From: Promethearchaeota archaeon
GTDB taxonomy: Archaea > Asgardarchaeota > Thorarchaeia > Thorarchaeales > Thorarchaeaceae
Length of the DNA stretch: 41,960 nt
Reading direction: 5' to 3'
Assembly (NCBI GenBank): GCA_014728035.1
Contig: WJMJ01000072.1
Location: forward strand, 1 to 41,960
Position numbers and translations under genes: made by a program
Shown here: in pieces, positions 1 through 41,960 of the stretch
How positions within the stretch are numbered: the first letter of the stretch is position 1
How the letters are laid out: each line of letters opens with the position of its first letter
The notes under the pieces: generated by a model
What the model saw: the letters and a program-made list of their open reading frames with translations, nothing else
Told to the model about the DNA's origin: nothing
Database searches by the model: none

Positions 1-128
1 AAACGGTACTGGAACTGGCTCGGTCCTGGTCAGGGATCCTGTGTCTGTAGACCAAATCTCTATTCCAGATCACTCCATATAAACTCCTATCAGATCTTGT
101 CCAACAATGTCCAAGTTTTCAGTAGCTG
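1..128 (-). mobile_element. Probable end of an insertion sequence interrupting the LLM oxidoreductase gene (family not determined)
   Basis: LLM homology stops abruptly at PIWVA. The minus strand then reads CAGCTACTGAAAAC-TTGGACA-TTG-TTGGACA, i.e. a CAG terminus with a 7-bp subterminal direct repeat at 98-104 and 108-114. The other end is outside the window. Confidence 0.4.
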
Positions 129-652
129 ATTGCTACCCATATTGGAACTCTGGGTTTCTGGACTGGTTTTGGCAAAAACCTGACATCTTTAATCGTGTAA
201 AACTGCCCATCGAAACTAGGGCGATCCTCTGTCCAGAGAAGGTCAAGAATCTGTAATGCCTCTCTTAGCTGTAGAATTCTTGTTTTTGCCGATGGGAATT
301 CATAACCATATGCATCATATTCCGCTTTTTTCCAACCTGCTCCGATACCCAAGTCTATTCTTCCGTTCGAAGCATTATCCAAGTTAGCAACTATTTTCGC
401 TAATAGAGCTGGATTTCTATATGACTGAGATGTGACCTGAGTTCCAAGCATAATCTGTGTTGTCTGGGGAACAAGAAGCGCAATTGCTGTCCACGCCTCA
501 TAGCATTGATTTTCAGTCCCTTTTGGATGGCCAAAAAAGTGATCCGATACTGTGAAGCGGTAAAAATCTGCTTTGTCAGCTGCTTCTGCTAATACCACTA
601 TGTCCTCGTAGGAATATCCCACATGAGGCTCAATATGAATGCCAATTTTCAC
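119..652 (-). pseudogene. LLM-class (probably F420-dependent) oxidoreductase, C-terminally truncated
   Basis: Motifs SDHF, YRNPALLAK, GRIDLGIGAGW, PKPVQKP-PIWV. Only about 177 aa remain versus roughly 300 aa for the family. Likely GTG start at 652 after GGTGG. Confidence 0.8.
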
Positions 653-853
653 AAGACCACCATTATCTTTCTGGAAATAATCACTCTTGAAGCTACTCCT
701 AGGTATAATGAGTAACACCACAATAGTACGTCTTTAATACTTTTAACTAGTAGGCGATGCCTATTTATGTCGGTATTAATATGCGGCGTCTTACTATCGA
801 CAATTAACGATTCGGCCTATCAGCCGAAAACGGAGGATTATCGAGTGACACAA

Positions 854-2365
854 ATGTACAATAAAGTCACCGCCGAGGTTGTAAAGAAGCTCGTTTCGAT
901 TTGTGGCGATAAATACGTTACGACAAGCGAGCCACTTCGTCACAGCTATATGGCCAGAGGCATCATGGGCAATGAGGCTGTTCTCCCAGAGTGTATTGTG
1001 AGACCTGCCAATGCAGAAGAGGTCTCCAAGATTCTCATTGTAGCAAACGAGAACCTCAGTCCAGTAACACCTGCTGCCGGAGGCCTCAGTGGAGGTTTTG
1101 CGCTTCCAGCTATAGAGCCTGGCGGAATATACATGGATATGACACGCATGGACAAGATGACTGTAGATACGGAGAATCGGGTTATGGTCGTCGAACCTGG
1201 TGTCAAGTCTGGTGACGCATGGAGAATTTTCAAGACCAAATATCCTGACTGGGCTCCACCTATTCCTGATGGTGCACCCCCAGCAGCAACCGTACTTGGT
1301 GATGCAATAGAGAGAGGTTTTTCGCTTGTGACTGGTGTTTACGGTCCTCAAGCAGATATGATCATGGGTATGGAAGTAGTTCTTCCAACAGGTGAGATTT
1401 TTCACACTGGTTCTTGGGCTCTTCCTGGAGCAAAACCCTTCTATCGTTGGGGTGTTGGACCCAATCCTGATGGTCTCTTTCTCGGTTCCCAAGGTTCAAT
1501 GGGTATCATTACTAAATGTGCTATCAAAATGGTACCTCATCCACATTACAAGACAGTAGTCGCCTATGGTGGCGAGACTTGGGATGATATCATTCGTCCA
1601 GCTTGGGAGATATCCAAACATGAGATGGGGATTGCTGAACGAACTGTTATGGTTCAGGGTGGAAATTATGAGCTTGTAATGACTAGATGGCCAAAGGAAA
1701 GTGTTCCTGTTGACTATGAATTTTACAAGAAGATTGGTGTTGACCAAAAATGGATGAACTATGAGTGTTGGGCATGGTCTAAGGAGGAGCTTGACGAGAC
1801 CTTACAGGGTATCGACAAAATCTACAAAGAGTACGAAGTCCGTGAGAAAAGAACACTCCCTCAACAGGATCTTCATCCTAAACAGGTTGCATCACGACTG
1901 AAGAAACCAAACAAGATTGCCATTCCATACTCGTTATGGCAAGCCGGATTCCTCTTCATCACATGGTATTGTCCTTGGCTTGAATCTGGTGAAATGATGG
2001 AGGAGTATTGTGCAGCAATGGAAAATTATGGATTCCCACCAACTATGTGGGTTGCGTCCATTGACCACGCTCGACAAGCAATTGTCATGCCAATCCTCTG
2101 TTATGACAGTACAGAACCTGGTATCTTTGACAAGATTAGAGAATTCAATCTTGAAACAACTAAGAGCTTCCTTAAGAAAGGCTGGATAAATTACAGACCC
2201 GACACCTTTGTCCACGCTCCAGAAACATTCGCAAAAGCGAAAGAATACTACAAGATGCTGGTGAAGTTCAGAAAAGTTCTGGATCCCAATATGATCCTGC
2301 ATCCTGGTCGGCTAGCAATCCCCTGGGAGACTGTTAGTGACAAGCCAAGTCCTCTTCAGGAGTGA
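854..2365 (+). CDS. FAD-binding oxidoreductase, GlcD/VAO-PCMH superfamily
   Basis: VRPANAEEVSKIL, VEPGV, ATVLGDAIERG, GMEVVLPTGE, GSQGSMGIITK and C-terminal LDPNMILHPG. ATG at 854 preferred over 767. Confidence 0.88.
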   Translation: MYNKVTAEVVKKLVSICGDKYVTTSEPLRHSYMARGIMGNEAVLPECIVRPANAEEVSKILIVANENLSPVTPAAGGLSGGFALPAIEPGGIYMDMTRMDKMTVDTENRVMVVEPGVKSGDAWRIFKTKYPDWAPPIPDGAPPAATVLGDAIERGFSLVTGVYGPQADMIMGMEVVLPTGEIFHTGSWALPGAKPFYRWGVGPNPDGLFLGSQGSMGIITKCAIKMVPHPHYKTVVAYGGETWDDIIRPAWEISKHEMGIAERTVMVQGGNYELVMTRWPKESVPVDYEFYKKIGVDQKWMNYECWAWSKEELDETLQGIDKIYKEYEVREKRTLPQQDLHPKQVASRLKKPNKIAIPYSLWQAGFLFITWYCPWLESGEMMEEYCAAMENYGFPPTMWVASIDHARQAIVMPILCYDSTEPGIFDKIREFNLETTKSFLKKGWINYRPDTFVHAPETFAKAKEYYKMLVKFRKVLDPNMILHPGRLAIPWETVSDKPSPLQE

Positions 2366-2437
2366 AACCTTGGAGGATGAATAAGTTACCAAACGTAACA
2401 CTAAATACACTAGAAATGGAATGGAGGAACGATTGAG

Positions 2438-3751
2438 ATGACAAGTCTAGAAGAGCTGCGAAAGATCAATGCACGTTGCATACACTGTCGTGCATGTCAA
2501 TATGCCTATTCAGGAGAACCTGATAGAGAAGGTGAGGATGAAACCTACACCGGAATGCTTCAGGGCTGTCCTGCTGGTCTATACTTTGGTTGGGAGGGTT
2601 ATTACAACTCAGGCAAACAATGGATGGCAAGGGCATTTCTGAACGGCGAACTTGCTGCAAGCAAAGAACTGCTTGAAGTGACAGAAGCGTGCACCACCTG
2701 TGGTATGTGTGAAACCCAATGCCCCAATTATATTGACACGGTTCATGTCACAGAGGCTCTACGAGCAGCTGTTATTGAAGCGGGTGTTGAACCTCTCGAC
2801 AAACACAAGATCTTTGGTGAACGAGTTAGAAACACAGAATTACGAAATCCCTACAAGGAACCTCGCGAAGAACGTACAAAGTGGCTTGGAGATAACACTG
2901 ATGTTATAGACAAAGACGCTAAGATTGCATACTATGTCGGATGCACTGCTGCATATAGACAGCAGCAGATTGCTGACCACACCGCGAGCATCTTGAAGAA
3001 AATGGGTGTTGATTTTACTGTAGTTAGCGATGAGGTCTGTTGTGGGTCTCCAATTCTTCGTACTGGTCAGCGTGACGCTTTCCACGAAGTGATGAGCGAA
3101 AATCTTGAGATGTTCAAGGATTACGACCTAGTTCTTTTCAGCTGTGCGGGTTGTTACAAGACTTTCCGTAATGATTATCCTTCACACAGTGGCGAACCAC
3201 TCCCCTTCAAAGTCCGTCACGCAGTAGAATATGCTTACGACCTGATTGAAGAAGGAAAACTCGACATCAAGAAGGAATACAAGAAGAAAGTGACATGGCA
3301 CGACCCCTGTCACAGTATTCGTCATGTCGGAATTGCCATTGAGAAAGAGATTCTTGCAGGTTCTAAGAACTGGTTGCTAGATAGCCGAAAAGCTGAGAAA
3401 GCAAAACAAGCTCATTATGAGATTCCACGTATTGTTTTGAACAATATTCCAGGACTTGAACTGGTTGAGATGTACCGTAATCGAGGTAATAGCTTCTGCT
3501 GTGGTGCTGGTGGTGGTGTCAAGGCGCAATTCCCTGACATGGCTATGTTTGCATCCAAGGAACGTCTCAAAGAAGCAGCAGCAACCGGTGCGGAGATTCT
3601 CATGACTAGCTGTCCCTTCTGCGTAACTAACTTCAATGATGGAATCAAGGCATTGAAGAAAGAAGAAGAAGCGACTGGAAAAGATCTCTCAGCAGAGGGG
3701 TCAAAGCTAAAAGTCGTTGAGCTTCTTGAACTCTTAGATGAACTATTATAG
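2438..3751 (+). CDS. Fe-S oxidoreductase with ferredoxin-type Cys motifs and two CCG domains (GlcF/HdrD-like)
   Basis: CIHCRAC...CP, CTTCGMCETQCP, YYVGC, EVCCGSP, CAGC, WHDPCH, FCCGAGGG, SCPFC. SD GGAGG upstream; co-oriented with the FAD subunit. Confidence 0.92.
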   Translation: MTSLEELRKINARCIHCRACQYAYSGEPDREGEDETYTGMLQGCPAGLYFGWEGYYNSGKQWMARAFLNGELAASKELLEVTEACTTCGMCETQCPNYIDTVHVTEALRAAVIEAGVEPLDKHKIFGERVRNTELRNPYKEPREERTKWLGDNTDVIDKDAKIAYYVGCTAAYRQQQIADHTASILKKMGVDFTVVSDEVCCGSPILRTGQRDAFHEVMSENLEMFKDYDLVLFSCAGCYKTFRNDYPSHSGEPLPFKVRHAVEYAYDLIEEGKLDIKKEYKKKVTWHDPCHSIRHVGIAIEKEILAGSKNWLLDSRKAEKAKQAHYEIPRIVLNNIPGLELVEMYRNRGNSFCCGAGGGVKAQFPDMAMFASKERLKEAAATGAEILMTSCPFCVTNFNDGIKALKKEEEATGKDLSAEGSKLKVVELLELLDELL

Positions 3752-3759
3752 TGAAAAGT

Positions 3760-3798
3760 AGAGGTCCTACCTATTGGACCTCTCTATTTTCTTTTTTA
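3760..3798 (+). terminator. Stem-loop plus T-tract after the FAD/Fe-S operon
   Basis: AGAGGTCC(3760-3767)-8 nt-GGACCTCT(3776-3783) followed by CTATTTTCTTTTTT. Confidence 0.7.
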
Positions 3799-3994
3799 AT
3801 TATGAATCAGATTTTGTATCAGAAATCAATTTGTTTCTATACTTAGTATATCTTGCTTGAATCTATTATAATCGATTTTCCCTTTTTTAGCATCTCTTAT
3901 TGCTACCAAGTCTGCTCCGATTAGATTGAATTCCGAATTTAGTAATATATGCTCCACAGATTCTACTCTCTTTTGAAATCAGTAAGATGTATTA

Positions 3995-5578
3995 TCATAT
4001 ATCTTTAGGAAACGAAATTATGAATTTAGCTCCCTTATTTGGATATCCACTAATTCGATCGGTGATTGCAATCGAGCCCTCGTATTTTTTGATTATTTGG
4101 GATGCCTGATGAAGACCTACCCCCCCAAACCTTCTTGTGGGGTCGAAAAGATACTTTTTCCGTTTATCTGGTATTCCTGGTCCATTATCACTTATACTAA
4201 CAACATAACTATCTGCAGCTTCGGATTTCTCTATCCATATTCTCTTTGAATCCTTTTTATTGTGGATAATAGCATTCTCTATGATACTATACAGTAGATA
4301 ATCTATGTACTTATCAGCTAAAACTAAGGCTTTTTCGCGGCTCTCATCCACTTCTATTTGAGTTTCAGGATAGTTTGTACGTATCTCTTCGACTATTCTT
4401 GTCAAAACCTCTGAGAGGTCGTACTCTTTAAGTGGTGTGTTAAGAAGCCCTTCTGTACTATGGACATTTGTAATAATGTTCTGGCATGATTCAATTGCTC
4501 TTTCAATCATCTCTATTGCTTTCTCAGCAGGGGCGTCTTCAATCAATTCTCGCATCAATGAAGTTCCCATCATGATTGCTTGCAGCTGGTTTCTTATATC
4601 ATGCCCCATTACATCCAAATATAGAGTGGCAGTTTCAGCAATCTTCTTCATTTTGTCTTCAGTTTTCTTTCGTTCCGAGATATCTCGAACAATTGCCTGC
4701 AAAATAATTTCGTTATCAAGAATAATACGATTTAGTCCAACCTCTGCTGAAAAAATTGAACCGTCACATCTGGTATGTTGCCACTCAAAATATAGGGATT
4801 TCCCATCGTGTGCCTGCTGAATCAAGCTCAGAGCTTTCTCCTTTGATGCTTGTCCATCGGGTTGTTTTTCGGGAGAAAAATCATAGGGTTTTCCACTCAG
4901 GAGTTTTTCTTTGGAGCAACCAAACATCTCGATAGCCCGAGTATTGCACTCAACAAACTTATCAAACCTCATGAGGAAAATTGCATCATTGGCTTTCTCA
5001 AAGAGCATTTGGTACTGTTTTTCACTTTTCCTCAGTGCTTCTCTTGCTCTCTGTCTTTCGAGGATTGTTTTCAACATTGTCACGAGAGTTTCGTAGAAAC
5101 TAAATATTTCGTCAGATAGATCTTTGACTTCCAAACTAGCAAGGCTCATCACTCCCAGTAGGGTGTCGTTTTCTCCTAATACCGGCCATACAAAAAGTGA
5201 TTTTGCATCAATCTCTATATGTGTTGAATAATCTCGCAGCATTTCATTATGCTCTACATCTAATGCATATACTGGTTCTCTTGTTCTAGCTACTTTGGAC
5301 ACGATTCTTGAATCATCGTTCAAATCTACAGAATCGGGAAAATGTTTGTCTGGTGGCCCAATCGAAGCTATTAGGTCTAGTGTCTTTGTTTCACTATTGA
5401 ATATGCGAACTACACCCATATCAAAAAGAAAGATGTCTGAAAGGTTGGCGAGAATTCTACTTAATAGCGCCTCTGGACGTAGCGATTCAACAGCTGCCTC
5501 AGCAATTGCTTGATACGCTCTTCTCTCCCGAATAAGCATGTCTAGAGTTCTCTCATCGATTTTCCTTTTTTCGGACAT
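3995..5578 (-). CDS. Cytoplasmic GAF-PAS sensor histidine kinase
   Basis: GAF region (PVLGENDTLLGVMSL), PAS (LFEKANDAIFL...FEWQHTRCDGS...RDISERK), H-box VMGHDIRNQL, N-box IIENAIIHN, G-boxes DNGPGIP and GGVGL. ATG at 5578 preferred. Confidence 0.93.
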   Translation of the reverse strand: MSEKRKIDERTLDMLIRERRAYQAIAEAAVESLRPEALLSRILANLSDIFLFDMGVVRIFNSETKTLDLIASIGPPDKHFPDSVDLNDDSRIVSKVARTREPVYALDVEHNEMLRDYSTHIEIDAKSLFVWPVLGENDTLLGVMSLASLEVKDLSDEIFSFYETLVTMLKTILERQRAREALRKSEKQYQMLFEKANDAIFLMRFDKFVECNTRAIEMFGCSKEKLLSGKPYDFSPEKQPDGQASKEKALSLIQQAHDGKSLYFEWQHTRCDGSIFSAEVGLNRIILDNEIILQAIVRDISERKKTEDKMKKIAETATLYLDVMGHDIRNQLQAIMMGTSLMRELIEDAPAEKAIEMIERAIESCQNIITNVHSTEGLLNTPLKEYDLSEVLTRIVEEIRTNYPETQIEVDESREKALVLADKYIDYLLYSIIENAIIHNKKDSKRIWIEKSEAADSYVVSISDNGPGIPDKRKKYLFDPTRRFGGVGLHQASQIIKKYEGSIAITDRISGYPNKGAKFIISFPKDI

Positions 5579-5673
5579 CAATCTGCCTCCCAACTGTCGA
5601 TAACTATCTAAGGACACATGAAATGATATCAAATGCTTGAATAATCTTTCCAAGACCTATCTCTACTTTCATT

Positions 5674-6318
5674 TCATGATGTTGATTCTACTTTCTTTTT
5701 CTCAAATATATTCGAGAGTCTATCAGTGTAGTGCAAATAGTTAATCATCCAAATCCAAAAGATTGCTCCCAACGCAGATACTAATTCTCTAGCAGCAAAA
5801 CCGGCCCATGGAGTAATCAATGCCCAAAGGCAGAGAAATGGTAATACTAACGATAGTACTGCGAACCACCGCTGTTGAGGAAATCTTAGCCATGCCAAGC
5901 CGGTTACCCACATTGCAAATGGATATGACAAGAAGAATGAGATTGCTGCAAAGGCATGTTGCACAATGAAATCTTCTGAAAATACTCCGACCATCAAAAG
6001 AAATAACGAAGTACCTGAAAATATCAGCATACCCAATTTTGTTGGTATATCCGTTGTTTTTTTGATAAACAAAATGGTGAAATAGAATAGCAAACCTCCA
6101 GTTAGTATGAGACTCGCATTGAAGATTATTGCACTAATGACTTGAAATTCACCAAAGTCCTTTCTGAACCAGCTTCCTAAATCACTTATTGCATCATTCC
6201 ATGTCCAATTAGGCAATAAAAGAATAGAAATTAGGATTCCGATAAGACCTATAATTGGACTCACGAAGCCAATGAGATTCATCCTCGGAATTGAACGTAT
6301 TCTATTAACAGAAGACAT
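5674..6318 (-). CDS. DUF998-like multi-pass membrane protein
   Basis: AISDLG, IFNASLI, VGVFSE..H motifs with about 6 hydrophobic helices. Confidence 0.75.
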   Translation of the reverse strand: MSSVNRIRSIPRMNLIGFVSPIIGLIGILISILLLPNWTWNDAISDLGSWFRKDFGEFQVISAIIFNASLILTGGLLFYFTILFIKKTTDIPTKLGMLIFSGTSLFLLMVGVFSEDFIVQHAFAAISFFLSYPFAMWVTGLAWLRFPQQRWFAVLSLVLPFLCLWALITPWAGFAARELVSALGAIFWIWMINYLHYTDRLSNIFEKKKVESTS

Positions 6319-6454
6319 GACTATTTGAAGTACTTACGGCTATTTCAATTCTTGTTTGTTTCTTGGAATAGAGGTCCACATCAAAGATTCTATTATTCAG
6401 ATCTTCTTACGATGTTTTGTTTCTTCACACTGAACCTTGGTTATTCTTCTATTT

Positions 6455-7120
6455 TCAGAGTACTTCCAATTTGCCTGATTCTTTATAATAGATAAATATC
6501 CACAACCAGATTATTGCTGTCAGTGCGGTACTTATTTCGGGTATAGCAACTCCAGTCCATCCAAAGACTTCTGTGGGGAGGGGCGTCAGCCACAAGAGAA
6601 TCGATATGAATGGCATGAAAATGAATAGCACGGATACCATCCGCAAAGAAGGCGATTTTATCCATCGTATTGCTATTATCCACATTGTCCAAGGAAATGA
6701 GAGGAAGAAACCAACAGATACAATGAAGTGGAGATATCCAAAATTTTCACTGAAGATTCCAATGGACATCAAGAATATTGTTGCAATGAAGAATAATCCA
6801 AGGGCAATTTTTGTAAGCTGGTCATTGAATTCACGAAACAGCCGAAACACGGCATACATAACTAAGATAGCTGTTGTTATCAAACTACCATTAAAGATGA
6901 TTGCAACAACTAACTGCGGGCCTCCTAGGTCTGTCCGTGTGTAATGTCCTAAATCGCTTAGAGCATTATCAGTCCAGAGAAAGTTTGGTGAAAGTGCAAT
7001 CGCGGTTATTATCCCAAGTAGCGCTATTAGTGGTGCAAAATATCCAATAAGTGCATATCTGGGTAATGAGACTATTTTCTCCCTAAGTGACATTGTTATC
7101 ATCCAGAAATAGTAAATCAT
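6455..7120 (-). CDS. DUF998-like multi-pass membrane protein (tandem paralog); start may be 7093
   Basis: NALSDLG, IFNGSLI, IGIFSE...LH, GVAIPE. Collinear similarity to 5674-6318. Confidence 0.78.
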   Translation of the reverse strand: MIYYFWMITMSLREKIVSLPRYALIGYFAPLIALLGIITAIALSPNFLWTDNALSDLGHYTRTDLGGPQLVVAIIFNGSLITTAILVMYAVFRLFREFNDQLTKIALGLFFIATIFLMSIGIFSENFGYLHFIVSVGFFLSFPWTMWIIAIRWIKSPSLRMVSVLFIFMPFISILLWLTPLPTEVFGWTGVAIPEISTALTAIIWLWIFIYYKESGKLEVL

Positions 7121-7221
7121 GTGTCCTATTATGCAATTCGCTAATTGGATACACGGTAACTATATTTCACTTCATGTACACCAAAAGCATACGAGTTCAA
7201 CAAATAATTGGAGTTTAATCA

Positions 7222-7650
7222 ATGTCTGAATCGCCTATTTGCCCATATTGTGGTACCAATGTTACTATTCAAGGTTCTATTCCCTATGATGCGAAAATAA
7301 AAGTGAATTGTCCAAATTGTGGGAGTACCTTCGAATATGTTTCCGGTTTTGGTGCTTTCTCATCGGATGGCCCACGAAGGTCCAGTTACGATGCGTCAGA
7401 CATATCTCCACGCCCATCGCGTGTATATGATGGTTCGTCTGAAGGCTATGATACTCAAACGGGTAGGAGAGACTATCTAGACCCTGACACTCCGATTCCA
7501 GATCCACTTCTTGCTAGAAGAGGAGATAGTGAAGGACCTTCTTGCGGAAAAGCATGTGGAATCATTTGTGGACTGTGTTGTATTATGTGGATTCTTCTGG
7601 TTTTTCTTGCTCTGATCTCAGTTATTGGATCCGGATCAATTTGGTTTTGA
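7222..7650 (+). CDS. Zinc-ribbon protein with C-terminal Cys-rich membrane anchor
   Basis: CPYCG...CPNCG, a disordered linker, then SCGKACGIICGLCC and a hydrophobic tail. SD GGAG upstream. Confidence 0.75.
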   Translation: MSESPICPYCGTNVTIQGSIPYDAKIKVNCPNCGSTFEYVSGFGAFSSDGPRRSSYDASDISPRPSRVYDGSSEGYDTQTGRRDYLDPDTPIPDPLLARRGDSEGPSCGKACGIICGLCCIMWILLVFLALISVIGSGSIWF

Positions 7651-7815
7651 TTGGTTTATAGAGAGATTCATGATAATTAAAGCAGAGCGGAAATGAATCG
7701 ATTAGTATCAATAGGCAATTTCTGCGGTCTTACATCTTGAATAGTTACGGTCAAACATAAAAGGGAGGATGCTTTTGACGGCCGGAGAATCATCTACGAT
7801 TATCAGGTGAAGAAT

Positions 7816-8727
7816 TTGACAGAGGCCGAGGTTGAAGATAAGAGAATAACTTTGGCTGAAGCCGCCAAAATGGTGCCAGATGGTGCTGATATGTTTTGGG
7901 GCGGCTTTGGTTACCAACGAGCTCCTATTGCATTTGCAAGTGAGCTTGTTAGACAAAAGAAACGGAATATCACAATCCATACCTGTGGTTCGGAAGTGGA
8001 CCTTGAGATTATGGCAGGTGCTGGTGTAGCAAGTCGATTCGAAATTGCTTTTACCGCCATCGAAGCTCTTGGACTTGCGAACAACATGCGAAGACGAGTT
8101 GCTGAGGGCAAGGTCGAGGTTGAAGACTATAGTAACCTTGCTATGGCTATGCGTTTTCTGGGTGGAGCACTAAATGTACCATTCATGCCAATTCGTAGCC
8201 TGATGGGTACAGACATGGTCGAAAAAGTACGTTATCGAGAAGATAAATTGAAGATTATTGATTGTCCTTTTACAGGCGATAAGATCTGTCTAGTGCCATC
8301 ACTACAACCCGATTTCAGTATTGTACATGTTCAAAGAATAGATATGAGTGGAAACGCTCAGATTGACGGAATTGTTGGTGAGGACATAGAAGGCTCTCGA
8401 TGTGGAAAGAAGCTGATTGTACTTGCTGAGGAGCTGATTGATGTGCAAGAGGTCAAAAACCGACCGGATCAAACAAAGATTCCAGCTCTCTACGTGGATC
8501 ATGTTGTTGTAGAGCCATTTGTTGCACATCCCATGCAGTGTCATATGTACTATGATTACGATTTGCCCTTCCTTCAGATGTTCCATAAGAAGACGAAATC
8601 TGAAGAGGGATGGCAGGAATACTTGAATGAGTACATACTGGGTGTTGAGAATCATCAGGAGTATCTTGCAAAAATCGGTTGGCAAAGATTGAATGCTCTT
8701 CGAGCAATGAAACCCATGGGGTATTAG
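7816..8727 (+). CDS. Family I CoA-transferase subunit A (glutaconate CoA-transferase GctA-like)
   Basis: GGFGYQRAP, EDYSN, PFMPIRSLMGTD, PDFSIVHVQRIDMSGN, AHP...YYDYD. TTG at 7816 follows SD AGGTGA (ORF track start 7807). Confidence 0.9.
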   Translation: MTEAEVEDKRITLAEAAKMVPDGADMFWGGFGYQRAPIAFASELVRQKKRNITIHTCGSEVDLEIMAGAGVASRFEIAFTAIEALGLANNMRRRVAEGKVEVEDYSNLAMAMRFLGGALNVPFMPIRSLMGTDMVEKVRYREDKLKIIDCPFTGDKICLVPSLQPDFSIVHVQRIDMSGNAQIDGIVGEDIEGSRCGKKLIVLAEELIDVQEVKNRPDQTKIPALYVDHVVVEPFVAHPMQCHMYYDYDLPFLQMFHKKTKSEEGWQEYLNEYILGVENHQEYLAKIGWQRLNALRAMKPMGY

Positions 8728-8738
8728 GAGGAAAGAAA

Positions 8739-9509
8739 ATGGTTGAATACACAAAAATAGAATTTTTAGCAGCATGTGCTTCCCGTCATGTTAGAGATGG
8801 CGAAAATGTATTTGGAGGAACTGGGCTTCCTCTATTAGCAGCACTTCTAGCAAAAGAAACCCATGCGCCAAAATCCAATCTCATCTCAGAAGCTGGATTT
8901 ATCGATGCACGACCAAAAAATGTTCCACTCTCCGTTGCAGACTCCAGATATTACTATGGTGCCTCAGCATCAATTGGACTTATTGAAACTCTAGGATTCC
9001 TTCTTCAAGGCGGAAGAATTGATGTAGGATTTCTTGGAGCAGCACAGCTTGACGAATATGGAAATCTCAATACTACCTACATTGGTTCCTTTGAGAAACC
9101 AAAGGTGAAACTTCCAGGTAGTGGCGGAGGCAATGATATCGCATCATCTGCAAAACGATTGATAATTATGATGACCCATGATAAGCGAAAATTTGTCAAG
9201 AAGCTAGACTACTTCACTAGCCCTGGTCACATGGAAGGTCCAGGTTCTCGTGAAAAATGGAATCTTGTAGGTGGTGGTCCTGAGGTTGTGATTACCGATA
9301 TGTGCCAGATGGATTTTGACCCTGACACCTTGAAGATACGATTAATGTCGGTACATCCTGGTTATACTGTTGAAGATATTCTTGACAATGTCATGTTCGA
9401 TCTGATAGTTCCGGATGAGGTTCCCACGACAAAAGAGCCAACTCAAGACCAGATTGACATAATGCACAGATTGGACCCAAATGGTATCTATCTTGGCAAA
9501 GGTGGCTAG
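8739..9509 (+). CDS. Family I CoA-transferase subunit B (GctB-like)
   Basis: GTGLP, catalytic-Glu region ISEAG, DVGFLGAAQLDEYGNLNTT, LPGSGGGND, SVHPG. SD AGGAGG before ATG 8739. Confidence 0.92.
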   Translation: MVEYTKIEFLAACASRHVRDGENVFGGTGLPLLAALLAKETHAPKSNLISEAGFIDARPKNVPLSVADSRYYYGASASIGLIETLGFLLQGGRIDVGFLGAAQLDEYGNLNTTYIGSFEKPKVKLPGSGGGNDIASSAKRLIIMMTHDKRKFVKKLDYFTSPGHMEGPGSREKWNLVGGGPEVVITDMCQMDFDPDTLKIRLMSVHPGYTVEDILDNVMFDLIVPDEVPTTKEPTQDQIDIMHRLDPNGIYLGKGG

Positions 9510-9529
9510 TTTTCAAGGATTCGATATTC

Positions 9530-10273
9530 TTGCCTGAAATCCGATTGAGTGAGTTCGAGGCGGTTGTTTTCGACCTCGACTCTACTCTAACCGATACCTC
9601 CAGTTACCCCTACAAAGCAAGTCTTTGGATTCTGAAACAGAGCTCCGAAAATTATGAGGACATTATCAAAGAATATATTCCTCGACTTGTAAAAAACTAT
9701 CAATTGGAGCTAAAGAGAATTAGTGATGGTGAAGAGTACAAATCACCATTTCATTGTGTTAGAGATGCTACAATTGCCACATTAAAGGAATATGACATAC
9801 ATCCAAAGCCTTCAATTCTAAAGAAGGGTATAGAGCAATTCAAGTCATTTCATGTGAAGTACTCTCAATTGCAGCCTGGTACCAAACAAGTACTGGATGC
9901 ATTAAAGAAATTAAAACTGCGTCTAGGTATCATAACCAATTCGTGGGAGGGCCATGCTCCTATCATTTTGGAGAAGTTATCTATCGCCTCATATTTTGAT
10001 TCGATTATAGATCCTGGTACCGTTAAAGCGTACAAACCGATGGGGCAAATATTTCAACGAGTTCTTTCTGATTTGGATGTTGCAGCAGAAGATACTGTTT
10101 TTGTAGGTGACGAGTTCTATGCTGATATTGTGGGTGCAGGAAGATTTGGTCTTCGGACAATATGGATAAATCAACATGATAGATTACTGAAAGAATTTCT
10201 AGACATATACGGGTCTTCTTTCCATCCAGATGTCGTGATTAAAGACATTTCAGAGCTTCTAGAATTCCTGTAG
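9530..10273 (+). CDS. HAD-superfamily hydrolase
   Basis: Motif I VFDLDSTL, motif II IITNS, KP, motif IV VGDEFYADI. Confidence 0.9.
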   Translation: MPEIRLSEFEAVVFDLDSTLTDTSSYPYKASLWILKQSSENYEDIIKEYIPRLVKNYQLELKRISDGEEYKSPFHCVRDATIATLKEYDIHPKPSILKKGIEQFKSFHVKYSQLQPGTKQVLDALKKLKLRLGIITNSWEGHAPIILEKLSIASYFDSIIDPGTVKAYKPMGQIFQRVLSDLDVAAEDTVFVGDEFYADIVGAGRFGLRTIWINQHDRLLKEFLDIYGSSFHPDVVIKDISELLEFL

Positions 10274-10375
10274 AACGTAGCATAGTTCAGAATTCATTCA
10301 GACAGACAGAATACTGTTATTAATAACTAGTAAGAAACCAATCTTGTACGCTAGAGTCTATGGAGCTGTATTTCG

Positions 10376-10816
10376 TTGACCGAGGATGAGGAAAAAGGAC
10401 CAATGAAAGCAAGGTCGGACTTGATTGATATTCTAAAAAGCAGTCCTGAGATTACAGATGCAATCGTTACGATTGTTGAACAGGAGCTGAAGGGTACACA
10501 GTCCGACGAATCGAAAATAGCTGATGCGATTTCCGGTGGTGCAAAAGAATCAGATGTTCAACCAGAAGCAAAGGATAATGTTCTGTATTGGCTAACCGAA
10601 ACTGGTCCTGATGCAAGACAGATCATTCTGGTAAGAACAATAGAGGAACTACTTTCAGTTCCAGAATACAAAGAATCCGTCATGACTGCTCTTGGCAAAA
10701 TCTCTACAAATGAGAACGTCACCATGGTCATGGAATGGGTTGATAGGGGTATTCTTACTCTGAATCAAGCAGTCTATGTACTACTCTTTCCTGATTCTTC
10801 ACATGCTCTAAAATAA
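10376..10816 (+). CDS. Hypothetical alpha-helical acidic protein
   Basis: 146-aa ORF with protein-like composition, upstream GGAG and downstream hairpin. No family recognised. Confidence 0.75.
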   Translation: MTEDEEKGPMKARSDLIDILKSSPEITDAIVTIVEQELKGTQSDESKIADAISGGAKESDVQPEAKDNVLYWLTETGPDARQIILVRTIEELLSVPEYKESVMTALGKISTNENVTMVMEWVDRGILTLNQAVYVLLFPDSSHALK

Positions 10817-10828
10817 TAGAAACAGTTG

Positions 10829-10848
10829 TGGGACCTCAAATGGTCCCA
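10829..10848. terminator. Stem-loop between convergent genes
   Basis: TGGGACC-TCAAAT-GGTCCCA lies between stops at 10816 (+) and 10857 (-). Confidence 0.55.
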
Positions 10849-10856
10849 GTAACAAT

Positions 10857-11129
10857 CTATTCCACAGCTTCAGGAAGGAATTCCTTGACGTGTTTTTTCC
10901 ATCCTGGTTTTAGTTCCAATGCTTTCTTGGCTGCTTTGATTGCTTCATCCTTCCTACCCAATTCTTCAAGTACCATAGACATGTAGTACCAAGACTTTGC
11001 ATAGTCTGGATTAATCTCTATTGATTTCTTATAAGCTTCAACGGCTTCCTCCAGTTTGTCGTTAGATTCTAGTCCTTTCGCCTCTGCGTACCAATCATGT
11101 TCGGTATAATCTTCCTTCTCTACTGACAT
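10857..11129 (-). CDS. Small TPR protein (90 aa)
   Basis: EEAVEAYKKSIEINPDYAKSWYY...EAIKAAKKALELKP, about 2 TPR units. ATG 11129 after GAGG. Confidence 0.85.
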   Translation of the reverse strand: MSVEKEDYTEHDWYAEAKGLESNDKLEEAVEAYKKSIEINPDYAKSWYYMSMVLEELGRKDEAIKAAKKALELKPGWKKHVKEFLPEAVE

Positions 11130-11271
11130 TGACTTTCCTCGTATTATTGTCTGATTAATAGAATACATGAACCTTAATAATCTTGAAGGAGTACTCTTGT
11201 ACACAATCTTTCTCTCAAAATTCTCCCAATATGTAAATATAACTCATTTACAAGACAACTATTGAGAAATA

Positions 11272-11787
11272 ATGGTGTATCGGTTTGGAATTCCATTTAA
11301 GAGAGTATTGTTGGAAAAGGTATCAAATCAATTATGTTTCACTTCTCTGATTATTATATCGCTTCTTGCTTTTCCAATGATGTCTGTAGATTGGACTTCT
11401 AATCTTACTGATGAAAGTACCACATCACTCTATTTTGTATGGGGCGGAATGAACCCAGACACAAATAGACTAGGATTGTATGGGCCTACGCATTTTGGAG
11501 CCTTGGATTCAAGTTTCCTCATTATTATGTCCTCTCTTTGGTTCATTGGGGGGATTATCATGGTATCTGTGCTTTACCTCCTACAACCTGAGAAGAGTAT
11601 TCATTTCATCGTCTTTTCGTTTTTGTTGTTAATCTTGTATCTGTTCCTACCCCATTATTTCATTGAATCCGCGATTTTACAGAACTTTCAAATCCAAGGG
11701 GTATCAGTATATGCTGGCCCACCGCTATTCTCGATTGTTGGTGGTCTTTTCAGGTTCATGTCTGCCTCAAATGAAACTGAGGAATAA
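11272..11787 (+). CDS. Hypothetical membrane protein
   Basis: 171-aa ORF with 3-4 hydrophobic segments filling the intergenic space. Confidence 0.6.
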   Translation: MVYRFGIPFKRVLLEKVSNQLCFTSLIIISLLAFPMMSVDWTSNLTDESTTSLYFVWGGMNPDTNRLGLYGPTHFGALDSSFLIIMSSLWFIGGIIMVSVLYLLQPEKSIHFIVFSFLLLILYLFLPHYFIESAILQNFQIQGVSVYAGPPLFSIVGGLFRFMSASNETEE

Positions 11788-11789
11788 AT

Positions 11790-11805
11790 CGAAAGGCTTT
11801 ATATC
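11790..11805 (+). promoter_or_regulatory. Putative archaeal BRE/TATA promoter of the mutase operon
   Basis: CGAAAGGC-TTTATATC about 45 nt upstream of the TTG at 11848. Confidence 0.5.
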
Positions 11806-11847
11806 TCCACAATAGGAGTTCGAATACAAACAATCTGAGGTTGGCCA

Positions 11848-12246
11848 TTGAGTTCAAAAAAGATTAGAGTCCTTGTGGCAAAGCCCGGTCTGGATGGTCA
11901 TGACCGTGGTGCGAAAGTAGTTGCTCGTGCTTTACGTGATGCTGGAATGGAGGTTATCTATACAGGTCTCAGGCAGACACCCGAGATGATCGTAGAAGCT
12001 GCAATTCAGGAAGATGTGGATGTTATTGGTATGAGTATTCTGAGTGGTGCACACATGGCGTTATTTCCAAAAGTCATGGAATTACTAAAGGCTGAGGATG
12101 CTGATGACATTCTTGTTGTTGGTGGTGGCATTATCCCTGAAGATGATATTCCCGAGCTGAAGAAGCATGGAATCAATGCGATTTTTGGTCCTGGAACACC
12201 TCTTGAGGATATCGTAAAGTACATTCGTGAAAATGTCAAATTATAG
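11848..12246 (+). CDS. mcmB: Methylmalonyl-CoA mutase, cobalamin-binding small subunit
   Basis: [12 protein letters not shown] (DxHxxG), SILSGAH, VGGGIIP, FGPGT. Confidence 0.96.
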
Positions 12247-12251
12247 CTTCT

Positions 12252-13226
12252 GTGAGGACATTAGAATTGTCTGAGGAGCGATTGATTGAGGGAGTTTTGA
12301 GCGGCAAACGCAGGTCTCTTGCCCGTCTAATCTCTCTTATAGAAGATGAGGATTCTTCGGTATCACGAATACTGGCAAGACTATACCGTCACACTGGTAA
12401 AGCACATATCGTTGGAGTTACCGGTCCACCTGGGTCTGGAAAGAGTACTCTAGTGACCAGATTAACTGCTGAATTGCGATCTAGGGGACATACTATTGGA
12501 ATTATTTGTGTTGATCCTTCAAGTCCTTTTACTGGAGGCGCTCTTCTTGGTGATAGAATTCGCATGCAAGAACATGCTTTGGATAAGGAAGTGTTTGTAC
12601 GAAGTATGGGTACTCGTGGTCATTTAGGTGGTCTAGCTCGTTCTACTTCTGATGCTGTACGAGCTGTTGATGCATTTGGAAAGGATATTGTATTAGTAGA
12701 AACCGTGGGTGCTGGTCAGTCAGAGGTTGAAGTGGTCGGAATTGCCCATACTGTGTTAGTAACTGATGTTCCTGGCAGTGGGGATGACATTCAAGCAATC
12801 AAGGCTGGCATTATGGAGATTGCAGATATATTCGTGGTGAACAAGTGTGACCTTCCTGGTGCTGATAAGAAAGTCACAGAGATTAATGCTATGTTAGATA
12901 TTGCCCCTATGGCTGATAAATGGAGACCCCCAGTTGTTCAGACCAATGGCAGAACGGGAGAGGGCATTCCCGAACTTGTAGATAAGATTGACGAGCATAT
13001 GGACTACTTGAAATCCTCTGGTATGCTTGAGCATAAAGGATTGCAACGTAGTCGTGAAGAGCTTGAGCAGATTATGGAATACAAACTCACTAGAGAGCTG
13101 ATGACTAAACTTCAAGGCACAGATGAGTTCGAGAAAGCTATCGAACAGATAGCAAAACGTGATGCGGATCCCTATACTATCGCTGAACGGCTAATTGCGG
13201 AATTTCTCGCAAGTTGTAGAGAGTAG
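12252..13226 (+). CDS. meaB: Methylmalonyl-CoA mutase-associated GTPase MeaB
   Basis: [50 protein letters not shown]. Confidence 0.97.
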
Positions 13227-14905
13227 TGAAAACGATGAACAAGAAACAGGAAATTGCTGATGCATTGGAAAACTGGGAGAATACAACTCTTTCACAAACC
13301 ATCAGTAAATATCCCGAGCGAAAAGAAGAGTTCACAACGATTTCTGAGATACCTCTGAAACGTATCTATACTCCTCTTGATATTGAAAAGAAGGATTACC
13401 TTCAAGACCTTGGCTTCCCTGGCGAGTATCCATACACCCGTGGTGTACAACCCACAATGTACCGTGGACGCTTCTGGACAATGCGGCAATATAGTGGATT
13501 CGCTACAGCCAAGGAGAGTAATCAGCGATTTCGATTTCTTCTTGAACAAGGGCAGACTGGTCTATCTGTAGCATTTGATCTCCCTACTCAGATTGGCTAT
13601 GATTCTGACCATCCTCTGTCAAATGGTGAGGTGGGAAAAGTAGGTGTTGCTATTGACTCGCTTGCGGACATGGAGGTTCTCTTTGAGAGAATCCCGCTCG
13701 ATAAGGTGTCAACATCCATGACAATAAACGCTCCAGCAGCTGTTTTGCTTGCTATGTATATTGTAGTTGCAGAGAAGCAAGGCGTTCCAATGGATAAGCT
13801 TCGAGGCACTATTCAGAATGATATCCTGAAAGAATATGTGGCTCGAGGAACCTATATCTTTCCACCAGGGCCCTCTATGCGTCTGATTACAGACACTTTC
13901 AAATTCTGTTCTGAACACATGCCTAGATGGAATACCATATCAATTTCTGGTTACCATATACGTGAGGCTGGTTCAACAGCTGTGCAAGAGGTGGCATTTA
14001 CGTTAGCTGATGGCATTGCTTATGTGCAAGCTGCTATCGGTGCTGGTCTTGATGTCGATAGTTTTGCTTCAAGACTTTCCTTCTTCTTTGGGTCGCATAG
14101 TGATTTCCTCGAGGAGATAGCCAAATTCAGAGCTGCCAGAAGATTATGGGCTAGAATCATGAAAGAGCGTTTTCATGCGAAGAGCGATCAATCATGTAGG
14201 ATGCGATTTCACACACAGACCGCAGGTTGTACCCTGACTGCGCAACAACCAGATAATAATGTAGTTAGGGTTACTCTTCAAGCACTACAGGCAGTTCTTG
14301 GCGGTACTCAATCACTGCATACTAATTCTCGTGACGAAGCATTATCACTTCCTACCAGAGAGTCTGTTCAGATTGCTTTACGTACACAACAGATTATTGC
14401 CTATGAGACTGGTGTTGGCGACACAATTGACCCATTGGCTGGTTCCTACTTCATCGAATCTCTTACAGATGAGATTGAAAAGAGAGCTATGGAATATATA
14501 GACAAGATAGACTCGATGGGTGGAGCACCAGCAGCAATTGAAAAGGGCTTCATACAGCGTGAAATTCATGACAGTGCATATTCTTTCCAACGCTCTGTCG
14601 ATGAAGATGCAAGAATAGTTGTGGGAGTGAATCAATTCAAGGTTGATGAGGAACAAGTGTTTGACTATCTTCGTGTTGATCCTGTCACAGAACTTAGTCA
14701 GAAGGAAAAATTGCTGGAAATGAAGATGTCCCGCGATACGAGTAAAGTAACTGATGTTCTAGCTCGATTGAAGAAAGCTGCTGAGGGTGATGAGAATCTT
14801 ATGCCAGTGCTTATCGAAGCAGTCAAAGAATATGCTACACTTGGAGAGATTTGTCAGGTTCTCCGTGATGTGTTTGGAGAGTACAAAGCACCGGATATCC
14901 TCTAG
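13226..14905 (+). CDS. mcmA: Methylmalonyl-CoA mutase, substrate-binding large subunit
   Basis: [18 protein letters not shown] (Tyr specificity position), [13 protein letters not shown] (Arg specificity position), [17 protein letters not shown]. Confidence 0.96.
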
Positions 14906-14916
14906 GAGGAAAAAAA

Positions 14917-15330
14917 TTGACCGTTGAAAAAATAGACCATATTGGTATAGCAGTAGATAGCATTGAGAAATGGCTTGTATATTATAGAGACACACTTGGT
15001 CTTCAATATACTGGGTCTGAAGTAGTAGAAGAACAGAAGGTGAAGGTTGCCTTTTTGGGAATCGGCGAGAGTCGAATTGAATTACTTGAACCAACAGCAG
15101 ACGATAGTCCTATCGCACGATTCCTTGAAAAAAGAGGTTCCGGAATTCATCACATTGCAGTACGAGTGGATGACATAGAAGCTGCAATCAAGGCACACAA
15201 AGAATCTGGGTCTCGAATGATTGACGAAACTCCCCGTACCGGAGCACACAATATGCGAATTGCCTTTGTCCATCCTAAAACCACTGGTGGCGTGCTTATG
15301 GAACTCTGCCAATCACCTCCAGAGCATTAA
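14917..15330 (+). CDS. mce: Methylmalonyl-CoA epimerase
   Basis: IDHIGIAV, RIELLEP, GIHHIAVRV, FVHPKTTGGVLMEL. Last gene of the mutase operon. Confidence 0.95.
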   Translation: MTVEKIDHIGIAVDSIEKWLVYYRDTLGLQYTGSEVVEEQKVKVAFLGIGESRIELLEPTADDSPIARFLEKRGSGIHHIAVRVDDIEAAIKAHKESGSRMIDETPRTGAHNMRIAFVHPKTTGGVLMELCQSPPEH

Positions 15331-15416
15331 TTCGCTACACATCGAATAGTTTAGTCTTTCATACAAACTTTATCTGAATCCGTTCCCTATACTATGGTGT
15401 CCGGAGGTGAATCTAG

Positions 15417-15689
15417 TTGTATCAGGAAGAGCCTGCTACACACTATGATCATTATAGAGTAGCTAAAAGTCACGAGAAGCATGGTCGATTCGAGGAAGCT
15501 CTTGAGTCCTACGCAAAAGCTATTCAACTTGATGAAGACTATGCATATGCTTGGTACTATAAAGGCCTACTTCATCAGAAGATGGGCCAGAAAAAAGAAG
15601 CTGTTCGATGTGCTGAACGTGCTCTAGCAATAGAGCCAGGCTGGGAAAAACATGTTCAGAAGATCATTGATGAGTGCTCAGAAAAATAG
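15417..15689 (+). CDS. Small TPR protein (90 aa), paralog of 10857-11129
   Basis: FEEALESYAKAIQLDEDYAYAWYYKG...ALAIEPGWEKHV. SD GGAGGTGA before TTG. Confidence 0.87.
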   Translation: MYQEEPATHYDHYRVAKSHEKHGRFEEALESYAKAIQLDEDYAYAWYYKGLLHQKMGQKKEAVRCAERALAIEPGWEKHVQKIIDECSEK

Positions 15690-15692
15690 AAA

Positions 15693-16736
15693 CTATGAAC
15701 CACCAAGAATCTCTACTACCGAGTCAGCAACATATTGAACATCCTTGCTATCAACCATTCTGTTCAAAACGAACCTTGTTCGTGTGCCATAACCTCCGTA
15801 GACTAAAACACCTCTCTTCTCCAATTCTGCCGATAGCTTCTGAGTATCAATGTCGAAGTTTCTCAAGTCTATGAAAATAATGTTGGTGTCTGGTTCGTCA
15901 AGAACCAGGCCCTCTATTTCTACCAAGCGTTTATAGAGTAGCTTAGCATTATCGTGGTCTTCGATTAACCGGTCAACCATCTTTTCTAAAGCAATTATCA
16001 TTGGTGCAGCAATGATTCCAGCCTGTCTCATACCTCCTCCTAGTCGCTTTCTGACTCGATGTGCTTCATGGATGAAATCCTCTGTTCCTGCAATCATCGA
16101 GCCCACTGGCGCAGACAGTCCCTTGCTACAGCAAATCTGAACGCTATCAACATGTTCAACCAGTTTTTTTGCTTTGATTCCTAGTCCAACTGCAGCATTG
16201 AACAGCCTAGCTCCATCACAATGTACTTTGAGACCATGTTCGTGTGCGACTTGAGCTAAGGCTTGTACTTGTTCCGGTCTGGTGATTGTTCCTCCTGCAT
16301 AGTTGTGCGTATTTTCAACAACTACCATTGAAGTCTTTGCATAATGTGCATCATCAACACTAATCGCTTTTTCAAGGGTAGTAGGTGAAATATATCCTCT
16401 AATTCCTTCTACCGGTTTTGGAAAGAGTCCACCTAGTGAAGCCATCGAACCTGCTTCAAAGAGAAACGTATGTGATTGATTCTCTACCACGACCTCTTCT
16501 CCCCGACATGTCTGAGCAAGAAGTGAGATAACATTTCCTTGAGTTCCAGATGTGACAAGCAGGGCTTTTTCCTTTCCAAGGATTCTTGCTGTCTTATCTT
16601 GGAGCTCGTGTACTACCTCGTCTTCTCCGATAACATCATCACCAAATCTTCCTGCTTTGTGAGCTGCAGCTATAGCGTCGATCATCTCGTCAGTGGGTTG
16701 AGTTATTGTATCACTACGGAGGTCAATGGTCTTCAT
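15693..16736 (-). CDS. ltaE: Low-specificity L-threonine aldolase
   Basis: DLRSDT, SGTQGN, ENTHN, HCDGARLFNA, PLP-lysine SKGLSAPVGS, GGGMRQAG. Confidence 0.93.
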   Translation of the reverse strand: MKTIDLRSDTITQPTDEMIDAIAAAHKAGRFGDDVIGEDEVVHELQDKTARILGKEKALLVTSGTQGNVISLLAQTCRGEEVVVENQSHTFLFEAGSMASLGGLFPKPVEGIRGYISPTTLEKAISVDDAHYAKTSMVVVENTHNYAGGTITRPEQVQALAQVAHEHGLKVHCDGARLFNAAVGLGIKAKKLVEHVDSVQICCSKGLSAPVGSMIAGTEDFIHEAHRVRKRLGGGMRQAGIIAAPMIIALEKMVDRLIEDHDNAKLLYKRLVEIEGLVLDEPDTNIIFIDLRNFDIDTQKLSAELEKRGVLVYGGYGTRTRFVLNRMVDSKDVQYVADSVVEILGGS

Positions 16737-16844
16737 GGTTTAATATCCAAACTAACTTACATTTTAGGTTTGTCCAATGTGCCCCTGTACGAAGGCATAT
16801 AATGTGGTCTGTATTGCATTGGAATCACCTCAGAGGCCTTTCAT

Positions 16845-18125
16845 ATGTCGGACGCAAAAGTCGGTTATTTTGATAGGGTACGGTTTTTCAAGCGTGATGC
16901 AAGACTTTACATTGCATCCTCAGCTATCAATTCATTTGCTTTTGGTATAAGTAATGTAATCTTTAACTTATACATGAAAGAGGCTGGCTTCTCTGAGGAT
17001 TTTTTGGGATTCTTTCTATCCGTTTCGATGTTTGCCACAGGGTTTATTGCAGTTGGAGCAGGAATGTTCTCAGATCGTCACTGTCGAAAAAGAATTATTC
17101 TCTCAACCAAGATTATTGTATTATTATCCTTAGCAGTTCAATATACAGTTTTGAATCCAGCATACCTGTTACTCTCTCAAGTTTCAGTGGGATTAGCCAG
17201 TGCATTCACACAAGTTTCTTGGGCTCCATATATTACAGACCTATCAACTGATGAAGAGCGAGCACATCTCTTTGGGTTTGGTGGGGGTCTATCACTGATT
17301 GCAGTCCTAATGGGAAATCTTTCCGGAGGATTTCTCCCACCCATCTTCATGAATCTTTTCAATTTGCCCTTGTTCAATGCATTCCAATTTGCTTTATGGG
17401 TTTCACTTCTCCCACTAGTAATTGCAACACTTCTCATCACACCAATGACCAAAGATGAGGTCTGCGAAACTGAAAAGAAAATATCATTTGAAAATGTACG
17501 GAATTGGAGATTTATAGGTAAATATGCAACGACTGTTTCAACCATTGGATTAGGAGCTGGAATGATTGTTTTATTCTTCAATCTCTTTTTCGAAAATGAA
17601 TTTCAAGCTGATTCATCACTTATTGGTGTTATTTTTGCTATTAACACACTCTTGCTTGCAGCTGGCAACTTTCTTGCCCCAGCATTGGCAGATAGGATTG
17701 GCAAAGTACGCACCGTTGTTGTGACTGAGGCTTTATCGATTCCTTTTCTTCTAATGATATCCTGGGCGCCAGTGCTTTATCTAGCAGTCATTGCCTATGT
17801 GATGAGAACAGTTCTCATGAATATGGCTGGTCCAGTTTCAAATGCATTCTTTATGGAGGGCTTAAGCAGAGAAGAACGAGCTACAGCAAGTGGCGTTGTA
17901 AACTCGGGTAATTCCATTGTTAGAGGTATTGCTGCAAATATCGGTGGATGGATGTTAGCCTTGGGTCTCTATAGACTACCCTATCTGGTAGTTTCAGGTC
18001 TTTACGTATTGGGAGTAGTGTTATTCTTTGTATTCTTCAAGAATAAAGAAGAAGAAATAGAACAACTTCGTGAGGTCGAAATAGTTCGTTCTCACGAAGA
18101 CGAAGCGGAACTTGATGTTACTTGA
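16845..18125 (+). CDS. MFS transporter
   Basis: About 12 TM helices; motif A-like GMFSDRHCRK and LADRIGK. Confidence 0.9.
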   Translation: MSDAKVGYFDRVRFFKRDARLYIASSAINSFAFGISNVIFNLYMKEAGFSEDFLGFFLSVSMFATGFIAVGAGMFSDRHCRKRIILSTKIIVLLSLAVQYTVLNPAYLLLSQVSVGLASAFTQVSWAPYITDLSTDEERAHLFGFGGGLSLIAVLMGNLSGGFLPPIFMNLFNLPLFNAFQFALWVSLLPLVIATLLITPMTKDEVCETEKKISFENVRNWRFIGKYATTVSTIGLGAGMIVLFFNLFFENEFQADSSLIGVIFAINTLLLAAGNFLAPALADRIGKVRTVVVTEALSIPFLLMISWAPVLYLAVIAYVMRTVLMNMAGPVSNAFFMEGLSREERATASGVVNSGNSIVRGIAANIGGWMLALGLYRLPYLVVSGLYVLGVVLFFVFFKNKEEEIEQLREVEIVRSHEDEAELDVT

Positions 18126-18936
18126 AGTACATCTCTTTCGCTTTCTTAATGATTTCCTCATCAGCAGGAAAGATCAGTGGTATTGCTCTGTATTCTGCTG
18201 TACAAGGAGTTCCAGTAGCAGAATGAAATACGACTTTTGGTTTTCCTGCGTCTGTATCGTAGTCCAGTTCAATGACATAACTCATGATCGTATGAGTTCT
18301 GTTACCCTCCACCGCATGTTTGCAGAGGCTTGCACGTCCCTGTTGCTCTCCATGATCTTTTAGCAACTCGAAAACTTGTTGAGGATTAGATATCTCTCTC
18401 ACCAGTTCATATCCTCTTTCAACTCTCTTTACAGAAGCATCGTATCTTTCGGAGTCTTCATTCCTAAGAACTTCTTCAGTATCCAGCATTATGTGATGGC
18501 TGGTCCGGAGAACTTTCCGTTCAGACCACTCGATTGCATAGTCATTACCTGCAAGTTCAATGACCAAGGTGCTATCCGAGTCAGCAAGAACAAGATTTCC
18601 CCATTGGTAGAGCTTATCCTTCTCCAGATGGTCTCTCGTCATTGCTAGACCATCTTCTGCATCTTTAGCAAACATGAGAATTTGTTCTGTAAGCATATGA
18701 TATGACGGATCATCCGTGTTTCTCACATGAGTATTAGCAACAGCCAGACCGTGTCTGTTGACGCCAATTGCGAGACCACCATGCTCACCGGTTACAATGT
18801 TTATTCCCCGTATTCCAAAACAGTCAACATCATAGAATAGCTCATCCTTATGAGCATCTCCTGATAAATCCCTATTTTTGAAGAGGAATGTCTTCTTGAT
18901 ATCGGGTAGAACTACTGCGCCTGAAAAGCTGGACAT
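18118..18936 (-). CDS. Ntn-hydrolase-like protein (peptidase C45/C69-like) lacking the N-terminal Cys
   Basis: FLFKNRD, GVNRHGLAVAN, GNLVLAD...VIE, RTSHH, LLKDH...LCKH, GTPC. Confidence 0.7.
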   Translation of the reverse strand: MSSFSGAVVLPDIKKTFLFKNRDLSGDAHKDELFYDVDCFGIRGINIVTGEHGGLAIGVNRHGLAVANTHVRNTDDPSYHMLTEQILMFAKDAEDGLAMTRDHLEKDKLYQWGNLVLADSDSTLVIELAGNDYAIEWSERKVLRTSHHIMLDTEEVLRNEDSERYDASVKRVERGYELVREISNPQQVFELLKDHGEQQGRASLCKHAVEGNRTHTIMSYVIELDYDTDAGKPKVVFHSATGTPCTAEYRAIPLIFPADEEIIKKAKEMYFK

Positions 18937-19228
18937 TAGGACCACTCTTGTTTGAAGTTTATATATCTAATATAAGTTCTCTGTGGACTGCTCTTATATT
19001 ATACAAATGGTGAAACATCCCCTATCTTATTCTTTTTGGGTATGTTCTTCTGACCATGTCGGATAAATCTGATTTATAACTCTCATTTCATCAGTATTTT
19101 TGAAATTTGATGTGCATTGAGAGACGAATATTTGTTCAAATGGCTTGAGAGGAATCAACCAGAATCTTGAACCAGCACTTCCAAGATATTTCGATTAAGT
19201 GACCTTAGCATTCGGGTGTGAAATTATC

Positions 19229-20017
19229 ATGAGTGGAAAAGATTGGCAAAAGCTCCTCAAAACAAACCGGTTGAATCCTGTTATTCATAGATTCTCCTCT
19301 GTAGACTCTACGAATGATGTTATCAAAGACTTTTTACAAGACTCATCTGAACAAAATCCAGTCGTAATTGCACTTCAGCAAACCCAAGGAAAAGGGCGTT
19401 TGGATCGTAAATGGATCTCCCCGATAGGTGGACTTTATCTCTCTGTAGCAATAGATTTGCGCATTCCTGCTGAAAATTCACCTTTATTGGTTTTGTTGGT
19501 CGGGAGCGCTTGTGTATCTTCGATTAGAAATTTGACAGCGATCGATGCCGGATTGAAATGGCCAAATGATATACTTGTTAGTGACCGGAAAGTGGGTGGA
19601 ATACTTTGTGAGCTCGTGTTGGATTCTAAAGGCAATTACTATGTTATTGCTGGAATTGGGATCAATGTGAATACCAATATGGCTGAACTTCCACCCGATG
19701 TTCAAAAGATATCAACTAATCTTGAATCTACTCTATCGATTCACAAGCTAGCTGTCCACATCCTTAATGGGATTGATAGTCGATTGATTACTATAGAGGG
19801 TGAATCCGGTATTGATTGCATTCTTAAAGAATGGGAAAATCTGAGTCTTACTATCGGTAGAAGGATATTGGTGAATTTAGGAAACTCCACAATTCATGGT
19901 ACTGCTCTTGGTGTTACTGAAGATGGGGCCCTAATAGTTAAAGAAACAAATGGGACACAAACAATAGTAGATGTTGGAGATGTAGAGCATCTACATCAAA
20001 CTGATACTTACTATTAG
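19229..20017 (+). CDS. birA: Biotin-protein ligase without N-terminal HTH
   Basis: DSTND, QTQGKGRLDRKWISP, LKWPND, KVGGILCE, GIGINV, C-terminal DGALIV..GDV. Confidence 0.95.
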   Translation: MSGKDWQKLLKTNRLNPVIHRFSSVDSTNDVIKDFLQDSSEQNPVVIALQQTQGKGRLDRKWISPIGGLYLSVAIDLRIPAENSPLLVLLVGSACVSSIRNLTAIDAGLKWPNDILVSDRKVGGILCELVLDSKGNYYVIAGIGINVNTNMAELPPDVQKISTNLESTLSIHKLAVHILNGIDSRLITIEGESGIDCILKEWENLSLTIGRRILVNLGNSTIHGTALGVTEDGALIVKETNGTQTIVDVGDVEHLHQTDTYY

Positions 20018-20064
20018 ATAGCATTATGAGTGGAATACCGAGTGCATGATTGAGGTTACTCCGA

Positions 20065-20904
20065 ATGCCAGTTGTGATACAAATCGAAAAGAGTGATATT
20101 AAACGACTTGAAACTGCACTATGTCGTACCCCCTCCGCTCAATCTACAAAACCTACTAGTAAATATGAAGCATTTCGCTTGAAGATTGCAAATGGCACTG
20201 TTGTCTGTTATACAAGTGGAAAGGTTGTAATCACGGGAGCTGGACCAGTTGATATAGTCAAGGACACCATTGTGAATCTGGGGGTCCGTGATACAAGCTC
20301 TCGTTTTATTCTTGGATCAGATGAAGCTGGTAAAGGTGAATGGTTAGGACCTCTTGTTGTTTCTGCAGTGGTATTGACTCCAGAACAAACAACAAAACTT
20401 CGAGCAGATGGTGTAATGGATAGTAAGAATCTTTCACTTAGACGAATTGCAGCGCTAGCCCAACGAATCAAAGCAAATGCAGAATTTTTTGAAACTGTCC
20501 TTATCGCACCTGAAAAGTTCAACAAGATGTTTCGGGACATGCATGAAGAGAATAAGAATCTCAATGACCTACTGGCCTGGGCTCATGCAAAAGCTATCTC
20601 TCAGGCACTAAAGAGATTGGATTCTCGCGATGTAAAGATTGTAATTGATGAATTTTCAAGATTTAAGACTAATCAACGTCTTAGTAGAGTGCTTGATGTA
20701 GATAAATTCGAAATAGTCCAGAAGCCAAGAGCCGAGGAGAATATCTCTGTTGCTGCAGCAAGCATTATCGCACGTGACGCCAGAGAAGAATGGATTGATC
20801 GAGCTAGTACTCGTTTAGCTATAGAACTTAAGTCCTTGACACGGTCGAAGGCCAAGACACATCCAAAACGTTCCAAGTTCGCTAAGACCGACTGGCTGAA
20901 ATAG
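20065..20904 (+). CDS. rnhC: Ribonuclease HIII-like enzyme (type 2 RNase H with N-terminal TBP-like domain)
   Basis: N-terminal YTSGKVVITG, GSDEAGKGEWLGPLVV, GVMDSK, NLNDLLAWAH, IVIDEF, VAAASIIAR. Confidence 0.8.
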   Translation: MPVVIQIEKSDIKRLETALCRTPSAQSTKPTSKYEAFRLKIANGTVVCYTSGKVVITGAGPVDIVKDTIVNLGVRDTSSRFILGSDEAGKGEWLGPLVVSAVVLTPEQTTKLRADGVMDSKNLSLRRIAALAQRIKANAEFFETVLIAPEKFNKMFRDMHEENKNLNDLLAWAHAKAISQALKRLDSRDVKIVIDEFSRFKTNQRLSRVLDVDKFEIVQKPRAEENISVAAASIIARDAREEWIDRASTRLAIELKSLTRSKAKTHPKRSKFAKTDWLK

Positions 20905-20907
20905 AAT

Positions 20908-20946
20908 AAATATCGATACATCGAAATATATCGATATATTTATAAT
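20908..20946 (+). promoter_or_regulatory. Putative ArsR operator overlapping the acr3 TATA box
   Basis: Perfect 18-bp palindrome AAATATATCGATATATTT (20924-20941), three ATCGA units in 20908-20941, and overlapping TTTATAAT. Confidence 0.65.
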
Positions 20947-20978
20947 AATATGGGCTGGAACCTGTTTTGTGTATAAAG

Positions 20979-22061
20979 ATGGCTGAACCTGAGAGACCTG
21001 GCCTCAGTATGTTGGATAAATTGTTACCTGTCTGGATTCTGATTGCCATGGCTATTGGAATTCTTATGGGATATTTTACACCTGGTTTTGCACAAGTTCT
21101 TAATGCGTGGAGTTTTGGTACTGTTTCAATACCAATAGCTATTGGACTTTTGTGGATGATGTATCCCGTACTTGCAAAAGTGAAATACGAGGAACTAGGA
21201 AAACTTCGTGAAGAGAAGAAGATGTTTGGAGTTTCATTGGGTCTCAACTGGTTGATTGGTCCCCTCCTTATGTTTGTACTAGCATGGATATTTCTACCTG
21301 ATTTACCAGATTACCGTGTGGGACTAATCCTTGTAGGATTGGCAAGGTGTATCGCGATGGTTTTGATCTGGAATATGATGGCTGGCGGGTGTAGTGAGTC
21401 ATGTGCAGTTCTTGTAGCAATCAATTCTATCATGCAGATCTTACTCTACAGCTTTGAAGCGTGGTTCTATGTTACATTTTTGTCATCACTGATTGATCCT
21501 AGTCTGACTACCGTGGTAAACATTTCAATTATTGACATTGCAGTAAGTGTTATCATCTTTCTAGGTATTCCATTGATTGCTGGTATTATCACTAGATTTG
21601 TCTTAGTTCGCCAGAAAGGTGTTGAGTGGTACGATGAAACTTTTGCTCCACGATTAGGGCCATTAGCTCTCATTGGACTATTGTTCACGATTGTAGTTAT
21701 GTTTTCTCTGCAAGGAGATGTGATTCTATCCCTCCCCTTTGATGTACTGAGAATATCACTACCACTTCTTGCCTATTTCATGTTGATGTTCTTTGTTTCA
21801 TTCTTTATTGCAAAACGATTGAATTTCAATTATGATAAAAATGTCACAATTTCGTTTACAGCAGCTAGTAATAATTTTGAGTTGGCCATAGCGGTTGCGA
21901 TTGGGGTATTCGGGATTAGTTCAGGACAGGCTCTAGCAGCTGTTGTTGGGCCTCTTATCGAGGTACCTGTATTAATCGGTCTAGTCTATGTGTCTCTTTG
22001 GTTAGGTCGAAAATTCTATGACCGTGAACCAGGAGATCCTATTGTATGTGACACTGATTAG
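20979..22061 (+). CDS. acr3: ACR3-family arsenite efflux transporter
   Basis: MMYPVLAKV, LNWLIGP, GLARCIAMV, SFTAASNNFELAIAVA, VVGPLIEVP. Confidence 0.96.
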   Translation: MAEPERPGLSMLDKLLPVWILIAMAIGILMGYFTPGFAQVLNAWSFGTVSIPIAIGLLWMMYPVLAKVKYEELGKLREEKKMFGVSLGLNWLIGPLLMFVLAWIFLPDLPDYRVGLILVGLARCIAMVLIWNMMAGGCSESCAVLVAINSIMQILLYSFEAWFYVTFLSSLIDPSLTTVVNISIIDIAVSVIIFLGIPLIAGIITRFVLVRQKGVEWYDETFAPRLGPLALIGLLFTIVVMFSLQGDVILSLPFDVLRISLPLLAYFMLMFFVSFFIAKRLNFNYDKNVTISFTAASNNFELAIAVAIGVFGISSGQALAAVVGPLIEVPVLIGLVYVSLWLGRKFYDREPGDPIVCDTD

Positions 22062-22078
22062 AATTCAAGAATGCGGCA

Positions 22079-22369
22079 TTAACTAAGTGCCGCCGCTACC
22101 TTTTTTGTCTGACTGATCAAGTTCAGAATCTTATCGTTAGCAATTGAATACAGTTTCCTCTGACCATCCCGTCTGACATGTAGGATTCCTGCTTGGACCA
22201 GTTGGGTCAAGTAAGCTGAAACCGTAGATTGAGAAAGCCCAATCGAAGGGAAGATATCGCATTGGCATAGTTCTCCATCAATCAGGGTTTCTACGATCTG
22301 TAATCTAACTGGATTACTAAGTGCCTTATGAAACTGGACTCTCCATTCTTCCTGTGCTGCTTCTTTCAT
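22079..22369 (-). CDS. arsR: ArsR/SmtB-family transcriptional regulator
   Basis: KALSNPVRLQI, GELCQCDI metal site, SQSTVS HTH. Convergent with acr3. Confidence 0.9.
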   Translation of the reverse strand: MKEAAQEEWRVQFHKALSNPVRLQIVETLIDGELCQCDIFPSIGLSQSTVSAYLTQLVQAGILHVRRDGQRKLYSIANDKILNLISQTKKVAAALS

Positions 22370-22503
22370 GGCTCACACATCATTTCTTTACACCACATCT
22401 ATTCTAAAATGTGTTTCATTCCATCAAGTACCTATTATGGAGGCTGGAGCAATGCATCAGAACAACACTATTAGTATTACTCATCACATTATAAACATCG
22501 ATA

Positions 22504-23637
22504 TTGGTCGTGGTGCAAATCGTGAGTATTGAAGTATTCTATATTAATCTCTTCGCGTCTTTTTTTATGCTATGCATTTACGTATCACTGATTGCTATCT
22601 CCTTTAAGCAATACAAGTTATGGGACTACAGACCAATACTCTTAGTTGCATTTGGGATGCTGCTGTTATCTATTTCTGCATTTCTTGATCTGATTACTCG
22701 TTATTCTCCAGACAATCCAATATGCCTTGTTGATATATCTCTTAGACTATCTGGTATTTGTTTCTATGTTGCTGCATTTTTGATTTTTAGAGCCCTTTTA
22801 GAATCTCAACCAGAAACACCTTGGAATCGGTTGAATATCTACTCATTTCTATACGGGGGAATGTGCCTTTTGTACGTTCTACCCGCATACGTCTGGGTAT
22901 CTTTTGATGTTACAAGTGGTATCTGGATTATTCTTTCAGACACAGTATTTTTTCCTATTCTCAATACACTAACGGCCTTACCAGCTCTCGAGATTCTATT
23001 GCTGGTCCTAAGAAGGTTGAAACGGGTTTCAATGGGGTCTACAGCTATTAGGTCTTTCATGATGTTGGGAGCTGGTAGTTTGATAGCATTCTTAGGATCT
23101 GGAATCCTGTTTATCTTCCCGAATATCATAGGTATGACACTATCTAATATCTCACTTGCAATTTCTGTTGCGATGGTCATCTATTCATTAGCAAGTGCTC
23201 CATTATTTCTATCATTATCTTCAAGTGTTCTATATAGAATAATAATAGCATCAAATGCTGATTCTAGTATCCCCCTTGCATCTGTTGATTGGTTTGATAG
23301 GTCCATGACAACACCAGAGTTGACATCAGCTGCACTGCATGGGGCATCGATCCTTCTCAATGAAATTACCTCCACTAATGAGATCAATGAGGCTATTAGC
23401 AGAATCAAGCTACGGTCTCGTGAGGTTATAATTGAAAGAACTGACCATTTTACTGGATATCTTGTTGCAGAGAATCCTGACAAAGTGTGTCATATTGCAC
23501 TAAAACGAATCACTAGAATTTACGAAGAACGTTATGGCTCTTCTGGTGGTCTTCCAGCTCATATACCTATATCCCAGGACGAGTTTGTTTCTGATATTTT
23601 ATCTGTGTTCTCGTTTTCATACCAACTTCCCGAATAA
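22504..23637 (+). CDS. Seven-TM membrane protein with C-terminal longin-like domain
   Basis: Seven hydrophobic segments, then LYRIII...IPL...ELTSAALHG..ILLNEI...ISRIKL..REVIIE...GYLVA...ALKRITRIYEERY (beta-beta-alpha-beta-beta-beta-alpha pattern). Confidence 0.72.
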   Translation: MVVVQIVSIEVFYINLFASFFMLCIYVSLIAISFKQYKLWDYRPILLVAFGMLLLSISAFLDLITRYSPDNPICLVDISLRLSGICFYVAAFLIFRALLESQPETPWNRLNIYSFLYGGMCLLYVLPAYVWVSFDVTSGIWIILSDTVFFPILNTLTALPALEILLLVLRRLKRVSMGSTAIRSFMMLGAGSLIAFLGSGILFIFPNIIGMTLSNISLAISVAMVIYSLASAPLFLSLSSSVLYRIIIASNADSSIPLASVDWFDRSMTTPELTSAALHGASILLNEITSTNEINEAISRIKLRSREVIIERTDHFTGYLVAENPDKVCHIALKRITRIYEERYGSSGGLPAHIPISQDEFVSDILSVFSFSYQLPE

Positions 23638-23736
23638 ACTTGGATGATAAGTTACAACAATTAACCTATCTGAGCGTTTTGAGTGGCAAACTATAATAAC
23701 CTTCAGATAGATAATATACTGTTTGGAGGGAAAACA

Positions 23737-23925
23737 GTGAAGCGTTCTCCAGGAACGGAGGCGGATTCTGCCCCTAGGTTGAAAAGAGATATAGAAAATC
23801 TCGATTTGCAAGCACTCTATATGGAGTATCTCAAGAAGCTTGAGAAAAAACTTAGTGCGCCAGATGCTGACCTTACCGAATTGGGCATATTCAATCCTCG
23901 CTGTATGAAGAAAGTTTGCAAGTAA
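23737..23925 (+). CDS. Small hypothetical protein (62 aa)
   Basis: GTG at 23737 preceded by GGAGG. Amphipathic helix LQALYMEYLKKLEKKL and C-terminal CMKKVCK. Confidence 0.5.
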   Translation: MKRSPGTEADSAPRLKRDIENLDLQALYMEYLKKLEKKLSAPDADLTELGIFNPRCMKKVCK

Positions 23926-24110
23926 TTTCTGATTATTGGTTGTATGGAAGTTACGTGTATGGTTCATATAAAGAGGTCTGAAATCTTTACTTCCAACCCT
24001 ATACAAACCTGTCCAAATTCTAAAAAATGAAAATCTACGAATTAACCAGAACATTCAAATTCTTCTTGAATTGCTGTCCCTCTAACCCGAATCTATCGTG
24101 AGGCCAATTC

Positions 24111-25658
24111 ATGACAAAAGACGGCTTTGAAGAGCTTAAGAAGAAGCGTGAAGAATTACTGAAAGCTGGTGGAGAAGCAAGAATCAAGCGCCAGCATGAC
24201 AAAGGAAAATATACCGCTCGTGAGCGGATTGAGAAGTTCCTTGATCCTGGCTCATTTGTCGAAATTGATGAATTTGTGGTACATCGAGAGACCGAATTTG
24301 GAATGGATAAGAAGACCATTCTTGGTGATGGTGTAATCACCGGCTATGGAACCGTAAACGGTCGTAAAGTGTTTGTCTTCAGTCAGGACTTTACTGTATT
24401 TGGTGGTTCTCTAGCTGAGATGTATGGTTTGAAAATCTGTAAGGTCATGGACATGGCTCTTGAAACTGGTGCCCCAGTAATCGGCTTCAATGATAGTGGT
24501 GGAGCAAGAATACAAGAGGGTGTAAAGTCTCTCGCTAGTTATTGCTGGATATTCCGTCGAAATACTCATGCGAGTGGAGTCATTCCCCAAATATCTGCAA
24601 TCATGGGCCCCTGTGCTGGCGGTGCTGTTTATAGTCCGGCCGTTACCGATTTCACCTTCATGGTCAAAGAGACCTCTCATATGTTCATCACTGGACCTGA
24701 AGTCATCAAGACGGTCACAGGAGAAGAGGTCAGTTTTGAAGAATTGGGTGGAGCTATGACTCATAACTCTGTAAGTGGGGTCTCTCACTTTGCTAGCGAA
24801 GATGAGGATGAATGTATTGCCCAACTTCGAACCCTGCTCAGTTACATACCAAGCAATAACATGGAAGATCCACCAAGAATTGACACAGGACACTCTCCTG
24901 ATGATGTCGATGAGTCAATTGATGAGGTCGTACCAGAAGATCCAAACAAACCATATGATATGCGTGAAGTCATTACAAAGCTTGTGGATAATGGTGAATT
25001 CTTTGAGGTCCATGAGCACTGGGCAAAGAACATGACCGTTGGGTTTGCCAGATTTGATGGGCGTTCAGTAGGTATTGTCGGAAATAATCCTGCACACTTA
25101 GCTGGAACCATCAACATAGATGCATCCGATAAATGCTCACGTTTTGTCAGATTCTGTGATGCTTTCAATATCCCTGTTATCACATTCATGGATGTGCCAG
25201 GTTATCTTCCAGGCACTGAACAGGAATGGGGTGGTATCATCCGTCATGGTGCAAAGATACTCTATGCTTATGCTGAAGCAACTGTTCCACTGATTACGAT
25301 CATTACACGAAAGGGATACGGAGGAGCATACGATGTTATGTCCTCTCGTCACATTGGTGCAGATCAGGTCTATGCTTGGCCTACTGCTGAGATTGCTGTG
25401 ATGGGTCCAGATGGTGCTATCAATATCGTGTTCAGAAAAGAGTTAGCAAAGGCTGAAGATAAGGTTGCAAAGAAAGCCGAATTAGTTGCAAACTACAGAG
25501 AGAAGTTTGCTAATCCGTATATTGCTGCGGGACTTGGCTACATCGATAAGGTCATCTTCCCCCATGAGACTCGAAAACTCATCTGTCAGGGACTCGATAT
25601 TCTCTCAACAAAGAGACAGACCCGTCCACCAAAGAAGCATGGAAACATTCCACTGTAA
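24111..25658 (+). CDS. pccB: Acyl-CoA carboxyltransferase (propionyl-CoA carboxylase beta / transcarboxylase 12S / methylmalonyl-CoA decarboxylase alpha family)
   Basis: [66 protein letters not shown]. Confidence 0.95.
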
Positions 25659-25680
25659 AATGAATTAGTAGTTCAGAGGG

Positions 25681-25713
25681 AGGGAACTCTAGTTCCCTTT
25701 TCTTACTCTTTTT
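25681..25713 (+). terminator. Stem-loop plus T-tract after pccB
   Basis: AGGGAAC-TCTA-GTTCCCT followed by TTTCTTACTCTTTTT. Confidence 0.7.
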
Positions 25714-25730
25714 GCGTGAAAACTTATATG

Positions 25731-26238
25731 CACAAAATTCCAGCGAGTGGTTATCATGTCTAGCGATTATTCCAAACCTTGGTATGTCCGTTTCCTGACG
25801 GATCATAAAGAGGACCTATCTAGTCGATAGAAGGTTAGCTGGAATGTGTGAAAATCTTCGGACATGAGTCTGTTTTGTGAGAACTTCACCAACCGGAAAA
25901 CCAGTTCGGATTCTATGATATGGTCGGCCACCAATCTGTAGAATCTGAGTAAAGCCTACTACAATGCTAGTTAGTATCTAGGCTATCACCTAATACAATT
26001 CCAGAGTATCCGTGTTCCCATGATCTGATTTGAGTTCGATAAGACAAAATCGGGGAGGATAATCTGAGCGTGTCCCTGAGCTCGAAAATCGGTTCGGTCT
26101 GGTCATCAGATACATGGATTGGGAAAAAAGGAGGTGAACAACAAGTGAAACGAAATTACTCAAACCATCTGGGATCTATCCCGATTCCAAATCAGACAAG
26201 AGTACCAATGGGAATAGTGTATCTTCCCATTTGTACTC
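25731..26238 (+). ncRNA. Candidate structured non-coding RNA or non-autonomous element (unassigned)
   Basis: About 500 nt with no convincing ORF, many nested stems whose G-U pairs favour the + strand, TATA-like CTTATATG at 25723-25730, and a strong hairpin at the 3' end. Confidence 0.4.
26200..26238. terminator. Long stem-loop immediately downstream of the M3 peptidase stop (possibly bidirectional)
   Basis: GAGTAC-C-AATGGGAA-(9 nt)-TTCCCATT-T-GTACTC. Confidence 0.6.
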
Positions 26239-26246
26239 GATTCTTC

Positions 26247-27327
26247 TTATTCCCCGATTCCCAATGAACGTAGAAATGCTTCGTTATTCGATTCGCGACC
26301 AAGGAATTCCTTGACCATCTCATCAGGGTCTCGGCTTCCGCCAGGTGCAAGGATGGTTTCACGATATTCAAGCCCTGTTTCTTCATCCATAAACCCATTC
26401 TTCTCAAATTTTGTGAACAGATCTTCTGCATAGACCTTTGACCAGAGATAGCTGTAATATCCCGCGGCATAGCTACTCATTATGTGTCCGAATCCAGCAT
26501 CTGGAGTCGTATTTTCAATTCTATCGAAACCTGTGATTTCCTCAAATAGGTCTAGGAATGCCTCTGTTGTGTTTTTTGCGCCTTTTGTATGGTATAGCAT
26601 ATCAATTGAAGCGTAGAACACTTGTCTAAGTTGGAAACACCCGATATTGAGTAATTTGGCTTCAATCATCTTCTTCAGAGTTTCACTGGGTAGTTTCTTT
26701 TCTGAATCTTCGTAGTGACCTGAGAGCAGCTCCAGTATCTCTTCCTTCCAAGCCCAGTTTTCAAGCATTTGGGACGGCACTTCAATGAAATCGGGTAAAA
26801 CACCTTCAAGTCCAAATCGTGCATATTTTGGCTTTCCAGTAACCACATGAATTAGGTGGCCGAACTGGAACTTTGGTTGTTATCTCATTGATCACTCGAT
26901 TGAATTCGGATTGCAATACTGAGATGTTGTTGGCAATCTCAAGAAACTCCATTCCCTTTTCCTTTTCCTTCTCAAGTGCCGCACCTCTATGACGGAACTC
27001 ATCTAGTGTTCTCTCTAGTAAGAGTTTCTCTTCAGAGTCGTAACTATCCTTCTGTGGCTCAAGTCTAACAAGTACTTGATAGATATCCCTTCTATCCTTA
27101 TCTGTTGAAACATATTTGAGAAATTCAATTGGTCCACAGGTTTCGCGAACAGTTGCAAATGCCTCCTCGAATTGTAAAAGGGTGTCTTGACTCTCCTCGC
27201 CCTCAGGAGTATTTGCTATCTCATCGAGCTGTTTCCTGACCGTTTCAATGGTATTCTCAGCGTTTGTGTACATTTCTTCCGGATCGATTCTCCAATCCAA
27301 CTTCCGGATAGTCCTTTGGTCACTCAT
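26247..27327 (-). pseudogene. M3A (thimet oligopeptidase-like) metallopeptidase, internally deleted and frameshifted
   Basis: The C-terminal part has FGHLIH, DFIEVPSQMLENW, FGHIMSSYAAGYYSYLWS, YRETILAPGGS, FLGRESN. The N-terminal part is in another frame. Total about 1.08 kb, far shorter than an intact M3A gene; the HE of HEFGH is missing at the junction (~26866). Confidence 0.88.
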
Positions 27328-27452
27328 AGTTTTGATTTGGATATCTCTTCATATTTAAGATGAACCAGTTCGGCATAAAAGTCAATCAAAATCTGGTTTT
27401 TGTACAAAATATTTAATTCTATTCTATATAACCAACTTTCGGTGTTCGTGGA

Positions 27453-29522
27453 TTGTTGTTTCCAATTATTGAGCTATATTTTCCAGCATTAATTCTGATT
27501 CCGATGGCTAATGCCTTTGTAGTGATGTTCTTTCTTGAACGCTATCCAACACTGGGAGATAATTCAGTTCTATCCTTTCTAATCCTTAATCGAAAACTCC
27601 TGTCCACGATTCTTACCTGGGGACTTGTTTTGTCTGGGTTGGGGCTTTATTATTTGGGAAATGCAATAGCCATAGAACTACTCGTATATCCAGCATATAT
27701 TGCAATTCAGCTTGGATTCACTTTCGCTTTTGGATACTTCGGACTCGGTCTAGGTGTACTATTATGCTTGGTATATTTCCGAGGTGTTTCTGTGGCAATG
27801 CTGGTCCTCTTAGGTCTAATCTCACTAGGACTTCTTCCGCTCTATTTTGATGTGGTTGGATTGATTTTTGATGATTTTAGTACATTTTCTTTCTTCTTCC
27901 TCTTCTTTGTTGTTCGACCAAGTCTTGGTGAAAATTTCTGCTCACCAGCAAGAATTTTGGGTATTGAAAAACCTGACAAGGAACTGAAGAAGAAATATAT
28001 GATTAGTTTCATGGCTCTCTTTCTTCTTCGATGTTTGAAACGTCTGCAGGCACGGATTGAATCCGACTCCACTCTTATTGCAAAACAAGCCTATGAAAGG
28101 TTATTCAGTCAACCAGGAATCAGGGGTGATTTCATTCGTCATGTGGCTGAGAAACAGAGTGATGACTTTGCAAAAGATGAGGTTCTGAAGACGGGGTTGA
28201 ATGTTACCGAAATCAAACGATTTCAGAGGATGCATCCACAGGGATCTTGGACTATGACTGATACCGAATTTAATCGTTACTGCTGGCGTAATAGGATTGG
28301 ATATGTAGTTTTAGTGGTTCTGAGCTTGATACTCATCGTGATTCGACAGTCTGGTCCTCCTACTCCCTTCACAATTTGGTCAGTTGGATTGTACAGCGGA
28401 GTAATAATTGTGTCCATTCCAATGGCTTTGTTTGATAATTTCTTTACAGGACAGCGTCACACTGTTGATTACATTGTCAATAAAATCATGTCAACTTTTG
28501 ACTATTTTGAGGAATACCTCATTGATGGGACATACAAGTTACTGGAGGATGATTCTCCTTCTAGTGAACTTGATTTCTCTGACCCGCCACTTGAATCACA
28601 AAGTGTAGACCTCGATCGTATAATTACAAGAAGTTCTGGGCATATCCGGGACTTCCTTATTCGTATTCAGAAGGATAAGTATTATCTTCACGAAGAGGAT
28701 ATGTACCCAATCTATGTTGGTGCAGCTGGATTTCTGCTTGCATTCCCTTCTCTGATAATCTTTTTAATCACTTCATCACTACAAACCAATTTCAATCCGT
28801 TCTTGATTTATCCCCTTATCATTGGAATTCCTCTCATTATTCTTGGAGTTCTCTCTTGGGTATATATGACTAGAAAACGTAGTTTTCACGGAGTTCCTCA
28901 TCATTGGCTATCCGTTGGTCTTTCATATCTCGATGCTCGAGAGGCAGGAGTTGAAGATGTTGGCAACTTGATGTTTGATGGACCAAGACAGTATGTTTTA
29001 TTCTCTACCGCTGGTCCTAATTCTGCAAAGATGATTTTCAGTAATCTGTCAGAACTGATTACTGAAGCGGATATTGAGACAATAAAGACCAGTCTTGAGC
29101 AACAAATTGCAATGAATAAGAGGGTTGGTCCAATGCTTGGTTTTGTATGCTTACTTCCTTTTGTCTTATTCTTCTTTACTCCCGTATTTCAGTTCATTGC
29201 GATTCCCTTCGCTGGATTAATGCTGCTCTGTTTTGTTGCAATGGCAATTGATCATTTTCGAAAGACTCGTAGACTATCTCTATTGAGTGCTATAACTCAA
29301 CCCAATCTTGATATCGACTTGGGTTCATCTTATGACCAATTTCAACAAATCCTTGACCTTCTAGATGCTACCTATGATTATCCGCTCCGTCTGATGGTAC
29401 TCCGCAATCATCCTGAGTTACTCTATACGGGACGGAAATTCAGAACTACAGCTGATCATATTCTTCGCGAAGCGGTATTTGTACCTCGACGCTACAGACA
29501 TGAAAGCGGAGATTACTTTTGA
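27453..29522 (+). CDS. Hypothetical polytopic membrane protein
   Basis: 689-aa ORF with alternating TM bundles and soluble segments; paralogous to 31828-32967. Confidence 0.8.
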   Translation: MLFPIIELYFPALILIPMANAFVVMFFLERYPTLGDNSVLSFLILNRKLLSTILTWGLVLSGLGLYYLGNAIAIELLVYPAYIAIQLGFTFAFGYFGLGLGVLLCLVYFRGVSVAMLVLLGLISLGLLPLYFDVVGLIFDDFSTFSFFFLFFVVRPSLGENFCSPARILGIEKPDKELKKKYMISFMALFLLRCLKRLQARIESDSTLIAKQAYERLFSQPGIRGDFIRHVAEKQSDDFAKDEVLKTGLNVTEIKRFQRMHPQGSWTMTDTEFNRYCWRNRIGYVVLVVLSLILIVIRQSGPPTPFTIWSVGLYSGVIIVSIPMALFDNFFTGQRHTVDYIVNKIMSTFDYFEEYLIDGTYKLLEDDSPSSELDFSDPPLESQSVDLDRIITRSSGHIRDFLIRIQKDKYYLHEEDMYPIYVGAAGFLLAFPSLIIFLITSSLQTNFNPFLIYPLIIGIPLIILGVLSWVYMTRKRSFHGVPHHWLSVGLSYLDAREAGVEDVGNLMFDGPRQYVLFSTAGPNSAKMIFSNLSELITEADIETIKTSLEQQIAMNKRVGPMLGFVCLLPFVLFFFTPVFQFIAIPFAGLMLLCFVAMAIDHFRKTRRLSLLSAITQPNLDIDLGSSYDQFQQILDLLDATYDYPLRLMVLRNHPELLYTGRKFRTTADHILREAVFVPRRYRHESGDYF

Positions 29523-29715
29523 AAGACTGATTCGAATTTCTAGTAAAGTCGGTGACCGCATCAAGTTGTTTTATGACCATATCAAATGTCTATTCAGCTT
29601 TTTCGAACATCAGTTCAGGACTGATGTCCCACGTCATCTGCCGAATTATTCTTTGGTCGCTCATATCTTTCATTTGAGAAAAATATTCTATTTGAGCAGC
29701 TCCAGTTCGGTATTA

Positions 29716-31662
29716 TCATGCTCCGACTCCTGTGAAAACCGAGTTCGTCTTCTGTTCCAAAATCTGAATCGAGTCTTTGTCCAATTCTTTACTAGCAGTT
29801 ACCAGATATTGCCATATTTGCTGATAACGTTTCAAAAACTCAATGAAGGTATTCAACTTCTGTGTTGAAGAGTAGGAATCGCCTTTGAACATATAACAGA
29901 ATAGTAATCCCTCCACCTGCTTCATGATAAGAGTGTAATCACTGTGTTTGATTCTCTCGACTATTCCTGAAACTTCCAAGCTTTCTTGTAGAAAACTATT
30001 GATTGCTGTTATGAATGCTCCAACCACCATCTCATTTGTCTTATCCTCGGGAATGAATTTCTTGGTGTAGACACTCAGACCACGTTCTACTGCGATTATC
30101 AGGAGCATAACTGGGTCTTCTGTTTCCATATCTGCCATATCAACAAGCTGCCGTCTGAGCATCATAGTGACTGCATCATCTATGTTAGCTAATCGTATCC
30201 GTTCTTCAAGAGTTGCGTCATTTGACTTTAATAGCGTCCATCTGGACATTTGATTATCTACAACTTTCTCTTCTTCTCGAATAATATCTATGTATTTGGT
30301 CAGTCCGTGATTTTCTGCAATCTCTCTAGCTTTCTCAAGTGTTGTTTTTGCAAGTTCGGGTTTCAATTCAATGAGATGGATTTTTGCCTCGATAATCTTA
30401 GCCTTCAAAAGAGTTGGATATGCGTTTTGTTCGTGTGCTAATCTTTTAAGTTTCGATACAATTTCGATAATTTCTTTTAATACTTCAGAGCTTTGGCTGA
30501 CTTTAAGTTCCAGAAGTAGTAGGTCGCAAAGGTGAAACATCGCGTATATCTTTCTTTCATAGATGGTCTTTTCATCTCTGATTATACGTTCTAGCATCTC
30601 TTGAGACCTCGCATGATCCACGATTCTCGAACTCTGTTTCAACATAATTGCGCTAGCTAAGCTTGCTTGAGAGATGATATCTTGCATATCGTATTCTTCT
30701 GCTAGTTTCTTCAATTTATCCAAATATTTGATAGCTTTTTCCTTCCAGTTGTTTTCAATGGCTAGGATGGTCATTTCATATAGACTGAAAGCTGTCTTTT
30801 GTGGATCATGACATTCTTCAGCTAGACTGGTTGCTTCCTTGTAGAGTTCTAAGGCTTCGTCTGGTTTCCCTAAATCCGCCATCACACTTGCTATATTCAT
30901 GAGACTGACTGATTGTTTGATTTTCCTTCCCTGCATTTTATTCAATTCGAGACCTTGTTCAAAATAATGAAGTGCAAAAGGCAAATCGCCTCTGAGTCGA
31001 TGGACTTCCGCAATGTTGTTCAGTGCAGTTGACACTCCACCACTCGCATCGATTCGTTCTGAAATCATAAGACACTCATGGAAATAATCCAGCGCTCTCT
31101 CAAGATTTCCTTGCATCATATAGACTATACCAAGGATATTCAATGCGGGTCCAGTCCGATTTTCTTTTCCTATGTCTTTATGTAATCGCAAACTCTCTTC
31201 AAGATGATTGACGGATTGATTCCATTCTCTTGCAATATAGTACACAAGACCGAGTCCAAAGAGAATTTCAGCTTCAAGCAATTGTTTAGTTCGGGAACAA
31301 GATATCTCGACCAGATCTTCAAGAGCTCGCTTCAGTTCAAGAAGTGCACTGTCCACTTGCCCAATTTTTAGAAGCGCTCTTGCTCTGTTTGTAATTATTT
31401 CTAGGCGAAGGTCTGGATTCTGGGTGACTAGAGGATGAGTCTCAAGTTTTTCAAGTTGTTTAATAGTCTTCTTGAACTTTCCCAGTTTGATTGCAATCTT
31501 TTCTCGTAGAATTGATATTTTAAGAATATCCTTTTTCTCAAGCTCTTTCTCTTCGAGCTCGTCAAGTTCTTTTATTGCCTCATAAGGGTCTCCATAGTAA
31601 ACTAAGTCATGCGCCCTCTCAAATCTCTCCTCCATGCATTCATGAAAATCTTCTCGACTCAC
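29716..31662 (-). CDS. TPR-repeat protein with C-terminal longin-like domain
   Basis: MalT/TPR_12-type repeats (ALNILGIVYMMQGNLERALDYF, ALNNIAEVHRLRGD). C-terminal EDPVMLLII..GLSVY..F....NEMVVGAFITAINSFLQE...VERIKHSDYTLIM....LLFCYMFKG. Confidence 0.88.
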   Translation of the reverse strand: MSREDFHECMEERFERAHDLVYYGDPYEAIKELDELEEKELEKKDILKISILREKIAIKLGKFKKTIKQLEKLETHPLVTQNPDLRLEIITNRARALLKIGQVDSALLELKRALEDLVEISCSRTKQLLEAEILFGLGLVYYIAREWNQSVNHLEESLRLHKDIGKENRTGPALNILGIVYMMQGNLERALDYFHECLMISERIDASGGVSTALNNIAEVHRLRGDLPFALHYFEQGLELNKMQGRKIKQSVSLMNIASVMADLGKPDEALELYKEATSLAEECHDPQKTAFSLYEMTILAIENNWKEKAIKYLDKLKKLAEEYDMQDIISQASLASAIMLKQSSRIVDHARSQEMLERIIRDEKTIYERKIYAMFHLCDLLLLELKVSQSSEVLKEIIEIVSKLKRLAHEQNAYPTLLKAKIIEAKIHLIELKPELAKTTLEKAREIAENHGLTKYIDIIREEEKVVDNQMSRWTLLKSNDATLEERIRLANIDDAVTMMLRRQLVDMADMETEDPVMLLIIAVERGLSVYTKKFIPEDKTNEMVVGAFITAINSFLQESLEVSGIVERIKHSDYTLIMKQVEGLLFCYMFKGDSYSSTQKLNTFIEFLKRYQQIWQYLVTASKELDKDSIQILEQKTNSVFTGVGA

Positions 31663-31827
31663 GGAGACCGCATCCTGTTTCTATTTCTGCAACATCCTCT
31701 TGAAGTTCCAATAATTATATTGTCATTTGAATCTATAATTGTAATGGAATGTCTATTGATTGTTAGAACAAATAAGGTGTTTTAGAAAGATTCCAAATCT
31801 TTATGCATTCTGAGGCTAAATAGGTCC

Positions 31828-32967
31828 ATGGAGCGCCCATTAATGTTTGAGTTAGCAAAGATATTGTTTCCATTCATTCTCCTTATTTCGATATGCTTCT
31901 CTTTTCTACTAAAGACTGCTATTCATCTAAAGCCAAAAATAGGAATAACAAGTCCTATTCTATTTATTAAACAGAGAGGAATCGTCATCTATAATTTGTT
32001 CTGTGCGGTTTCATATTGTCTGTTTTGTGTATTCTATATAATTGCCGTGTTCGACCCCACACTTGCTCTACTCTTCTTTCCGACCTTGGGCGAAATAGTC
32101 ATTATCACACTAGCTACCTCTGTGGGAATCTTAATTGGGCTAATCATATTCAAAATGTATATACGAGGAACCGCTTATGCACTTATTGCATCCGCTGTTT
32201 TACTCTCAATTAGCATCATTCCTTCTTATACTGTTATTATGGACTATTATTATATTGTACTCGCTGTTGTTGGCATCCTCTGGGTCTATGTAACGTTCCC
32301 TTATTCAATAGACAGATCTCCAAAAATCTTGAAAAATATCTTACATCCAATGCATGAAGCAAAAGTAAAGTATGGATCTGAATTTCCTTCGATTTATATC
32401 CGAGTATGTCTGGACATCCTGCAGCGTCGAATTTCTACATCTGGAGATAGAATTGCGGATGTAGTTTATGCAAGACTTGTCAGAGTGCCTGGAAGAGTAG
32501 GAAACCTATTTCGAGCTGTTGCTGAAAATTCCTCATTGGCTTGCGAATCTACCGAAATCGAACAAATATCCAACGGTGGTCATCAAGCTACTTTTCAGGA
32601 TGAAGAAATTCAACATGAATTTTCTTATATTTTCAAGATGAGTTGGAGTCTCATCGAATCAGAATTTGTCAAAAAGACCAAGTTGAACCGTATTATTTAT
32701 GCTTTAACCATCATAATTCTCCTCTCATTCGTCTTTCTTCAAATCCTTTTCTTGCCTAACATCATCTCTGTCTTCATACTATTTGCCTATGTTATTCTGG
32801 TAATGATATCTTTCCCCTTGGTACTCCTAGATCCTTATCTTACAGGTACTAGAAAAGATGCGAAATATATCCAGAAAGAGATTCTATCCGAATTTGTTGG
32901 TTCTAGAGACTATCTTCCTTTTCCTGGTTTGGACACTCTTGAACCACTCTTTCAACATGACGATTAG
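31828..32967 (+). CDS. Hypothetical membrane protein, shorter paralog of 27453-29522
   Basis: Shares CL..LQ.RI...IA...Y.RL...PG..G...R.VAE and W....EF......RI.Y blocks with 27453-29522. Confidence 0.72.
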   Translation: MERPLMFELAKILFPFILLISICFSFLLKTAIHLKPKIGITSPILFIKQRGIVIYNLFCAVSYCLFCVFYIIAVFDPTLALLFFPTLGEIVIITLATSVGILIGLIIFKMYIRGTAYALIASAVLLSISIIPSYTVIMDYYYIVLAVVGILWVYVTFPYSIDRSPKILKNILHPMHEAKVKYGSEFPSIYIRVCLDILQRRISTSGDRIADVVYARLVRVPGRVGNLFRAVAENSSLACESTEIEQISNGGHQATFQDEEIQHEFSYIFKMSWSLIESEFVKKTKLNRIIYALTIIILLSFVFLQILFLPNIISVFILFAYVILVMISFPLVLLDPYLTGTRKDAKYIQKEILSEFVGSRDYLPFPGLDTLEPLFQHDD

Positions 32968-34163
32968 AAGTCCTCAGTAAACCATGGCATAGTTGGTCTA
33001 AACCATGTGCCAAGAATCTCTACTTTTTCACCTTCAAGCTGTTGTAGTTCTCTGATGGTTGCCAATGGTGCAGTCCCAAGTACTAGACTGGTAAGACCTT
33101 CAATGGATATCTCAGCATGTTCATTTTCGTTTACTCTCTTAACCTGTAATGTCAATCCATCACAACTAAACGAATACACACCTTCATTCCATGGACAAGT
33201 GGCATCTGTAACTTTGAGAAACACGTTTCCCTTAACTCCACTCGGCAGTCCAGTAATCATTCTCTCTACATTGATGATTCTCGCCATAGCGATATTGTAC
33301 GCCTGTACCTTGACATCTCCAATATTGAACCGTCTCGTCCAGTGCCAGTAGTCTTGATCAACAGGATAAACTGGAATTGTAACGGTAACAACTTGGTCAG
33401 AATGATTATGGATAAAGTTCAGCAGCATATTTCTTCCTGTGAGAATACTCCAGTACATGTTCATTCCATGGACATACATCATACCGTTTCTATCATCATC
33501 TCCAAATGCTCCATAGTTTTTGTTACTATACGACATAAAGGCGATGGGTCTTCCCTCGTCTGTAAATGCGAAGACATATTGGATGTCGTCACGCATTGCA
33601 TGCTCTTTCCATCTGGCATCCGACCTGACGACAGTTCCGTGGATTCCGGTGATTGCTTCCCGGTGAACAATTTTAGCGTATTCCAGTCCTTCTTCAAGTG
33701 GCATCATTTTCAGATAATATCCCTCAGGAATCTCCCATCTTCTCATCAGATCCACTCGAAGTTGTATCCGGTGAAATGGTGGCATTGGCACATAGCCAAA
33801 TCGTGCATAGAACTCGTCTTTGAACGGATAGAGCGTGCTGAAACTTACTCCTTCTTCGTTCATGTCCGTGAGCATGAGTTTGACCATCTCTCGTACATGT
33901 CCTTGTCGACGGGTCTCTGGTGCACTGGAGATACTTGCAATTCCTCCCATGGATCGGAGGACTCCTCTGATGTTCTGTTTGAACGGGATTACTCTTCCGT
34001 TTGCTAATACTCTGTCGCCATCCCTAACAGTATAATATTGATCTGTATACTGCTCAAATTTTCTTCCCATCAGATCCTCATATTTCTCAGGTGCATTATA
34101 GGAGTATCTTGCATTTTTGATATATCCATCTTTATCCTCTAATTTTGCACGTCGAATTTGCAT
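32964..34163 (-). CDS. Eis-like GNAT acetyltransferase with C-terminal SCP2-like domain
   Basis: MGGIASISSAPETRRQGH, STLYPF..FYARFGY, MARIINVE, LKVTDATCPWNEG, ISIEGLTSLVLG, terminal WFTEDF. Confidence 0.9.
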   Translation of the reverse strand: MQIRRAKLEDKDGYIKNARYSYNAPEKYEDLMGRKFEQYTDQYYTVRDGDRVLANGRVIPFKQNIRGVLRSMGGIASISSAPETRRQGHVREMVKLMLTDMNEEGVSFSTLYPFKDEFYARFGYVPMPPFHRIQLRVDLMRRWEIPEGYYLKMMPLEEGLEYAKIVHREAITGIHGTVVRSDARWKEHAMRDDIQYVFAFTDEGRPIAFMSYSNKNYGAFGDDDRNGMMYVHGMNMYWSILTGRNMLLNFIHNHSDQVVTVTIPVYPVDQDYWHWTRRFNIGDVKVQAYNIAMARIINVERMITGLPSGVKGNVFLKVTDATCPWNEGVYSFSCDGLTLQVKRVNENEHAEISIEGLTSLVLGTAPLATIRELQQLEGEKVEILGTWFRPTMPWFTEDF

Positions 34164-34310
34164 ATAATCCACAAAGTTTTCAGAACCTTTTCTGACAAAA
34201 GATTACCTATTAAAACAATGGGCACAACTATCAAAGTTCTACTACAGTTTGTGGAACTCCTGAACAGAATGACTAAATAGACTTCTATCTCAAAAGAATC
34301 TCGGTCTGCA

Positions 34311-35894
34311 ATGAAGAAATTACTCATTACCGACACAACTTTACGAGATGCACATCAGTCTCTTATCGCGACCCGAATGCGTACTGAACACATGCTCCCA
34401 ATCTGTGAAAAAATCGATAAGATTGGATACCACTCTCTTGAGATGTGGGGTGGGGCTACTTTTGATAGCATGATGCGGTTCCTTGATGAAGACCCTTGGG
34501 AACGCGTTGAACTGCTCAAAAGTGCTATGCCTAAAACTCCATTCCAGATGCTTCTTCGCGGTTCTAATGTCGTTGGATACAAACAATATCCCGATGACGT
34601 ACTCGAGGCCTTTGTAGAAGAAGCAGTGAAGGTGGGCATTGATATTTTTCGGATTTTTGATGCTCTTAATGATGTTCGAAACATGAAGGCGGCGATGAAG
34701 TTTGTAAATCGGGAGGGAGGTCACACGCAGGCTAGTATCAGTTACACAACATCTCCTGTACATACAATAGAGAAATTCGTAGAGACCGCAAAGGAATTAG
34801 CGGCACTTGATGCAGACTCAATATGTATCAAAGACATGGCGGGGTTGATAACACCTAAAGCTGCAGCTGATCTTGTTACACGTCTGAAAGAAGAGGTTTC
34901 GATACCAATTCAATTGCATTCCCATTATACAAGTGGAATGGCATCCATGGCGTATCTGAAAGCAGCTGAGGTTGGAGTGGATGTTGTAGACTGTGCCATA
35001 TCGTCATTATCCGGAGCGACTTCTCAACCTGCAACAGAATCGATTGTTGAGAGTCTTAAAGGAAGCTCCCGTGATACAAAGCTGAACGTGAACCTGTTGG
35101 CAGACATTGCGTCATATTTCCGAGATATCAGAAGAAAGTATGCTCAATTTGAAGGAAGCTTGCAAGGTGTGAATCCTCAGGTGTTGGTCTTCCAGATTCC
35201 TGGTGGAATGTTATCTAATCTGGACAATCAACTTCGGGAACAGGGAGCACTTGATAGATACGATGAGGTGTTAGAAGAAGTACCACGAGTCAGAGCGGAC
35301 CTTGGTTATCCCCCACTAGTTACACCTTCCAGTCAGATAGTTGGAACGCAGGCTACATTGAATGTTGTCACTGGAGAACGATATAAGATGGTTCCGCACG
35401 AGGTAAAACAATACGTTAGAGGATATTATGGGCGGCCACCAGCACCTATCGACCCGGAGATCAAGAAGCTGATTATTGGAGATGAAGAACCTTTGGATGA
35501 TCGTCCTGCTAGTCTGCTCAAACCAGAACTACCCAAGGCGAAAGAAGCACTCAAGGATATTCCTCATGAACGTCGCGACCTTATTTCTTATGCACTCTTT
35601 CCTCAATATGCTCTGGATTTTCTGAAAAGAAAAGCTGCTAGAACTACCATGGGTGAGATTACTGAAGAACACGAGATTGCTCTTATTGCAGCAGTTCTAC
35701 ATAGTAGCAGACAGGCGGGTGCAGGTGTAGTGAGCACACATGGATTAGGTGGAGCTTGGAGTCAAGGAGCACGCGAAGGACTTCATGACGGCAGAGTAGT
35801 TACTCTTACCGGGCAATGGGAACGAGCATCATCTCGGTGGAGTTCTGTAGGAAGAAAACGATTGATGAAGTCAAGACAACAGGGGGGTCCATAA
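34311..35894 (+). CDS. Pyruvate/oxaloacetate carboxyltransferase (transcarboxylase 5S / PycB / OadA-like) without biotinyl domain, with C-terminal docking-type extension
   Basis: DTTLRDAHQS, EMWGGATFD, FRIFDALND, CIKDMAG, HSH metal motif, QIPGGMLSN, PPLVTPSSQIVG. No AMKM motif. Confidence 0.93.
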   Translation: MKKLLITDTTLRDAHQSLIATRMRTEHMLPICEKIDKIGYHSLEMWGGATFDSMMRFLDEDPWERVELLKSAMPKTPFQMLLRGSNVVGYKQYPDDVLEAFVEEAVKVGIDIFRIFDALNDVRNMKAAMKFVNREGGHTQASISYTTSPVHTIEKFVETAKELAALDADSICIKDMAGLITPKAAADLVTRLKEEVSIPIQLHSHYTSGMASMAYLKAAEVGVDVVDCAISSLSGATSQPATESIVESLKGSSRDTKLNVNLLADIASYFRDIRRKYAQFEGSLQGVNPQVLVFQIPGGMLSNLDNQLREQGALDRYDEVLEEVPRVRADLGYPPLVTPSSQIVGTQATLNVVTGERYKMVPHEVKQYVRGYYGRPPAPIDPEIKKLIIGDEEPLDDRPASLLKPELPKAKEALKDIPHERRDLISYALFPQYALDFLKRKAARTTMGEITEEHEIALIAAVLHSSRQAGAGVVSTHGLGGAWSQGAREGLHDGRVVTLTGQWERASSRWSSVGRKRLMKSRQQGGP

Positions 35895-36418
35895 TGAGTC
35901 CCAAGTACGAAGCATCAATTGATGATAGAATTTACGAGGTTGACGTGAAGACACTTGATGAAGGAGGTCTTCTTATCGTAAAGATAGGAGAACAGAGTTA
36001 TTCAATCAAGACGACACAGAATGAGGATGGGACTTGGACCGCAAATGATACGACTTCCGACTATACCATCGATATTGTGAAACGAACTGGCTCAAAGATT
36101 GAATTGGAAATTAATGGCGAGCAACGTGTATTAGAATGGGGGCGAAAAAGATCCCAAGACACAATAGCTCCGACAACAACCTCGTCGAAAAGTGGTCCAA
36201 AGGAAGAGGGTGGTGTTTACCCACCAATGCCTGGAAAGATTACTGAAGTTCACGTCGAAGTGGGTACCGAAGTTTCAAGTGGTGAAACAGTATGTATCCT
36301 AGAAGCAATGAAGATGTTCAATGAACTCAAATCTCCTAAAGATGGGATTGTGAAAGAAGTTAATATCAAACAAGGTTCAATGGTTACACCTACAGATTTG
36401 CTGATATTGATTGAATGA
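35894..36418 (+). CDS. Biotin carboxyl carrier protein with N-terminal beta-rich domain
   Basis: PMPGKI...LEAMKMFNE biotinylation site. ATG overlaps the upstream stop (TAATG). Confidence 0.93.
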   Translation: MSPKYEASIDDRIYEVDVKTLDEGGLLIVKIGEQSYSIKTTQNEDGTWTANDTTSDYTIDIVKRTGSKIELEINGEQRVLEWGRKRSQDTIAPTTTSSKSGPKEEGGVYPPMPGKITEVHVEVGTEVSSGETVCILEAMKMFNELKSPKDGIVKEVNIKQGSMVTPTDLLILIE

Positions 36419-36431
36419 AGGTCTGATACAA

Positions 36432-37598
36432 ATGCCAGATGTAAATGTGATTGGAGTTGGAATGACACCTTTTGGAGTGCTTGAAGATGGGATAACTGAT
36501 TTAGCAATCCAGGCTGCCATGGAAGCTATGATGGACTCGTCAACACTAGAATACTCTTTTGACCGGCTTGTCGTAGGCTCTCAGAATCCGGATGAGTTCA
36601 CAGAAAAGGGTCATTTATCTACCCTACTTGCAGATCGTCTTGGTCTGGTTCCTGCAGGTGCAACTCGTGTTGAAACAGGCCCATCTTCTGGCTCTAGTGC
36701 TTTTGAAACTGGTTATGCTATGGTTGCATCTGGACTAGCAGAACTCGTTCTTGTAATCGGTGTCGAGAAAATGTCTGCTGTGAAACGTGGCATTGCTTCC
36801 AAAATCCTAGCAAAGATGATGAGTTACGATAACGAAATTCCTTATGGTGCAACTCCTGCTGCTCTTGGTGCTATGGTTGCTCGAAGATATATGCATGATT
36901 ATGGTCTTACTCGTGATGAATTATCTCTGGTTCCGGTGAAGGCTCACAAAAACGGTGCGAAAAACCCGCTTGCTCATTTCCAAAAAGAAGTGACCGTTGA
37001 AAAGGTAAGTAATAGTCGAATTATTGCAGATCCTCTCACCCTATACGATAGTTGTCCTACATCAGACGGAGCGGCTGCAGTTGTGATTGCATCAGATAGT
37101 ATAGTTCGTCAATTAGGCCTGAAAGATCAAGCTATCAAGGTTGTAGGTATTGGACATGGTACTGATTATCATGCAGTACAACATCGCTTGTCGCTAACAT
37201 CTTTCTATGCAACAATTCATGCTGCAAACCTTGCTTTTACCATGGCTGGCATCGAACCTGAGAATGTTGATATATGTGAGATTCATGATGCATTCTCAAT
37301 TCTTGAATTGGTCAATTTGGAAGATTTAGGTTTGGCAGAACGTGGAAACGCAATAGAATCAATCAAGGATGGCACTTCAGAGGTTGGTGGGTCAATGCCT
37401 GTTAATCCAAGTGGGGGTCTCAAATCCCGAGGCCATCCTACAGGAGCTACCGGTATAGCCCAGATTCGTGATTTGGTTCTACAATTACGTGGTCTCTATC
37501 CCACACCCCTCCAAGTAGATGATCCTGAAATTGGACTTGCCCACAATATTGGGGGTTTTGGAAACAATATGCTTGTTACAATTCTAAGTAGAAATTAG
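36432..37598 (+). CDS. SCP-x-type thiolase-family protein lacking the acylation-site cysteine
   Basis: IGVGMTPFG, GVEKMS, NPLAHFQ, PTSDGAAA, EIHDAF, VNPSGGLKSRGHPTGATG, HNIGG. VETGPSSG occupies the position of the usual VExACASG. Confidence 0.9.
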   Translation: MPDVNVIGVGMTPFGVLEDGITDLAIQAAMEAMMDSSTLEYSFDRLVVGSQNPDEFTEKGHLSTLLADRLGLVPAGATRVETGPSSGSSAFETGYAMVASGLAELVLVIGVEKMSAVKRGIASKILAKMMSYDNEIPYGATPAALGAMVARRYMHDYGLTRDELSLVPVKAHKNGAKNPLAHFQKEVTVEKVSNSRIIADPLTLYDSCPTSDGAAAVVIASDSIVRQLGLKDQAIKVVGIGHGTDYHAVQHRLSLTSFYATIHAANLAFTMAGIEPENVDICEIHDAFSILELVNLEDLGLAERGNAIESIKDGTSEVGGSMPVNPSGGLKSRGHPTGATGIAQIRDLVLQLRGLYPTPLQVDDPEIGLAHNIGGFGNNMLVTILSRN

Positions 37599-37833
37599 TT
37601 ACACGTTTCTAGTAAAATTATCAGAATATCGAATTATTGTAACATTTGTACAAAGTTTCCTTATTAATAATCATTTCTTCTTTTTCACTAGAATGAACAA
37701 GGTTTGACAAGAGCACAATTCACTAGGGACAAAGAATTGTGGTCTAATTAAAGGGGTCTGCTTTCGAAAAACACCTTGGTTCTATCGTTAGATGACTCCT
37801 TTTCAGTCGGATATCATAATGGAGTAAAACAAA

Positions 37834-39000
37834 ATGCCAGAAGGACTCGCAGTTCTAAAATGGGATGATGAACTGGGACCCGTGGTTACCTCCAAAACTC
37901 CCAAGAGTCTACAAATAGGTCTGGACCCGACAACTTCAATGCGGGTCTATGGTATTGCCACTCTTGGAGAAACTGAGGAATCACAGAAGCCCGGATTCAA
38001 TTCACTTGCTTTTGATGAGTTTAAGCTCGCGGTGTATTACGGCGGGCTCAATATGCATTTGAAGGGACAACCATCAATGGTTTTCCTAGTTCTTGGTCCT
38101 CATGAGGACCCTGACGTATACAAAGATGCACTTCCTGAAATTGCAACACAGATTTTCTTGAATTTGGACGATGACCAATATACGAAAATGGTTCCAAAGC
38201 TGTACAAGCAGATTTCCAGGTACACCCAGATGACGCCGGAACAAAGACAAGCGTCTATATTGAGTGATCCTGTACGAAGAACACTTCTTCAGACCCTAAT
38301 TCGAAATGGAACCGTCCAAAATGCGGACTTGGAACAGATGATTTTCGAAGAGGTAGGGAAGAAGATAGATGTAGATATGGTTCTACGCCCTCTTGTCAAG
38401 ATGGGTATCATCGCGACTGGTTGGGTAGAAGGACTTTCTTCTGAAGTCGTATATCTCACTCGTGCGATTCTTATCTTGAGAAAGACTCCAATAGAAACCC
38501 TGCGGCAAGTAAAGGCAGGAAAGATTTCCACAGCAGTTGCAAAACAGTTTTTGGAAACTACAAAACGATATCATCGTGAATATGTGTCCAAGCTTAGAAA
38601 AGACCTCTCTGAAACTATATGGAATGAGGCTGAAGAGCTTGCAAAACACATGCTTGATTTTCAAGTTTATGACTTACTACAAATTCTTCGAGAAGGACCT
38701 CAAGTTTCTGAAGATCTTCTCGGAATGCTTGACATCACTCAGGCTGGATTGAGAAAACTGCTAAAGAAACTAGAGAAGAATGGAATTCTCATCACTGTTA
38801 ATGATGAAGAAGGTAGGCAACATGTTCTACTGAAGAGCAGTCCAGAAGTTGTGACTGTCTATCCTGAGTGGCTGATTGAACGAACTGTGTCTCTGTATAA
38901 CGCAGAGGAAATTCCGAGTCGCCAAGCATTACATTACTTGGAGGTTCTCAAACAGTTCCATCCATCACAGGCCACCAAAATGGTTACGGGGGTAGAGTAA
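37834..39000 (+). CDS. Longin/uDENN-like N-terminal domain plus two predicted winged-helix segments (NPRL2-like architecture)
   Basis: N-terminus GLAVLKWDDELGPVVTSKTP. wHTH-like ILSDPVRRTLLQTL...LRPLVKMGII and YDLLQILREGP...GLRKLLKKLEKNGIL. Confidence 0.65.
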   Translation: MPEGLAVLKWDDELGPVVTSKTPKSLQIGLDPTTSMRVYGIATLGETEESQKPGFNSLAFDEFKLAVYYGGLNMHLKGQPSMVFLVLGPHEDPDVYKDALPEIATQIFLNLDDDQYTKMVPKLYKQISRYTQMTPEQRQASILSDPVRRTLLQTLIRNGTVQNADLEQMIFEEVGKKIDVDMVLRPLVKMGIIATGWVEGLSSEVVYLTRAILILRKTPIETLRQVKAGKISTAVAKQFLETTKRYHREYVSKLRKDLSETIWNEAEELAKHMLDFQVYDLLQILREGPQVSEDLLGMLDITQAGLRKLLKKLEKNGILITVNDEEGRQHVLLKSSPEVVTVYPEWLIERTVSLYNAEEIPSRQALHYLEVLKQFHPSQATKMVTGVE

Positions 39001-41960
39001 ATGGATAACAAATTTAAACTTTCAATTATGATTTTCCTAGCAGTACTTCTTATTCTTCCAGCAAGTAATGGGACTCCTATTGCAAACACATCTAATGCTG
39101 ATGGATTCACAATGGATTCACCATTATCAATGCATAATGGAGAAATGGAGATTGCTGAGGTACAAGATTTAGCAAATTGGTGGAACTCGACCTATATCTA
39201 TCGTAGGTATTTCAACTTTACAGAACCTGGAGTTTCTGACAGAACTTTGGTTCCTGTTCATGTTGACCTGACTTTCGAGGATGGCCATTGTTATGATGGT
39301 TCCCTTCGAGCACTCTACTATGATAATAGTTCAGAAACATGGACAGAGCTTCCATTTCAAGTCTGGAATGTATCTTATTATTCTGCTGAATTTATTCAGT
39401 CAGCAACCGTCACATTCTCAGTCAATGTCACTCAAGGTACTCTTGATTGGAATTACTATGTATATTATGCAAAGGTTGATGTCGGAACTGTCAGTTATCC
39501 TGACTACTATCCTTTTGTCTACAAGAGCTATACCTTCTCACTTATCGAAATGGTCTCATATTACGACAACAACAATTACTATGTCGAGATGTGGGATGAT
39601 GCTAACGACTTATGGGATGATCCCAGAAATCTAGATTCAGAATGGTCAAGTGGAACTGTGTACGTTTCCAGCGTTCCAGATGGTACGTTAAATAAACTGG
39701 AGAACGCTAGGTATGAACCAAATTCATACGGTGGCGGAGACTTCTATGGATTCTATGCGGTTTATTCAAATTATCCAATGGCTGTTCAAATGGGTCAGGG
39801 TGATGAGGGTAGCAATCCTGCAATCAACGACTGGTTCCCAGGCGTTGACCAACTAGGTGTTGGAGTAGGTCACGAGTTTATCCTCGGTGGTGTAGAAGGT
39901 TTTGATGATAGAAACGAGGGGACTTATTGGATTCAAGCTATGGAGAACAATACAGAAATTTATGAATGGGATGCAACTGGTCTTACCAGTGACTTCTCAC
40001 TTTGGGAATTCTTTGATGGCTCAGCTGTTACAGAATGGCCAGCAGTTCTTGATGCTGGTGAATATATTGCAAAGCGACAAGTCGACTACAATGTTATTAC
40101 CATGGTCAATTCAACAAATCGAATATCATTCCGTGCTGGTGACGTTGATGCTTCTTTTGCAAGAGATGTATGGGGATGTTATTCCGCAGTTAATGGTCAA
40201 TTAGCTGGAGAAGAATTCTACATTATTGATATGGGTAACTCACGAGATTACATACGAGTAACCAATCTTGGTGATGCTACCGTGGATGTAGATTGGCGTC
40301 GAAACGATGGGTCTGGTTGGACTTCATGGACTACTATTTCTATTGCAGCAAATAGCTCATCTTTGATTGCTCGTGGCGTCGCATCTGACTCGAATCCCGA
40401 GGATGTAACTCATATCCGTGGTGAATCTGGTGCTATGCTTATGGTTGAGGGTCTATATAATCCTACAACCCAGGCAGACTCTGGAGATTGGATGCCAAGC
40501 CTAACAGGTGATCGTTTTGGTACCAACTTCAAGGTATGGGGTATCAGTCAATACAAGTTCTTCATAGTTGCTCAGGAAGATGCTCTGGTTGACATAACCG
40601 GATATAACAATGGCCAACTTGAAATTCCCGCAGGAGGTTGCGGTGTCTTTAGAACACTTTCTTCCTCTATGTCTTTGTATCATATTAATTCAAATGCTAC
40701 TATCAGTGTTGTGGATGTCGGTCGGTTCTCGACTAGCGCTCCTTATGCGCCTTCCGGAGATACTGGATACGGTTGGATGGTTCCATCTTATCATTCTGAT
40801 ATTGATCAAGCTGGACTAATTGCTGAATATGGTGAAGAAGTCCATCTATTTGAGTTTGATATTACAATTGTGGATGTTGATGGACAACCCATAGAAGGAG
40901 TAGCTGTCAGCTTACATAATGCTACAACTGGTACTCTTTGGACAGACGATCAGGGTGGCACTAGAACTGGAATAACCGATGCAACCGGGCTTGTTATTTT
41001 TGAAGGTCTTGATAATGCGACCTACGAAATACAAACAAGTATTGATGCAAAAGAGTGGCTAGGTGGATTTACAGACTATTCTGCAGTTTGGGTTAGAAAT
41101 GACTCCAATCATGAAATAACTGGTTCTGTGACTCCGGTTACAATCATCATGCCTATGGGTAGTTTCGATATTCATGCTACTGACCTGATGGGTGATGATT
41201 TAACAAAGACCGCTGATGAAACACTCTATTTGCGTGCTTCAAATGATACCAGTGTTACAAATGATGGTACTACTAATTACATATATACATCAGAAGTGAA
41301 TAGTACAGGATGGGCAAGTTTCTATAGGATTCCAGTGGATGATTATAGTTTCTTTGCAAGATATTCTGGTCCTGTTGAATCCTATGATTATGACGACCTT
41401 CTGAAATTCGCTAACTGGTCACTTTCCACAACCGATTTTGGTAACACTCCAGCATTCTATTGGGACATTCCTCTAGTTACTTTCACCATCAATGTCCCGT
41501 CTTGGGACGACCAGATGGTTGAGGATGCTACCATCACTGTAAACAACTCTATTGATGACGATGTATACAAAATCACAGAATACAGTGATGCAGATGGAAA
41601 CTTTACATTCTATCGTGTTGTTAATGGAACATGGAATTTGGACGTGTGGATTGCTGATGACTATGATGCAACACAACTGGCTAGAAATAATACCGAATCA
41701 ATTATTGACTTACAAGGTTACACCGAACGAGTCATCGAGATTCCCATATCTAGGTTAATTGTGAATGTCCAAACTGGACCAAATACATTTGTTCAAGGTG
41801 CACAGGTCAATGTGACTCTAGATGGAAGCGGAGCTCTTGTTGCACAGGGAACTACAAACAGCACTGGGCATGTTACATTCTTCTTTATTCACGCAAACAT
41901 GACCGATCCATATTCTGTTGGATTCGACCTGTCGGTGATTGCAGGTATTGAAAGTGCAAC
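39001..41960 (+). CDS. Very large secreted/cell-surface glycoprotein (partial, at least 986 aa; runs off the window)
   Basis: Read by hand and open from ATG 39001 to the end of the window. Signal peptide MDNKFKLSIMIFLAVLLILPA, WWNSTYIYRRYF (DUF2341-like start), internal repeats, CarboxypepD_reg/Cna-B-like units (DVDGQPIEGVAV...TDATGLVIFEGL), many N-x-S/T sequons. Absent from the ORF track because no stop occurs in the window. Confidence 0.92.
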   Translation, partial: MDNKFKLSIMIFLAVLLILPASNGTPIANTSNADGFTMDSPLSMHNGEMEIAEVQDLANWWNSTYIYRRYFNFTEPGVSDRTLVPVHVDLTFEDGHCYDGSLRALYYDNSSETWTELPFQVWNVSYYSAEFIQSATVTFSVNVTQGTLDWNYYVYYAKVDVGTVSYPDYYPFVYKSYTFSLIEMVSYYDNNNYYVEMWDDANDLWDDPRNLDSEWSSGTVYVSSVPDGTLNKLENARYEPNSYGGGDFYGFYAVYSNYPMAVQMGQGDEGSNPAINDWFPGVDQLGVGVGHEFILGGVEGFDDRNEGTYWIQAMENNTEIYEWDATGLTSDFSLWEFFDGSAVTEWPAVLDAGEYIAKRQVDYNVITMVNSTNRISFRAGDVDASFARDVWGCYSAVNGQLAGEEFYIIDMGNSRDYIRVTNLGDATVDVDWRRNDGSGWTSWTTISIAANSSSLIARGVASDSNPEDVTHIRGESGAMLMVEGLYNPTTQADSGDWMPSLTGDRFGTNFKVWGISQYKFFIVAQEDALVDITGYNNGQLEIPAGGCGVFRTLSSSMSLYHINSNATISVVDVGRFSTSAPYAPSGDTGYGWMVPSYHSDIDQAGLIAEYGEEVHLFEFDITIVDVDGQPIEGVAVSLHNATTGTLWTDDQGGTRTGITDATGLVIFEGLDNATYEIQTSIDAKEWLGGFTDYSAVWVRNDSNHEITGSVTPVTIIMPMGSFDIHATDLMGDDLTKTADETLYLRASNDTSVTNDGTTNYIYTSEVNSTGWASFYRIPVDDYSFFARYSGPVESYDYDDLLKFANWSLSTTDFGNTPAFYWDIPLVTFTINVPSWDDQMVEDATITVNNSIDDDVYKITEYSDADGNFTFYRVVNGTWNLDVWIADDYDATQLARNNTESIIDLQGYTERVIEIPISRLIVNVQTGPNTFVQGAQVNVTLDGSGALVAQGTTNSTGHVTFFFIHANMTDPYSVGFDLSVIAGIESA

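Follow-up and report, generated by a model that had tools for sequence, protein, structure and literature searches.

A conserved C-terminal tail on a 5S-type carboxyltransferase and a BT-like biotin carrier as parts of a candidate ATP-independent transcarboxylase in Thorarchaeia

A 5S-type pyruvate/oxaloacetate carboxyltransferase, a biotin carrier and a 12S/PccB-type protein are encoded within the window, the 41,960-nt stretch of thorarchaeal DNA that was analysed as a whole, with all of its genes described below lying on the forward strand. The best reading of the sequences is that these three proteins constitute the cell's only biotin enzyme, a candidate ATP-independent methylmalonyl-CoA:pyruvate transcarboxylase. 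Such an enzyme would catalyse the reaction oxaloacetate + propionyl-CoA <-> pyruvate + (S)-methylmalonyl-CoA and would feed the methylmalonyl-CoA mutase and epimerase encoded in the same window, while its holoenzyme would be assembled in a manner unlike that of the Propionibacterium enzyme. In the proposed assembly, a helix in the C-terminal tail of the 5S protein (aa 451-470) would enter the eight-stranded N-terminal domain of the carrier and complete a BT-type barrel in trans, three Trp/Arg motifs, disordered in the 5S protein alone, would anchor the tail-carrier unit on the 12S hexamer, and the biotinyl domain would then move between the 5S and 12S active sites. We assign a probability of about 0.6 to this explanation as a whole, that is, to a transcarboxylase held together via the 5S tail and the carrier barrel. 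The transcarboxylase function of the three proteins, taken by itself, appears likely.

The 5S-type gene (34311..35894) encodes a protein of 527 aa with matches in Pfam, NCBIfam and the PDB. HMGL-like and PYC_OADA domains were assigned by Pfam, and no other gene in the whole genome gave a PYC_OADA match. The best NCBIfam match was to PycB (NF006761; 746 bits, residues 1-452), alignments with the PDB entries 5KS8_C, 2NX9 and 1RQB ended at about residue 449, and neither the domain searches nor the PDB comparison revealed a biotinyl domain in the protein. The metal-binding and catalytic residues D13, K174, H203 and H205 were invariant across 61 homologues. Against the NCBIfam equivalog for the 5S subunit of methylmalonyl-CoA carboxytransferase (NF008984) the protein scored 536.6 bits, short of the cut-off of 827. 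Public annotations describe the gene as pyruvate carboxylase subunit B or as oxaloacetate decarboxylase alpha, labels which are probably misleading as to function.

Beyond the catalytic domain the protein continues in a conserved C-terminal tail of 80 aa (35652..35891, aa 448-527), which is a candidate docking module. It consists of a hydrophobic helix, TEEHEIALIAAVLH (35661..35720, aa 451-470), proposed as the central helix of the barrel formed in trans, followed by Trp/Arg motif 1, GAWSQGAR (35751..35774), Trp motif 2, GQWERAS (35811..35831), and Trp motif 3, SRWSSVGRKRLM (35832..35867). A preliminary description of this DNA, made from the letters alone, had listed two such motifs, and GQWERAS is the third. 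The tail was present in more than 90 distinct homologues of the 5S protein, in whose alignment A457 of the helix, W483 of motif 1, and W510 and G514 of motif 3 were invariant, while L463 and H464 of the helix, W503 of motif 2 and R515 of motif 3 were nearly so; as judged from this alignment, conservation is far above chance level. A profile built from the tail matched 65 of the 81 Thorarchaeia genomes sampled (23 of the 24 high-quality ones), and where the contig was intact the matches nearly always ended an open frame of ~530 aa. Since the remaining two reading frames across the region are full of stops, the tail is genuine coding sequence; a frameshift or other artefact as its origin was ruled out by these closed frames together with the conservation among homologues. 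When the 5S protein was folded alone with AlphaFold2, a helix at residues 452-471 and short helices at 482-489 and 509-520 were predicted, with pLDDT below 50 from residue 468 on. No transmembrane helix was found in the tail.

The carrier gene (35894..36418) begins where the 5S gene ends. At the junction (35881..35896) a Shine-Dalgarno-like GGGGGG run lies 6 nt upstream and is followed by a TAATG overlap, in which the TAA stop of the 5S gene (35892-35894) shares a base with the carrier ATG (35894-35896). A GGGGG run is retained at the corresponding junction in another genus, with the ATG 7 nt past the TAA. The start at 35894 was preferred to an alternative ATG at 35816, which was rejected, because the majority of the 72 homologues of the carrier have a length of 173-176 aa. 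A look-up of sequencing runs covering 34200-37700 returned none, RNA runs included. The resulting protein of 174 aa (Pfam Biotin_lipoyl) comprises a BT-like N-domain (35894-36148, aa 1-85), a disordered linker and a biotinyl domain (aa 106-174) with the motif EAMKM, invariant among homologues as is its lysine K140 (codon 36311-36313). No other biotin carrier is encoded in the genome, where the second Biotin_lipoyl match is a lipoyl E2.

AlphaFold2 placed eight strands within residues 4-84 of the carrier (pLDDT about 70-85) and predicted no helix in residues 1-100. When the model was searched with Foldseek, the top matches were the BT+BCCP regions of PCC, MCC and ACC (~175 columns, E 5e-11). 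In VIA, residues 1-174 of the model aligned with residues 557-728 of human PCC alpha (8XL3_A), which we take to be the BT region past its helix plus BCCP. The sequence itself matched Pfam ACCA_BT at 15.1 bits (E 0.02), under the gathering cut-off of 27. The carrier is thus predicted to adopt the BT+BCCP-like fold of PCC, MCC and ACC, without a BT helix in cis. These results bear out what the preliminary description had read from the letters alone, namely a keto-acid carboxyltransferase that lacks a biotinyl domain, ends in a tail of ~80 aa and is translationally coupled to a carrier with a beta-strand N-terminus, and the predicted fold supports the PCC-like architecture proposed for that carrier.

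Whether the tail helix completes a BT barrel with the carrier, which that description had put forward as a check, was examined by a controlled complex prediction of the tail with carrier residues 1-100. The pair scored 0.55, rated as "weak support", while three controls scored 0.00-0.01 (best 0.01); the runs shared at least 88% of their contacts, and partner pLDDT was at least 48. Of 80 solved complexes, 58 had passed the mark used, as had 2 of 110 mismatched pairs; these counts hold only roughly here because our own alignments were used for the prediction. At scores of 0.60 or less, passes came from only seven of the 80 solved complexes and from both of the mismatches that passed. The score obtained falls in a range in which, unless the prior is good, a pass is more likely to be false than true, and solved BT domains memorised by the model may also contribute to it. 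We put the specific docking of the 5S tail as a helix in the barrel of the carrier N-domain, as modelled, at slightly less than an even chance.

Relatives of the tail were sought by several routes. When 1.8 billion representative proteins were searched with the tail profile (hmmsearch), only six matches were returned: four Thor fragments, a repetitive, artefact-like protein (P0121) and a free-standing small protein (P0126; E 1.7e-4). When the tail alignment was compared with P0126 by hhalign, a probability of 96.3% was obtained (E 1.8e-9), with GAWSQGAR aligned to SSWKLAGR, and motifs 2 and 3 to PRWAR and KWSLAGRRDLM. On these profile comparisons the tail is homologous to P0126, the gene for which is flanked by a 12S-type carboxyltransferase gene on one side and a carrier gene on the other. 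P0126 in turn matched MmdE (NF047904) at E 1.7e-4, below the cut-off, its precomputed match to PccX was only "faint", and a word-based search with it as query returned only P0126 itself.

Named adaptor families gave little for the tail itself. Pfam and NCBIfam searches with the tail alone returned nothing, even at E 10; ACC_epsilon (PF13822) matched three of 67 tails, the best at E 0.024, which is not significant; and the MmdE model did not match the tail. A PDB sequence search gave no significant match to the AccE chain of 9YX1 or to any other solved chain, and when the PDB was queried with the profile of the tail, with P0126 and with a bacterial tail, only chance Myb-like matches or matches to the conserved final part of the 1RQB and 5KS8 carboxyltransferase domains were obtained. 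Profiles for OAD_gamma and MmdE, run over the whole genome, gave only chance-level matches elsewhere. In the ESM Atlas, the proteins most like the tail and P0126 were small unnamed Bacteroidota proteins whose best scores, 0.80-0.81, lie under the level at which they would count as more than a lead. Bacteroidota OadG/MmdD-like proteins may carry a similar Trp motif at their ends. Where the earlier description likened the tail to AccE/PccX subunits, the analysis supports homology to a small protein encoded between 12S-type and carrier genes; direct membership of the tail in these families found no significant backing from the ACC_epsilon and MmdE models.

These findings bear on the alternative that survives best, in which the enzyme is again a transcarboxylase with the tail put to other use, either as a direct AccE/PccX/MmdE-like clamp on the 12S hexamer or in 5S oligomerisation or regulation, and in which the carrier N-domain docks alone. 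Homology to a free-standing, adaptor-like protein beside a 12S-type gene would suit such a clamp, as would the tail's disorder in the 5S protein folded alone and the weak rating of the complex prediction. It would leave unexplained, however, why the tail helix is strongly hydrophobic, why the carrier domain is BT-like yet has no helix of its own and why the 5S and carrier genes are translationally coupled, and the near-zero scores of the complex-prediction controls also speak against it. We consider this alternative unlikely.

The third proposed component, the 12S/PccB-type acyl-CoA carboxyltransferase (24111..25658, 515 aa), is the product of the sole Carboxyl_trans gene of the genome. It scored 862 bits against the mmdA subfamily model (TIGR01117), for which the cut-off is 999, and in PDB comparisons 710 bits against 1VRG, 707 against 1XNV and 604 against the P. 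shermanii 12S subunit (1ON3), and is closest to PccB-type propionyl-CoA carboxyltransferases. The gene was found in 70 of the 81 Thorarchaeia genomes, and in most genomes it shares contig and strand with the 5S gene, to which it is directly adjacent in one genus (g5). In the window the 12S gene lies 8.7 kb upstream of the 5S gene with unrelated genes between, an arrangement which counts against the transcarboxylase reading. Also encoded are a biotin protein ligase, BirA (19199..20017; Pfam BPL_LplA_LipB and BPL_C), so that the 12S gene and BirA are both nearby as had been noted earlier, two CoA-transferase subunits (7807..9509; Pfam CoA_trans) and, at 11848..15330, the small (B12-binding) subunit of methylmalonyl-CoA mutase, MeaB, the mutase large subunit and methylmalonyl-CoA epimerase. 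A classical malate dehydrogenase of the LDH/MDH family was not found, and thus the gene set does not establish a complete Wood-Werkman cycle.

Immediately downstream, a thiolase-fold gene (36411..37598; Pfam Thiolase_N and Thiolase_C_1) overlaps the end of the carrier gene. In its product Pro replaces the expected nucleophilic Cys (GPSSG). Its place as the operon's third gene is conserved, with gene order and GPSSG kept in six loci of another genus. This Cys-less protein has no role within the proposed transcarboxylase model, which counts against the model.

One could envisage instead that the enzyme acts on another acyl-CoA pair (e.g. oxaloacetate:acetyl-CoA to malonyl-CoA), or that the 5S protein and carrier form a separate enzyme with the Cys-less thiolase-fold protein and without the 12S protein. 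The conserved place of the thiolase-fold gene in the 5S-carrier operon, the sub-threshold mmdA score and the distance between the 12S and 5S genes in this genome would all be compatible with such a view. Against it stand the PccB-type affinity of the 12S protein, the presence of mutase, MeaB and epimerase genes within the window and the direct adjoining of 12S and 5S in genus g5; moreover, the single carrier and the 5S protein would lack a second half-reaction if the 12S protein took no part. This possibility is judged improbable.

The preliminary description had also reported that neither a biotin carboxylase nor the beta subunit of a Na+ pump (OadB) is encoded in the window, and this absence was found to extend to the whole genome: neither Biotin_carb_C nor OAD_beta had a match in the assembly (4.33 Mb, 97.9% complete), so that a search for accC/pycA and oadB/mmdB, which had been put forward as a check, returned neither. 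The class sample comprised 81 Thorarchaeia genomes, of which 24 were of high quality and two (G057 and G059) consisted of a single contig. Biotin_carb_C was found in none of the 81, the two single-contig genomes included, while the same model was positive in 13 of 14 known genomes used as a control. OAD_beta matched in two of the 81, both weakly, and in none of the 24 high-quality genomes; one of the two matches came from a genome with 7% contamination and was a fragment of 61 aa lying where a contig ends. In G057 and G059 both the tail and the 12S gene were present, and biotin carboxylase and OadB were not found. With one 12S, one 5S and one carrier gene, a BirA and neither ATP module nor pump subunit found, the ATP-independent transcarboxylase gene set first proposed from the window is supported, and the class-wide sample confirms, as far as gene content indicates, a single and apparently ATP-independent biotin enzyme at the pyruvate/oxaloacetate–propionyl-/methylmalonyl-CoA junction in Thorarchaeia.

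The same counts weigh on the two remaining alternatives. In one, the proteins would be the soluble components of a Na+-translocating decarboxylase acting on oxaloacetate or methylmalonyl-CoA, with a membrane subunit too diverged for recognition or missing from the assembly. OadA and MmdA are indeed the closest named families, and small proteins with a helix and Trp motifs resemble the adaptor subunits of decarboxylase pumps, as in the P0126 match to MmdE. However, the OAD_beta family is highly conserved, it was found neither in this genome nor in the two single-contig genomes nor in any of the high-quality ones, and the tail carries no transmembrane helix; we regard this alternative as very improbable. 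In the other, suggested by the best NCBIfam and PDB matches and by the public annotation, the 5S-type protein would be the split PycB of a pyruvate carboxylase that is ATP-dependent and has two subunits, with PycA encoded elsewhere; this is close to refuted by the lack of Biotin_carb_C matches in this genome and in all 81 of the class, given the positive control.

The transcarboxylase of Propionibacterium freudenreichii subsp. shermanii (EC 2.1.3.1; 1ON3, 1RQB, 1DCZ) is one of the closest known counterparts of the proposed enzyme. Both would consist of 12S, 5S and a separate carrier with no ATP module, both have a TIM-barrel 5S carboxyltransferase with the same metal ligands, and both are tied to the methylmalonyl-CoA mutase pathway. 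In the Propionibacterium 1.3S subunit a short flexible N-terminus glues 12S and 5S together (Wood and Kumar literature). In contrast, the thorarchaeal carrier has an eight-stranded domain of 85 aa, and 1DD2 covers only residues 98-174 of its model. The 80-aa helix-plus-Trp tail has no match to the C-terminus of 1RQB, the 5S protein falls under the equivalog cut-off given above, and the thorarchaeal 12S protein is nearer to PccB than to 1ON3.

Structural parallels are found among acyl-CoA carboxylases. The BT and BCCP regions of PCC alpha (3N6R, 7YBU, 8XL3) are the best structural matches over the whole carrier model, and the partner is in both cases PccB-like; unlike PCC alpha, however, the thorarchaeal carrier has neither a BC domain nor a BT helix in cis. 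In the mycobacterial LCC complex (2026), a helix of AccE lies inside an eight-stranded barrel of AccA3 hairpins, and the C-terminal helical hairpin of AccE anchors on the AccD hexamer (PMC13012033). The barrel proposed here would likewise be of the BT type and formed in trans, with the helix and the eight carrier-side strands supplied by separate polypeptides, and the tail follows the same order of one long helix and then two short predicted helices. The two differ in that AccE is a free subunit surrounded by strands from four AccA3 chains, whereas the thorarchaeal helix is fused to the carboxyltransferase and one carrier would give all eight strands; LCC is ATP-dependent while the thorarchaeal enzyme is proposed to be ATP-independent, and no sequence similarity between AccE and the tail could be detected. 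With the adaptors MmdE/MmdD, OadG, PccX and AccE the link is made by P0126, through its position between 12S-type and carrier genes and its weak MmdE and faint PccX signals. The tail differs from these adaptors in passing none of the models searched, in having no membrane anchor and in being fused to 5S.

The nearest 5S homologues from outside the Thor lineage carry a shorter form of the tail. One of them, P0118, is encoded at a locus (L021) with a 12S gene upstream, a beta-rich carrier gene downstream and bacterial-looking neighbours. This operon also contains, between its 12S and 5S genes, a pair of small genes that were considered as adaptors and rejected; by sequence they resemble an unrelated insertion. 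Given this bacterial-looking operon with short tail, 12S and beta-rich carrier, the tail-carrier design seems, on present sequences, not to be confined to archaea. For the same reasons, the shared short tail and the character of the P0118 operon, the earlier proposal that the BC module of an archaeal PCC was swapped for a pyruvate carboxyltransferase is doubtful. A more general version of our preferred reading, in which Thorarchaeia and some apparently bacterial short-tail lineages would share a transcarboxylase built on the PCC plan, with a BT-type barrel split between 5S tail and carrier and a Trp/Arg anchor on a PccB-type hexamer, is offered tentatively, the odds being somewhat against it.

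It had been supposed that such an enzyme was not described in archaea. At the pathway level this is wrong, since Asgard methylmalonyl-CoA transcarboxylase-type genes and propionate metabolism are given by Imachi et al. 2020 (PMC7015854), where the same inference is drawn from three genes plus biotin ligase and where, in the passages bearing on it, the 5S tail and BT-like carrier domain are not mentioned. The novelty thus lies in the assembly design, the 5S tail and the BT-like carrier domain, the transcarboxylase inference itself having already been made for Asgard archaea.

Structural work would gain a tractable system from a transcarboxylase variant whose docking module is defined and fused; to our knowledge, the attachment of the 5S dimers to the 12S core is poorly resolved even in the classical Propionibacterium transcarboxylase. 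If the proposed assembly is correct, it would represent a second quaternary design for transcarboxylase, none such having been described before. One helix-plus-anchor adaptor, either free or fused, would then permit BC, Na+-pump or 5S modules to be swapped on a shared carboxyltransferase core, and ATP-dependent acyl-CoA carboxylases, sodium-pumping decarboxylases and ATP-free transcarboxylases would form one modular helix-in-barrel family. For the organisms themselves, a single biotin enzyme in Thorarchaeia, which may run in the direction of propionate formation or of propionyl-CoA assimilation, bears on published models of Asgard fermentation.

The 5S carboxyltransferase is encoded on the forward strand (34311-35894, 527 aa) of a Thorarchaeia (Asgard) MAG of 4.33 Mb in 173 contigs, with a completeness of 97.9% and 8.5% contamination. 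Its carboxyltransferase part, residues 1 to ~447, contains the Pfam domains HMGL-like and PYC_OADA, scored 746 bits to NF006761 (PycB domain) over residues 1-452, and aligned with PDB entries 5KS8_C, 2NX9 and 1RQB up to about residue 449, and no variation was seen among 61 homologues at D13, K174, H203 and H205, the positions of the metal ligands and the carbamyl-lysine. As stated in the preliminary description, no biotinyl domain follows the carboxyltransferase part, and its place is taken by a tail comprising residues 448-527 (35652-35891, forward strand), across which both other reading frames are closed. This tail consists of a hydrophobic helix, TEEHEIALIAAVLH, and the two Trp/Arg motifs already recognised, GAWSQGAR and SRWSSVGRKRLM, to which a third, GQWERAS, can now be added. 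It is retained by more than 90 distinct homologues, and an alignment of 67 tail sequences revealed A10, W36, W63 and G67 to be invariant and G1, L16, H17, W56, R68 and M72 to be nearly so. A profile of the tail matched 65 of the 81 Thorarchaeia genomes, including 23/24 of those of high quality, nearly always at the end of a ~530-aa open frame where the contig was intact, and within the phylum it was restricted to the Thor family (42/48 genomes versus 0/152 outside the family). The tail is thus a genuine feature of these proteins.

The biotin carrier gene (35894-36418, forward strand, 174 aa) begins within the stop codon of the 5S gene, with the TAA overlapping the ATG (TAATG) and a GGGGGG run 6 nt upstream, in agreement with the translational coupling proposed earlier, and its start is fixed by the length of its homologues, since most of the 72 analysed are of 173-176 aa. 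The EAMKM motif with K140 is invariant. AlphaFold2 modelling with 63 sequences predicted eight strands in residues 4-84 (pLDDT about 70-85), with a disordered linker (86-100) connecting them to the biotinyl domain, thus upholding the beta-strand N-terminus that had been described. The best Foldseek matches of the model were the BT and BCCP regions of human and bacterial propionyl-CoA carboxylase (PCC), MCC and yeast ACC, over ~175 columns and with E-values down to 5e-11. Using VIA, residues 1-174 of the model were aligned with residues 557-728 of human PCC alpha, which we take to be the BT region after the central helix, plus the BCCP; the VIA Z-scores were mostly contributed by the biotinyl domain, and the match of the N-domain therefore leans mainly on alignment coverage and the top-ranked proteins. 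The P. shermanii 1.3S subunit aligned by VIA with residues 98-174 only of this carrier, which is therefore not of the 1.3S type.

A single Carboxyl_trans gene, of the PccB/12S type, is present in the genome (24111-25658), and the scores of its product were 710 bits (1VRG), 707 bits (S. coelicolor PccB) and 604 bits (12S subunit of P. shermanii). There is also one PYC_OADA gene, and of two Biotin_lipoyl matches the second belongs to a 2-oxoacid dehydrogenase, as its lipoyl E2, so that the genome has one biotin carrier and two carboxyltransferases. The stand-alone 12S gene and the nearby gene for the biotin protein ligase BirA (19199-20017) were both confirmed, and the window also contains two CoA-transferase genes (7807-9509) and genes for a B12-binding mutase subunit, MeaB, a mutase large subunit and methylmalonyl-CoA epimerase (11848-15330). 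Across the class, 12S was found in 70/81 genomes; in most genomes it lies on a common contig and strand with 5S, often 0.5-10 kb apart, and in one Thor genus it directly adjoins 5S (G005, G010, G039, G047 and G052). In-frame TGA codons were seen in two related genomes (G029:C4:48777-50246 and G017:C22:12501-12740): the 12S gene has three within the main match, plus two within a short match to its start, and the 5S gene has one. They could stem from sequencing errors or mark pseudogenes.

Other biotin-dependent functions could be weighed against this gene content. A sodium-pumping decarboxylase is ruled out as far as genomics can do so: OAD_beta was not found in the source genome, and across the class it was matched in 2/81 genomes, both weakly, one match being a fragment of 61 aa at the end of a contig, in a genome whose contamination is 7%, and the other falling below the cut-off. 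An ATP-dependent pyruvate carboxylase is ruled out to the same extent, as Biotin_carb_C was found neither in the source genome, with a control that detects it in 13/14 known genomes, nor in any of the 81 genomes of the class. The lack of a biotin carboxylase and of a Na+-pump beta subunit, originally noted for the window, thus extends to the whole genome, and in two single-contig genomes (G057 and G059), too, the tail and 12S are present and neither a biotin carboxylase nor OadB was found. The reading of the gene set as a putative methylmalonyl-CoA:pyruvate transcarboxylase, as first suggested, is sound. The further suggestion that it was undescribed in archaea does not hold for the pathway, since Imachi et al. 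2020 (PMC7015854) had already made the reading at the transcarboxylase level for Asgard archaea.

The genome further encodes a succinate dehydrogenase/fumarate reductase flavoprotein and a class I fumarase, and a search of it for an LDH/MDH-family malate dehydrogenase found none. Both the flavoprotein and the fumarase match (G000 C25:126615-129335) are interrupted by a single in-frame stop (TAG and TAA), which could indicate a pair of neighbouring genes, an error in the sequence or a pseudogene. Genes for a FAD_binding_4 protein and, after it, a CCG/4Fe-4S protein lie at 767-3751 of the window, on the forward strand; from these two domain sets the pair looks like a GlcD/GlcF- or D-lactate-dehydrogenase-type enzyme, and it could be envisaged as a source of pyruvate for the transcarboxylase. 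A second methylmalonyl-CoA mutase large subunit is located on another contig (G000 C16:8161-9699; loci L019 and L005), which also holds a 2-oxoacid dehydrogenase E1-beta/E2 pair, an unusual kit for an anaerobic archaeon.

No Pfam or NCBIfam model matched the tail, and ACC_epsilon matched only 3/67 tails, with a best E-value of 0.024. An exhaustive search of 1.8 billion representative proteins with the tail profile gave one informative relative, P0126 (E 1.7e-4), a protein of 108 aa whose gene, on a metagenome contig, is flanked by those for a 12S-type carboxyltransferase and a biotin carrier. Comparison by hhalign of the tail alignment with P0126 gave a probability of 96.3% (E 1.8e-9, 70 columns) over a region that takes in the helix and all of the Trp/Arg motifs. 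The tail thus corresponds to a small adaptor-type protein, free-standing next to 12S and carrier in other settings, that is here fused to 5S. P0126 itself matched MmdE weakly (E 1.7e-4, below the cut-off) and gave a faint PccX signal. Thus, of the likeness to AccE/PccX proposed earlier, homology to a free, adaptor-like protein stands, while the tie to the AccE, PccX and MmdE families is a lead, short of demonstrated membership. P0121, which also scored against the tail profile, was rejected, as this 1477-aa metagenome protein consists of 28 identical ~52-aa repeats with a W..SPW motif, has no relation to the tail and probably arose artefactually, through assembly or translation of tandemly repeated DNA.

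A precedent for the docking proposed here is provided by the mycobacterial LCC, in which the N-terminal helix of the AccE subunit lies inside an eight-stranded barrel of AccA3 hairpins and the AccD hexamer is the anchor site of the AccE C-terminal helical hairpin (PMC13012033). In the proposed mechanism, the carrier barrel would be completed in trans by the helix of the 5S tail, the Trp/Arg motifs would anchor the tail-carrier unit to the PccB-type hexamer, and the biotinyl domain would carry CO2 back and forth between the active sites of 5S and 12S with no ATP. Complex prediction of the tail with carrier residues 1-100 scored 0.55, against 0.01 for the best of three controls, and was returned as 'weak support'; part of this score may reflect BT structures already known to the predictor. 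The mark used was reached by 58/80 solved complexes and 2/110 mismatched pairs, with 7/80 solved complexes and both passing mismatches doing so at 0.60 or below, counts which are only rough here because our own alignments were used. The runs shared at least 88% of contacts, with a partner pLDDT of at least 48. When 5S was folded alone, the pLDDT of the tail was below 50 from residue 468, with helices predicted at 452-471, 482-489 and 509-520, which fits a segment that would become ordered only upon binding. The PCC-like architecture of the preliminary description, in the form of docking by a fused adaptor tail and a helix-less BT-like carrier, is plausible as a new variant, with weak support from computation.

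This docking model leaves a conserved gene unaccounted for. A thiolase-fold gene (36411-37598, forward strand) starts before the carrier gene ends, and its product has Pro in place of the expected nucleophilic Cys (RVETGPSSG). Six loci from a different Thor genus (L010-L015) share both the GPSSG motif and the gene order 5S, carrier, thiolase-like. One possibility is that this protein forms a fourth subunit; another is that it is a non-thiolytic enzyme associated with the biotin enzyme.

The nearest 5S homologues outside the Thor family (P0117-P0120) share 63-69% identity and have a shorter tail consisting of the helix and one Trp motif. The operon encoding P0118 (L021:5318-10004, on a contig of GCA_034435435.1) comprises 12S, a cupin, two small unrelated genes, the short-tailed 5S and, immediately after it, a carrier whose N-terminus is rich in beta structure, and the neighbouring genes on this contig look bacterial. 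Since a short-tailed 5S is here paired with 12S and a beta-rich carrier among bacterial-looking neighbours, the design seems to extend beyond archaea, and the identity of this 5S to those of the Thor family prompts the question whether genes have passed between bacteria and Thorarchaeia.

Follow-up and report, generated by a model that had tools for sequence, protein, structure and literature searches.

The 388-aa protein P0001 of this thorarchaeal genome probably acts as a cytoplasmic adaptor or regulator that joins a giant surface protein to a longin-fused Arf-like GTPase, and it would belong to an Asgard-wide family of about 360-390 aa built on the NPRL2/NPRL3 plan; we assign this reading a probability of roughly 0.6. 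The linkage of its gene to the genes of a giant type-I surface protein and of a longin-fused Arf-like GTPase is conserved, and the link of P0001 to a small GTPase by gene context is strongly supported. GATOR1/SEACIT, the complex with GAP activity towards RagA/Gtr1, has NPRL2 and NPRL3 (Npr2 and Npr3 in yeast) as its longin subunits, which act together with DEPDC5/Iml1.

P0001 is predicted to combine a longin domain with two winged helices

P0001 is encoded by ORF 37834..39000 on the plus strand of the window, i.e., of the whole 41,960-nt stretch of DNA that was analysed, with ATG at 37834 and TAA at 38998-39000. The N-terminus translates as MPEGLAVLKWDDELGP, and its start, MPEGLAVLKWDDELGPVVTSKTP, is an exact match to the letters quoted in an earlier sequence-only reading of this DNA, confirming that the 388-aa ORF and its translation are real. 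We found 192 homologues in Thorarchaeota at 65-93% identity, and a search with the family profile was positive in each of the 17 other genomes of the same family and in 100 of the 121 genomes of the phylum. As had been predicted from the sequence, public annotation labels the orthologues 'hypothetical' or 'ArsR family', with some HxlR or MarR. Upstream of the gene, a gap of 250-300 nt is kept in orthologous loci; the promoter and terminator scan used bacterial sigma-70 rules, which are uninformative for an archaeon. The features of the locus are listed in Table 1.

Table 1. Coordinates of P0001, its predicted domains and motifs, and the adjoining features in the window.
Feature	Coordinates	Strand	Basis or remark
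235-nt intergenic spacer, presumed promoter region	37599..37833	+	Between thiolase ORF end (37598) and P0001 start (37834)
Gene for the 388-aa longin + 2x winged-helix protein (P0001)	37834..39000	+	ORF/translation, homologues, AF2 pLDDT 92
Longin domain, aa 1-133	37834..38232	+	AF2 secondary structure, VIA-align, conservation
W10-D11-D-E-L-G15-P16 motif ('WD' + 'GP'), b1-b2 turn	37861..37881	+	Invariant in 115 orthologues
b4-b5 loop GGLNMHLKG with K77, aa 70-78	38041..38067	+	Probable place of the NPRL2 Arg-78 loop, judged from secondary-structure position only
Winged helix 1, aa 134-217	38233..38484	+	AF2 H135-144, H146-158, H163-174, H180-189, strands 193-217
Helical linker, aa 218-275	38485..38658	+	AF2, helices 233-256 and 258-274, both long
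Winged helix 2, aa 276-342, ArsR/SmtB-like fold	38659..38859	+	VIA superposition, sub-cut-off Pfam
C-terminal helices with conserved YPEWL motif, aa 343-388	38860..38997	+	AF2 H346-356, H362-374, H377-387
5' part (986 aa) of giant surface-protein gene, translationally coupled	39001..41960	+	Runs off contig, continues on C77

The AF2 model of P0001 (pLDDT 92.1, pTM 0.85) establishes the predicted fold and domain order, namely a longin domain, winged helix 1, a helical linker, winged helix 2 (wH2) and a helical tail, with a bb-a-bbb-aa longin topology followed by two aaaa-bb winged helices. The two wHTH-like segments recognized in the sequence-only reading are thus recovered in the model as four-helix-plus-hairpin units at about aa 134-217 and 276-342. 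Within the longin domain, the modelled elements are b1 (4-11), b2 (15-22), a1 (32-43), b3 (54-59), b4 (64-69), b5 (79-87), a2 (99-109) and a3 (116-128). Conservation was counted over 115 near-full-length orthologues, the wider family being sampled by 56 representatives. The longin domain is the most conserved part (73/133 positions invariant) and wH2 the least conserved domain (9/67); 36/84 positions are invariant in winged helix 1 and 18/38 in the C-terminal helices, and the linker is weakly conserved (4/58). The net charge is -6 for the longin domain, -2 for each of wH2 and the C-terminal helices, and slightly positive for winged helix 1 and the linker.

The longin domain and the overall plan resemble NPRL2 and NPRL3

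The longin fold proposed earlier for the N-terminus is supported by the AF2 topology and by structural comparison. Among 48,161 PDB representatives, the top VIA match of this domain was human NPRL2 (8fw5_B: Z 11.2, 123 residues, rmsd 2.8 A), with identical values for the NPRL2 chain 7t3b_B (Z 11.2, 123 residues, rmsd 2.8 A). The Lokiarchaeota longin 8yqg ties with NPRL2 (Z 11.0-11.9), yeast Npr2 (8adl_S) reached Z 10.5 and the remaining longins 9.8 or less, with C9orf72 at 8.4; the lead of NPRL2 over other longins is only about 1-1.5 Z units. When the whole P0001 model was used, NPRL3/NPRL2 chains of GATOR1 led the Foldseek list (E 1.8e-4 to 9e-4), and the alignments spanned 299-447 columns, reaching beyond the longin domain. 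NPR2 clusters were the first named family in an ESM-Atlas shape search (TM 0.37, 206 residues over aa 1-337); the search of the ESM Atlas by features returned nothing beyond P0001's own unnamed Asgard clusters.

In NPRL2 and NPRL3, the longin domain is accompanied by at least two winged HTH repeats (Levine et al. 2013, PMC3747258). P0001 has both elements, the repeats as two aaaa-bb units (aa 134-217 and 258-342). The likeness extends to a size of about 380 aa, to the order of an N-terminal longin domain followed by repeated aaaa-bb winged helices, to a GP motif at the start of strand b2 and to the connection with an Arf/Rag-type small GTPase. P0001 differs from NPRL2/NPRL3 in that it has no detectable sequence similarity to the corresponding Pfam families: neither NPR2 (PF06218) nor NPR3 (PF03666) matched P0001 at E <= 10, both were absent from the 25 most-matched families listed for 56 relatives, and their profiles gave no match at E <= 1 in the whole genome. 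Pfam, NCBIfam and PDB phmmer searches with P0001 gave weak wHTH matches only and none for the N-terminal domain; a whole-protein profile of 56 sequences matched only winged-helix proteins in the PDB, and a longin-only profile had no match. Further differences are the coupling of the P0001 gene to that of a giant surface protein, a linked GTPase that Pfam places with Arf and that has a longin/roadblock domain of its own at the N-terminus, and C-terminal winged helices that are ArsR-like rather than specifically NPRL2-like. With the C-terminal half folded alone, NPRL2/NPRL3 were not among the matches listed by Foldseek and by both VIA searches, which comprised ArsR/MarR, PF0095, ESCRT-II and Nse/MAGE-type tandem winged-helix proteins; therefore, a specific relationship to the NPRL2 C-terminal domain could not be demonstrated. 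The NPRL2-like architecture of the sequence-only reading thus holds for the longin domain, the domain order and the whole-model Foldseek ranking, and does not extend to a sequence match with NPR2/NPR3.

The longin domain carries a WD motif and the GP motif of GAP longins

KWDDELGP and the P0001 start are common to all 115 near-full-length orthologues, and given this invariance we rejected a chance origin of the N-terminal motif. Among the 56 representatives of the wider family, the W is present in 52, the D in 47, the G in 54 and the P in 16. G15-P16 is placed at the start of strand b2 in the AF2 model. A GP motif has been reported in C9orf72, SMCR8, FLCN and NPRL2, and its placement in P0001 exactly matches the description for GAP longins (PMC12290439). 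In addition, the W-D-x3-G-P spacing equals that of W33-D34 ... G38-P39 in C9orf72 (numbering from PMC12290439), whose W33-D34 residues lie at the ARF1 interface, and the GTPase linked to P0001 is likewise Arf-like. In C9orf72, the W33G/D34K exchange almost completely abolishes ARF1 GAP activity (PMC8213707). Despite the shared WD-x3-GP, we rejected membership of P0001 among C9orf72-type longins, since its C-terminal part consists of winged helices, not of a DENN domain. C9orf72, which forms an ARF GAP complex with SMCR8 and WDR41, is also a weaker structural match (7o2w_A: Z 8.4, 126 residues, rmsd 3.2 A), and no counterpart of its SMCR8-like arginine-finger partner was identified for P0001.

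The sequence-only reading had proposed to look for an equivalent of the catalytic NPRL2 arginine finger. Judged from secondary-structure position, the b4-b5 loop of P0001 is the probable place of the NPRL2 Arg-78 loop; it carries a Lys, and nothing is conserved there in the wider family. The GGLNMHLKG loop is nearly invariant in the orthologues (residue 77: K 107/115, R 7/115, N 1/115) and represents an insertion specific to them, which most of the 56 representatives lack.

The P0001 gene is linked to genes for a giant surface protein and an Arf-like GTPase

The ATG of the giant gene at 39001 directly adjoins the P0001 stop codon. The giant protein has an N-terminus resembling a signal peptide, as well as Ig-like/CarboxypepD_reg domains. 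Its last 1340 aa, encoded by C77:1-4023 of the same genome, include a TM helix and some 240 aa of acidic tail; the GTPase gene comes next (C77:4254-5135). In orthologous loci, the giant gene is single and encodes 2219-2367 aa. In the Thor orthologues, the longin-wH gene is followed after 1-3 nt by the giant gene and then by genes for an Arf-family GTPase (263-293 aa) and for small and coiled-coil proteins; the same order was reconstructed in the present genome from contigs C38 and C77. The linked GTPase matches Pfam Arf (1.8e-12), not Gtr1_RagA, and is longin-fused. Moreover, in 9 representative clusters the whole longin-wH module is located after the TM segment as the C-terminal part of giant membrane proteins, and an Arf-like GTPase gene is adjacent to both of the module-fused giant genes that we re-examined.

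Of 20 family loci that span diverse Asgard families, 12 have a GTPase of the linked type (E < 1e-35) within 6 kb; it is next to the family gene in 11 cases, 8 of which show it immediately downstream in the same orientation. The 20 control regions gave 0 strong and 3 weak GTPase matches, and related genomes are non-independent samples, so that such synteny counts overstate significance. Arf-like GTPase genes are found beside or near all three P0001-family paralogues of the present genome. Gene context thus upholds the connection to a small GTPase that the sequence-only reading had drawn; by Pfam, this GTPase is of the Arf-like and not of the Rag type.

Co-folding of P0001 with the GTPase, a check proposed in the sequence-only reading, reached the mark with a score of 0.43 (best of three controls, 0.00), in runs that shared at least 85% of contacts and with a partner pLDDT of at least 78. 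The mark is reached by 58 of 80 solved complexes and by 2 of 110 mismatched pairs; at scores of 0.60 or less, it is reached by only 7 of the 80 solved complexes, plus both passing mismatches. This support is weak, and because longin-GTPase complexes have already been solved, the pass may reflect likeness only.

The coupling of the two genes could also mean that P0001 serves the giant surface protein only, for instance by chaperoning, anchoring or assembling its acidic tail in the cytoplasm, without acting directly on the GTPase. Two observations would agree with such a role: the P0001 stop abuts the giant ATG in orthologues as well, and relatives carry the module fused onto their giant proteins, at the cytoplasmic end. 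However, the GTPase pairing persists without the giant gene in one lineage, where the GTPase gene directly follows the longin-wH gene, and it also holds in most of the 12 positive loci, in other Asgard families. The most conserved surface is the WD/GP face of the longin domain, which contacts the GTPase in eukaryotic GAP longins, and the co-fold, with the reservation given above, points the same way. We consider a role confined to the surface protein highly improbable.

Winged helix 2 resembles ArsR/SmtB repressors

The sequence-only reading had set ordinary transcription-factor matches against its own proposal; these were the best matches for the C-terminal half (ArsR and tandem winged-helix proteins) and not for the longin half. 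P0001 might be a transcription factor in which the ArsR-like wH2 binds DNA and the longin domain serves as a sensor or partner domain, possibly in GTPase-responsive transcription. In VIA, wH2 superposes on the ArsR/SmtB repressors SqrR, Rv0081 and HlyU (Z 8.9-9.2, 75-83 residues, rmsd 1.8-2.3 A). ArsR-type families match P0001 weakly, with 17.8 bits for HTH_20 (cut-off 27), 17.5 for HTH_5 (22) and 18.2 for NF033788 (55), the sub-threshold HTH_20/HTH_5 matches lying at aa 279-320; in the wider family, HTH_20 was found in 10/56 members and HTH_5 in 9/56 (best E 2.6e-8). Lys and Arg are frequent in helix 3 of wH2 (K305, R307, K308), as they are in most orthologues, and the gene stands first in its operon behind the 235-nt spacer. 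Transcription factors may also control Asgard GTPase systems (Tran et al. 2024, PMC10933270). On the other hand, wH2 is the least conserved domain (9/67 invariant positions vs 73/133 in the longin domain), the exposed positions of helix 3 vary among orthologues and the net charge of wH2 is -2. In relatives, the module forms the tail of giant type-I proteins and is thereby held at the membrane, a position that would be awkward for a DNA-binding repressor, and tandem winged helices bind protein in NPRL2/3 and ESCRT-II. Taken together, we regard a transcription factor as unlikely. The identity of a plain ArsR/SmtB repressor, which would be a free-standing dimeric winged helix of about 100 aa, was rejected: the Pfam/NCBIfam scores are below cut-off, only aa 258-342 of 388 are ArsR-like, the likeness in fold (Z about 9) concerns one of four parts of P0001, and the N-terminal longin domain is foreign to ArsR/SmtB proteins.

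Proposed role of P0001

For the adaptor or regulator that we favour, the longin domain would provide a platform for the linked GTPase and thereby control or read its nucleotide state. Contact could be made by pairing with the N-terminal longin/roadblock domain of the GTPase, or by the WD/GP face on its G domain. The winged helices would bind proteins, like those of NPRL2-NPRL3 and ESCRT-II, and may attach the complex to the surface protein's cytoplasmic tail, which would result in a module running from surface protein through adaptor to GTPase. P0001 could be a GAP (perhaps via K77), a GEF or a non-catalytic scaffold. The fully specified version, a prokaryotic receptor and small-GTPase signalling module in which the glycoprotein tail recruits P0001, the longin domains pair with each other, the WD/GP face mediates switching and K77 possibly replaces the arginine finger, is speculative, and we rate it as unlikely. 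If true, the module would be an extant analogue of the ancestor of the longin GAP complexes that involve GATOR1, FLCN and C9orf72.

Significance for Asgard GTPase systems

Asgard archaea possess dozens of eukaryote-like small GTPases and longin/roadblock proteins, and regulator-GTPase pairs are mostly unassigned. An Asgard NPRL2-like family has already been published (Liu et al. 2020/2021, bioRxiv 10.1101/2020.10.19.343400, Fig. 5c); as presented there, its members have a longin domain and an NPRL2-type C-terminal region and occur in most Thorarchaeota, a description that P0001 fits. In the text consulted, no linkage to a longin-Arf-like GTPase or to giant surface proteins is described. The NPRL2-like family is thus already in the literature, and P0001 adds a further member, an independent confirmation and the gene context. 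Genome layout generally carries no information on regulator-GTPase pairs (Tran et al. 2024, PMC10933270). The P0001 family is an exception, in which an NPRL2-like longin protein, one longin-fused Arf-like GTPase and often a giant surface protein are kept together by synteny and fusion. It therefore offers a small, defined set of proteins with which to ask at the bench whether the GAP/GEF function of longin domains is older than eukaryotes.

The P0001 gene and its relatives

The gene of P0001, a longin protein with two winged helices (wH1 and wH2), is separated from an upstream thiolase gene by a 235-nt spacer, and directly behind its stop codon comes the start codon (ATG at 39001) of a very large ORF, which extends beyond the contig end. 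The sequence-only reading had proposed this ORF and a characteristic N-terminal motif. The ORF is real, and KWDDELGP is invariant in 115 near-full-length orthologues, save for one K-to-R exchange at K9; the motif is thus a conserved feature and not due to chance.

Coordinates of P0001, its predicted domains and the linked genes
Feature	Position	Strand	Details
P0001 gene	window 37834..39000	+	ATG 37834, TAA 38998-39000; 388 aa, N-terminus MPEGLAVLKWDDELGPVVTSKTP
Longin domain	aa 1-133		b1-b2-a1-b3-b4-b5-a2-a3 (AlphaFold2)
wH1	aa 134-217		four helices plus hairpin (AlphaFold2)
Two long helices	aa 233-274		AlphaFold2
wH2	aa 276-342		AlphaFold2
Three terminal helices	C-terminal end of P0001, after wH2		AlphaFold2
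Giant gene, first piece	window 39001-41960		
Giant gene, second piece	G000:C77:1-4023 (locus L016)		last 1340 codons
Orthologous GTPase	C77:4254-5135		293 aa; 79% identity to protein P0273; Pfam Arf 1.8e-12
Paralogue loci	L003 635-2580 (G000:C37) and L017 918-6429 (G000:C44)		proteins of 368 and 379-395 aa
Upstream trio	window 34311-37598		5S-type carboxyltransferase (HMGL-like + PYC_OADA), biotin carrier, thiolase-fold protein

A word-indexed search returned 192 homologues of P0001 at E <= 0.001. The best 120 of these are nearly all 386-393 aa long, with 65-93% identity to P0001, and come, where a source is named, nearly all from 'Candidatus Thorarchaeota'; the listed homologues are called 'hypothetical protein' or 'ArsR family' or 'HxlR/MarR family' regulator. 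These names place the source of P0001 among Asgard archaea of the Thorarchaeota type. Matches to the family profile turned up in 100 of the 121 genomes sampled from the phylum, as many as 12 in one genome. In other genomes, several members have a single in-frame stop (TAG, TAA or TGA) within the matched stretch of the profile search (for example G038:C1:2038413-2039501 and G001:C1:233038-234123). The 644-649-aa 'open frames' that we checked arise when a family gene and its GTPase neighbour are read as one frame across a single stop.

The predicted fold of P0001

Pfam and NCBIfam yielded only sub-threshold winged-helix matches at aa 279-336 (HTH_20, 17.8 bits against a cut-off of 27), and phmmer against the PDB found MarR/ArsR-type proteins only, all at E > 0.002. 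For the first 130 residues no match was found, even with a 56-sequence profile. Pfam NPR2 and NPR3 matched none of the family members checked, and searching the whole genome with these two profiles returned nothing.

An exhaustive HMMER search (E <= 0.001) gave 187 representative clusters, from which we aligned 56 diverse relatives; with this alignment, AlphaFold2 produced a confident model of P0001 (mean pLDDT 92.1, pTM 0.85). Both winged helices anticipated from the sequence are present in this model. The eukaryotic architecture with which P0001 had been compared was also correctly described, as NPRL2 and NPRL3 combine an N-terminal longin domain with 'two or more repeated aaaabb winged HTH domains' (Levine et al. 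2013, PMC3747258).

A Foldseek search of the PDB with the whole model placed GATOR1 chains on top (8fw5_C, 9o5d_D, 9o5a_H/C, 9v0j_A/B and 7t3b_B/C; E 1.8e-4 to 3e-3), in alignments of 299-447 columns that run well past the longin domain; their low global TM of ~0.26 points to a different domain packing. An unbiased VIA-align search of 48,161 representative chains with the whole model ranked human NPRL2 first (8fw5_B, Z 11.2, 123 residues, rmsd 2.8 A), tied with the longin domain of a Lokiarchaeota Roadblock-Longin protein (8yqg_B, Z 11.0) and followed by yeast Npr2 (8adl_S, 10.5), VAMP7 (9.8), Lst4 (9.7), FLCN (9.0) and C9orf72-SMCR8 (7o2w_A, 8.4). As judged from the model, NPRL2 is the best solved match, by a margin of only ~1-1.5 Z units over other longins. 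Shape searching of the ESM-Atlas returned the family's own unnamed Asgard clusters first (TM 0.67-0.86), and the first named family was 'Nitrogen permease regulator 2' (query TM 0.37, 206 residues over aa 1-337).

Folded alone, the C-terminal half (aa 134-388; pLDDT 95) resembled generic winged-helix proteins such as PF0095, ESCRT-II, MarR and ArsR, the best match being to wH2 (Z 9.0, 82 residues, rmsd 1.8 A), and no specific NPRL2/3 match for it was among those listed by Foldseek and VIA-align. The proposed likeness to NPRL2 hence holds, in the predicted structure, for the longin fold and for how the domains are ordered; the winged helices have no diagnostic value.

A longin-regulated transcription factor, which the abundance of Lys and Arg in helix 3 of wH2 would suit, is an unlikely reading of P0001. 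The buried hydrophobic residues of this helix are kept but its exposed positions vary, and wH2 is the least conserved domain, with 9/67 positions invariant among orthologues against 36/84 in wH1 and 73/133 in the longin domain. Its net charge is -2 (longin -6, wH1 +1, linker +2, C-terminal helices -2). Conservation, charge and helix-3 pattern together favour protein binding over sequence-specific DNA binding.

Conserved motif and loop of the longin domain

According to a 2025 survey (PMC12290439), a 'GP' motif closes the b1-b2 loop or opens b2 in the GAP-type longins C9orf72, SMCR8, FLCN and NPRL2; it occurs also in some Asgard longins, and NPRL3, FNIP2 and other longins lack it. In the model of P0001, G15-P16 open strand b2, and W10-D11 lie three residues upstream, a spacing equal to that of W33-D34 and G38-P39 in C9orf72. 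A W33G/D34K double mutant of C9orf72 lost its GAP activity toward ARF1 almost completely (PMC8213707). Among the 56 family representatives, the W is found in 52, the D in 47, the G in 54 and the P in only 16.

In the orthologues, the b4-b5 loop, in which we presume Arg-78 of NPRL2 to lie, holds an almost invariant insertion, GGLNMHLKG. It contains K77 (K in 107, R in 7 and N in 1 of the 115 orthologues). In the wider family the loop is short, with no basic residue conserved in it; most of these relatives carry Arg or Lys at position 13 instead, within WD[DE]RxG. On these grounds a canonical arginine finger is not demonstrated. The arginine finger of NPRL2, Arg-78, is located 'on the loop of the NPRL2 longin domain' (PMC8534245).

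Linkage to an Arf-like GTPase

Orthologous Thorarchaeota loci share one gene order. The thiolase gene is followed, after a gap of ~250-300 nt, by the longin-winged-helix gene (388-389 aa); 1-3 nt further on begins a giant gene, of 2219-2367 aa in complete cases, and behind it come a gene for an Arf-family GTPase (263-293 aa) and more genes. The orthologous GTPase, on the contig that continues the giant gene, carries the motifs GxxxxGKT, DLGGQ and NKQD. By eye, the sequence of its N-terminal ~115 aa suggests a bb-a-bbb-a roadblock/longin-like pattern, with which it would fit the 'RB/longin-GTPase' class placed between Rag and Arf (Tran et al. 2024, PMC10933270). Tightly packed genes for proteins of 186, 122, 488 and 113 aa, none assigned to a family, follow it (L016 4254-7909). 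The 488-aa product is a coiled coil with weak ATG16/PspA-type matches, and a matching 117/461/113-aa series follows the GTPase at L018, a Thor locus without the giant gene.

The genome encodes two paralogues of P0001 (27% and 21% identity). One paralogue gene shares 4 nt with the start of a gene for a 280-aa longin-Arf-like GTPase; the other lies ~3 kb upstream of a gene for a 498-aa Arf/Roc-type GTPase. An HMM of the GTPase domain (strong match, E < 1e-35) was run on 20 family loci, drawn from diverse families in the phylum, and on 20 control regions chosen arbitrarily in six of these genomes. A strong match lay within 6 kb in 12/20 family loci, adjacent in 11 of these and, in 8 of the 11, immediately downstream in the same orientation; among the controls there were 0 strong and 3 weak matches. 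Since related genomes are not independent, these counts are descriptive and not a test. This linkage, like the fold, is established here, and gene context is the strongest functional evidence for P0001. In MK-D1, GTPase genes are generally outside operons with longin genes (Tran et al. 2024, PMC10933270).

Co-folding P0001 with the GTPase scored 0.43 against 0.00 for the best of 3 controls, graded 'weak support'. In calibration the mark was reached by 58/80 solved complexes and 2/110 mismatches, and passes at a score <= 0.60 comprised only 7/80 solved complexes and both passing mismatches. The runs shared at least 85% of contacts, with a partner pLDDT of at least 78. The pass may reflect likeness only, because longin-GTPase complexes have already been solved.

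The upstream trio is conserved, and in every Thor locus seen it keeps its synteny with the longin gene across a gap of 235-300 nt; it is probably an unrelated metabolic operon.

Linkage and fusion to giant surface proteins

The giant gene is split by the contig end, and its two pieces jointly encode at least ~2326 aa. The protein has a signal-peptide-like N-terminus, Ig-like/CarboxypepD_reg domains and many NxS/T sequons. Towards the C-terminus lies a single TM helix (aa 1072-1100 of the C77 part), and the cytoplasmic tail of ~240 aa is extremely acidic.

In 9 representative clusters, the whole longin-winged-helix module is fused C-terminally to giant proteins, beginning ~80-115 residues past a single C-terminal TM helix. 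These are type-I proteins of 1300-2550 aa with the module as cytoplasmic C-terminus, such as P0198 (2548 aa, TM 2068-2098, module 2181-2535), P0140, P0153, P0161, P0162, P0169 and P0172 (fusion loci include L060 and L061). Two re-examined fusion genes are each adjoined by a gene for an Arf-family GTPase of ~306 aa. Other relatives have C-terminal extensions instead (P0175, 1020 aa; P0212, 1046 aa). That P0001 serves the surface protein only seems very improbable to us; in one Thor lineage lacking the giant gene, the GTPase gene directly follows the longin-winged-helix gene.

Relation to known proteins and proposed role

P0001 is a work-alike of NPRL2 in architecture and not its orthologue, given the negative NPR2/NPR3 profile searches and the unproven arginine finger. 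Liu et al. (bioRxiv 10.1101/2020.10.19.343400) reported many NPRL2-like longin fusions. Together with the Asgard GP-motif longins (PMC12290439), this means that the central idea of the sequence-only reading, an NPRL2-like small-GTPase regulator, had already been published. In the literature examined, as far as it was accessible, we found no earlier description of a conserved pairing of the family with one GTPase type, nor of its synteny or fusion with giant surface proteins.

P0001 is a further member of an already published NPRL2-like Asgard family. Our best reading, to which we give a probability of about 60%, takes it for an NPRL2-like adaptor or regulator in the cytoplasm, built of a longin domain and winged helices, that would connect the giant surface protein with an Arf-like GTPase that is longin-fused and dedicated to this role. 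Its binding, and its GAP or GEF activity, are inferred.
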